Shown: in pieces, positions 1 to 40,602 of the stretch | How the letters are laid out: each line of letters starts with the position of its first letter | Numbering within the stretch: the first letter of the stretch is position 1 | DNA from: Clostridia bacterium | GTDB taxonomy: Bacteria > Bacillota > Clostridia > Oscillospirales > UBA644 | DNA length: 40,602 nt | Direction of reading: 5' to 3' | Assembly: GCA_017440085.1 (NCBI GenBank) | Contig: JAFSHW010000036.1 | Coordinates: 1 to 40,602 of the forward strand | Notes under the pieces: model-generated | What the model was told of the DNA's origin: nothing | Database searches by the model: none | Seen by the model: the letters and a program-made list of their open reading frames with translations, nothing else | Position numbers and translations under genes: made by a program

Positions 1-63
1 CCAGAGATGTAAGTATGGTGACATATTCAGTTGACTGGTACTAATAGGTCGAGGGCTTAACCT
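1..63 (+). rRNA. rrl: 23S rRNA, 3' end (partial)
   Basis: ...TTCAGTTGACTGGTACTAATAGGTCGAGGGCTTAACC matches the conserved 3' terminus of Firmicute 23S rRNA; followed by a spacer and 5S. Exact end approximate. Confidence 0.92.
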
Positions 64-196
64 GAGAGAGTTCAGGTTGTTTGGAAAAGATAGAAGAATT
101 TGACTTGAAGAGTTTTTTCGTGAGATTTAAAGCAGAGGAAGATTATATAAGGAAGTTATTCAGTTTTGAAGGTACAACCTTCAGAGAAAAAGGAAT

Positions 197-314
197 AGTC
201 GGTGTCTATGACGGCGAGGATCCACCCGTTCCCATTCCGAACACGGTAGTTAAGCTCGCGGGTGCTGAAAATACTTGGCTGGAGACGGCCCGGGAAAATA
301 AGACGATGCCGACT
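197..314 (+). rRNA. rrf: 5S rRNA, copy 1
   Basis: Conserved core CACCCGTTCCCATTCCGAACACGGTAGTTAAGC; terminal helix AGTCGGTG/TGCCGACT; 118 nt; directly after 23S. Confidence 0.97.
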
Positions 315-384
315 CTCCTTTTTTTTCTATATGTGAAAGAATCTGTGAGAGAGGTTCTGGGAAGCAAAAATACAGAATAAAATA

Positions 385-500
385 GTTGGTGTAGATAATG
401 TTGGGGTACCACCCGTTCCCATTCCGAACACGGTAGTTAAGCCCAAAGATGCCGAAAATACTTAGTTGGAGACGACTTGGAAAAATAGGGAAATGCCAAC
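385..500 (+). rRNA. rrf: 5S rRNA, copy 2 (divergent paralog)
   Basis: Same core as copy 1; terminal helix GTTGGTG/TGCCAAC; helices preserved by compensatory substitutions. Confidence 0.93.
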
Positions 501-511
501 AAAAAGATTAC

Positions 512-586
512 GGCCCGTTGGTCAAGCGGTCAAGACGGTGGCCTCTCACGCCGCAATCGGGAGTTCGACCCTCCCACGGGTCACCA
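512..586 (+). tRNA. tRNA-Glu (anticodon CTC)
   Basis: Acceptor GGCCCGT/ACGGGTC, anticodon stem GTGGC/GCCGC with loop CT-CTC-AC, T arm GGGAG-TTCGACC-CTCCC, encoded CCA. Confidence 0.96.
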
Positions 587-735
587 AGCAAACACACTGC
601 AAGCATAAATTAGTATGCTGCAGGTTAATATACCAGCGGAAGGGATTCCGGAAGCGAGAAAAGGTGGAAGATATACGGAAATACGTGTAATTTCATTGCG
701 CTTCACAAAAGAAATCCAATCCCCGCTCATAATTT

Positions 736-812
736 GGACCATTAGCTCAGTTGGTTAGAGCTACCGGCTCATAACCGGTTGGTCCGGGGTTCGAGTCCCT
801 GATGGTCCACCA
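736..812 (+). tRNA. tRNA with CAT anticodon, probably tRNA-Ile2 (lysidine-modified) rather than Met
   Basis: Acceptor GGACCAT/ATGGTCC, anticodon loop CT-CAT-AA, T loop TTCGAGT, encoded CCA. G1-C72 pair excludes initiator; body resembles Firmicute tRNA-Ile2 as recalled. Confidence 0.93.
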
Positions 813-1063
813 AGAATAACAGACATACCGCATGGTATGTCTGTTATTCTTTATATAGAGCCATCGGGGACGAGAAGGGTCGGAAGTGAATGACGTTCCG
901 GTGGAACGTCAGAGCCGACCCCGCTCTTTTCCGCAGAAAAGGCGAGTCCTTGATCAAGATTAGACATTCCTTATGGTATGTCTTTTATGCTTTATATTGA
1001 ACCTGCAGGGACGACAAGATCGTGCGTTTGTGAGCGCTTCCTGTGGAAGATGAAGCTCTTTTC
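792..1063 (+). repeat. tRNA-linked degenerate tandem repeat (~140-150 bp unit, about two copies) with a multi-stem palindromic element
   Basis: CGAGTCCCTGAT..CAAGA..AGACATACC..ATGGTATGTCT..TTTATAT (792-856) recurs as CGAGTCCTTGATCAAGATTAGACATTCCTTATGGTATGTCT..TTTATAT (943-997); GGGAC..TTCC(G/T)GTGGAA..CTCTTTTC recurs at 867-931 and 1008-1063. Confidence 0.7.
812..856 (+). terminator. Intrinsic terminator-like hairpin after the last tRNA
   Basis: Perfect 18-bp inverted repeat AAGAATAACAGACATACC-gcat-GGTATGTCTGTTATTCTT followed by TATAT. Confidence 0.8.
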
Positions 1064-1111
1064 TTGACATTTAAACTTTTCAAAAAAAAATAACCCTTAG
1101 CGTTTTTGTCA

Positions 1112-1140
1112 TGGACTAATTCACAAATTTATGATATAAT
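1112..1140 (+). promoter_or_regulatory. Sigma-A-type promoter for the ECF sigma gene
   Basis: TGGACT-17 bp-TATAAT with extended -10 (TGa). Confidence 0.6.
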
Positions 1141-1223
1141 TATTTAAAAATAAAAAACAATTAACCGATACACTCTTTCTGACACTATATAAGTGAAAGC
1201 TTTCAAAGTACAGGAGAACAACT

Positions 1224-2795
1224 ATGACCGACAAAAGAGCATTTGAATTGCTATCTGAAAATCTGACCGCAATCTACGGTTACGCTTTTTCTAAACTTTA
1301 TGATAAAGATAAAGTGGATGATCTTGCATCAGAAATCGTATATGAGATCATCGTTTCGGCACGAAATCTTCAAAATGAAGAAGCCTTTTGGGGTTTCGCT
1401 TGGAAAATTGCAGAAAATACGTTCAGACGCTTTATCCGTAAAAGCGGTCTTGCTGCGCAATCCGTAGAATTTACAGAAGAAAATATAGGTGTGTATGATT
1501 TATCTCCAGAGCAGGAATACATACAAAAGGAAACTGAGAGTGAGGAGATATATCTACTTCGCCGTGAACTTTCTCTTTTGAAGAAAATACATAGGGAAGT
1601 ATGTGTTGCTTATTATGTCGATAACAAATGTTGTTCTCAAATCGCAAAAGAACAAAACATAAGTGTTGAAATGGTAAAATACCATTTGTTCAAAACTCGC
1701 AAATTATTGAAAGAAGGTATCGGTATGACAAGAACACTTGGAGAGAAAAGCTACAACCCCGGAACATTCAGACTTGATTTTTGGGGTGACTGGAACAAAT
1801 ATAATGATTTATTCAAAAGAAAATTGCCCGGTTCTATTGTACTTGCCGCATATTATGAATCTATGACAGCAGAGGCACTTTCTATGGAACTTGGTGTTTC
1901 AATGCCTTATCTTGAGGAAGAAATTGAAATTTTGGAAGCTGCAGGAGTGCTGAAAAGAACAGGGAACAAGTATCAGACTAATATTGTAATCATTACGGAT
2001 GCGTATGAAAAAGAATTTGTAAAAAACACCTCTTCGATATATTCAGATATTGTGAATTCAATATTTGATAAAGTATCAAAACGTTTGCCCATAATTCGCA
2101 CACTAGATTTCAAGGGAAACGATTACGATGACAACAGACTATTATTTGGAATCTTGAACATCGCATTTGTCAGAGGATTCCTTTTGGCAAGTGAAAAATC
2201 ACCTCTTGGCACCCCAAACAAACTTGCGTTAGGTGGTAATGGTTGGATTTTCGGGTACGACAATGATTATATAAACCATCATTTTAATGGTGTTTCATTG
2301 GAAACCTGGAATGAAAGCGGTACGGTTTGGTTCTCGGCAGAAAATTATAAAGTAATAAAACAAGCGCAAATATATGATCATTACGACTTCCGTAACAAAG
2401 CAAAAGCAATATGGGATGCGGTTCTTAATAAAAATGCTGATAAAAACAATCCTGCACTCCCGTGGTTGATTGAAAACAAATTCATTCTTTGTTCAGATAA
2501 TAAACTTTCTGCCAATTTCCCTGTATTTAATAAAAAGTCATTCGATCAGATTTGTGAGATACTATCGGATATAATTGAAGAAGTGGCAAATTGTATGATT
2601 GATATTTCTGATAAAGCCGAAAAAATTCTTGCAGAACATGCACCTGAATCTGTAAAAAAACAATGCCGAGATATTGCTAAGATCCACCACAGACTTGATG
2701 TCTCAGCATTTTTGTTGGAAGAGATTGTAAAAGATGGTAAACTTACCGTTCCGAATGAAAGAATGCCGCTTTGTGTATGGGGTGTAAAAGTCTAA
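1224..2795 (+). CDS. ECF-type sigma-70 factor with long C-terminal extension including a putative winged helix
   Basis: Region 2-like (IYGYAF..DDLASEI..FWGFAWKIAENTF) and region 4-like (REVCVAYY..SQIAKEQNISVEMVKYHLFKTRKLLKE) in aa 1-165; second HTH-like segment MTAEALSMELGVSMPYLEEEIEILEAAGVL; SD AGGAG. Confidence 0.88.
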   Translation: MTDKRAFELLSENLTAIYGYAFSKLYDKDKVDDLASEIVYEIIVSARNLQNEEAFWGFAWKIAENTFRRFIRKSGLAAQSVEFTEENIGVYDLSPEQEYIQKETESEEIYLLRRELSLLKKIHREVCVAYYVDNKCCSQIAKEQNISVEMVKYHLFKTRKLLKEGIGMTRTLGEKSYNPGTFRLDFWGDWNKYNDLFKRKLPGSIVLAAYYESMTAEALSMELGVSMPYLEEEIEILEAAGVLKRTGNKYQTNIVIITDAYEKEFVKNTSSIYSDIVNSIFDKVSKRLPIIRTLDFKGNDYDDNRLLFGILNIAFVRGFLLASEKSPLGTPNKLALGGNGWIFGYDNDYINHHFNGVSLETWNESGTVWFSAENYKVIKQAQIYDHYDFRNKAKAIWDAVLNKNADKNNPALPWLIENKFILCSDNKLSANFPVFNKKSFDQICEILSDIIEEVANCMIDISDKAEKILAEHAPESVKKQCRDIAKIHHRLDVSAFLLEEIVKDGKLTVPNERMPLCVWGVKV

Positions 2796-2824
2796 ACTAA
2801 ACCTTGATTCTCATTTTTATTACT

Positions 2825-2854
2825 AAAGAAGACCTCCCGCAGGAGGTCTTTTTC
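2825..2854. terminator. Bidirectional intrinsic terminator
   Basis: AAGACCTCC-cgca-GGAGGTCTT with A/T runs, between convergent genes. Confidence 0.85.
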
Positions 2855-2863
2855 TATATTCGT

Positions 2864-3976
2864 TTACTCTTCGTATTTCGCAACGATGTGGTCAACGTTT
2901 ACGTATTCGTGGTAAATGTCATAAATTCCGTCAGAGTTTATTTTGATAACCGTGCCGCCGTTAAGGCTTTGGTGCCAATAGCTACCCATACCTAAGTGGA
3001 GTGCTTGCGCAAGGGTGATTCCTTTGTAATTGATAACGAAGTTGTTAGTATGGTCGTGGCCTGCCAAAACCAATGATGTGTGTCCGTGATTCTTTATCAG
3101 CTCAAACATTCCGTCATCAACGGGTGGAGTTCCGCTTGGTTTATAATGCACGCCGAATGAGCTTTCGTAGCCTTCATTCCAGTATTTATCGTCGCTGCTT
3201 TCTTCCCAAGTTATGAGCATAGGGTCGTATTCGCTGTTAAAGGCTTCCTCAAAAGCGGTTTTGTAGGCGAAGATTGGAATGTGCATAATAATCATTGAAT
3301 CTTTGTAGCCAAGGTCTTTCATATTTTCAACTCCGTAGCCGTACCAGCTTCTTTGGTCGTCATTAAGGGTTGAATATCCGGAGAATTTAACACCGTCAGG
3401 ACCTATATATGTGCTGGTGTTATGCGAATCTACCATAAAAATCCCAGTTATGGGAGCTCCGTTTTCTTGAATGGAAATTATGTAATTGCCGTTTCCCAAA
3501 TTAGGGTCTCCTGCTTGATAAATGCAATTTTTGTAAGCAGAATATAGCATTTCAACCCTGTCAACAGCTCCGAAATCTTTTTCGTTATCGTGGTTGCCCC
3601 AAACGGGAGCCCAGGGGATTCCGTAGCCGTCCAAAATCTCCGCAAGATTCCTGTAAGAGCCTATTTCTTCAGCCCAGGCAAGGTCTCCGCTGAGAGTGAT
3701 CATATCCGGGTCAATTCTGTTTATAAGTTCGTTTAGCGTGTAGATTATTACGTCCCTTGTAACTGTTCCTTCGTGCCATTCTGCAGAAGTTAATTGAGAG
3801 TCAGATAAGTTTAAAACGGTAAAAGCCTCGTCAGGCTTCTTTTCTACCACTATAAATTCTTTTGAAAAATCTACTTTGTATTCAAGAAAATCAGTAAGCT
3901 GTGGGGCTTCATTTGCGCAAGAAGCGGTAAATACGGTGAATAAAATTAAAAATAACGCTGTGGTAACTTTTTTCAT
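2864..3976 (-). CDS. Calcineurin-like metallophosphoesterase lipoprotein (paralog 2)
   Basis: Motifs LSDSQ, LSGDL, GNHD, MHIP, GHDH; signal peptide with lipobox-like TASC; SD AAGGAG. Confidence 0.88.
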   Translation of the reverse strand: MKKVTTALFLILFTVFTASCANEAPQLTDFLEYKVDFSKEFIVVEKKPDEAFTVLNLSDSQLTSAEWHEGTVTRDVIIYTLNELINRIDPDMITLSGDLAWAEEIGSYRNLAEILDGYGIPWAPVWGNHDNEKDFGAVDRVEMLYSAYKNCIYQAGDPNLGNGNYIISIQENGAPITGIFMVDSHNTSTYIGPDGVKFSGYSTLNDDQRSWYGYGVENMKDLGYKDSMIIMHIPIFAYKTAFEEAFNSEYDPMLITWEESSDDKYWNEGYESSFGVHYKPSGTPPVDDGMFELIKNHGHTSLVLAGHDHTNNFVINYKGITLAQALHLGMGSYWHQSLNGGTVIKINSDGIYDIYHEYVNVDHIVAKYEE

Positions 3977-3991
3977 AAGCTCTCCTTAAAT

Positions 3992-4032
3992 AAAAAACGG
4001 TATTATTACTTACCATAATAATACCATTTTTT
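3992..4032 (-). terminator. Terminator of paralog 1, overlapping the promoter of paralog 2
   Basis: GGTATTATTA-7 nt-TAATAATACC flanked by A6/T7 runs. Confidence 0.65.
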
Positions 4033-4046
4033 TGTTAATTTGTCAA
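4018..4046 (-). promoter_or_regulatory. Sigma-A promoter for metallophosphoesterase paralog 2
   Basis: Minus strand TTGACA-17 bp-TATTAT with TGg extended -10. Confidence 0.7.
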
Positions 4047-4051
4047 TAGGA

Positions 4052-5188
4052 TTATTCTTCGTTGCTTGAATGAGCTTCTACGATGTGGTCAACATTTACG
4101 TATTCGTGGTGGAGGTCGTAAATACCTTCAGAGTTAATTTTTATAACAGTGCCACCGTTAAGAGATTGTTCCCAATAGCACCCCATACCGGTTTTGAGGG
4201 CATAAACGAGTTTTATGCCTTTGTAATTGATAACGAAGTTGTTTACGTGGTCGTGACCTGAAATCATATATTTTGTGTGGTTTTGTTTTATAAGAAGGTC
4301 CAAAACACCGTCTTCTACGGGAGGGAAGCCTCCAGATTCATAGCGAACACCGTATGAATCTTTATATCCTTCATTCCAATATTCGTCTTCATAGCTTTGT
4401 TCCCAAGTTATTGAACTAGGGTCAATATCTGCTTTGAAGGCTTCGTTAAAAGCATATTTGTATGCGTAAATGGGAATATGCTGAATAATCATTGAGTCTT
4501 TATAACCACAAGATTCCATATACTTCACAGTGTCTATGTACCAAAGTTTTTGTTCGTCATACCATTTTGAATAGCCTGAAACTCTTTCTCCTTCTCCGAG
4601 AATATACCAATCGTGGTCGTGAGTATCCATCATTATTACACCAGTTACAGGCTTTCCTTTTTCTTCTATTTGAATAACGAAATTTCCGCTTCCAAGTTCA
4701 GGTGCTCCTTCAAAATAAATGCAATTTTCGTAGCCTAAATAAAGTTCTTCAATTTCATCGACTCTATCAAGTCCGCTTTCATTATCGTGGTTTCCCCAAA
4801 CCACAGACCAAGGGATTCCGTAACTTTCAAGCAAATCTGCAAGCTTTTCGTAAGAAAGCATTTCTGTGGACCAAGCAACGTCGCCGCTTATAGTGATAAG
4901 GTCAGGCTGAGTTTTTTTAATAAGCTCATCTATGGTATATTCAAGAATTTCTCTTGACATTTCACCATCATTCCATTCCGCATCTGTCATTTGAGTGTCG
5001 GAAAGATTAAGTATTACAAAATCTTTGCCCTCTTCCTTTTTTAAAGTTACAAATTCATACGGAGCAGTTTCAGTGTCGCTTAAAAAATCCATAATTTCAA
5101 AACCGTTTCCTGCGCAAGATGTTATGGTTGATAATGCCAATATGCAGGAAAGAATCATAAAATAAGTTTTAATTAATAATTTTTTCAT
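4052..5188 (-). CDS. Calcineurin-like metallophosphoesterase lipoprotein (paralog 1)
   Basis: Motifs LSDTQ, ISGDV, GNHD, QHIP, GHDH; lipobox-like ITSC; collinear with the downstream paralog. Confidence 0.88.
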   Translation of the reverse strand: MKKLLIKTYFMILSCILALSTITSCAGNGFEIMDFLSDTETAPYEFVTLKKEEGKDFVILNLSDTQMTDAEWNDGEMSREILEYTIDELIKKTQPDLITISGDVAWSTEMLSYEKLADLLESYGIPWSVVWGNHDNESGLDRVDEIEELYLGYENCIYFEGAPELGSGNFVIQIEEKGKPVTGVIMMDTHDHDWYILGEGERVSGYSKWYDEQKLWYIDTVKYMESCGYKDSMIIQHIPIYAYKYAFNEAFKADIDPSSITWEQSYEDEYWNEGYKDSYGVRYESGGFPPVEDGVLDLLIKQNHTKYMISGHDHVNNFVINYKGIKLVYALKTGMGCYWEQSLNGGTVIKINSEGIYDLHHEYVNVDHIVEAHSSNEE

Positions 5189-5222
5189 AGAAATCCCTCT
5201 TGTGAAAATGATTTATAGTTTA

Positions 5223-5251
5223 ATTATATCAGAGGCTATATTTTTTGTCAA
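5223..5251 (-). promoter_or_regulatory. Sigma-A promoter for metallophosphoesterase paralog 1
   Basis: Minus strand TTGACA-17 bp-TATAAT, perfect consensus, with TGa extension. Confidence 0.82.
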
Positions 5252-5272
5252 GTGATTATTTATAAAAACATT

Positions 5273-5306
5273 AAAACTTCCCTAAATTATTCGTTTAGGG
5301 AAGTTT
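5273..5306 (-). terminator. Intrinsic terminator after the ABC exporter pair
   Basis: AAACTTCCCTAAA-7 nt-TTTAGGGAAGTTT, 13-bp perfect stem just after the stop. Confidence 0.75.
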
Positions 5307-5312
5307 CGGTTT

Positions 5313-7088
5313 TTATGCGTTATGTTTTAAGAGGGATGCGTATTCTCCGCCCAGGGCTACAAGCTCTTCGTGGTTTCCTCTTTCAGCAATTTGACCGTCT
5401 TTGATAACGAAAATCACGTTGCTTTCTCTGATTGTGGAAAGTCTGTGGGCAATGTAGATCATAGTTCTTCCCTTAGCCATTTCGTTAATTGCCTTTTGAA
5501 CTTTGACTTCGGTCCCTGTGTCAATGTGGGCGGTAGCCTCATCCAGAATAAGTACCGATGGCTCTGAGGCAATAGCTCTTGCAAAGGAAAGAAGCTGACG
5601 TTCACCTGTGGAGAAATTCAAGCCTTGCTCCGTAACTGCAGTTTCAAGTCCGTTTGCTTCGGAAAGAAAGTCTTTTGTCTGAGCTGCAAGCATAGCTTTT
5701 TCTAACTGCTCGTCGCTTTTTTCAGTTCCCATTTCAAGGTTCTCGCGAACGTTACCTGTAAATAGGAAAACGTCCTGAAGAACTGCTGAAACCTTTGACC
5801 TGAGCGTATGCAAGCTGATTTCTTTTACGTTTATGCCGTCAATGAGTATCTCACCTTTTTGAGGCGTGTAGTTCCTTGTTATGAGGTTTATTATAGTAGT
5901 TTTTCCTGCGCCTGTAGTCCCAACAAAAGCTGCTCTTGCGCCTTTGGGAATCACGAATGAAACGCCTTTAAGTACCCAGTTTTCATCGTCATAAGAAAAC
6001 CAAACGTCTTTAAATTCAATTTCGCCTTGAATATCAACGTCATTTCTGCCTTCGTAAGTGTCCTCAGTTTCGTTATCGTCCAAAAGCTCGTAAATTCTAT
6101 CGGTGGAAACGAATGCCGATTGAACTGTGGAATATTTTTCTGCCAAATCGTTTATGGGCGCGAAAAATTGCTTGGTGTAGTTCGTGAATGCGTAAAGCAC
6201 ACCAACCTGTAAAGCTCCACCGCTGATACCGTTATAAGCGTAGGCAACAAGCAGGGCGATTACCATTTCGTTTATCATTTCCATTGTGGGTCGGAGGAAA
6301 CTGTGGAGCATTACTTGGGTCATAGTTCCCTTGAAGTATTCGTCATTTAACTGTCTGAATTCTTTTAGCTTGGATTTCAAACCGTTAAAAACTTGAACGA
6401 TTCTCATACCCAAAATATTTTCTGAGAAGAATCCGTTTATTTTGCCCGTGGTTATTTTAACTTTTTTAAAGTTTTCCTTTATTCGCTTTTTTATTGAAAA
6501 CGTCAGCGCTACTATAAAAGGAATTCCCGTAAATGCTACCAATGCCAATTTCCAGTCAATAATAAGCATCATAACTAGGATACCTATGAGAAGAAAAACG
6601 TCTCTGAAAAGACTGAGGAAAACGTCGCTGTAAAATTCGTTGACTGTTTCAACGTCGTTTGTGGCTCTTGTTATAAGTCTTCCTGTGCCGAATTTATCCA
6701 ATTTACTTGTGGATAAATGAAGGATTTTATCAAAAACCTTATTTCTCATACTGTCAAGAATTTTCTGAGAGATTCTTGTTATAAGTCTTGCTTGAGCAAT
6801 GCCAAATGCTGAACCGACGGCAATTACGGCAAAATATATCATACCTAAAATGGCTACGGACATATTTTCTTTTTCAACGATTCCCAATGCTAAGAAATCG
6901 TCAATAACGATTTCTGCAATCATTGGTTTTAAAAGCTCTGCTGCATTTACTATGAGTACGAAAAGCGCGCAAAGCAAAAGTTTTCCCAAATAAGGGCGCA
7001 TCATAGAAGCCAGGCGAATAATATTTGATTTTTTGTTTACCGCTTTGAATTCTTCTTTCAAAGTGGGTTTTTTCTGCTCATTACTCAA
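5313..7088 (-). CDS. ABC exporter TMD+NBD subunit (YheH/MdlB-like)
   Basis: N-terminal TM domain; Walker A GTTGAGKTT; degenerate signature FSTGERQ; Walker B LILDE; IAHR; TTG start. Confidence 0.93.
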   Translation of the reverse strand: MSNEQKKPTLKEEFKAVNKKSNIIRLASMMRPYLGKLLLCALFVLIVNAAELLKPMIAEIVIDDFLALGIVEKENMSVAILGMIYFAVIAVGSAFGIAQARLITRISQKILDSMRNKVFDKILHLSTSKLDKFGTGRLITRATNDVETVNEFYSDVFLSLFRDVFLLIGILVMMLIIDWKLALVAFTGIPFIVALTFSIKKRIKENFKKVKITTGKINGFFSENILGMRIVQVFNGLKSKLKEFRQLNDEYFKGTMTQVMLHSFLRPTMEMINEMVIALLVAYAYNGISGGALQVGVLYAFTNYTKQFFAPINDLAEKYSTVQSAFVSTDRIYELLDDNETEDTYEGRNDVDIQGEIEFKDVWFSYDDENWVLKGVSFVIPKGARAAFVGTTGAGKTTIINLITRNYTPQKGEILIDGINVKEISLHTLRSKVSAVLQDVFLFTGNVRENLEMGTEKSDEQLEKAMLAAQTKDFLSEANGLETAVTEQGLNFSTGERQLLSFARAIASEPSVLILDEATAHIDTGTEVKVQKAINEMAKGRTMIYIAHRLSTIRESNVIFVIKDGQIAERGNHEELVALGGEYASLLKHNA

Positions 7089-7101
7089 TTATTATGCCCC
7101 C

Positions 7102-8868
7102 TTACTCTTTTTCTGCCAAAGAATTCGATGTGTGCTGAAGCTTGTACATTTCCGCATAAAGACCGTCCTTTTCCAGAAGCTCTGAATGAGTTCCTCTTTC
7201 AGCGATTTCACCGTTATTTAAATATAAAATCTCATCACAATCCTCTATTGCGGAAAGCTTGTGGCTGATAATTACCGTTGTGGGTTTGTAAGGCTTTTCT
7301 TCGTAAAGTTTGGAATTTTGAAGTGTTTTTATATTTTCCAGCATTTTTCTTTCAGTTACCGTGTCTACAGCAGAAAGAGTGTCGTCCAAAAGCAATAACC
7401 TAGGTGCCCTGTAAAGAGCTCTAGCCAGAGATATTCTTTGCTTCTGACCTCCTGAAAGGTGAGTTCCCCTTTCTCCTACTTCCGTTTCAAAACCGTTGGG
7501 GAAAGTATTTGGATCCATTGCAATGCAAGCTTCTTCAGCCGCTGCTTTGATTTTTTCCTCGTTTGGATTATCGTCGCAGAAGGCGATATTCTGAGCTATC
7601 GTCGCGGAAAAAAGGAATCCGTCCTGCGGCACGTAGCCAATATCTTTTCTCAACGTTGCGGCGTGGGTTTCGTTTATATCTGAATCACCAAAGAAAATTT
7701 GACCGCTTTCCACCGGTAAAAGTTTTGATAACGCGGCAATAAGAGTTGTCTTTCCGCAGCCCGTAGCTCCTGCAATCCCGAGGGTAGAACCGCTTTTTAA
7801 AGTGAATGAAATATTTTTGAGGGCAGGTTTGTCGCCATTCGGATATGTAAATGTGAGGTTATTTACTGTAATGTCTTTACCTTCAATAACCAATTCTTCT
7901 TTTGCTTCTTCAAATTCTTCTTCGGGAATAGAGTTTTCGTCGTGAATATTTTTCAATCGTTTGTATGATGCTAAGCCTCTTTGGATTCTGTTTATAATGT
8001 CGCCAAGCTGAATTATTGGGTTCTGAACCAAAGTGAGGAGCCCTATAAAGGTAATAAGAGTTCCCGTGTCTATGGTTCCGTCAATTACCGCCTTGCCACC
8101 GAAAATCAGCGCTAATGCATAGCTCAAGCCGAAGGTTGCCTTGATGACGGGGTTTACCATTGAAGAGGTATACACCAATGAGATGTTTGCATCACGCATT
8201 TCTGAAGAAATTTGCGAAAATTCCTTTTGGCGGGAGTCTTCCGTAGCAAATGACTTAATTATTCTTATGCCTGAAATGCTTTCGTTAACGAAACCTGAAA
8301 GCTTGGAGAAAAGAGTCTGAACCTTAGTAAATTTCCGTCTAACTATTCTGCCTGTAAGGGTAGTGTAAATTATTGTAAATGGTACGGGAAGAAGGGCAAG
8401 CACCGTAAGGATAGGGTCAACCTTCAGAACCATTGTAACGATTGAAATCGTTGCAGTGACGATACCGTTAAATGACATTGCCAGCGCAGGGCCGAAGGTG
8501 AGTCTTACTGCGTTAATGTCGTTAATTGCGTATGCCATTAAATCCCCTGAGCTTTTATTTGCGTAAAAGCTTATGGGCAAGTGCTGAAATTTAACGTAAA
8601 GCTGTTCTCTCAACCAGCAGTCAAGTCTTCGGGCTGTGCCTATAATAAACGTTCGCCAAATGAACCTTGTTACGAAGGCGGCAACTCCTATAAAAGCTAT
8701 AATCAAGGCTTGGTTCATCACCGCAGATTTCGCAGCACCTGTTTCAAGCATAGTTATCGCTTTACCGAGAGCTTGGGGGACTTGCGTATTTATCATTGCG
8801 TTAAGGCCCAAAAACATAAAACCGAAAACGTAGAAAATCCAATTTCGTTTCAGAAACTTACTTATCAT
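7102..8868 (-). CDS. ABC exporter TMD+NBD subunit (YheI/MdlA-like)
   Basis: TM domain; Walker A GATGCGKTT; LSGGQKQ; non-canonical Walker B LLLLDD; partner of the adjacent gene. Confidence 0.93.
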   Translation of the reverse strand: MISKFLKRNWIFYVFGFMFLGLNAMINTQVPQALGKAITMLETGAAKSAVMNQALIIAFIGVAAFVTRFIWRTFIIGTARRLDCWLREQLYVKFQHLPISFYANKSSGDLMAYAINDINAVRLTFGPALAMSFNGIVTATISIVTMVLKVDPILTVLALLPVPFTIIYTTLTGRIVRRKFTKVQTLFSKLSGFVNESISGIRIIKSFATEDSRQKEFSQISSEMRDANISLVYTSSMVNPVIKATFGLSYALALIFGGKAVIDGTIDTGTLITFIGLLTLVQNPIIQLGDIINRIQRGLASYKRLKNIHDENSIPEEEFEEAKEELVIEGKDITVNNLTFTYPNGDKPALKNISFTLKSGSTLGIAGATGCGKTTLIAALSKLLPVESGQIFFGDSDINETHAATLRKDIGYVPQDGFLFSATIAQNIAFCDDNPNEEKIKAAAEEACIAMDPNTFPNGFETEVGERGTHLSGGQKQRISLARALYRAPRLLLLDDTLSAVDTVTERKMLENIKTLQNSKLYEEKPYKPTTVIISHKLSAIEDCDEILYLNNGEIAERGTHSELLEKDGLYAEMYKLQHTSNSLAEKE

Positions 8869-8913
8869 TTATTTCCCTCCGAAGACAATATTTGTATAAA
8901 AAATATCTTTTTT

Positions 8914-8942
8914 ATTTTATCATTTTTATTGTAAGAAGTCAA
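8914..8942 (-). promoter_or_regulatory. Sigma-A promoter for the ABC exporter pair
   Basis: Minus strand TTGACT-17 bp-TAAAAT with TGa extension. Confidence 0.7.
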
Positions 8943-9032
8943 TATTCTTTATCTAACAAAATTGAAAACGTGATAAAATTTTTAAATTTTAATCTTAAAA
9001 ATGGCACAAATGAAAAATATTTGCTTCAGACC

Positions 9033-9061
9033 TTGACGATGACAAAAAATAGTAGTATAAT
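9033..9061 (+). promoter_or_regulatory. Sigma-A promoter for lgt and downstream genes
   Basis: TTGACG-17 bp-TATAAT. Confidence 0.78.
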
Positions 9062-9095
9062 AAATTATTAGTAGATTTTATTTTGAGGTTTATTT

Positions 9096-10091
9096 ATGGA
9101 TACTACGAATATTATCAGCTTCAATAAATTAGGCATTTTCGACTTGGAAATAGACAAGGTTGCAATCAGTAATATTTTCGGCACGGGCTTAGATATTTAT
9201 TGGTATGCAATTATAATAACTTTGGGTATGGTTCTTGCCATAGGCTTTTGTATGTGGCAATCCAAGAAATTTGGATTCACGTCAGACGATATTCTTGACG
9301 TTTGCCTTTGGGGTATTCCCGCTGCTCTTATTGGCGCAAGGCTTTATTTCGTAATTTTTATGTGGGACCGCTTCAACACTCTTTGGGAAATGATAAACTT
9401 CAGAAACGGTGGTCTTGCCATTTACGGTGGCGTAATAGCTGCATTCTTAACGGGCCTTATTTTTTGTTTGGTTAAAAAGAAAAACGTTTTAGCTCTTTTT
9501 GATTTGGCTTCCTTCGGGTTCTTTATCGGGCAGTCTATCGGTAGATGGGGCAATTTCGTTAACGCTGAAGCTTACGGTTCCGTTACAGATCTTCCTTGGG
9601 GAATGTCAATCAACGATGCAGCACCTGTTCACCCAACTTTTATTTATGAATCCCTTTGGAATTTAGTAGGTTTCTTGGTTGCGCTCTTTATTATCAAACG
9701 CATCAGAAAAGAAAACGGTGAAATTTTCTGCTTTTATATGGGATGGTATGGTTTGGGAAGAGCCTTCATTGAAGGTCTTCGCCAGGACAGCCTTAAAGTA
9801 TTTGGCGTTTTCAGAGTATCTCAGGTTTTAGGTCTGGTATTTTTCATCGGAGCCATCGTACTTTTCATTCTCATTAGAAAAGGCGTTATTGCAAAGATCA
9901 GCGCAAAAATTATTCAGAAAAAGATTGATAAACAAAATTCGTATACAAACGTTTTTGATGGCACTGAAAGCGATGACTCTTCAATTACTGTAAATGAATC
10001 AGACCTTTTTATGGCGTCTCTAGAGGCTCATAGAGGAAAAAATGAGGTTTCCAATCAGGTTGTTGAAAATGAAGAGGAAAAAGAAGATTGA
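9096..10091 (+). CDS. lgt: Prolipoprotein diacylglyceryl transferase
   Basis: IYWYA, IGARLYFV, GGLAIYGG, GQSIGRWGNFVN, HPTFIYES motifs; multi-pass membrane protein. Confidence 0.96.
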   Translation: MDTTNIISFNKLGIFDLEIDKVAISNIFGTGLDIYWYAIIITLGMVLAIGFCMWQSKKFGFTSDDILDVCLWGIPAALIGARLYFVIFMWDRFNTLWEMINFRNGGLAIYGGVIAAFLTGLIFCLVKKKNVLALFDLASFGFFIGQSIGRWGNFVNAEAYGSVTDLPWGMSINDAAPVHPTFIYESLWNLVGFLVALFIIKRIRKENGEIFCFYMGWYGLGRAFIEGLRQDSLKVFGVFRVSQVLGLVFFIGAIVLFILIRKGVIAKISAKIIQKKIDKQNSYTNVFDGTESDDSSITVNESDLFMASLEAHRGKNEVSNQVVENEEEKED

Positions 10092-10136
10092 TTTCTTCAC
10101 CTCAATTAAAATCGGTAATACAGAGGAGAAATAATT

Positions 10137-10988
10137 ATGGCAATCATTGACGGCAAGGCTATTTCAGCTCAAATTAGAAGTGAAATAAAGGCTGAAGCAG
10201 AGGCTCTCACCGCTAAAGGCATTAAGCCCGGGCTTGCGGTAGTCCTCGTTGGCAGCGACCCTGCTTCACAAATATACGTTAGAAATAAGCAGAAAGCTTG
10301 TGAAGAAGTTGGCTTCTATTCCGATACTTACACCCTTCCTGAGGAAACTACGGAAAAACAGCTTCTTGAGCTTATTGAAGTCCTTAATCTCCGCAAGGAT
10401 ATTCACGGAATTCTCGTTCAGAGCCCTGTTCCTAAGCATATTAACCCGGATACTGTTATTAACGCTATTCTTCCCGAAAAGGACGTGGATTGCTTCCACC
10501 CGGAAAACGTTGGTAAGCTTATGACCGGGAATCCAAGATTTTTGCCTTGCACTCCCGCAGGCGTTGTTGAGCTTATTAGGCGTAGCGGCGTTGAAATTTC
10601 AGGCAAAGAATGCGTCGTTGTTGGTAGAAGTAATATAGTAGGTAAACCTCAGGCTATAATGCTTTTGGCTGAAAACGGCACTGTAACAGTTTGCCACTCA
10701 AGAACCAAAAATCTTTCTGAAGTAACCAAAAGAGCAGACATTTTGGTTGTTGCAATCGGTAAATCAGAATTTATAACGGGCGATATGGTCAAGCCCGGAG
10801 CAGTAGTTTTAGACGTGGGAATGAACAGAAATTCAGAAGGAAAGCTTACGGGTGATGTTAATTTTGCGGAAGTATCCCAAATTGCTTCACTTATAACTCC
10901 CGTCCCCGGTGGGGTAGGTCCTATGACCATAACTATGCTCCTTCAAAACACTATAACTGCAGCAAAGGCGGCGTTATTTGGTAATTAA
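10137..10988 (+). CDS. folD: Bifunctional methylenetetrahydrofolate dehydrogenase/cyclohydrolase
   Basis: YVRNK, KDVD, PCTP, GRSNIVGKP, TPVPGGVGPMT. Confidence 0.98.
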   Translation: MAIIDGKAISAQIRSEIKAEAEALTAKGIKPGLAVVLVGSDPASQIYVRNKQKACEEVGFYSDTYTLPEETTEKQLLELIEVLNLRKDIHGILVQSPVPKHINPDTVINAILPEKDVDCFHPENVGKLMTGNPRFLPCTPAGVVELIRRSGVEISGKECVVVGRSNIVGKPQAIMLLAENGTVTVCHSRTKNLSEVTKRADILVVAIGKSEFITGDMVKPGAVVLDVGMNRNSEGKLTGDVNFAEVSQIASLITPVPGGVGPMTITMLLQNTITAAKAALFGN

Positions 10989-11020
10989 AAAAAGAAAGGT
11001 TCAAAACGGTAAAATAAATA

Positions 11021-12385
11021 ATGTCAAGAGATTTCAGTATAATAACCGAAGAGATAAACGCGTGGACGCGCAAGTGCATTGAGAACAGTTGCATCGACCC
11101 TAAACTTTACGCCCAACTTGACGTAAAGAGAGGTCTCCGTGATCTTTCCGGTAAAGGCGTACTTGCAGGTCTTACGGAAATCGGAGATGTTAAATCATAC
11201 GACTTAATAAACGGTGAACAGATTCCCTGTGAAGGTAAACTTTATTACAGGGGTATAGATATGGAAAAAATCGTTGGAGGTTTTACTTCCGAAAACAGAT
11301 TTGGCTTTGAAGAAACGGCGTATTTGCTTCTTTTGGGTAAGCTCCCTACAAAGGAAGAATTAGCATCATTTAATAAGGTTTTGGCTGAATACAGAAGTCT
11401 GCCCACAAGCTTCGTGCGCGATATTATTATGAAAGCTCCCAGTAAGGATATGATGAACACTCTTGCAAGAAGCGTTCTTACACTTTACTCCTATGACGAC
11501 CACGCTGACGATATTTCAATTCCAAACGTTCTCCGTCAGTCCTTGCAGCTTATAGCGCTTTTTCCGCTTCTTTCTGTTTACGGTTATCAGTCCTATTGCT
11601 ATTACCACGACGATAAGAGCTTATTTATCCATTCTCCGTTGCCTGAGCTTTCCACTTCGGAAAATATTCTCCATTTGCTTCGCGCAGATAGTAAGTACAC
11701 AGACCTTGAGGCTAAGATTCTTGATCTTGCTTTGGTTCTTCACGCAGAACACGGCGGTGGTAACAATTCAACCTTTACCACAAGAGTCGTTTCATCTTCA
11801 GGTACGGATACTTATTCCGCAATAGCTGCGGCTCTTGGCTCGCTTAAAGGGCCTAAGCACGGCGGCGCAAATATTAAAGTTATCAGAATGTTTGACGATA
11901 TGAAAGAGCACGTCAAGGACTGGAACGACGACGAGGAGATTTCTGCATATTTGCTTGCACTCCTCAGAAAACAAGCCTTTGACAGAAGCGGTCTCATTTA
12001 CGGTATGGGGCACGCAGTTTACTCACTTTCCGACCCACGAGCAAAAGTCTTCAAGGGTTACGTTGAAGCGCTCTCCAAAGAAAAGGGTAGGGAAGATGAA
12101 TATAATCTTTACGCAAACGTAGAAAGACTTGCGCCTCAGATTATCGCGCAAGAACGCAAAATATACAAAGGTGTCAGCGCAAACGTAGACTTTTACAGCG
12201 GTCTGGTTTACAGAATGTTGGGCCTTCCCGAAGAGCTTTATACTCCGCTTTTCGCTATTGCGAGAATCGTTGGTTGGTCTGCCCACAGACTTGAAGAACT
12301 TTTGGGTTACGGTAAAATCATCCGTCCCGCATATATGTGCGTGGCAGAGGAAACACCTTACGTTGACCTTGCTGACAGAAAATAA
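11021..12385 (+). CDS. gltA: Citrate synthase (Si-type family)
   Basis: LYYRG, LHAEHGGGNNSTF, GPKHGGAN, GMGHAVY, NVDFYSG, ARIVGWSAH. Confidence 0.94.
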   Translation: MSRDFSIITEEINAWTRKCIENSCIDPKLYAQLDVKRGLRDLSGKGVLAGLTEIGDVKSYDLINGEQIPCEGKLYYRGIDMEKIVGGFTSENRFGFEETAYLLLLGKLPTKEELASFNKVLAEYRSLPTSFVRDIIMKAPSKDMMNTLARSVLTLYSYDDHADDISIPNVLRQSLQLIALFPLLSVYGYQSYCYYHDDKSLFIHSPLPELSTSENILHLLRADSKYTDLEAKILDLALVLHAEHGGGNNSTFTTRVVSSSGTDTYSAIAAALGSLKGPKHGGANIKVIRMFDDMKEHVKDWNDDEEISAYLLALLRKQAFDRSGLIYGMGHAVYSLSDPRAKVFKGYVEALSKEKGREDEYNLYANVERLAPQIIAQERKIYKGVSANVDFYSGLVYRMLGLPEELYTPLFAIARIVGWSAHRLEELLGYGKIIRPAYMCVAEETPYVDLADRK

Positions 12386-12430
12386 AAAACAAATTATAAT
12401 ACATACTATATAGGGGAAGAGGAATAAACA

Positions 12431-14257
12431 TTGATTCGCAACAATCTCAGAAATGTAGCAATTATAGCTCACGTTGACCACGGTAAAACAACACTTGTCA
12501 ACGAGCTTCTTAAACAGGGCGGTGCATTCCGCGAAAATCAGGTAGTAGCAGATAGAGTAATGGACTCAAACGATCTTGAACGTGAAAGAGGTATTACTAT
12601 TCTTGCAAAAAATACTGCCGTAACATACAACGACGTTAAAATCAATATCGTTGATACTCCCGGGCACGCAGACTTCGGCGGCGAGGTTGAACGTATTCTT
12701 AAAATGGTAGACGGCGTTATCCTTCTCGTTGACTCTTACGAAGGGCCGATGCCTCAGACAAGATTCGTTCTTCAGCACGCACTAGAACTTAACCATAAGG
12801 TTATTATCGTAGTTAATAAAATTGACAGACCGGACGCTCGTCCCGACGACGTTGTAAACGAAGTCCTTGAACTTCTTCTTGACCTTAACGCAACGGACGA
12901 ACAGCTTGATTCTCCCGTTCTTTTTGCTTCTGCAAGAGCAGGTACTGCGTCCCTTTCACCATATGATGAAAATGCAACGGACCTTAAACCTCTCTTTGAA
13001 AGCATCGTAAACTACTTCGACCCACCTCAGGGTGAAGATGAAGAACCTCTCCAGATGCTTGTTTCCGCAATCGACTATAACGATTACGTGGGCAGAATAG
13101 CAATCGGCAGAATTGAAAGAGGTACTATGAAGCAGGGTCAGGAAATCGTTCTTGCAGACTATCATCAGTCCAGACCCAATTTGAGAGCAAAAGTCGTTAC
13201 TATGTATCAGTTTGACGGCTTGGGCAGAAGCCCCATTGAATCTGCTTCCGTTGGTGACATTGTGGCTGTTTCCGGTGTCGAAAACGTTAATATCGGTGAT
13301 ACTATTTGCGCCCCCACAGCAGTTGAACCGCTGCCTTTCGTTAAAATTTCAGAGCCTACGATGGAAATGACTTTCCTTGTAAATAACAGCCCTTTCGCAG
13401 GCAAGGAAGGAAAATTCGTCACATCAAGAAATCTCCGCGAAAGACTTTTCAGAGAGCTTCTTAAAGACGTATCTCTCCGCGTTGAAGAAACAGATACCAC
13501 GGAAGCCTTTAACGTAAGCGGTCGCGGTGAAATGCATCTTTCAATTCTTATCGAAAATATGAGACGTGAGGGCTACGAATTCCAGGTAAGTACTCCCCGT
13601 GTTCTCCTTAAAGAGATTGACGGTAAAAAGTGCGAACCTATGGAACGCCTTGTTGTTGATATTCCTGAAGACGCTATGGGTTCCGTTATGGAAAAAATGG
13701 GCGTAAGAAAAGGCGAAATGCAGTCTATGAATACTGTGGGCAACAGAATTAAGCTTGAATTTATTATTCCCACAAGAGGTCTCTTCGGCTATCGTTCAGA
13801 ATTCCTTACGGATACTAAGGGTGAAGGTATTCTCACTTCGGTATTCGACAGTTACCAGCCTTATAAGGGTGATATTCCCAGAAGAAATACAGGCTCGCTT
13901 ATCGCTCACGAAACAGGTGATTCAACAACTTACGGTATTTTCAATATTCAGAACCTTGGCGTTATGTTTATTGACCCTGCAGTTCCCGTTTACGCAGGCA
14001 TGCTTGTTGGTGAAGCTTCCAAGAGTGACGATATAGTAGTTAACGTATGTAAGAAAAAACATATGACAGCTATCCGTTCCGCCGGTAAAGACGAAGCTCT
14101 TCGCCTTGTTCCTCCAAGAAAAATGAGCCTTGAGCAGGCATTGGAATACATTGCAGACGACGAACTTGTTGAAGTTACTCCTGTAAGTATGAGACTTCGT
14201 AAGAAGATTCTCGACCACGGTATGAGAATGAGAATTCAGTTCCAAGGTAAAAAATAA
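12431..14257 (+). CDS. typA: Translational GTPase TypA/BipA
   Basis: [60 protein letters not shown]; TTG start with SD GAGG. Confidence 0.98.
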
Positions 14258-14345
14258 TTAATATAAAGATATACGGCGTGAAATCTAACCCCCGGGGTGA
14301 TGAGTTTACGCCGCAATCTTGCTTTTTTGGGAATGGAGATTAACT

Positions 14346-14948
14346 ATGTTTTTTAGACTTTTTGGAAGGAGAAAAGAAGAAATGGATTATATAATCGTAG
14401 GTCTGGGAAATCCGGGTTCTGAATACGCAAAAACCCGCCATAACGCAGGCTTTTTGGCAATTGATTATATTTCAAAAAAATTGGGCGCTTCCGTTGACCG
14501 TTTGAAGTTCAAAGCCCTTTGCGGAACTGCAACCATTGGAGATAAAAAAGTTTTGCTTATGAAACCACAGACTTTTATGAACCTTTCAGGGGAATCCGTG
14601 GGTGAAGCGGCGCGCTTCTATAAAATTCCACCCGAGCGTATAATGGTAGTGCAAGATGATATTTCTCTCCCCACAGGTAAATTGAGAATCAGAAAAACGG
14701 GAAGTGACGGCGGTCATAATGGTATAAAAAGCATCATTGCTCACCTTTCTTCGCAAAATTTTATCCGCTTCAAATTGGGTGTTTCCGATAGAGAAAATCC
14801 TAATATTCCCTTGGCTGATTGGGTTTTGGGTAAATTTACCGACGAGGAAATGAAACTTATTGAAGCTAAATACGAAAATATTTACAAAGCGGCTGAAATG
14901 ATAATGGACGGAAAATTCGACCTCGCTCTAAGCCGCTATAACGGTTAA
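14346..14948 (+). CDS. pth: Peptidyl-tRNA hydrolase
   Basis: VGLGNPG, TRHNAGF, KPQTFMNLSG, GGHNG. Start moved to ATG 14346 (SD GGAG upstream); 14382 is an alternative. Confidence 0.96.
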   Translation: MFFRLFGRRKEEMDYIIVGLGNPGSEYAKTRHNAGFLAIDYISKKLGASVDRLKFKALCGTATIGDKKVLLMKPQTFMNLSGESVGEAARFYKIPPERIMVVQDDISLPTGKLRIRKTGSDGGHNGIKSIIAHLSSQNFIRFKLGVSDRENPNIPLADWVLGKFTDEEMKLIEAKYENIYKAAEMIMDGKFDLALSRYNG

Positions 14949-14952
14949 AAAT

Positions 14953-17900
14953 ATGAAAGAGATTCCTCACTCAATAAAAAAGCTTACTCGCCTAGAAGAA
15001 TACCAAACTTTGCTTAGGGCAGTGAAAAATAATAAATCGGCGGCGGTTTTCGGGGTAGACACTCAGAAAGCTTATTTTCCGCTACTGTTGGCATCTGAAC
15101 TGGGAAAGAAAACTTTTATCGTAGTTCCCGACGATAATACTGCAAGAATCGTTCAGGAAATAATGCAATACGGCGGTAGGTCTTTTATTTACCCTGCAAG
15201 AGATTATAGCTTCAGAGATATTGAAAGCGTTTCGCGATTTGAAGAAAACAAAAGAATAGAAGCCCTTTCCGCAGTTCGCAGAGGTGAATACGAATCCCTT
15301 ATCATTACTGCGGACGCTCTCGTAATGCCGATTATGTGCCCCGGTGAATACGAGGAATTGATACTTCGCACCGGTGACGAGGTGGATTTTGACGGCTTGC
15401 CTGAAAAATTAGCTTCAATGGGCTTTGAGTTCTTTTCCGCAGTTGAAGGTCACGGCCAGTTTTCCGTCAGAGGCGGTATTTTGGATATTTTCCCGCCCGA
15501 CAGCGAAGTGCCCTATAGAATCGAATTCTACGGTGATGAAATAGATACCGTTTCCATTTTTGATATAAATACTCAGCGAAGAACGGAACCCGTAGACCAA
15601 ATTCGTATAATTCCCGCAAAGGAATATACTTCAGATATTTGCAATCATTTGATAGAAGAGTTGGAGCCGTATAAAGAAGATAGAAAAGTTGCAAAGGATA
15701 TAGATCTTCTCCAACAGAAAATTTTACCTAAGCACGATAGATATTACCCCGCTTATTTCAAAAAGGCTGCTTCAATTCTTGATTATGCAGATGAAAACAC
15801 TTTTATTTGTGTTTTTGGTTATAAAAGCGTTATTGAACACGCGGAGGGGCTTGTTTTCCGTATAAAAGAGGATATGGAAACTCTTCTTGAAGAAGGCTTT
15901 GTATTTCTGAATAAACCTTATTATTACGATAAGGAAGAAATTGTTTCTAAGATGAAAGTACCTCTCATTTTTGAAACTTTGCCTTGCAGTGTGCAAGGAA
16001 TCGAGCTTGACGAATTGGTAAATATAAGGCTTTACGAAACTTCAGTTACTACTTCTTTATTGCTTGCAGAGGACGCTGCTTCATTGGTTGCAGACGGCTA
16101 TAATATTACCGTTTTGGCTGTGGATAAAGACCACGCTGAAGATTTGAAAAAAGAGCTTGGTATCAGCAAAAATATAGTGGTTCAATCCGGTGCCATACCT
16201 TTTGGATTTAATGCTCCCGATATTAAAGAAGCGGTATTTTCGTTTAGAAATATTCGCCGCCCCGAAAAGAAAAAACGAAAGTCCAGATTTCAAAAAGGAG
16301 AGAAAATCAAGGGCTTTTCCGATATTCACGTGGGTGACTACGTGGTTCACACGAACTATGGTATCGGTATCTATGACGGAATTCATAAGGTTGACCAACA
16401 AGGCGTTGTGAAAGATTTTATTAAAATTCGCTTCGCGGGTACGGACGTTCTTTATATTCCTTGTTCACAGCTTGACTCCATTTCAAAATATATCGGTAAA
16501 GATACGGAAATAAACGTTAAACTTAATAAATTGGGAGGAACCGATTGGTCCAAAACCAAGCAGCGAGTAAGAAAAGCCGTTCGTGACCTTGCGAAACAGC
16601 TTATAGAGCTTTACGGAAAACGCTTGAATCTAAGAGGAAAATCTTTTTCTCCCGATAACGAGTGGCAGAGGGAATTTGAAGCTTCGTTTGAATTTGAAGA
16701 AACCGATGATCAGCTCAGGTGTATTTCCGAAATTAAAAGAGATATGGAAAGCCCCCACCCAATGGATAGACTTCTTTGCGGTGACGTTGGTTTTGGAAAA
16801 ACGGAGGTTGCTTTCCGCGCAATATTCAAATGCGTTACCGATTCCCGCCAAGCTGCAGTCCTTGCACCTACAACGATTCTCGTTTTTCAGCATTATCAGA
16901 CTATGCTCCGCAGATTCAAGGGATATCCCATTAAAATAGAGATTCTCTCTCGTTATCGTTCTCCCAAACAGCAGGAAGAAATTTTGAAAAAGCTCCGCAA
17001 GGGCGAAATTGACGTTGTTGTTGGCACTCACAGATTAGTTCAAAAGGACGTTCAGTTTAAGGATTTGGGTCTTGTTGTAATTGACGAAGAACAGCGTTTC
17101 GGCGTTGCCCACAAGGAGGCTTTAAAAGAAAAAGCTCCCGATGCAGATTTTCTCACACTTTCGGCAACCCCCATTCCAAGAACATTGAATATGTCCCTTT
17201 CCGGTATTCGCGATATTTCCGTTCTGAATGAAGCTCCAAATAATCGATTCCCTGTGACTACTTACGTTGCGGAATACGATTTGGGTTTGATTTCAGACGC
17301 TATAAAACGCGAGGTCGCAAGAGGTGGGCAGTGCTTCTACTTGCATAATAGAATTGATACTATTTTTAAAACAGCACAAATTCTTGCTGATAAAACGGGG
17401 GTTAGAATTGCTGTTGCTCACGGTAAAATGTCTCAAGAGGAACTTTCCGAAATTTGGGAAGATTTGGTTAACGGCGATACTGACGTTCTGGTTTGCACTA
17501 CGATTATTGAAACGGGAGTTGACGTTCCAAACTGCAATACTTTAATTATTGAAGATGCAGATAAATTGGGGCTTGCTCAGTTGCATCAGATTCGAGGTCG
17601 TGTGGGCAGAACTGACAGAAGAGCATACGCCTACTTTACTTTCAGAAGAGGAAAGACTCTCAGCACCGACGCGTACAAACGCCTTATGACCATTAAGGAA
17701 TTTACTGAATTCGGCTCAGGTATGAAAATTGCAATGCGTGACCTTGAAATTCGAGGTGCCGGTGATATTCTCGGTGCGGAACAAAGCGGTCATCTTGTTA
17801 CTGTTGGATTTGATATGTATATGAAACTTCTTGAAGAGGCCGTTGCGGAAGAAAAGGGTGAAACAGTTCGTAAATCAGAATGTTTGGTTGACCTCAAAGT

Positions 17901-18327
17901 TAATGCCTATATCCCTGACGACTATATCAGAGATACGGAAACGAGAATCGAAATATACAAGACCATTGCAGGTATGGAAACCGATGAGGATATGAGTGAC
18001 GTTATCGACGAGCTTATTGACCGTTTCGGAGACCCGCCAAAGGAAATAATGATGCTTATGAATATTTCACGCATACGCCACGCGGCAGGTCTTTGCGGTT
18101 TCAGCGAGGTCAGAGAAAATAACGATTCTGTGCTTCTTTTCTTTGAATCTGCTCCTGATTTGAAAACGGTTGCCGATATTTCCGCTGAATATAAGGGTAA
18201 GATCCTTTTCAGTGCAGGGGTTAAATCTTATTTGACCTTTAAGACAAAATCACCAATGATTGATTTGCCAAAATTCTTGGAAACCTTTTTGAAAATTTCC
18301 ACTGCTGATATTTCGGCAGAGTTGTGA
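14953..18327 (+). CDS. mfd: Transcription-repair coupling factor
   Basis: UvrB-like RGGILDIF, CarD/TRCF-like GDYVVH..GIG, GDVGFGKTEVA, DEEQRFG, SATPIPRT, QIRGRVGR, DLEIRGAG; canonical pth-mfd order. Confidence 0.98.
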   Translation: MKEIPHSIKKLTRLEEYQTLLRAVKNNKSAAVFGVDTQKAYFPLLLASELGKKTFIVVPDDNTARIVQEIMQYGGRSFIYPARDYSFRDIESVSRFEENKRIEALSAVRRGEYESLIITADALVMPIMCPGEYEELILRTGDEVDFDGLPEKLASMGFEFFSAVEGHGQFSVRGGILDIFPPDSEVPYRIEFYGDEIDTVSIFDINTQRRTEPVDQIRIIPAKEYTSDICNHLIEELEPYKEDRKVAKDIDLLQQKILPKHDRYYPAYFKKAASILDYADENTFICVFGYKSVIEHAEGLVFRIKEDMETLLEEGFVFLNKPYYYDKEEIVSKMKVPLIFETLPCSVQGIELDELVNIRLYETSVTTSLLLAEDAASLVADGYNITVLAVDKDHAEDLKKELGISKNIVVQSGAIPFGFNAPDIKEAVFSFRNIRRPEKKKRKSRFQKGEKIKGFSDIHVGDYVVHTNYGIGIYDGIHKVDQQGVVKDFIKIRFAGTDVLYIPCSQLDSISKYIGKDTEINVKLNKLGGTDWSKTKQRVRKAVRDLAKQLIELYGKRLNLRGKSFSPDNEWQREFEASFEFEETDDQLRCISEIKRDMESPHPMDRLLCGDVGFGKTEVAFRAIFKCVTDSRQAAVLAPTTILVFQHYQTMLRRFKGYPIKIEILSRYRSPKQQEEILKKLRKGEIDVVVGTHRLVQKDVQFKDLGLVVIDEEQRFGVAHKEALKEKAPDADFLTLSATPIPRTLNMSLSGIRDISVLNEAPNNRFPVTTYVAEYDLGLISDAIKREVARGGQCFYLHNRIDTIFKTAQILADKTGVRIAVAHGKMSQEELSEIWEDLVNGDTDVLVCTTIIETGVDVPNCNTLIIEDADKLGLAQLHQIRGRVGRTDRRAYAYFTFRRGKTLSTDAYKRLMTIKEFTEFGSGMKIAMRDLEIRGAGDILGAEQSGHLVTVGFDMYMKLLEEAVAEEKGETVRKSECLVDLKVNAYIPDDYIRDTETRIEIYKTIAGMETDEDMSDVIDELIDRFGDPPKEIMMLMNISRIRHAAGLCGFSEVRENNDSVLLFFESAPDLKTVADISAEYKGKILFSAGVKSYLTFKTKSPMIDLPKFLETFLKISTADISAEL

Positions 18328-18355
18328 ATTTTCATTGGAGTTTGTTGGATTTCTA

Positions 18356-18384
18356 TGGACAAGAAGCCTTTTATATGGTAAAAT
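18356..18384 (+). promoter_or_regulatory. Sigma-A promoter for the foldase gene
   Basis: TGGACA-17 bp-TAAAAT with TGg extension. Confidence 0.6.
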
Positions 18385-18424
18385 TATGTTCAATGACAAA
18401 ATATCTTAAAAAGAAGGAAAAATT

Positions 18425-19579
18425 ATGAAAAAGACAATAAGAATTATTTCAATGGTGCTTGCTTCCGTAATGATGCTTCTTACACTTTGCTCCTGTAAGG
18501 ACTCTTCTTACGCTTGCACTGTAGACGGTGTAGAGTACCCCGTAGGGCCTTATGCTTTTTACGCTCATTACACAAGAGATAAATATCAGGCTCAGGCAGA
18601 AGCTTACGGTTCTACAGATTTTGCCGCAGATTTGGTTGCTTCTCTTGATGAGGATGGCACTAAGCTTTATGAGTATATAAATTATGAAACTCAGTCAAGT
18701 TATCTTTCCCATCTTATTGTAAGCTTAAAGTTTGACCAGTTCGGTCTTGAACTTACTGCTGACCAGAAAAAGGCTATGGAAGAAGCAGTACAGGCTAATT
18801 GGATTGATGAATTTGGAGAAGAGGGCTTTACTGATATTTGCAGAACTCTCGGCATTACAGCTGCTGAATTCAAAGAAATGGTTGGCGTTTCTTATAAATA
18901 TGAAGCTTTGACCAATTATCTTTTCGGTGAAGGCGGTATTTACGAAATCACGGAAGATGAGCTTAGAGAAAATTATAATGAAAACTATAGCCGTTTCCGC
19001 TATATTATCGTATCAAAAATAGACACAGAAACGAATAAAGCTTTACCCACAGACGAACTTATTGCGAAAAAGGGTATTGTAGATACTGCTTACGCAGAAG
19101 CTCTTGCCGGTGCTGATTTCGGGGATTTGATTGCTGCATACTCTGAAGATTATATGACTATCTCCGACGATATGACGGACGAAGAAAAATCTACTTACGA
19201 AGCAAGAAATAAATCTGCTCGTGAAGACGGCATTGTTACGGATAAAAACGGCATTTTTGATTACCTTTTCTACTATTATTACAATCAAACTTTGGATTCC
19301 CAGATTGTTGATAAAGCATTTTCAATGAATGACGGCGATATTGCTTTGATAGAGATTGATTCTTCTTTCTGGGTTATTCAGAAAATGGATAAAAACGAAA
19401 AGGCAGATTACTTCGAATCTAAAAAAGACCTTATTTACAGCACAATCTCCTCACCCCTTCTTGATGAAGAATTTGCAAAATGGGAAAAGGAATTTTCTAT
19501 CGTAATGAACGAATCTGTGGTAAGCAAATATGACCCCAGAAAAATCGGTCCCCTTTTCTACGTTAAATCAGGCTCTTAA
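18425..19579 (+). CDS. PrsA/SurA-like foldase lipoprotein (parvulin-type domain, divergent)
   Basis: Signal peptide with lipobox-like LCSC; TVDG start of chaperone domain; parvulin-like GADFGDLIAAYSED and AFSMNDGDI; position after mfd is typical for Clostridia. Confidence 0.72.
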   Translation: MKKTIRIISMVLASVMMLLTLCSCKDSSYACTVDGVEYPVGPYAFYAHYTRDKYQAQAEAYGSTDFAADLVASLDEDGTKLYEYINYETQSSYLSHLIVSLKFDQFGLELTADQKKAMEEAVQANWIDEFGEEGFTDICRTLGITAAEFKEMVGVSYKYEALTNYLFGEGGIYEITEDELRENYNENYSRFRYIIVSKIDTETNKALPTDELIAKKGIVDTAYAEALAGADFGDLIAAYSEDYMTISDDMTDEEKSTYEARNKSAREDGIVTDKNGIFDYLFYYYYNQTLDSQIVDKAFSMNDGDIALIEIDSSFWVIQKMDKNEKADYFESKKDLIYSTISSPLLDEEFAKWEKEFSIVMNESVVSKYDPRKIGPLFYVKSGS

Positions 19580-19594
19580 TAATAATTGAATAAT

Positions 19595-19631
19595 AAAAAA
19601 GAACTTACTCATATGGAGTAAGTTCTTTTTT
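19595..19631. terminator. Bidirectional intrinsic terminator
   Basis: AAAAAAGAACTTACTC-atatg-GAGTAAGTTCTTTTTT, perfect 16-bp stem between convergent genes. Confidence 0.9.
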
Positions 19632-19635
19632 GATA

Positions 19636-20019
19636 TTAACCGATAATATCGGATATTTTTTTCGTCACGTAGACATTTTGCCCTGCATTTAGCAAGATTT
19701 CTGCGTTTCTATTTTCAATATTGCTTTCGCACAGTTTTTTCATGAATTGGAAAGAAGGAACGTCAATTTCATAGCTTTTCCACATGCAAACAATTTTTTT
19801 CACAGCACTATCTTTTAAATTCATAACACTTGAACTTATTTGAACGTTAAGATTTTCGATAGAATCGGAATTTATATGGAACGTCACGTTTTCTCCTTCT
19901 GTCATTCTCAAAACTAAACACTGGTGAAATTCGAGGCTCTGTTGATTGAAGTTTTCAAAGTATACTTTTGCAAGAGAAAGCATTTCGTTAAACGTTGCTT
20001 CAATTTCAATGTTGTTCAT
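19636..20019 (-). CDS. Hypothetical protein, probable cytidine-deaminase fold lacking Zn ligands
   Basis: 127 aa, SD AAGGAG; C-terminal pattern VKKIVCMW..DVPSFQFMKKLCESNIENRNAEILL..KKISDII parallels small CDA-family proteins. Gene likely real; fold is inferred. Confidence 0.65.
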   Translation of the reverse strand: MNNIEIEATFNEMLSLAKVYFENFNQQSLEFHQCLVLRMTEGENVTFHINSDSIENLNVQISSSVMNLKDSAVKKIVCMWKSYEIDVPSFQFMKKLCESNIENRNAEILLNAGQNVYVTKKISDIIG

Positions 20020-20039
20020 ATTTACAGCTCCTTTATCTG

Positions 20040-20069
20040 AAAACAGCGATTGAGTAGGTCAATCGCTGT
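20040..20069 (-). terminator. Intrinsic terminator after the deacetylase gene
   Basis: ACAGCGATTGA-gtagg-TCAATCGCTGT, followed by a short T run on the minus strand. Confidence 0.75.
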
Positions 20070-20074
20070 GCTTT

Positions 20075-21289
20075 TTAGTGTGTTGGATCTTTTGTGAACT
20101 GAATGGGAGTTACGCTTTCGTCCAATGCCTTTAAAGTGTAACCTTTATCAATAAGACCTTCGATAATTTCGGGGAGAGCTTCAACAGTGGTTCTCTTGTA
20201 TCTGTAACCCAAATCGTGCACAAGAATAATTGCAGTATTTGAGGTCGCGCCGTTAAGAACGTTTCTGACCAGAACGTCTTTTGGTACGTTGTGTCCGTCT
20301 CCGTCGGGGTCATTCTTCGGGCTGGTATCTCCGCTGTCAATATTCCAGTCGTAGTATTCGTAACCTAAATCGTGAATAAGCTCGTGGGGAGCAGTTCCCA
20401 ATTTTCTTACGTAGCTTGCATTTGACCCACCGGGAAAGCGGAACAATGTCATTTCATAACCGGTGAGTTCTTTAATGCTGTTGTGTATGGAAGTAACTTC
20501 CTTTTCAAAGCTTTCAATAGAACCGTAAACGCTGTCAAAATCGTGGGTGTTTGTGTGATTTCCCAAGGTATGCCCCTCGTCAATTATACGCTGGTAAATT
20601 TCTTTGTAACCTGTAATTTTCTTATAAGCAAAGTTTACGAAGAAAGTTGCTTTAACGTCGTACTTCTTCAAAATATCAAGAATATCGTTGGTAGCGTTTG
20701 AAATTCCGTCGTCAAAGGTAAGGTACGCATATTTGCCAGTATCTTCTGGGTTTTGAACTTCTTCTTGAGGGTTATCCTCAGGTTCTTCACCGGAAATCTG
20801 AGCTTTCAAATCATTTATCTGAGATTCAAGCTTTGAAATATTGTTGTTCAAAGTTTTTATCTTGGAATTAAGATTCGAAATCGTCTTATCCTTTTCTGCA
20901 ATCTGCTTTTGAAGGTCCTCAATGCTTTCTCCGCTGCCTGAAAGGTCATTTTTTAAGGTCTCAAGCTCTTGTGTAAGCTGAGCATTTGCAGCTGCAAGAT
21001 TTTCGCGTTCTTGTTTTAAGGAATCTCTTTCCGTTGAAAGGATTTGAAGCTTTGCGGAAAGCTCGTCTGCTGTCAGTTGAACGGTTTGAAGCTGATTTTT
21101 CGTTTGAGAAACCTCTTCGGTTAAATCGTCAATTTTTCCGTTCATATTTAAAATAGATATTCCCGCAACTACGCAAACCGTAAGGAGGATTGCACTTACT
21201 GCAACCATTGCTCCTAACCAGATTTTCATAGATTTATATTTTCTTCTTTTGCGGTTCTTTTTTTCAATGAGTTCTTCGTTTTCAATCAT
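20075..21289 (-). CDS. Membrane-anchored polysaccharide/peptidoglycan deacetylase (CE4/NodB) with coiled-coil stalk
   Basis: Basic N-terminus, TM helix, long heptad-rich region, then TFDDG, GNHTNTH, FRFPGG, DWNIDSGD, ILVHD; starts 2 bp after the proS stop. Confidence 0.9.
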   Translation of the reverse strand: MIENEELIEKKNRKRRKYKSMKIWLGAMVAVSAILLTVCVVAGISILNMNGKIDDLTEEVSQTKNQLQTVQLTADELSAKLQILSTERDSLKQERENLAAANAQLTQELETLKNDLSGSGESIEDLQKQIAEKDKTISNLNSKIKTLNNNISKLESQINDLKAQISGEEPEDNPQEEVQNPEDTGKYAYLTFDDGISNATNDILDILKKYDVKATFFVNFAYKKITGYKEIYQRIIDEGHTLGNHTNTHDFDSVYGSIESFEKEVTSIHNSIKELTGYEMTLFRFPGGSNASYVRKLGTAPHELIHDLGYEYYDWNIDSGDTSPKNDPDGDGHNVPKDVLVRNVLNGATSNTAIILVHDLGYRYKRTTVEALPEIIEGLIDKGYTLKALDESVTPIQFTKDPTH

Positions 21290-21291
21290 TT

Positions 21292-22734
21292 TTAATACGC
21301 CTTACCCCAATAAACCATATGCTTAGCAGGTTTACCGCAGATGGGGCAAACGTCACCAAGGTTTTCCTGTTCGAAAGGAATACAGCGTGAACCTACGCCG
21401 TAAGTTTCTTTAACCGCTTTTTCGCACTCTTCGTCGCCGCACCACATCATTTTTACGAAGCCCTGTTTCGTTGAAGTAACTTCTTTGAGCTCGTCAATGT
21501 TGTGAACTGCATAAGTCATTGAATCGCGTCTTTCTCTTGCTTTTTCGAGCATATCAACCTGAATCTGAGCAAGGATTTCCTTAACTGTTTCTGCAATATT
21601 TTCAAGAGGATAGGATTTCTTTTCACCGTTATCTCTTCTTACAAGCATGCAGCATCCGTTTTCAATATCTCTGGGGCCGATTTCAAGACGGAGGGGAACA
21701 CCCTTCATTTCATACTGAGAATATTTCCAACCGGGTGACTGGTCGCTGTCGTCAAGGTCAACTCTGATACCGGAATCTGCCAGAATCTTCTTCAATTCGT
21801 TGGCTTTATCAAGAACTCCTTCCTTGTGCATTGCTACGGGAATAATAACCATTTCAGTAGGAGCAATGGCAGGGGGAAGAACGAGACCGTTATCGTCACC
21901 GTGAGTCATAATAACTGCGCCGATAAGTCTTGTGGTTACACCCCAGGATGTCTGGTAAACGTATTTGAGAGTATTGTCTTTATCTGCAAATTGAATATTG
22001 AACGCTTTTGCAAACCCGTCACCGAAATAGTGTGAAGTACCTGCCTGGAGGGCAACACCATCGTGCATAAGTGCTTCGATGCAATAAGTCGCTTCAGCAC
22101 CTGCAAATTTATCGCTTTCTGTTTTTCTGCCTTTTACTACGGGAATAGCAAGGTATTTTTCGCAGAACTCAGCGTAAACGTTAAGCATTCTTTCTGTTTC
22201 TTCGATAGCCTCCTGCGCCGTTGCGTGAGCAGTGTGTCCTTCCTGCCAGAGGAATTCTCTTGAGCGAAGGAAAGGTCTTGTTGTCTTTTCCCAACGAACT
22301 ACGCTGCACCATTGGTTGCAAAGTTTGGGAAGGTCCCTGTAAGACTGAACTACGTGGGAGTAGTATTCACAGAAAAGAGTTTCAGAAGTGGGACGCACGC
22401 AAAGTCTTTCTGCCAAAGGTTCGCTACCACCGTGAGTTACCCAAGCAACTTCGGGAGCAAAGCCTTCAACGTGATCTTTTTCTTTCTGAAGTAAGCTTTC
22501 GGGAATAAACATAGGCATATAAACGTTTGTGTGACCTGTTGCCTTAAACATTGCATCAAGATTTTTCTGAATGTTTTCCCAAATAGCGTAACTGTAAGGC
22601 TGGAGAATTACGCAGCCCTTTACTGAGGAATAGTCTATAAGCTGTGTTTTAAGTACTATATCCGTATACCATTTTGCGAAGTTCTCATCCATTGAGGTAA
22701 TTTCTTTTACGGCTTTTGTTGACTTGTCTGCCAA
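21292..22734 (-). CDS. proS: Proline--tRNA ligase (archaeal/eukaryotic type)
   Basis: [43 protein letters not shown]-terminal Cys motif and terminal KAY; 480 aa; TTG start with SD AAGGA. Confidence 0.98.
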
Positions 22735-22780
22735 ATTGTATCATCCTTTGTTTTTTATTTGTAAAAATACCTTATATAAT

Positions 22781-22809
22781 ATTATAATACATATTTGTTA
22801 CATTGTCAA
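22781..22809 (-). promoter_or_regulatory. Sigma-A promoter for proS
   Basis: Minus strand TTGACA-17 bp-TATAAT, perfect consensus. Confidence 0.82.
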
Positions 22810-22837
22810 TGGTAAAATATAATACATATTTGTTACA
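22783..22837. repeat. Perfect 20-bp direct repeat, 35-bp period
   Basis: TATAATACATATTTGTTACA at 22783-22802 and 22818-22837; its first 12 bp recur at 22921-22932. Confidence 0.85.
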
Positions 22838-22897
22838 ATTATACAGCTTTATAATAAAATGTTTGGATTTTTGTTGGCAAATTGGCTGAAATAGTTG

Positions 22898-22926
22898 TTG
22901 CTTTGGTGGTAATTTTCTGATATAAT
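22898..22926 (+). promoter_or_regulatory. Sigma-A promoter for the GH2-like lipoprotein
   Basis: TTGCTT-17 bp-TATAAT with TGa extension. Confidence 0.7.
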
Positions 22927-22968
22927 ACATATGCAACACTAAAAATATATTTATTGGAGGTTTTTTTA

Positions 22969-25900
22969 ATGAATAAGCGCCTTAAAATAGTGCTTTGCAC
23001 CGGGCTTCTTATCGTGATGTTGCTTTCTGTTGCAGCGTGCGGTAAAGTGACCGGCCTTGTTGAAACCTATGACGAGTGGAAAACAGACGTTGCTTCCAGA
23101 AATAAAGAAGCGGCATCCTCTATCCTCGTGTCATATGATGATTTAAATACTGCGGCTTCCGCGGATATTACAAAATCTTCTTATTACCTTTCTTTGAACG
23201 GTACTTGGGATTTTGCATATACTCAGAATGCTGCAAGTGTTCCCGCAGACTTTATGAAACTTGATTTCGTATACCCCGATCCTAATACGGCATCCGTTTC
23301 AGGTAAGACAGAAATTCTTTATTGGGATAAGATTAACGTTCCCGGCACTTTTGAAATGCAGGGCTACGGTAACCCCGTATATCTTGAATCCGCTTACGCT
23401 TGGAGTTCAGAAATCAGACCTACTAAAGTTCCTGAAACTGAAAACCCCATCGGTCTTTACAGAACAACTGTTTCAATCCCCGAAAATTGGGATGGCAGAG
23501 AGGTTTACATTACTCTTGACGGTGTATCTTCCGCTTGCTACGTTTATGTAAACGGTGAAATGGTTGGCTACGGTCAGGATACTTATTCTTCCAAGACCTT
23601 TAGAATTACTGATTTCGTTAAAGCCGGTGAAGAAGCTCTCGTTGCTGTTAAAGTATTCAAATACAGCTACGCTTCTTGGATTGAAGCTCAGGATGTTATC
23701 CGATTCGGTGGTATTTTTGATGATGTATATCTTTCATCTTCACCCAAGGTTTCAATTAAGGATATTTCCATTGACTCCGGTCTTGACAGTGAATTTGTAA
23801 ATGCAACAATGCTCGTAAACGTTGACGTTGTTTCTTACGTTGAATCCAACGACGGTTACAGCCTTGAAATTCAGGTTCTCGACCAGGAAGGTAAGCCCTT
23901 TATTGCAGCTCGTAAGCTCGGTAGCTCTGTAACCTTCAAAGATACTAAAGATGCCGGCTCCAACTACTTTAAAGCAGCTTCCGGCGGCCGTGTTTCTGCT
24001 GAAGCTCCTATTAAATGGTCTGCAGAAAACCCTTACCTTTACACAGCAGTAATTACTCTTAAAAATGCTGACGGCGAAGCAGTGGACGTTAAAAGTGTTC
24101 GCTTCGGATACTGTAAAGCAGGCTATGCCGTAGACGATGAAGGTAACCAGTCTTTCACTATGAACGGTGAAAAAGTTAAACTTTACGGTGTTGTTTACAA
24201 TGAATTCAACGCTGCAACAGGTTCTTACGTTCCTTACGAACAGAAGGTTGAAGACGTTAAAGCTCTTAAAGCTATGAACGTTAACGCAGTTCGTTCTCCC
24301 GGCGTTCCTTTCAGTTCTGAATTTATTGCTCTTTGCGATGAATACGGTATTTACGTAGTTTCCGATATTAACCTTGAATCTGAACCTTATTCAGCTAAAG
24401 GTGACGCTACGATTCCCGGTAATCAGACAATTTGGCAGAACATTCTCGTTGATAGACTTTACAATGTTGTAGAAAGAGATAAGAATGCTCCTTCCGTAAT
24501 TATGTGGGGTCTTGGTAACGAATCCGGTCAGGGCTCAAGCTTTAAATCACTCAGAAGCGTTCTTCAGGGTCTTGATAAGAGACTTATCGTTTATGATGGA
24601 GATACTCAGTACTCCGACCTTGTTGTTGCAAACGATTGGGATTTCTCAAAACTTAATGAAGTTCTTAACGATACTGAAAATAAGAAGCCCGTTCTTCTCG
24701 AATCCTTCGATATAGGTCTTCTTAACGGCGGCGGTAATATTTCTTCTTTGGTATCTCTTATCGATTCTTCCGATAAGGTTCAGGGCGGCTTCTTCAGCTA
24801 TTTCATTGATAAAGCTCTTTACTGGCCCAAGGATTCTGCTAATGCAGCTACAATCCTCAAAGAAAAACCTTACGCAACAAACTCTGCTGAATACCAGCTT
24901 ACATACTCAGGCAGCTGGGGTGAATCCTTGTCTGACTCCTATAAGGGTCTTACAGGTCTTCTCACCGCTAACAGAACGTGGCAGCCTGAAGCTTATGAAT
25001 TTAAAAACGTATTCTCTCCCATTGCAGTATCTGCGGTTGACGTGAAGAACGGTAAGTTCTCTGTAACCAACAGACTTAACTTTACAGCATTTGAAGATGC
25101 TTATGAGGTAATTTGGGAAGTATATAAAGAAGCAGAATTGGTTAAATCCGGTAAAGTTGAAGGCCTTTCAATTCTTCCCGGCGAATCTGCTGAATTTACA
25201 GTTGACTACGGCACTTTGGCAGCAAACGTTGATTACTTTGTTGATATCAGGGTCGTAACTCTCAATGAAACTAAATGGAATGACCTTACAGACGGCGTAG
25301 TTGCTTCTTGGCAGTACGATATTACAGGTTATGAAGCGCTTCCTCTTACAGGCGGCGAAGAAACTGACTTCGGCGATGCTCTTGAAGTAGAAATTATTGA
25401 AAAACCCGAAGTTGTTACAACTGTTCTTGATATTGCTAAGGGCTACATCTACGTTTCCAATAATTTCTCCGAAAATCTCGGCGACATTTTTGATTGCACA
25501 TTCGAACTTATCGAAACAAACAACTTCTGGAAGAAGCCTCGTCCTGTAGTTATTTCTTCCGGCACAGTAGACCTTGACATTCCTGCATATTCTCAGGACG
25601 TTAAAGTTCAGTTGGTTTACGATAACGAGCAGAAAGCGGTTGAAGGCGGCGATTACCTTGTAAAGGTTAAATTCGTAGCTAAGAAAGCTCTTGGCGACAT
25701 TCCCGCAGGATACACTTTCGTTTGGAACTTTGACGATTCTACTCTTGGCGCACCCATTCCCTTTGAAGTTGATAAGTCCAGAACTCCCGTTCAGGATAAA
25801 AATGAAGACGGTTCACCCAAAATCGACGGTAAAGGCAATCCCATTATGATTGGCGGTGACGTTGAACCTGAAACTGTTCCCGAAGTTGACGTTAACGATA

Positions 25901-27984
25901 GCGCACTTTCCGAACAGGAAGATTATGAACCTTACATTCTCATTAAGAATGACCGAGTAGAAATCATTATCGATAGCAAAATGGGTACTATCCTAAAGTT
26001 CGCTATTGACGGTGAAAACGTATTTGCAAATTCCGCTGCAAACTCCAGCCCCGAATTTGTTCTTTACAGAAATCCCACCGGCGGAGACCTTCTTTCTGAC
26101 GTAACATCTAAAGAAAATTCCGATATTATTTCTCTCAGCAGAAACGGTGATACTTACCACAAGCTTATAGATGCTGTTAAAGTAAATCAGATTTCTGAAA
26201 ACCATTACCAAGTTGCTCTTAATTACGCACTGGTTACTTACGATTATGAGCTCTTCTCTTCTGTAAGCGCAAACGCTAACCTCGCTGTAACATACGATAT
26301 CTTCGGCAACGGTGAAATCGTTATCAGCTACGCTTATGACCCCACAGTTCTTACAGGTATTCCTTCTGAAATCGCAAATATCGTTGTATTTGATAAGGGA
26401 TATGATACTTTCTCTTGGTACGGCAGAGGCCTTGGCGAAAGCTATTCTGACAGACTTGCAGATACAAGAGTAAGCATTTATGAAAACGTTGATGTTTCAG
26501 AACTTATTTCTACCAGATACGTTTATAACGCAGGTACAGGCGACAGAAGTGATGTAAGATGGGTAAAACTTGCAGGCGAAGAAAAGACTCCCGTTCTTAT
26601 TTCCAGCACTTCCGGCAACTTTGCATTTAATGCAAGCTATACAAACGGACTTTCTGCTTCTGATTATGCAAGAAACGTTTCTGCAGGCGATATATTCCTC
26701 AGAATTATTGCTGAACAGAGAGGTGTTTCCGCAGGCAACGTTGTTGATGCAAACAACTACGATGCAGATAACATTATCGAACCCGGTTCTTGCGTAGAAT
26801 TCTCTTACAGAATTAAACCTCTTGCAAATAATGAAGATGAAATGGCTGCAGCTAAAACTTACATTAAAGTTGACGCTCCTTCCGTTGACAGAGCTTCTAT
26901 TGAAAGCGGCAAAGATTACTCCATTACTTCCATTGCTTCCGGTACTGAATACCTTACAGTTGCAAACGGATCAGTATCTCTTGAAGCAGGTAAGGGTAGT
27001 GACGGTCAGCTTTGGAAATTGACTGAAGATAGCTCTACAGGTTTCGATGCAATCAGACTTGAAAATGTTGCATACGACGGAATTATTTCTCCTCCTTACG
27101 CTGTATATGACGAATCCAGAACAGCTATCGACGTTGGTCTTGGCCAGTATGCAAAAGCTCGTCACTGGGCTAATTGGCAGCATATTGATGATCAGCTTAA
27201 ACCACTTTCCGTTGGTTGGGCACTCATTCCTATGAATGAAGAAATCGGTTCTCACGTAGTTCTTCAGGATCCCAAACATCTCGAAGGCAACAAACTTGCT
27301 CAGTGGGATCTTATCGAAGTTGACGCTGATGAAAACCTCTACGTAATTCAGAATAAGAAGACAGGCGATCTCTTAACTGTAATTGATGAACTTACTTACA
27401 GGAATGCAATCGTTGAAATTCTTGCTGACAGAAAGCTTAACTATGCAGGTACTATCGACTGGAACAGCTTTGCTGCTATGGATGCAACCGCATACGTAGA
27501 TAACGGTTCCGGCGGTACAAACAACTGGGCTAAGCTTGAAAAGAGCCTTACAATCTGGAACGCTCTTCCCTCTGATAGCCAGAAATGGACTTTCACTCAA
27601 GTCTCAGTAGGTGAATTTACAATCACAAATAAAGACACTGGTCTTGCTCTTACTTACGACGGTGAAGTTCTTTCCGAACAGACTGCTAACGGCAATGCTA
27701 ACCAGATTTGGGCAGTTATTGACGATAACGGTGTTTACGGCCTCGTAAACAAAGCAAACGGCGGCGCACTTACGCTCGATACATTGCGTGTTCCTCTTAC
27801 AGAAGAAGAACTTGCAGCTATCTACGTAACTGTTGAAGACGATAAATACAAGGAAATCACAGTTCTTACTGTTCAGCCTTGGGCAGGTCTTGCAACTCAG
27901 AAATGGTATATCGAATCTGATGCAGACAGAGAAATCGTTATCGAAGCAGGCGATAGCTGGTACCTTGACCCCGTTGTTGAATAA
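22969..27984 (+). CDS. Large LacZ-like (GH2) lipoprotein with C-terminal ricin-type lectin repeats; active site appears degenerate
   Basis: SD GGAGG then ATG 22969; lipobox-like VAAC; LacZ landmarks SLNGTWDF, DGVSSA.YVYVNG, WSAENPYLY, LCDEYGIYV, RDKNAPSVIMWGLGNESG, WYGRG..ESYSDR; QxW repeats (GQLW, SQKW, NQIW, TQKW) at the C-terminus. Confidence 0.9.
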   Translation: MNKRLKIVLCTGLLIVMLLSVAACGKVTGLVETYDEWKTDVASRNKEAASSILVSYDDLNTAASADITKSSYYLSLNGTWDFAYTQNAASVPADFMKLDFVYPDPNTASVSGKTEILYWDKINVPGTFEMQGYGNPVYLESAYAWSSEIRPTKVPETENPIGLYRTTVSIPENWDGREVYITLDGVSSACYVYVNGEMVGYGQDTYSSKTFRITDFVKAGEEALVAVKVFKYSYASWIEAQDVIRFGGIFDDVYLSSSPKVSIKDISIDSGLDSEFVNATMLVNVDVVSYVESNDGYSLEIQVLDQEGKPFIAARKLGSSVTFKDTKDAGSNYFKAASGGRVSAEAPIKWSAENPYLYTAVITLKNADGEAVDVKSVRFGYCKAGYAVDDEGNQSFTMNGEKVKLYGVVYNEFNAATGSYVPYEQKVEDVKALKAMNVNAVRSPGVPFSSEFIALCDEYGIYVVSDINLESEPYSAKGDATIPGNQTIWQNILVDRLYNVVERDKNAPSVIMWGLGNESGQGSSFKSLRSVLQGLDKRLIVYDGDTQYSDLVVANDWDFSKLNEVLNDTENKKPVLLESFDIGLLNGGGNISSLVSLIDSSDKVQGGFFSYFIDKALYWPKDSANAATILKEKPYATNSAEYQLTYSGSWGESLSDSYKGLTGLLTANRTWQPEAYEFKNVFSPIAVSAVDVKNGKFSVTNRLNFTAFEDAYEVIWEVYKEAELVKSGKVEGLSILPGESAEFTVDYGTLAANVDYFVDIRVVTLNETKWNDLTDGVVASWQYDITGYEALPLTGGEETDFGDALEVEIIEKPEVVTTVLDIAKGYIYVSNNFSENLGDIFDCTFELIETNNFWKKPRPVVISSGTVDLDIPAYSQDVKVQLVYDNEQKAVEGGDYLVKVKFVAKKALGDIPAGYTFVWNFDDSTLGAPIPFEVDKSRTPVQDKNEDGSPKIDGKGNPIMIGGDVEPETVPEVDVNDSALSEQEDYEPYILIKNDRVEIIIDSKMGTILKFAIDGENVFANSAANSSPEFVLYRNPTGGDLLSDVTSKENSDIISLSRNGDTYHKLIDAVKVNQISENHYQVALNYALVTYDYELFSSVSANANLAVTYDIFGNGEIVISYAYDPTVLTGIPSEIANIVVFDKGYDTFSWYGRGLGESYSDRLADTRVSIYENVDVSELISTRYVYNAGTGDRSDVRWVKLAGEEKTPVLISSTSGNFAFNASYTNGLSASDYARNVSAGDIFLRIIAEQRGVSAGNVVDANNYDADNIIEPGSCVEFSYRIKPLANNEDEMAAAKTYIKVDAPSVDRASIESGKDYSITSIASGTEYLTVANGSVSLEAGKGSDGQLWKLTEDSSTGFDAIRLENVAYDGIISPPYAVYDESRTAIDVGLGQYAKARHWANWQHIDDQLKPLSVGWALIPMNEEIGSHVVLQDPKHLEGNKLAQWDLIEVDADENLYVIQNKKTGDLLTVIDELTYRNAIVEILADRKLNYAGTIDWNSFAAMDATAYVDNGSGGTNNWAKLEKSLTIWNALPSDSQKWTFTQVSVGEFTITNKDTGLALTYDGEVLSEQTANGNANQIWAVIDDNGVYGLVNKANGGALTLDTLRVPLTEEELAAIYVTVEDDKYKEITVLTVQPWAGLATQKWYIESDADREIVIEAGDSWYLDPVVE

Positions 27985-28000
27985 TAATTTAAACTTAATA

Positions 28001-28036
28001 AGGGCATTGAGTTTTACTCAGTGCCCTCTATTTTTT
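28001..28036 (+). terminator. Intrinsic terminator
   Basis: AGGGCATTGAGT-ttt-ACTCAGTGCCCT then CTATTTTTT. Confidence 0.8.
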
Positions 28037-28096
28037 ACAGGAAATTGAAACAATGACTTCGGATATGAACAAAAAATGAAAAATCGGCTTATCCTC

Positions 28097-28125
28097 TTGA
28101 AAAATCCTTAAAAAAGGTGTATTAT
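28097..28125 (+). promoter_or_regulatory. Sigma-A promoter for guaB
   Basis: TTGAAA-17 bp-TATTAT. Confidence 0.6.
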
Positions 28126-28202
28126 ATAGTATAATACCGATTTGGTTTTAATCGCAATTAGATCCTAAAATAATAAAGTAAAAGATATGAGGAAAGGAAT
28201 GA

Positions 28203-29687
<1,485 letters not shown>

Positions 29688-29710
29688 ATCAGAATAATTT
29701 AATATAAAAA

Positions 29711-29752
29711 TGAGCATACTTTTTACGGATGGTGAAAAGTATGCTCGTTTTG
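29711..29752 (+). terminator. Intrinsic terminator of guaB
   Basis: GAGCATACTTTT...AAAAGTATGCTC followed by GTTTTGTTT. Confidence 0.78.
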
Positions 29753-29809
29753 TTTATTTTCAGTCTTGCACTGACTGTTATTCACAGTATTTTATATTTG
29801 TATTTTATG

Positions 29810-29848
29810 AAAAAATAAAAGCACTTATGAGAGTATCATAAGTGCTTT
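29810..29848 (-). terminator. Intrinsic terminator of the Cys-rich gene
   Basis: AAAGCACTTATGA-gagta-TCATAAGTGCTTT with a long T run on the minus strand. Confidence 0.82.
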
Positions 29849-29861
29849 CAATCATTTTTGA

Positions 29862-30170
29862 TTATTCTTCGTCAGCTTTTTCATCTGCTGCGGGTTCTTC
29901 AGCTGCACATTCTTCGCAAGTGCATTCTGATTCTTCGCAACCGCAACCACAGCCGCATTCTTCGTGTTCTACTGCAAGGTAGTCGGGTTCGCAGCAATCA
30001 CATTCGTCATCGCAGCATTCATCGTCGCAGCAATCGCAATCACAGCAATCGTATTCTTCAAGCTCTTTCAATTCTTTCATATATTGAACAGCTTTATATG
30101 CAGCGTAAGCTGCTCCTGCAAGTGCGAGACCTGTAGCCATACCGAGTACAAAATTAGTTTTCTTTCCCAT
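29862..30170 (-). CDS. Small protein with N-terminal Gly/Ala-rich hydrophobic anchor and Cys/Asp/Glu-rich tail
   Basis: 102 aa; SD GAAAGGA; own consensus promoter and terminator; 17 Cys in the C-terminal ~60 aa. Function unknown. Confidence 0.85.
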   Translation of the reverse strand: MGKKTNFVLGMATGLALAGAAYAAYKAVQYMKELKELEEYDCCDCDCCDDECCDDECDCCEPDYLAVEHEECGCGCGCEESECTCEECAAEEPAADEKADEE

Positions 30171-30228
30171 AGGTAAAATTCCTTTCTCATTTATATTTAA
30201 TTTTTATCAATAACGGATTGATAAGAAT

Positions 30229-30257
30229 ATTATACCTTGAAAAATTTTTATTGTCAA
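30229..30257 (-). promoter_or_regulatory. Sigma-A promoter for the Cys-rich gene
   Basis: Minus strand TTGACA-17 bp-TATAAT, perfect consensus. Confidence 0.82.
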
Positions 30258-30293
30258 CCCGTTTTTCAAAAAGTGCTAATAATTTTGCTTTTA

Positions 30294-31970
30294 TCATACA
30301 ATTGCGTTCAGCTTTTTTATCATTTCTGCAAGTTTTCCATCTTCAAAGGGAAGTTTGAATCCTGCGCCTTTAACCAAATCAACGAAAGTTTTCGAGCCGC
30401 CTGCTTTGAGGAAATTATCGTAGTTTGCAAAAGCTTCACCGTAGTTTTCTTTTGATTGGATAAGGAAGTCGAAAGCGATGGTCTGAGCGAGGCAGTAATC
30501 AATGTAATAGAAGGGTCTTTCATAAATATGGCTCTGATATTGCCATCTGCCGCCGTCTTCCATATAGGTAATACCTTTGTTGGAAAGGTAGGGCCTGAAA
30601 ATTTCTTCAAGCTCAAGCCAAAGCTGTTTTCTTTCAGCGGGAGTCATTTCAGGATTTTCGTAAACCTTCTGTTGAAAATAATCTACCATTGTGCCGTAAG
30701 GCAAGAAGGTTATTGCGTTCAGCAGGTGCATATGTCTGTAATCGTTTGCTCTATCTCCAAAGAAAAGCTCCATCCATTTCCACGCAAAAAATTCCATTGA
30801 CATTGAGTGAACTTCACAGGTTTCCATTCCGCCTTGACGGAGTTCTGCCAAAATCCCTGAATTCATTGCTTTATATGAAGCAAGCGCATGCCCTGCCTCG
30901 TGAGTTAAGACGTCTACATCACCTGAAGTGCCGTCAAAGTTTGCGAAAATAAAGGGCATCTTGTAAGATGGAAGCTCTGTGCAGTAGCCACCGTTGCTCT
31001 TTCCTTCGCGGGCAATAACGTCGAAGAGGTCGTGGTCAAGCATAAATCGAATAAATTCACCCGTTTCCGCAGACATTTCTTCGTACATTTTTTTGCCGTT
31101 TGCAAACATTTCTTCAGCAGAACCGATTGGTTGAGGGTTGCCCTCTTTGATGTAAATATTGTCATCGTAGAGCATTATTTGGTCAATTCCCAATTCGTCG
31201 GCAATTTGCTTTTTCAATTTGCATACGAAAGGTACCCAATCTTTGATAAGCTGTTCTCTGAATTTTGCAATATCTTCCGGTGAGTAGCAGTTTCTGCCCA
31301 TACGGTAATAACCCAGTTCCACATAGTTTTTGTATCCCATTTTCTGAGCCATTCTCGTGCGGACTTTTACCATTTTGTCATAAATATCGTCGAACTTATC
31401 ACCGTTTTCTTTCATAAATTCACCGTGAGAGTTAAAAGCCTGTCGGCGAATTTCTCTATCAGGGCTATCTTTGTATTTACCCAACTGAGAAATGTTCAAT
31501 ATTTCACCGTTAAAAGGTATTTTTGCTGAAGAAAGCAGTCTTTTGTATTCAGTCTGGAGCTTGTTTTCTTCAACGCAATCCTCTTCGATGATGGGGTCAT
31601 ATGACTTTTTCAGTATTTCATAATTGGTGAAAATAAGGGGTGAAAACTCTTTTTCAAGATATTTTCTGTGGGGAGACTTAAGCATTGCTTCCGCAAAAAC
31701 AGTTTTCAGGCCTGTCATTACCGGTTCAGCTTCGTTGTAGAAATCCATTTCCTTAACGTAAAATTCATCGGTGGTATCCAAAGTGAATCTTATATATGCC
31801 AAAGATGCCATCGTGCCGATTTCTTCGTCAGTTTCGTTTACTTTTCTGTAAATTTCCGTCTGTTCTTCCGCGGTAACGCCTTCTTTTGTGAAAGCCTTTG
31901 TGTATTCAGCGTATTTAGCTTTCAATTCTTCAAGATTCGGGCGTTTGTATTCTATTTCAGAAATTTTCAC
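30294..31970 (-). CDS. M3-family oligoendopeptidase (PepF-like)
   Basis: HEAGH (HEXXH), EVHSMSMEF, GKSNGGYC, HIYERPFYYIDY. Start moved to GTG 31970 (KISEIEYKRP) because the ORF-track start lies inside the promoter. Confidence 0.93.
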   Translation of the reverse strand: MKISEIEYKRPNLEELKAKYAEYTKAFTKEGVTAEEQTEIYRKVNETDEEIGTMASLAYIRFTLDTTDEFYVKEMDFYNEAEPVMTGLKTVFAEAMLKSPHRKYLEKEFSPLIFTNYEILKKSYDPIIEEDCVEENKLQTEYKRLLSSAKIPFNGEILNISQLGKYKDSPDREIRRQAFNSHGEFMKENGDKFDDIYDKMVKVRTRMAQKMGYKNYVELGYYRMGRNCYSPEDIAKFREQLIKDWVPFVCKLKKQIADELGIDQIMLYDDNIYIKEGNPQPIGSAEEMFANGKKMYEEMSAETGEFIRFMLDHDLFDVIAREGKSNGGYCTELPSYKMPFIFANFDGTSGDVDVLTHEAGHALASYKAMNSGILAELRQGGMETCEVHSMSMEFFAWKWMELFFGDRANDYRHMHLLNAITFLPYGTMVDYFQQKVYENPEMTPAERKQLWLELEEIFRPYLSNKGITYMEDGGRWQYQSHIYERPFYYIDYCLAQTIAFDFLIQSKENYGEAFANYDNFLKAGGSKTFVDLVKGAGFKLPFEDGKLAEMIKKLNAIV

Positions 31971-32009
31971 TTGTATGCCTTCTTTCAAATGCAGTATTTT
32001 TATACACTC

Positions 32010-32038
32010 AGTATACCACATTATTATGAAAAAATCAA
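32010..32038 (-). promoter_or_regulatory. Sigma-A promoter for the M3 peptidase
   Basis: Minus strand TTGATT-17 bp-TATACT with TGTGg extension. Confidence 0.7.
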
Positions 32039-32052
32039 GGGGTTTTAGGTCT

Positions 32053-32781
32053 TTACATCAGCAACCGCAACTTTTCAATTATTTTCTTTTCTTTTCGGGA
32101 GACTTGAACTTGAGTCATACCTAAAATGTCTGCAGTTTCCTGCTGGGTTTTTGAAAGGAAATATCTTAGAGAGATCAACTTTCTTTCGTGGCTTTCAAGC
32201 TTTTGAAGGCTGTCTTTCAGCGCCATTTTATCAATATCCGGAAGGCTTCCTTCATCGCCCAGTACGTCAGAAAGAAAAATATCTCCATCAGAGCTTATTG
32301 GTTCGTCGAGAGAATCCGGTCTTCTTGCGGATTCCAAGGCTGCAATGATTTCTTCTTTTGCAATGCCCGTTTCTTTTTCTATTTCAGAAAGCGTTGGTTC
32401 TCTGTTTAATTTTGAAGTAAGCGTTTCGTTTGCTTTTTTTATAATCGAATACTGCTCTTTTATTTTTCTGCCGACTTTTACGGGGCCGTCGTCTCTTAGG
32501 AATTTCCGCATCTCACCGATTATCATAGGTACTGCATAGGTGCTGAACACAACGCCTCTTTCGGTGTCAAATCTTCGTAATGCTTTCAGTAGCCCTATTG
32601 AGCCTATTTGGCAAAGGTCTTCAAATTCAACTCTGTTGTGAGCCGCTTTGATTAAACGGTAAGCTGAAGCTCTTACCAACCCCATATTTTCTTCCAAAAT
32701 CTTTGCTTCCAGGGAAGTATCTCCGTTTTTATATTGAGCTATAAGTTCTGCGCTTTTGTATTCCGTCAAGGCTTCCGGCAT
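32053..32781 (-). CDS. sigF: Sporulation sigma factor F
   Basis: EDLCQIGSIGLLKA, FSTYAVPMIIGEMRKFLRDDGPVKV, TQQETADILGMTQVQVSRKEKKI; third gene of the spoIIA operon. Confidence 0.93.
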   Translation of the reverse strand: MPEALTEYKSAELIAQYKNGDTSLEAKILEENMGLVRASAYRLIKAAHNRVEFEDLCQIGSIGLLKALRRFDTERGVVFSTYAVPMIIGEMRKFLRDDGPVKVGRKIKEQYSIIKKANETLTSKLNREPTLSEIEKETGIAKEEIIAALESARRPDSLDEPISSDGDIFLSDVLGDEGSLPDIDKMALKDSLQKLESHERKLISLRYFLSKTQQETADILGMTQVQVSRKEKKIIEKLRLLM

Positions 32782-33197
32782 AAGACTTTCTCCATAGTAA
32801 CGGTAGTTCCTTTGCCCGGAACGGAGCGAACCTTCAGCTTGTCCGAAAATGTCTGCATTATGGTGAATCCCATACCTGCTCGATCCTCAGAGCCTGTGGT
32901 AAAGCAGGCTTCCATTGCTTGCTTAATATCGGGTATTCCTACGCCTCTGTCTCTTACTGTAATTCTGACTCTTCTGTTTTCGTATATGTAAACTGAAATT
33001 GCTATAATTCCTTCTTTTTCTGCGTAGCCGTGAACGATACTGTTGGTAACAGCTTCAGATACTATCGTTTTTATATCAGATATTTCTTCAAGTGTTGGGT
33101 CAAGCTGGGCAATAAATGCCGCAGTGCTTACCCTGGCGAAGCTTTCGTTTACGCTTCTGCTGGGGAAGGTTATTTGCATTTTATTTGCTAAACTCAT
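32766..33197 (-). CDS. spoIIAB: Anti-sigma F factor (Ser kinase)
   Basis: NESFARV, QLDPTLEEI.DIKT.VSEAVTNSIVHGY, DRGVGI, GMGFTIM. Confidence 0.97.
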   Translation of the reverse strand: MSLANKMQITFPSRSVNESFARVSTAAFIAQLDPTLEEISDIKTIVSEAVTNSIVHGYAEKEGIIAISVYIYENRRVRITVRDRGVGIPDIKQAMEACFTTGSEDRAGMGFTIMQTFSDKLKVRSVPGKGTTVTMEKVLCRKP

Positions 33198-33514
33198 TTT
33201 CTTTCAAATTCCTTTCTTCCTATAATATTCCAAACGCCTGAAACGTCGAAAATCCTTGATATTTGTGAATTGACTTTTGCCAGATTTACTACTCCACCGT
33301 ATTGCTTCATAAGTTTGTATCTTCCCAAAACTATTGCGATACCGCTACTGTCGCAAAAAGTGACCTGAGAAAAATCCAAAATAAGATTTTTAGGTAAGTA
33401 TTTAAAAATCAATTCGTCCGTTTGCTTTCGAATTTCCGACGCAGTGTGGTGGTCGATTTCACCTTTTATCATAACGGTTAATCCTTGTTTTTCGTCTATG
33501 GTGTATCCTATCAT
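33194..33514 (-). CDS. spoIIAA: Anti-sigma F factor antagonist
   Basis: STAS domain: GEIDHH, FCDSSG (phospho-Ser), LGRYK; SD GGAGG. Confidence 0.96.
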   Translation of the reverse strand: MIGYTIDEKQGLTVMIKGEIDHHTASEIRKQTDELIFKYLPKNLILDFSQVTFCDSSGIAIVLGRYKLMKQYGGVVNLAKVNSQISRIFDVSGVWNIIGRKEFERK

Positions 33515-33558
33515 TTTTATACCTCCGTGTTTTTAATGGTTATGTATTATTGTACCTC

Positions 33559-33590
33559 AGTTTTATTGAAAAAATACTCGAAATCCGTCA
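33559..33590 (-). promoter_or_regulatory. Possible sigma-H promoter of the spoIIA operon
   Basis: Minus strand GACGGATT...TAAAAC loosely resembles the sigma-H pattern known for spoIIA; position fits, match is weak. Confidence 0.3.
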
Positions 33591-33659
33591 GCTTTTTTAA
33601 TTTATTTTTAATGAGATTCTATTCCTAAAAATTGTCAATTTTCTTCCGAAATAATTTCG

Positions 33660-33709
33660 TTGACTTATCTATACATATGTGGTAGAATATACGTTAGTTA
33701 GAAAACTAA
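33660..33709 (+). promoter_or_regulatory. Sigma-A promoter plus putative MarR operator
   Basis: TTGACT-17 bp-TAGAAT (33660-33688) with TGg extension; palindrome TTAGTT-agaa-AACTAA (33694-33709) over the expected +1. Confidence 0.72.
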
Positions 33710-33732
33710 TTATTTTTGAAAGGGGGATTATA

Positions 33733-34212
33733 ATGAATAACCGCCACGGAGTTGAAAATGGATTTAAAAAAGAACATTTCGATAGGGAACACCGTGATTT
33801 GAAAGATGCTCCTATGGGAATAATTCTTAGGCACGCCGAGCATACACACGATATGCACGTAAGAGAAAGGCTTGATTCCTGCGGTATTACGAAGGCTTTT
33901 GGTCCTTTTTTAATGACTATTTCCAAAAATGAAGGCTCAACTCAAGCGGAAATAGCTGATAAAATGCATTTTACTGCGGCAACTGTAAGCGTCACGCTTC
34001 AAAAAATGTTGGATTCAGGGTATATTACTAAAATTGCCGACGATTCAGACAGCCGACAGGTTCGAATTTATTTAACTGAAAAAGGCAAAGAAAAATCACA
34101 AGAAATGCATTCAATATTCAGAGAACTGGAAGAAAAATTGGTAGAACCTCTTACCGAAGAGGAAAAAACCGAGCTTCGCAGGCTTCTTCTGAAAATAACA
34201 GAAAGAAAGTAA
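33733..34212 (+). CDS. MarR-family transcriptional regulator
   Basis: GSTQAEIA..TAATVSVTLQKM..GYI..D..DSRQVRIYLTEKG; start moved to ATG 33733 (SD AGGGGG). Confidence 0.93.
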   Translation: MNNRHGVENGFKKEHFDREHRDLKDAPMGIILRHAEHTHDMHVRERLDSCGITKAFGPFLMTISKNEGSTQAEIADKMHFTAATVSVTLQKMLDSGYITKIADDSDSRQVRIYLTEKGKEKSQEMHSIFRELEEKLVEPLTEEEKTELRRLLLKITERK

Positions 34213-34235
34213 TACATAAGGAGATAATTCATCAG

Positions 34236-35987
34236 ATGAAACTATCAAAATATCTAAAACCGTATATTTGGTTTATAATTCTAGCTCCTGTGTTGATGGT
34301 CCTTGAGGTTTGTATGGACCTTTTGCAGCCCGCTATGATGTCAACGATTGTAAACGACGGCATTTTGGGCTTAAACGATGCAGGAACTTACGGAAATATG
34401 GACGTTATCCTCTCAACTTGCATTAAAATGCTGGTTTTTGCACTTATTGGTGCAATAGGAGGTATGGGTTGCACTTATTTTTCAACCAAAGCCTCTCAAA
34501 ACTTCGGGGCTGATTTAAGGGCAGATCTTTTCCGTAAAATTGAAAGCTTTTCTTTTGCTGAAACTGATAAGTTTTCAACGGGTTCTTTGGTTACCAGAAC
34601 TACAAACGATGTTATGCAGCTTCAAAATATGGTTCTTATGGCGCTCAGAATGCTTGTCAGAACTCCGATGCAGTGCATAGGCGGTATTGTTATGGCTATT
34701 TTAATTAACCCTAAATTCGGCATTATTCTTTTGATTCTTATGCCGATACTTATTGCGTTGGTAGCCTTTTTTATTACTAAAACCAGTCCTATTTTCAGCA
34801 AAATGCAGCAGAAGCTTGACCGCCTTAACGGTATAATGCAGGAAAATCTTTCAGGGGTTCGCGTTGTTAAGGCTTATGTGAGAGAATCACACGAGGTCAA
34901 TAAGTTCGTAGATGCTAATAACGATTACACGGGAACTTCTCTTAAAGTTATGCGCCTTATGGCTGCTCTTTCACCCATAATGATGATAATTATGAACGTT
35001 GCAACAATTGCCGTTATCGTAATCGGTTCTTTTGAAGTTGAAGCCAAAGCTATGCTTGTTGGTGACGTTATGGCTGTGGTTACGTATATGACTCAAATCC
35101 TTATGAGTATGATGATGATGTCAATGATGTTTATGAACATTTCAAGAGCGAAGGCTTCATACCAGAGAATTAAAGCGGTTATGGATACTAATCCTTCAAT
35201 TTATTCGGGAAATGAAGAAGAACAGACTGTTGAAAAGGGTAAAATTGAATTTAAAAACGTTACGTTTAAATACCCCCTTGCTGTTGGCGAGCCTGTTATT
35301 AAAAACGTAAATCTTACTGTAAATCCCGGTGAAACGGTGGCGTTCCTTGGAGCAACAGGTTCAGGAAAATCCTCTTTGGTAAATCTTGTGCCAAGATTTT
35401 ACGACGTTACAGAAGGTCAGGTTTTGGTTGACGGAGTTGACGTTAAGGATTACGATCTTGATAATCTTCGCGCAGGAATAGGTATGGTTCTTCAGGAAGC
35501 CGTCCTTTTTAGCGGTACGATTATGGAAAACATTAAATGGGGAAATCCCAATGCTTCTGATGAAGAAGCTATTGCCGCTGCGAAAATAGCTCAGGCTGAC
35601 GATTATATTTCCAATTTCCCCGACGGTTATAATACTATGCTGGGGCAGAGAGGTTTGACCTTGTCAGGCGGTCAAAAACAAAGACTTTCAATTTCCCGTG
35701 CTGTTTTAAAGAAACCGAAAATTCTTATTCTTGACGATAGTACCTCAGCCCTTGATATGGGCACAGAGGCAAGACTCCAAAAGGCTCTTAAAGAAACTAT
35801 GAGTGGAATGACCTCAATTATTATCGCTCAGAGAATTTCTTCCGTAATGTATGCAGATAAAATAGTCGTGCTTGATAAAGGTGAGGTCGTTGCTGTTGGA
35901 ACTCACGAAGAGCTTCTTAAAAACAGCGAAATTTATCAGGATATTTATTTATCTCAGGTAGGGGAAGGAGGAGTTGACAATGGCTGA
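34236..35987 (+). CDS. Heterodimeric ABC exporter subunit (TM287-like)
   Basis: TM domain; GATGSGKSS; LSGGQKQ; degenerate LILDD and IIAQR. Confidence 0.94.
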   Translation: MKLSKYLKPYIWFIILAPVLMVLEVCMDLLQPAMMSTIVNDGILGLNDAGTYGNMDVILSTCIKMLVFALIGAIGGMGCTYFSTKASQNFGADLRADLFRKIESFSFAETDKFSTGSLVTRTTNDVMQLQNMVLMALRMLVRTPMQCIGGIVMAILINPKFGIILLILMPILIALVAFFITKTSPIFSKMQQKLDRLNGIMQENLSGVRVVKAYVRESHEVNKFVDANNDYTGTSLKVMRLMAALSPIMMIIMNVATIAVIVIGSFEVEAKAMLVGDVMAVVTYMTQILMSMMMMSMMFMNISRAKASYQRIKAVMDTNPSIYSGNEEEQTVEKGKIEFKNVTFKYPLAVGEPVIKNVNLTVNPGETVAFLGATGSGKSSLVNLVPRFYDVTEGQVLVDGVDVKDYDLDNLRAGIGMVLQEAVLFSGTIMENIKWGNPNASDEEAIAAAKIAQADDYISNFPDGYNTMLGQRGLTLSGGQKQRLSISRAVLKKPKILILDDSTSALDMGTEARLQKALKETMSGMTSIIIAQRISSVMYADKIVVLDKGEVVAVGTHEELLKNSEIYQDIYLSQVGEGGVDNG

Positions 35988-37839
35988 AAATAATAATAAT
36001 AATGCACCACGCCCTGCAATGCCGGGAAGACCCGGTGGCAGAGGTCCCGGTGGCCCGGGAATGGGTATGCCAAAGGAAAAGCCTAAAAACGGAAAGAAAA
36101 CGCTTCTTCGTCTTTTATCTTATTTGGGTAAAAGCAAAGCCCTTCTTATTGGAATGATAGCGATGGTCCTTTTGATGACTGTTACTCAGCTTATCGGACC
36201 AACTCTTCAAAAAGAGGCTATTGACTCGATGACACTAGTTGATGGTCAGCTACACGTGGATTTTGAGACCCTTAAAAGCTCTCTTATTTCATTGGCAATC
36301 GTTTACGCTGTGGGGGTAGTTTTTAACTTCTTTCAGGGATGGTTTTCCGCAACTCTTTCTCAGCAAACTGTCCGCAAGATGAGAAATGACCTCTTTACCA
36401 AGATGTCTAAACTTCCCGTTAAATATTTTGATACTCACACCCACGGCGAGCTTATGAGCCGCCTTACTAACGACGTTGATAACGTTTCCAATACTCTTTC
36501 ACAAAGTCTTTCGACATTGATTTCAAGTGCATTGACTATTGTGGGCTCGCTTTCTTTAATGCTGTGGTACAGCCCACTTATGACCCTTATTTCACTTATT
36601 GCAATTCCCTTGGGATTATGGTTGGTAAATTTGATTTCAAAAAAGACCAGAAGATTCTTTAAAAGACAGCAGGAAACTTTGGGAGATTTGAACGGCCACA
36701 TTGAAGAGATGGTTACAGGTCAGAAAACGGTCCTTGCCTTTTCACGCAGCGGAATAGTCGTTGACGAATTTGATGAGATAAACGAAAAACTGCGTAATTA
36801 CAGCGTATCAGCTCAGATTTGGGGCGGTATCGTAGGCCCCGTAATGAATATGATAGGAAATATCAGCTTTGCTCTCGTGGCGATTTCAGGTGGTTTCCTT
36901 GCAGCAAACGGAATTATTTCCGTAGGAACCATTCAAGCTTTCGTGCAGTATTCAAAGCAGTTTACCCGCCCTGTAAGTGAGGTTGCAAACCAATATGCGG
37001 TAATTATTTCTGCACTTTCGGGCGCTGAGCGAGTTTTTGAAGTGATGGATGCTGTTCCCGAAGAGGATGATGGCAAAAATAATTACTTCAACGTTTCAGA
37101 GGTTAAGGGCGACGTTCTTTTTGAAAACGTAAACTTTGGTTACAACGAAGAGAAATTAGTCCTTAAAGATTTCAGTATTGACGTAAAGGCAGGTCAGAAA
37201 ATAGCTCTTGTAGGTCCCACCGGTGCGGGAAAGACTACTGTTGTTAATCTAATCACCAGATTCTATGACGTCAATAGCGGTAGAATTTCTCTTGACGGAG
37301 TAGATCTTGAAGAAATCCCCAAGGACGGTTTAAGAAGCTCCATAGGCATAGTTCTTCAGGATACGGTTCTCTTTACGGGAACTATCAGAGATAACATCAG
37401 ATTTGGACGCCTTGACGCTACTGACGAGGAAATCGTTGCGGCAGCAAAAATGGCATATGCAGATGAATTTATTTCACGCCTTCCCGACGGTTACGATACG
37501 GAGCTTTCTGAGCAGGGAAGCAATCTGAGCCAAGGTCAGCGCCAGCTTCTTTCTATTGCAAGAGCAATTCTTGCAGACCCGAAAATTCTCATACTTGACG
37601 AGGCTACATCTTCCATTGATACGAGAACTGAAATGCACATTCAAAAGGCTATGATTGCTCTTATGAAAGGCAGAACAAGTTTTATTATCGCCCACAGGCT
37701 TTCTACCATTCGCGATGCAGATACTATTCTCGTTATTGACGGCGGCAGAATTGCCGAGCAGGGAAGCCACAACTCCCTTTTGAAGTTGAATGGCCATTAT
37801 AAAAAGCTTTATGATATGCAATTTTCAAGGCAAGTATAA
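35980..37839 (+). CDS. Heterodimeric ABC exporter subunit (TM288-like)
   Basis: GPTGAGKTT; LSQGQRQ; LILDE; IAHR; ATG 35980 after SD GGAGG, overlapping the upstream stop. Confidence 0.94.
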   Translation: MAENNNNNAPRPAMPGRPGGRGPGGPGMGMPKEKPKNGKKTLLRLLSYLGKSKALLIGMIAMVLLMTVTQLIGPTLQKEAIDSMTLVDGQLHVDFETLKSSLISLAIVYAVGVVFNFFQGWFSATLSQQTVRKMRNDLFTKMSKLPVKYFDTHTHGELMSRLTNDVDNVSNTLSQSLSTLISSALTIVGSLSLMLWYSPLMTLISLIAIPLGLWLVNLISKKTRRFFKRQQETLGDLNGHIEEMVTGQKTVLAFSRSGIVVDEFDEINEKLRNYSVSAQIWGGIVGPVMNMIGNISFALVAISGGFLAANGIISVGTIQAFVQYSKQFTRPVSEVANQYAVIISALSGAERVFEVMDAVPEEDDGKNNYFNVSEVKGDVLFENVNFGYNEEKLVLKDFSIDVKAGQKIALVGPTGAGKTTVVNLITRFYDVNSGRISLDGVDLEEIPKDGLRSSIGIVLQDTVLFTGTIRDNIRFGRLDATDEEIVAAAKMAYADEFISRLPDGYDTELSEQGSNLSQGQRQLLSIARAILADPKILILDEATSSIDTRTEMHIQKAMIALMKGRTSFIIAHRLSTIRDADTILVIDGGRIAEQGSHNSLLKLNGHYKKLYDMQFSRQV

Positions 37840-37842
37840 TTT

Positions 37843-37876
37843 AAAGACTCTCTTTCGTAAGAAGGAGAGTCTTTTT
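37843..37876 (+). terminator. Intrinsic terminator
   Basis: AAAGACTCTC...GAGAGTCTTT followed by TTAT. Confidence 0.8.
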
Positions 37877-37900
37877 ATGTGCTTTAATAGCTTAGATTCG

Positions 37901-38225
37901 GTGTAAAGGTGTATAATTTTACAGTACATTTTTCGAAATATCGTTTTTATGAAAATTTCTCAGACTTGGCTTTTTGAAAAGTTTAAAAATGGGCTTTCGT
38001 TGCTAAGGCAACGAAGGTTTGTTCTCGATTTGGGGTTGTTTAAAAGGAATTTTTGTCAAACGGGGTTTACAAAGAAAAGTTTTCCACAGTTTTTTTGGGG
38101 TTTTCCCACGTTTTGACTACGATTTGCAATCAAAAACAGTTAACTTTTAATATTGAAAAAAGTCAATTATAATACCAAAAAACATTAAAAAAATACAGTG
38201 TAAAGGTGTCTCACTTAACATTGCA
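37901..38225. repeat. Two related palindromic sites 297 bp apart
   Basis: GTGTAAAGGTGT at 37901-37912 and 38198-38209, each within TGTAAA-N10-TT(T/A)ACA. Confidence 0.55.
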
Positions 38226-38274
38226 GTGCTTTCAACTGATTTTTTTGTAAAAATTTGAAGAGAGGTTTTTTATG

Positions 38275-38319
38275 AAAAAACTCACCGAAAAACTCTGTTT
38301 TGAACTTCTCGATGAGTTT
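38275..38319 (-). terminator. Intrinsic terminator of the DUF3737 gene
   Basis: Minus strand AAACTCATCGAGAAGTTC-aaaaca-GAGTTTTTCGGTGAGTTT-TTT; pairs fully only on this strand (G-U pairs). Confidence 0.7.
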
Positions 38320-38322
38320 AAT

Positions 38323-39165
38323 TTATTCTTTTGTTGTGATTTCGCATTCTGTTTTAGGCTCTCTTTTGGAGTCAAGTATTATTTCGCCGATAGAGTCTGC
38401 CTTGATGAATCCGTTGATAGGATTCTTGACACTTATTACGTGGCTGTTTATCGTTGCCTGCACTTCGCTGTTTTCAAATGCAAAATCTGCATCAACCATT
38501 TCGCAGTCTTCAAGAATTAAACCCTTGCAGTAACACAGAGGCTGTGTACCTACTATTTTGCATCTTATCAGCTTTAAGTTTTCGGAATACCAACCCAAGT
38601 ATTCTCCTTGAACCAAAGAATCCTCAACGGTTACGTTTTTGCAGTGCCAGAAAGCGTCTTTGGTTTTTAACGTGCAATTTTTCAAAACTGCATTTTCTAC
38701 GTATTGGAAAGAGTATTTCCCCGTAAGTTCAAACCCGTTAAGCTCCATATTTTTGCATTCAAAAAACGGATACATAGAAACGAGAGACGTATCGTTTATT
38801 GAAAGGTCTTCACATCTCCAGCCGAATTCTTCTGAGTTTATTTTGCAACCGTTTATTTTAATTTTTTTGCACTCTCTTAATGCTTTTATACCACCCAAAA
38901 CGCTGTTTGTAATTTCCATATTTTCATCGTACCAAAGGGCGGCTCTGCAGGTGTCTGACATAGTGCAATCCTTCACTTTGCCGTCGGTTACGTGCCAGAA
39001 GGGGTACCTCAAACGGAAATCACAGTTCTCCACTGTAATACCTCGGCATTCTTTTAATGCTGATTCTCCGTCTGCAGGCCCGTCAAATACGCAGTTTGCA
39101 ACAGTTGAATCTTCGATACCGTAAAGGGCTCTTTCTTCATCGTAAGTTTTGTTTGAATAAATCAT
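38323..39165 (-). CDS. DUF3737-family protein (beta-helix-like)
   Basis: DEERALYG, DGESALKE, LRYPFWH, GKYSFQY, TKDAFWH, GEYLGWYS, GTQPLCY. Confidence 0.88.
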   Translation of the reverse strand: MIYSNKTYDEERALYGIEDSTVANCVFDGPADGESALKECRGITVENCDFRLRYPFWHVTDGKVKDCTMSDTCRAALWYDENMEITNSVLGGIKALRECKKIKINGCKINSEEFGWRCEDLSINDTSLVSMYPFFECKNMELNGFELTGKYSFQYVENAVLKNCTLKTKDAFWHCKNVTVEDSLVQGEYLGWYSENLKLIRCKIVGTQPLCYCKGLILEDCEMVDADFAFENSEVQATINSHVISVKNPINGFIKADSIGEIILDSKREPKTECEITTKE

Positions 39166-39197
39166 ATGTATTTTCCCTTTTAAATTTTATTAACCAT

Positions 39198-39226
39198 ATT
39201 ATACCACGAAAATATAAATCTTTCAA
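39198..39226 (-). promoter_or_regulatory. Sigma-A promoter for the DUF3737 gene
   Basis: Minus strand TTGAAA-17 bp-TATAAT with TGg extension. Confidence 0.75.
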
Positions 39227-39267
39227 GTACTAATTTTAATATATTTTTTTTATATCCGATTTCCTCA

Positions 39268-39296
39268 TTGACATTTTGCAAATTTAGGTGTATAAT
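39268..39296 (+). promoter_or_regulatory. Sigma-A promoter for the MATE gene
   Basis: TTGACA-17 bp-TATAAT, perfect consensus. Confidence 0.82.
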
Positions 39297-39337
39297 TATA
39301 TGGATAAAGTCGTATTTTTCAGGAGTGATGAAAATAA

Positions 39338-40602
39338 ATGATATTGCAAAAGTTTTCCCATAAAAAGGATTTTAATATTCTTGAAGGTCCACTTTTGGGC
39401 AAAATAATTACCTTTGTTCTACCTCTGATGCTGACAAATCTTTTGCAGGTGTGTTATTCTGCGGCTGATATGATGATTGTCGGCCTTTCCAACGTAGACG
39501 GCGCTATCGGTTCAATCGGGACAACCGGCGCGCTGATAAATCTTGTGGTAAACGTGTTTATCGGATTTTCCGTGGGTACAAACGTTATCGTTGCGCGAAA
39601 CATCGGGCGAGGTGATAAAAAAGCTACGGAAAATGCAGTGCATACTTCAATATTATTTGCTTTAATTTGTGGTATTATCTGCGCTGTGGTCGGCTTCGTT
39701 ATTTGCCGCCCCGTTTTGGCAATGATGGGTAATGAGGGGCATATTCTTGACCTTTCTTCACTTTATACAAAAATTTATTTTTTAGGCACTCCTTTTATTG
39801 CAATGACTAACTATTTAATAGCTATTTTCAGAGCAAAAGGGGATACTGAAACTCCGCTGTATATTCTTTCTGCTTCAGGGCTCGTAAACGTTGCTTTGAA
39901 CTTGGTTTTCGTTCTTAGCTTCGGAATGTCTGTTGACGGTGTTTCGCTTGCAACGGTTATTTCCAACGTAGTATCTATGATTTTACTTTTTGGAAAGCTC
40001 CTTAGGGAAGAAGGCTGGTGCAGAATCCATTGGAATAAATTGAAAATGACAAAATCTGCAGTTATTGATATTATTAAAGTAGGTCTCCCCGCAGGTATCC
40101 AGGGCGCACTGTTCTCTATTTCCAACGTCCTTATTCAATCGTCACTTATAGGTCTAAACAATACTCTATGCCCCGGTGGTTCCGATATTATTGACGGTCA
40201 CGCAGCTTCAGGAAGCTTGGAGGGCTTTGCTTATACTGCTACGAATTCCGTTTGCCAGGCGGCAACAACTTTTACAAGTCAGCATTTCGGTGCGAAAAAA
40301 TATAAGCGTATCGGACGAGTTATGTTGAACTGCTACGCTGTTACAGGGTGCGTTGCTTTAATTTGCACAGCCATTATTTTCGGATTCAGGGAATTCCTTA
40401 TTGGGCTTTACGTTTCGGCTCCGATGGCAGTTGAAACGGCTCTTTTGCGAAATTACATAATTATTATTCCGTATTTCCTTTTGGCATTTATGGAAGTTGG
40501 CTCCGGCGTGGTTCGAGGCTTGGGTAAATCTTTAACTTCTACTTTGGTTACGTTCTTCGGGTGCTGTGTATTGAGAGTCCTTTGGGTTTATACCGTGTTC
40601 CA
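39338..40602 (+). CDS. MATE-family efflux transporter (partial, runs off the window; absent from the ORF track)
   Basis: Hand translation: MILQKFSHKKDFNILEGPLLGKIITFVLPLMLTNLLQVCYSAADMMIVG..FRAKGDTETPL..NVALNLVFV..GVSLAT..GLPAGIQ..VRGLGKS; no stop to the window end; SD AGGAG. Confidence 0.93.
   Translation, partial: MILQKFSHKKDFNILEGPLLGKIITFVLPLMLTNLLQVCYSAADMMIVGLSNVDGAIGSIGTTGALINLVVNVFIGFSVGTNVIVARNIGRGDKKATENAVHTSILFALICGIICAVVGFVICRPVLAMMGNEGHILDLSSLYTKIYFLGTPFIAMTNYLIAIFRAKGDTETPLYILSASGLVNVALNLVFVLSFGMSVDGVSLATVISNVVSMILLFGKLLREEGWCRIHWNKLKMTKSAVIDIIKVGLPAGIQGALFSISNVLIQSSLIGLNNTLCPGGSDIIDGHAASGSLEGFAYTATNSVCQAATTFTSQHFGAKKYKRIGRVMLNCYAVTGCVALICTAIIFGFREFLIGLYVSAPMAVETALLRNYIIIIPYFLLAFMEVGSGVVRGLGKSLTSTLVTFFGCCVLRVLWVYTVF

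Follow-up and report, generated by a model that had tools for sequence, protein, structure and literature searches.

A divergent, structurally intact 5S rRNA paralogue in tandem with the standard 5S gene of an rrn operon in uncultured gut Clostridia

A few species of an uncultured gut genus of Clostridia carry, in one of their two rrn operons, a second 5S rRNA gene (copy 2) directly behind the genus-standard gene (copy 1), and this second gene is a genuine, structurally intact 5S rRNA paralogue. We consider it probable that copy 2 is a co-transcribed and redundant paralogue that has not been homogenised and evolves fast, under a structural constraint that is relaxed but real. The gene lies in the window, that is, the whole 40,602-nt stretch of DNA analysed, which is contig C28 of a metagenome-assembled genome (G000; 760,765 bases in 38 contigs, 61.6% complete). 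The public runs that contain the locus are gut or faecal metagenomes.

The window opens inside an rrn operon in which the 23S end is followed by copy 1, copy 2, two tRNA genes and a hairpin (Table 1). The coordinate of the 23S end was inferred from the ...TAGGTCGAGGGCTTAACC motif, which is also found at the 23S 3' ends called by RF02541 in two relatives (L035, L036). To judge by its predicted fold, the hairpin after tRNA-Met is likely to be the operon end, and its stem is kept, with a C-G to A-U change, in G002 and G004, which are two other species of the genus. The structured spacer between the two tRNA genes matches no Rfam family at gathering score; it is kept in G002 and mostly missing from G004. 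The genes beyond the operon are ordinary chromosomal ones (a sigma-70-like protein, two metallophosphoesterases and an ABC transporter), and no mobile-element genes were present among the neighbouring genes inspected in the window. Similarity of the window to G002 and G004 stops at about 1000-1012, and a 92% orthologue of the 523-aa sigma-70-like ORF (1224-2795) sits on a different contig of G002, so that gene order past the operon differs among close relatives. A second operon end in G000 (contig C11) contains a 5S gene identical to copy 1 and then tRNA-Lys(CUU), with no second 5S.

Table 1. Features of the rrn operon end at the start of the window.
Feature	Position	Strand	Remarks
23S rRNA 3' end	1..61	+	contig begins within gene; ends in ...TAGGTCGAGGGCTTAACC
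23S-5S spacer	62..197	+	about 184-194 form the 5' strand of the copy 1 precursor stem (fold of 183-330)
5S rRNA copy 1, genus-standard type	198..314	+	RF00001 91.4 bits
Spacer between 5S genes	315..384	+	316-326 (UCCUUUUUUUU) form the 3' strand of the copy 1 precursor stem (fold)
5S rRNA copy 2, divergent paralogue	385..501	+	RF00001 83.3 bits
tRNA-Glu (anticodon CUC)	512..586	+	10 nt past copy 2; ARAGORN; Rfam tRNA 55.2 bits
Structured spacer, tRNA-Glu to tRNA-Met, 149 nt	587..735	+	fold z-score -3.5; 2/200 shuffles as stable
tRNA-Met (anticodon CAU)	736..812	+	ARAGORN; Rfam tRNA 69.5 bits
Terminator-like hairpin	812..858	+	18-bp stem 812-851, then UUUAUAU; -26.6 kcal/mol, z-score -8.3

The initial annotation, made by eye, had described two tandem 5S genes of about 76% identity that share a 34-nt core and have diverged by compensatory base-pair changes, and this description proved accurate. 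Indeed, both copies match RF00001 over its full length (model positions 1-120) with scores above the gathering cut-off of 38, as expected of genuine 5S genes. Each is 117 nt long, and in an ungapped comparison 89 of 117 positions are identical (76.1%), leaving 28 differences (23.9%); the longest common run is the 34-nt core, at positions 25-58 of each gene. The differences were placed on the 5S fold by means of the Rfam consensus, with helix IV refined by RNAalifold. Sixteen of the 28 belong to eight pairs that are altered on both sides with pairing retained, and all the helix changes listed in the initial annotation are present. From copy 1 to copy 2, six of the eight run from G-C to A-U (C-G to U-A at 3-114, 15-65, 18-61 and 82-91; G-C to U-A at 17-62; G-C to A-U at 80-93), the other two being A-U to G-C at 20-59 and U-A to C-G at 69-104. 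Two further differences make up a pair lost in copy 2, the innermost of helix I (9-108, C-G to A.A), and the remaining 10 fall in unpaired columns. The remark that copy 2 had mostly taken A-U for G-C is thus borne out: among paired positions copy 2 has 16 G-C and 11 A-U pairs and copy 1 has 21 and 7, while overall G+C is 45% in copy 2 vs 56% in copy 1.

In spite of these changes, copy 2 still forms 31 of the 34 pairs of the 5S fold. When 28 random substitutions were introduced into copy 1, the mean number of compensated pairs was 0.8 and the maximum 5; none of 20,000 trials reached eight, and none kept 31 of 34 pairs, which agrees with the earlier view that the divergence is compensatory and not simple decay. 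In parallel, an alignment of 14 distinct 5S sequences from the family had 93.9% of its cells paired and showed two-sided changes at 11 pairs, a level that none of 500 shuffles reached, while slid controls of the same alignment gave 24-40% pairing. The three-way junction fold with helices I-V is therefore supported by covariation in copy 2. The two copies are alike in columns 25-58, in loop D (GAGA) and in the loop E region except column 97, and their differences fall in helices and junction bases, apart from the loops that contact proteins and 23S rRNA.

Conservation of copy 2 in relatives had been named beforehand as a test, and the gene is present at the same place in G002 and G004, where the layout 5S-5S'-tRNA-Glu(CUC)-tRNA-Met recurs. 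Copy 2 of G002 is identical to that of G000, while copy 1 differs at 4 positions; copy 1 is 95-98% identical to the 5S of other species in the genus. The largest intragenomic 5S difference is 23.1% in both G002 and G004. Between G000 and G004, identity is 113/115 for copy 1, 74/75 for tRNA-Glu and 77/77 for tRNA-Met, each with no gap column, and 106/116 for copy 2 with one gap column (ungapped 107/117, 91.5%, no indel); it drops to 50/70 (71%, 40 gap columns) in the spacer between the two 5S genes and to 41/70 (59%, 81 gap columns) in that between the two tRNAs. Thus, copy 2 evolves faster than copy 1, at about five times its rate of change, and much slower than the adjoining non-coding DNA. 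The 10 changes between the copy 2 genes of G000 and G004 include one double compensation (1-116, G-C to A-U). In helix I, the orthologues also show two wobble steps, at 3-114 and 7-110 (U-A to U-G and G-U to G-C), and G004 copy 2 breaks the pair 33-43. Since G000 and G002 are nearly identical at the locus, the comparison effectively involves two lineages, 10 substitutions and one double compensation, and its power is small. Outside the 34-nt core the two copies are too unlike for gene conversion, so that copy 2 evolves alone; the same dissimilarity can explain why copy 1 is the same in both operons while copy 2 is divergent.

Copy-2-type genes are present in three of 16 genomes of the genus and in three of 46 of the family, to be read with the fact that only 10 of the 16 genus genomes contain any match to the locus and that many have no assembled rRNA region. 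The operon end with tRNA-Glu and tRNA-Met is assembled in six genus genomes: G000, G002 and G004 have copy 2, and G008, G010 and G013 have copy 1, then 21 nt, then tRNA-Glu, with no copy 2. Gain in the first group and loss in the second are indistinguishable here. No copy-2-like gene was found in the other genomes of the 46 of the family, the 401 of the order and the 399 scored of the class, where the best outside match was 82% over the full length (G278, from another family) and otherwise at most 85-86% over part of the gene. Across one genome per species of the GTDB collection, an 18-mer specific to copy 2 occurred at 53 loci, of which 51 are chance matches outside any 5S, and it lay within a 5S only in the two known relatives. 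The remaining two, L072 and L079, are not independent finds, as they give the same BLAST matches as G002:C52 and G004:C52. Among metagenome contigs, a 21-mer of helix II/V had no match, and a 21-mer of helix IV matched five contigs, none of them orthologous, with 5S genes only 68-77% identical to copy 2. All five (L169-L173) carry the helix IV hairpin of copy 2, identical over its 21 bases, inside the 5S of unrelated lineages, indicating that this helix IV variant serves ordinary 5S rRNAs elsewhere. In plasmid and phage records, identity was at most 81% over matches covering more than a third of the query, and higher values came from short matches to the conserved core.

As for the origin of copy 2, we slightly favour a duplication at the site itself, after which compensatory changes accumulated fast. 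Acquisition from another lineage with insertion behind copy 1, which had also been proposed in the initial annotation and would be compatible with any function, is unlikely, though several features point that way. Copy 2 is 76% identical to its own copy 1, and 5S genes from other families can be just as close or closer (up to 82%, G278); its U-A at 3-114 and GAUA junction bases are common in other families. A maximum-likelihood tree of 67 distinct 5S sequences over all columns joins the copy-2 pair to the 5S of G278 (98/87 support), the branch that leads to the pair being long (0.23). This placement is undercut by three results. By the AU test, neither a placement of copy 2 within the family clade (p 0.33) nor one next to copy 1 (p 0.097) is rejected. 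Once the 3' side of every pair is removed, so that compensated changes count once (83 columns), copy 2 falls nearest to 5S genes of its own family; the grouping with G278 is gone, and with it the tree signal for a foreign origin. Finally, in the unpaired columns copy 2 is matched best, the copy-2 group aside, by members of its family (0.88). Copy 2 also has family-typical states, namely U at column 50 and the GAGA loop. The searches described above likewise argue against a foreign source, as they found no donor among the family, order and scored class genomes, no 5S with the 18-mer beyond those of the two known relatives in the GTDB species genomes scanned, and only limited identity in plasmids and phages; the lack of mobile-element genes nearby points the same way. 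A separate idea, that the spacer before copy 2 derives from the 23S-5S spacer (both have a similar TGAGAGAG..TTC.GG block), was rejected, since shuffled sequences scored at least as high in local alignment in 94 of 500 and in 207 to 460 of 1000 cases.

Copy 2 appears to be transcribed as part of the operon, as suggested by its position ahead of a single terminator-like hairpin, its distance of 10 nt from tRNA-Glu and the lack of a promoter-like site upstream. In particular, a consensus scan of the + strand from window position 1 to about 1060 found no sigma-70-like promoter, the same scan having missed the hairpin at 812-851. The locus is held by 22 public runs from 12 studies, of which DNA runs X1 and X8 and RNA runs X15 and X16 were examined as contigs. 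Run X1 gave a 392-nt contig that spans the end of copy 1, a longer spacer like that of G004, copy 2 and tRNA-Glu. In X15 and X16, positions 451-510 are uncovered, which is neutral on transcription, X16 holding a relative without copy 2, as seen from a contig in which tRNA-Glu directly follows the end of copy 1. Regarding the proteins that bind 5S rRNA, genes for uL18 and uL5 had matches in G010 and G013 and none in the incomplete G000, G002 and G004. The bL25 family (PF01386) was found in none of these five genomes, two of which are 95% complete, and the genus may lack this protein, which binds loop E of 5S rRNA.

The maturation of the two copies probably differs. Folded with its flanks (183-330), copy 1 forms an 11-bp stem that extends helix I, and this extension is absent from copy 2 and from its G004 orthologue when they are folded with their own flanks, in keeping with the initial annotation, which had noted a precursor stem for copy 1 only. 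RNase M5 of low-G+C Gram-positive bacteria uses the double-stranded precursor stem of 5S rRNA, and the stem of copy 1 would suit this enzyme. G000 encodes an RNase M5-like ORF of 198 aa (G000:C27:5195-5791) with Toprim and DUF4093 domains, which scores 88.3 bits against TIGR00334, below the cut-off of 110.65; the RNase M5 model is the sole model that this protein matches. As copy 2 has no precursor stem, its ends are probably made by a different route. RNase P cutting at tRNA-Glu would first define its 3' end, leaving a 10-nt trailer. Copy 2 is also the less stable RNA in predicted folds: its canonical 5S fold has -22.6 kcal/mol vs -28.6 for an alternative minimum, the corresponding values for copy 1 being -36.1 and -37.2, and with its flanks it is no more stable than shuffled sequences (z -0.5; +1.1 for the G004 copy).

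Taken together, the AT-biased compensated changes, the lost helix I pair and the weak fold are better explained by relaxed constraint on a redundant copy than by a new function, and copy 2 would enter ribosomes and act there as a minor, largely redundant 5S rRNA. A more ambitious proposal, to which we give a small chance, is that copy 2 is functionally distinct and builds a second population of ribosomes with a role or timing of its own. Its retention across species with fold and loops intact would fit, and its flanks, being unlike those of copy 1, make a separately controlled maturation possible. However, in the consensus scan copy 2 has no promoter of its own and should be made in step with copy 1; the differences lie in helices and junctions and not in the loops that contact proteins and 23S rRNA; the sister species G008, G010 and G013 do without copy 2 in the same operon, so that it is dispensable in the genus; and its faster rate fits relaxed, not new, constraint. 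The fullest form of this proposal, in which a functionally distinct 5S has been kept through speciation, is matured without the RNase M5 route and resides in a separate ribosome population, is more doubtful again. If true, it would give bacteria an equivalent, within a single operon, of the dual 5S systems known in animals and would bear on the heterogeneity of bacterial ribosomes, here as a possibility only.

Relaxation of constraint on a redundant copy could also be complete, in which case copy 2 would be a decaying or neutral extra copy with no selected function. We regard this as improbable. It is true that copy 2 changes faster than copy 1, that it has lost G-C pairs towards the low G+C of the genome as well as one pair of helix I, that its fold is weak and that sister species do not have it. 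Nevertheless, the marks of a pseudogene are missing: the fold is kept, and copy 2 has no indel and 91% identity to its G004 orthologue, compared with 59-71% in the neighbouring spacers with their 40 and 81 gap columns. Survival of 31 of 34 pairs through 28 changes has no parallel in the 20,000 random trials, and pairing-preserving substitutions have continued within the copy-2 lineage.

It is more improbable still that the gene has a non-ribosomal role, as a 5S-shaped RNA that serves as a folding or processing module for the downstream tRNA genes or as a binding site that titrates uL18/uL5. The short distance to tRNA-Glu (10 nt), the missing precursor stem of a normally matured 5S and the low stability of copy 2 could be read in this way, but sister species make the same tRNAs behind a 21-nt spacer with no copy 2, and the features conserved in copy 2 are exactly those of a working 5S. 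To our knowledge, a 5S-like RNA with a non-ribosomal role of this sort has no precedent. Lastly, an assembly chimera or mis-binned sequence, conceivable for a contig that begins inside an rrn operon in a 62%-complete metagenome bin and for a 34-nt common core that exceeds the usual assembly words, can be set aside as very unlikely, since the tandem with its own spacer stands on contigs of 40.6, 28.3 (G002) and 37.9 kb (G004) from separately assembled genomes of three species and is bridged by the X1 contig, and since a switch within the common core would yield a hybrid gene and not two complete genes plus a spacer.

As a redundant paralogue under relaxed but real constraint, copy 2 offers a clean natural example of an rRNA gene freed from concerted evolution, in which a quarter of the bases have changed, mostly by swaps of paired G-C to A-U, while the fold has been retained. 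The example comes with an outgroup (copy 1), a series of orthologues and sister species without the gene, and it can be used to study compensatory evolution and to ask how much helix sequence a 5S rRNA requires. It is also a caution for annotation and binning pipelines, as very unlike 5S genes can share one organism.

Tandem 5S pairs occur in other families of the order as well, with the two genes within 120-490 bases on one strand, and they are far more alike (98.3% identical in G278, 94.9% in G243 and 94.9% in G250, vs 76.1% here). In a chosen set of 11 other multi-copy genomes of the order, which is not a full survey, the lowest intragenomic 5S identity ranged from 90.6% to 99.1%; this baseline excluded G059, in which one locus was counted twice, and G008, whose second 5S comes from a suspect contig of 4.4 kb. 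In the G250 tandem (L133 1501-1782; L154 434-550), the downstream copy stands out, being 91.5% identical to the copy on another contig and 5-8.5% off the genome's other copies, and from its sequence it looks like a milder case of the same drift as in copy 2. Three other arrangements were observed in passing. The 4.4-kb contig of G008 (L038, G008:C142, positions 1-537) has a 23S end, tRNA-Lys(CUU) and a third 5S type, with identities of 78% to copy 1 and 77% to copy 2, which clusters in the tree with the 5S of a different family (93/86); the contig may be mis-binned, or it may represent a further divergent operon. In G278 (L130 1300-2108, G278:C19), two 5S genes do not stand behind a 23S gene and each has a TTGCAT ... 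TATAAT-like stretch ahead of it, which would suit free-standing 5S transcription units. In a sister genus (L037 451-525, G033:C56), a match to the Gut-1 RNA (RF01706, 65.6 bits; cut-off 50) lies just past a 5S and a tRNA gene.

Sequence-distinct rRNA variants retained in one genome are known from the oocyte and somatic 5S genes of Xenopus and from the divergent operons of Haloarcula and Vibrio, where each variant has a promoter or operon to itself and differential expression has been documented. Like these variants, copy 2 is retained beside another type; unlike them, it lies within the operon of copy 1. The layout is closer to that of rrnD of Escherichia coli, whose distal end has two nearly identical 5S genes with a tRNA gene between them. 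In both cases one rrn operon has, at its 3' end, an extra 5S gene and tRNA genes that are part of its transcript (as proposed above for copy 2); here, in contrast, the copies are only 76% identical and are separated by no more than a 70-nt spacer. With regard to divergence, a 2012 survey by Pei et al. reportedly listed dozens of species whose own 5S copies differ by more than 10%, with secondary structure conserved through nearly all of these differences, and is said to have tied high diversity to partial or split operons and to spacer differences. Copies 1 and 2 agree with those cases in differing by more than 10% (23.9%) through changes that conserve secondary structure (16 of 28 in compensated pairs), and depart from them in that one operon contains both types as a direct tandem, the divergent one being conserved across three species. 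The novelty implied by the initial annotation was thus overstated, as divergent intragenomic 5S genes with conserved structure had reportedly already been surveyed in that work. A divergence of 24% is presumably at the high end for 5S genes of one genome, and our literature search found no paper on a tandem, strongly divergent bacterial 5S pair, by which absence from print is not claimed. Normal and expanded 5S rRNAs coexist in Thermoanaerobacter and Desulfotomaculum and, where that report describes them, differ by inserted expansion segments (Stepanov and Fox 2021, PMC7812874). As in those genera, one genome here has two clearly different 5S types; unlike the types described there, both are 117 nt long and differ by substitutions only. 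Collectively, these comparisons place copy 2 within a known phenomenon, of which it is a strong and rather extreme example, located inside an operon and conserved across species.

Follow-up and report, generated by a model that had tools for sequence, protein, structure and literature searches.

LacZ is among the best-studied enzymes, yet our literature search found no published case of a natural catalytically dead GH2 or GH2 pseudoenzyme. The LacZ-type GH2 enzymes (E. coli LacZ, the Thermotoga maritima enzyme 6sd0 and the Bga2A type represented by NF052611) share with the protein analysed here the same five domains, in the same order, and the same modelled fold. Unlike them, this protein lacks the nucleophile Glu as well as H357, H391, H418, H540, Y503, M502, W568 and W999, has in addition a lipoprotein signal, one more Ig-like domain and a pair of trefoils, and scores far below the equivalog cut-offs. 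BgaA of Streptococcus pneumoniae is a wall-anchored active enzyme whose modules belong to CBM71, whereas our protein has a predicted dead enzyme part, a predicted lipid anchor and ricin-type trefoil modules. According to PMC4161441, BgaA is a surface GH2 whose C-terminal carbohydrate-binding modules mediate adherence without catalysis; both proteins are large GH2 members attached to the surface, with non-catalytic modules for (in our case putative) sugar binding at the C-terminus. Some pseudoglycosidases have given up cleavage for binding, among them the GH18 chitinase-like lectins, GH1 Klotho and GH33 CyRPA, in which, as here, a glycosidase fold stayed under selection after catalytic loss (PMC7828330); they belong to other GH families and are mostly eukaryotic, and our protein differs further in that its old pocket is not specially conserved. 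The R-type (ricin B, CBM13-like) tandem lectins, such as HA33/HA1, also have two trefoils with QxW motifs (best Foldseek E 5e-10), but the trefoils described here are only 9-17% identical to them and are fused to a 1,260-residue LacZ body. In excerpts of a GH2 architecture survey, ricin B domains appear only as rare N-terminal additions and inactive members go unmentioned (PMC5145203).

The window, that is, the whole stretch of 40,602 nucleotides that was analysed, is contig JAFSHW010000036.1 (positions 1 to 40,602) from a 62%-complete MAG of a Clostridia bacterium (GCA_017440085.1; Oscillospirales, UBA644), one of a group of uncultured organisms. The protein encoded here combines all five domains of the LacZ fold with an additional Ig-like domain and, at its C-terminus, two beta-trefoils of the ricin type. 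The features of the gene are:

22898..22926, + strand: promoter-like site, TTGCTT, 17 nt, extended -10 TGaTATAAT (22918-22926), read by eye
22956..22960, + strand: Shine-Dalgarno GGAGG, 8 nt 5' of the ATG
22969..27984 (stop codon included), + strand: coding sequence of the predicted 1,671-aa LacZ-like lectin lipoprotein; orthologues share the start Met
22969..23040, + strand: predicted lipoprotein signal peptide, lipobox V-A-A-C, Cys24 codon 23038-23040
23191..23745, + strand: GH2_N jelly-roll, residues 75-259 (PF02837, 102 bits), the most conserved domain
23749..24108, + strand: GH2 Ig-like domain 2, residues 261-380 (PF00703, 48 bits)
24145..25026, + strand: GH2 TIM barrel without the catalytic machinery, residues 393-686 (PF02836, 144 bits)
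25057..25284, + strand: LacZ domain 4, residues 697-772 (PF16353, 65.5 bits)
25462..25725, + strand: extra Ig-like domain, residues ~832-919, a weak second copy of LacZ domain 4
25948..26739, + strand: LacZ domain 5 (Bgal_small_N), residues 994-1257, W999 motif lost (PF02929, 92.5 bits)
26911..27399, + strand: first beta-trefoil, residues ~1315-1477 (model pLDDT 84.6, Foldseek, weak RicinB_lectin_2 match)
27535..27948, + strand: second beta-trefoil, residues ~1523-1660, three QxW motifs (PF14200, model, Foldseek)
28001..28037, + strand: intrinsic terminator, 12-bp stem (28001-28027) followed by a T run

The open reading frame occupies 22954-27984 on the + strand, or 22969-27984 from the ATG. 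A previous reading of this DNA from its letters alone (hereafter, the sequence-only reading) had described an intact 5-kb ORF with its own promoter, Shine-Dalgarno sequence and terminator, and the frame and all three signals were located; the end coordinate that it gave, 26830, was too early and missed the C-terminal 410 aa, the ORF ending at 27984. The promoter-like site is absent from the promoter-scan list because its -35 hexamer matches the consensus in just 3 of 6 positions, and the scan placed other + strand candidates at 22759-22788 and 22795-22823. A search with Rfam detected no riboswitch or T-box in the intergenic region between proS and the gene; its only matches in the window were two 5S rRNAs and two tRNAs. 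The sequence itself is sound: contigs from two runs of one study span the LacZ-like gene with 0 differences, and contigs from two further studies span both key codons without any change or indel.

All five LacZ domains scored above the Pfam cut-offs, and RicinB_lectin_2 was also detected. The AF2 model of residues 61-1260 could be matched along its entire length to the LacZ structures of T. maritima and E. coli (TM by target 0.71-0.76, Foldseek E 1e-59 to 1e-54), with pLDDT < 50 in the loops round the old active site. The extra Ig-like domain, which ordinary LacZ does not have, matched PF16353 below the curated cut-off (E 1.7e-4) and is modelled as a beta-sandwich (pLDDT 84-92). The best NCBIfam equivalog, NF052611, gave a score of 604 bits, far short of its cut-off of 999. 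The protein begins with MNKRLKIVLCTGLLIVMLLSVAAC, and the lipobox Cys is conserved in the orthologues compared, consistent with putative lipidation of Cys24. The window contains lgt (9096-10091), and lspA was found in both of the near-complete relatives inspected and not in the 62%-complete source MAG. Only ~12 residues lie between the putatively lipidated Cys24 and the start of the LacZ-like body; such a short tether would hold the body at the membrane face, which fits an envelope role better than that of a distal adhesin.

Motifs were compared by aligning the protein and its relatives to E. coli K-12 LacZ, with the following result:

24520-24522, + strand: Glu518 at the acid/base position E461, WSLGNESG to WGLGNESG, Glu kept
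24700..24705, + strand: Glu578-Ser579, with Ser579 (24703-24705) at E537 and Glu578 at C536
Nucleophile stretch: RPLILCEYAHAMGNS in E. coli, KPVLLESFDIGLLNG in the window, aligned without gaps
H357 motif: GVNRHE to GVVYNE
H391 motif: RCSHYP to RSPGVP
H418 motif: NIETHG to NLESEP
M502/Y503 motif: CPMY to VAND
W568 motif: GGFVWDW to GGFFSYF
W999 motif: GGDDSW to SAGNVV

The position of H540 is occupied by Ile582. We take H357, H391, H540, Y503, M502, W568 and W999 to be substrate or transition-state residues and H418 to be a metal ligand; all eight are substituted, and these replacements, together with Ser at E537, had all been called correctly in the sequence-only reading. The multiple alignment suggested there for deciding which residue occupies the nucleophile position was made and assigns it to Ser579, with Glu578 at C536; a HMMER alignment to 6sd0 gave the identical register. 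The protein retains Glu518, Glu578, and Glu470 and Glu472 (a possible metal site), and the carboxylates E412, D466, D543, D556 and D242 are conserved at the ends of the barrel strands. In the model, a beta-strand (575-578) ends one residue before Ser579, and the side chain of Glu578, which precedes the nucleophile position within this strand, should therefore face away.

These losses are shared by the entire clade. In an alignment of 17 clade proteins, E. coli LacZ and 10 ordinary enzymes, R356, H357, H391, H418, M502, Y503, E537, H540 and W568 were absent from 17 of the 17 clade proteins, and the W999 position was likewise replaced in every clade row, whereas the other 11 sequences retained nearly all of these residues. 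Of the 175 positions at which no more than one of these 11 enzymes deviates, our protein retains 100. In a 1,041-aa LacZ paralogue from the same genome none of the nine residues is replaced; this protein lacks a signal peptide, as expected of a cytoplasmic one. At E537, the 48 distinct sequences of the clade have S in 29 cases, D in 6, N in 5, T in 3, F in 2 and Y, M and E once each. The acid/base motif had been described as intact, which is true of Glu518 in the window protein, but this position is replaced in 17 of the 48 orthologues (E 31, Q 9, D 3, N 3, K 1, H 1). The caveat that the adjacent Glu might substitute for the nucleophile has lost its footing, position 536 being Gln in 26, Glu in 17 and another residue in 5 (His, Thr and Val among them). 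Glu at both catalytic positions was found in none of the 48 orthologues, and two acidic residues there in 1; the Y503 position is Asp or Glu in 39 of 48 (Asp556 in our protein). By contrast, both catalytic Glu residues were retained in 97 of 97 non-clade relatives among the matches listed. Of the best 150 library representatives, 139 have both Glu; the other 11 comprise 9 sequences of the clade, a truncated one and one further dead protein. In the phylogenetic tree, the clade forms one side of a single branch (SH-aLRT 100), the longest internal one (0.81), a topology for which a single change of state is enough. The non-hydrolytic nature proposed in the sequence-only reading thus gains, from residue loss across the clade, an argument that a single sequence could not provide, and on the strength of these residues we regard a function as retaining beta-galactosidase as very improbable.

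The gene has been maintained, as had been proposed. The dN/dS values for 10 pairs were 0.035-0.106 for the TIM barrel, 0.002-0.113 for GH2_N and 0.058-0.335 for the trefoils, i.e., well under 1 in every domain, with the trefoils as the fastest-evolving part; likewise, the barrel and GH2_N are 84% identical to those of the closest relative vs 62% for the trefoils, and ~50% vs 28% in the farthest. Full-length, stop-free orthologues were found in 24 of 24 genomes of one family, spanning 10 genera; an order-wide draw recovered an intact orthologue in 14 of 14 genomes of the same family and, at E <= 1e-120, in none of 236 genomes from 29 sister families. The gene is a single-copy core gene of the family. 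The protein is an enzyme homologue that has lost catalytic residues and remains under purifying selection, which marks it as a probable pseudoenzyme. The old pocket is, if anything, less conserved than the rest: 16 positions that, from the LacZ literature, we take to line it had a conservation of 0.64 in the clade vs a background of 0.72, with 7% of random sets as low, so binding via the old galactose pocket is unsupported. There are, in all, 139 clade-specific conserved positions, among them Y410, S443-P444-G445, D466, P473-Y474, P483-G484, D543 and W557 round the old site, which suggests that this region may do something specific, beyond serving as a scaffold. In the model, clade-specific conserved residues lie at the C-terminal ends of the barrel strands.

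The genes flanking the LacZ-like gene in the window include typA, pth, mfd, a CE4 deacetylase, proS, guaB, ABC exporters and lgt, and, in agreement with the sequence-only reading, no sugar transporter or sugar regulator was found among the window genes. Directly upstream and divergent lies proS in 10 of 11 loci with a readable upstream neighbour. The gene for the CE4 deacetylase, a protein with a TM segment and a coiled coil, is adjacent to proS or to the LacZ-like gene in the window as well as in 6 loci, from three genera, out of 12; in 5 loci unrelated genes take its place. For codon usage, a tblastn search with 22 E. coli ribosomal-protein and elongation-factor genes recovered only rpsD and one EF-G in the 62%-complete MAG, a reference set too sparse to be used; we therefore relied on a principal-component codon axis, validated through annotation of the genes at its extremes (distance from the genome mean, by which the gene lies at the 70th percentile, told us nothing). 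The gene ranks 14th of 487 ORFs on axis 1, at the end occupied by GAPDH, EF-G, trigger factor and rpsD. Of 20 other ORFs scanned at this end, 18 had Pfam matches, among them GAPDH, aconitase, acetate kinase, FtsZ, trigger factor, EF-G and aminoacyl-tRNA synthetases. The resemblance to guaB noted earlier by eye holds as well (guaB is at the 9th percentile), and the gene is, judging by this codon bias, probably well expressed.

The C-terminal part matched PF14200 with 53-75 bits (cut-off 25.6), and its model (pLDDT 84.6) resembles HA33/HA1 haemagglutinin, CEL-III and ricin-type B chains in Foldseek searches; the trefoil structures that match best bind sugars found in animal glycans (galactose, GalNAc or sialic acid). 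The QxW motifs of the second trefoil are conserved among orthologues, and family membership and fold suggest that the trefoils bind sugar. We considered the trefoil as a shared anchoring module and rejected this idea, as the LacZ-like lipoprotein gene gave the only RicinB_lectin_2 match in each of 5 genomes out of 5. The role advanced in the sequence-only reading, a glycan-binding protein, adhesin or envelope component, would find its best support in these two trefoils, which lie beyond the 26830 end.

The retained LacZ shape, the lost catalytic residues, the lectins and the conservation within the family make the protein look like an enzyme turned into a binder or scaffold. We consider it probable, on the whole, that it is a GH2 pseudoenzyme serving as an abundant, lipid-anchored, non-hydrolytic, lectin-bearing glycan binder of the envelope. 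In the ancestor of one family of gut Clostridia, and only once, a complete LacZ-type GH2 body would have lost its nucleophile, its transition-state histidines and its aromatic sugar platform; it would since have been kept as a cell-envelope protein whose lipidation and abundance are predicted. To judge from the residues of the whole clade, it would not hydrolyse galactosides; its likely work would be non-catalytic glycan binding, with the two trefoils as binding heads and the conserved LacZ body as a rigid scaffold close to Cys24, the top of the barrel being re-lined with clade-specific conserved residues. The target glycan might be of host or dietary origin or belong to the cell's own wall.

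The last of these targets leads to a reading that we regard as possible but rather unlikely, namely, that the protein has an envelope-organising role, with the wall polymer of its own cell as ligand; it would act where membrane and wall meet, perhaps in concert with the membrane-anchored CE4 deacetylase encoded nearby. The short tether, the single-copy core status, the expression-type codon bias, the very low dN/dS of the body, the recurrent proximity of the CE4 gene and the absence of sugar-utilisation genes nearby all speak for it. However, the CE4 linkage is partial and may only reflect shared ancestry, and the trefoils evolve fastest (dN/dS up to 0.34), which, like the animal-glycan ligands of their best structural matches, suits a variable, outward ligand better. 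That the protein is still an enzyme with a re-wired site, pairing Glu578 or Asp556 with Glu518 or using different chemistry on another substrate, appears very improbable. The retention of Glu518, the presence of Glu578 beside Ser579, the frequent acidic residue at the Y503 position, the clade-specific residues at the strand ends and the strong constraint on the barrel are compatible with such activity, but the residue pairs this would require vary throughout the clade, as detailed above, every galactose-holding residue of LacZ is gone, the side chain of residue 578 should point the other way and the equivalog score falls far short of its cut-off. A decaying relic, i.e., a pseudogene in progress, or an assembly artefact could be suspected from the loss of many once-invariant residues and the incompleteness of the MAG; the stop-free orthologues in all family genomes searched, the low dN/dS in every domain, the codon bias and the identical, indel-free independent contigs refute this reading and leave it a negligible probability.

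Under the favoured reading of a non-hydrolytic glycan binder, the locus offers a clean natural example of bacterial enzyme-to-binder conversion, in which a whole family keeps a 5-kb, apparently dead copy as a core gene with the codon use of highly expressed genes, while another locus of the genome encodes an active cytoplasmic LacZ. The protein is likely to be a major component of the surface in this uncultured lineage of the gut and rumen, and it serves as a warning that some of the genes counted as "GH2 / beta-galactosidase" in CAZyme surveys of gut metagenomes do not encode enzymes. More tentatively, and with considerable doubt, the top of the barrel might form a new, clade-conserved ligand site coupled to the lectin heads of a family-defining, abundant envelope receptor; the ligand may then be a de-N-acetylated or otherwise modified glycan produced by the neighbouring CE4 deacetylase, or the cell may be tethered to gut glycans, and the protein would be the first functional GH2 pseudoenzyme. 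The residues proposed for this site are Y410, D466, Y474, D543, D556 and W557, with the retained D242, E412 and N517.

The LacZ-like lectin lipoprotein of the window (hereafter dead LacZ) has a LacZ fold without the catalytic pair. In an alignment of the E. coli K-12 lacZ product, the window protein, 16 of its orthologues and 10 ordinary beta-galactosidases, every LacZ motif cited in the sequence-only reading was confirmed against the E. coli protein. The segment KPVLLESFDIGLLNG aligns without gaps to RPLILCEYAHAMGNS of E. coli LacZ and therefore places Ser579 (codon 24703-24705) at the nucleophile E537, Ile582 at H540 and Glu578 at C536, upholding the earlier assignment of Ser and Ile; the register at the nucleophile is the same in a HMMER alignment to the T. 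maritima enzyme. The acid/base residue E461 corresponds to Glu518 (codon 24520-24522), and H357, H391, H418, M502, Y503, W568 and the W999 motif are all substituted, as had been proposed. An assembly slip as the source of this sequence is ruled out by concordant contigs: those of two runs covering the gene show 0 differences, and those from two other studies match it at both key codons and contain no indels.

The gene had initially been taken to end at 26830, a span that omits the 410 C-terminal residues because the ORF, with its C-terminal RicinB_lectin_2 match, extends to 27984. Pfam matched the full set of LacZ domains. The protein starts with a lipoprotein signal, MNKRLKIVLCTGLLIVMLLSVAAC, whose lipobox Cys is residue 24; lgt is encoded within the window, and lspA was detected in two near-complete relatives. 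The promoter, Shine-Dalgarno sequence and terminator claimed for the gene were all located, the promoter by reading; a consensus promoter scan did not list the extended -10 site at 22918-22926.

Features of the dead LacZ locus
20075-21289, - strand: CE4 polysaccharide deacetylase; cytoplasmic tail, one TM helix, ~130-residue coiled coil, then catalytic domain
22918-22926, + strand: extended -10 TGaTATAAT, ~40 nt upstream, read from the sequence
8 nt upstream of the ATG, + strand: Shine-Dalgarno GGAGG, read from the sequence
22954/22969-27984, + strand: dead LacZ ORF, 1,671 residues counted from the ATG at 22969
Residues 75-259, + strand: GH2_N (Pfam)
Residues 261-380, + strand: GH2 Ig domain (Pfam)
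Residues 393-686, + strand: TIM barrel (Pfam)
Residues 697-772, + strand: LacZ domain 4 (Pfam)
Residues ~832-919, + strand: second copy of domain 4, weak match (Pfam)
Residues 994-1257, + strand: LacZ domain 5 (Pfam)
C-terminus, + strand: RicinB_lectin_2 (Pfam)
28001-28027, + strand: terminator with 12-bp stem, downstream of the gene

A word-index protein search with the window protein returned 23 clade proteins with 36-100% identity, of which 22 are full-length at 1,623-1,711 aa; the remaining one, 1,391 aa long, is a partial copy whose sequence equals that of the window protein. Below them came ordinary ~1,000-aa enzymes with ~30% identity. These matches, 50% library representatives and genes excised from relatives' genomes together made 48 distinct clade sequences, many of them close kin and hence not independent. 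The nucleophile position is occupied by S in 29, D in 6, N in 5, T in 3, F in 2 and Y, M and E in one each, and the acid/base position by E in 31, Q in 9, D and N in 3 each and K and H in one each. No sequence in this set combines Glu at E537 with Glu at E461, and an acidic pair at these two positions occurs in a single sequence. The acid/base motif, earlier described as intact, is so in the window protein but not in the 17 clade sequences with another residue. The caveat that the Glu adjacent to the Ser might replace the nucleophile is answered because neither that Glu (at C536: Q in 26, E in 17, H and T in 2 each, V in 1) nor the acid/base Glu is conserved in the clade. Judged from these sequences, catalytic loss is a property of the whole clade, not of the window protein alone.

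Outside the clade, both Glu residues are kept in 97/97 proteins among the matches listed. They are also kept in 139 of the best 150 library representatives, the remainder being nine clade members, one independent dead protein and one truncated protein. In the LacZ paralogue encoded in the same MAG, each of the nine residues checked is intact, and a signal peptide is absent. In a rapid maximum-likelihood phylogeny covering 36 proteins, all 12 dead sequences fall on one side of a branch (SH-aLRT 100) that is the longest internal branch, with 0.81 changes per column; on this tree, a single change of state suffices for the loss. Within the clade, Glu occurs at the nucleophile position only in the orthologue L029 (G021:C74), where Gln stands at the acid/base position and positions 416, 418 and 503 are Ser, Tyr and Asn; its Glu could be a retention or a reversal.

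The AF2 model of residues 61-1260 (mean pLDDT 73.5) matches the T. maritima and E. coli LacZ structures over its full length. The eight modelled barrel strands end at Y410/N411/E412, S443-G445, D466, N517/E518, D543, D556/W557, E578/S579 and S610, which places the replaced residues where the active site of a TIM barrel sits; the loops around the old site have pLDDT below 50. The active enzymes conserve 175 positions (in 10 or more of 11 sequences); 100 of these persist in 15 or more of 17 clade members, and the remaining 75 are changed. At 16 positions that line the pocket according to the LacZ literature, conservation among active enzymes is 0.94 against a background of 0.66 (0/10,000 random sets as high), and in the clade 0.64 against 0.72, slightly below background, indicating that the special constraint on the galactose pocket is lost. 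Some of 139 clade-specific conserved positions lie together at the top of the barrel (Y410, S443-P444-G445, D466, P473-Y474, P483-G484, D543, W557); the old site is re-lined, not simply eroded.

The C-terminal model (pLDDT 84.6) comprises two beta-trefoils with conserved QxW motifs, the best structural matches of which are tandem-trefoil sugar binders (HA33/HA1 haemagglutinin, CEL-III and ricin-type B chains). The dead LacZ gene gives the only RicinB_lectin_2 match in each of five family genomes. After the last trefoil lies a clade-conserved motif, I-x-(I/V)-E-A-G-x-x-W-(F/Y) (27931-27981, residues ~1655-1671).

Full-length, stop-free orthologues were found in 24/24 genomes of the family, covering 10 genera, with a few interrupted by contig ends, and in none of 16 genomes searched from other families of the order. 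In an order-wide draw at E <= 1e-120, an orthologue was present in 14/14 family genomes, again stop-free, versus 0/236 genomes of 29 other families. The dN/dS comparison suggested earlier was run by the Nei-Gojobori method on ten orthologue pairs, several close to dS saturation, and gave 0.035-0.106 for the barrel, 0.002-0.113 for GH2_N and 0.058-0.335 for the trefoils; in the three pairs furthest from saturation (dS of the whole gene 0.64-0.74) the barrel value was 0.077-0.094. Conservation was likewise highest in the barrel and GH2_N and lowest in the trefoils. The dead LacZ is thus under purifying selection and inherited vertically throughout the family; by these sequence measures the gene is maintained, as first proposed, and decay is contradicted by both the stop-free orthologues and the low dN/dS. 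Divergent proS lies immediately upstream in 10 of 11 loci with a readable upstream neighbour; the downstream genes differ between loci.

In a principal-component analysis of codon use in 487 ORFs, axis 1 (22% of variance) was uncorrelated with GC3. Of the 20 further ORFs scanned from the negative end of this axis, 18 had Pfam matches, including GAPDH, a solute-binding lipoprotein, aconitase, acetate kinase, FtsZ, trigger factor, EF-G and tRNA synthetases; rpsD, outside this scanned set, lies at the same end. The dead LacZ gene ranks 14th, with a codon bias like that of highly expressed genes, and is probably well expressed, an earlier expectation supported here through codon bias only.

The protein would be lipid-anchored on the external face of the membrane, with the LacZ body ~12 residues from the anchor and both lectin domains at the far end, and would bind glycans without cutting them. 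The ligand could be either a host or dietary glycan, as the fast-evolving trefoils would suggest together with the gut and rumen sources of every clade MAG record looked up, or the cell's own wall polymer, to which the short tether and the nearby CE4 deacetylase point, the latter adjoining proS or the dead LacZ gene in 6/12 fetched loci.

The nearest functional precedent is pneumococcal BgaA, a surface GH2 protein whose C-terminal carbohydrate-binding modules mediate adherence independently of catalysis (PMC4161441); the nearest conceptual class is the pseudoglycosidases of GH18, GH1 and GH33 (PMC7828330). No GH2 pseudoenzyme was found in the literature searched, which covers few subscription journals, nor in the consulted portion of the GH2 architecture survey PMC5145203. 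In the source annotations, clade members are labelled only "RICIN domain-containing protein" or "DUF4981 domain-containing protein". As far as searched, this is the first pseudoglycosidase of LacZ type.

The independent dead protein among the library representatives, P0152 (1,073 aa), has the usual LacZ length and carries a signal peptide; it has Q, G, H, A, Y and G at positions 357, 391, 503, 537, 540 and 568, and retains E416, H418 and E461. Together with the clade, it raises the possibility that the GH2 nucleophile may have been lost more than once. Another library protein, P0123 (3,246 aa), is a giant secreted protein that contains two complete LacZ bodies, in each of which the NRHD, SHYP and CEYAHAM motifs are intact. 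Between mfd and the CE4 deacetylase, the window encodes a 384-aa predicted lipoprotein (18425-19579, lipobox LTLCSC) and a 127-aa ORF (19636-20019), both without a Pfam match, and it begins with two tandem 5S rRNA genes and two tRNAs (198-314, 385-501, 512-583, 736-809). Elsewhere in the same genome, a 1,396-aa ORF (G000:C38:7607-11794) without a Pfam match at E <= 1e-8 comes third among the 487 ORFs along the expression-linked codon axis and may encode another abundant giant protein.
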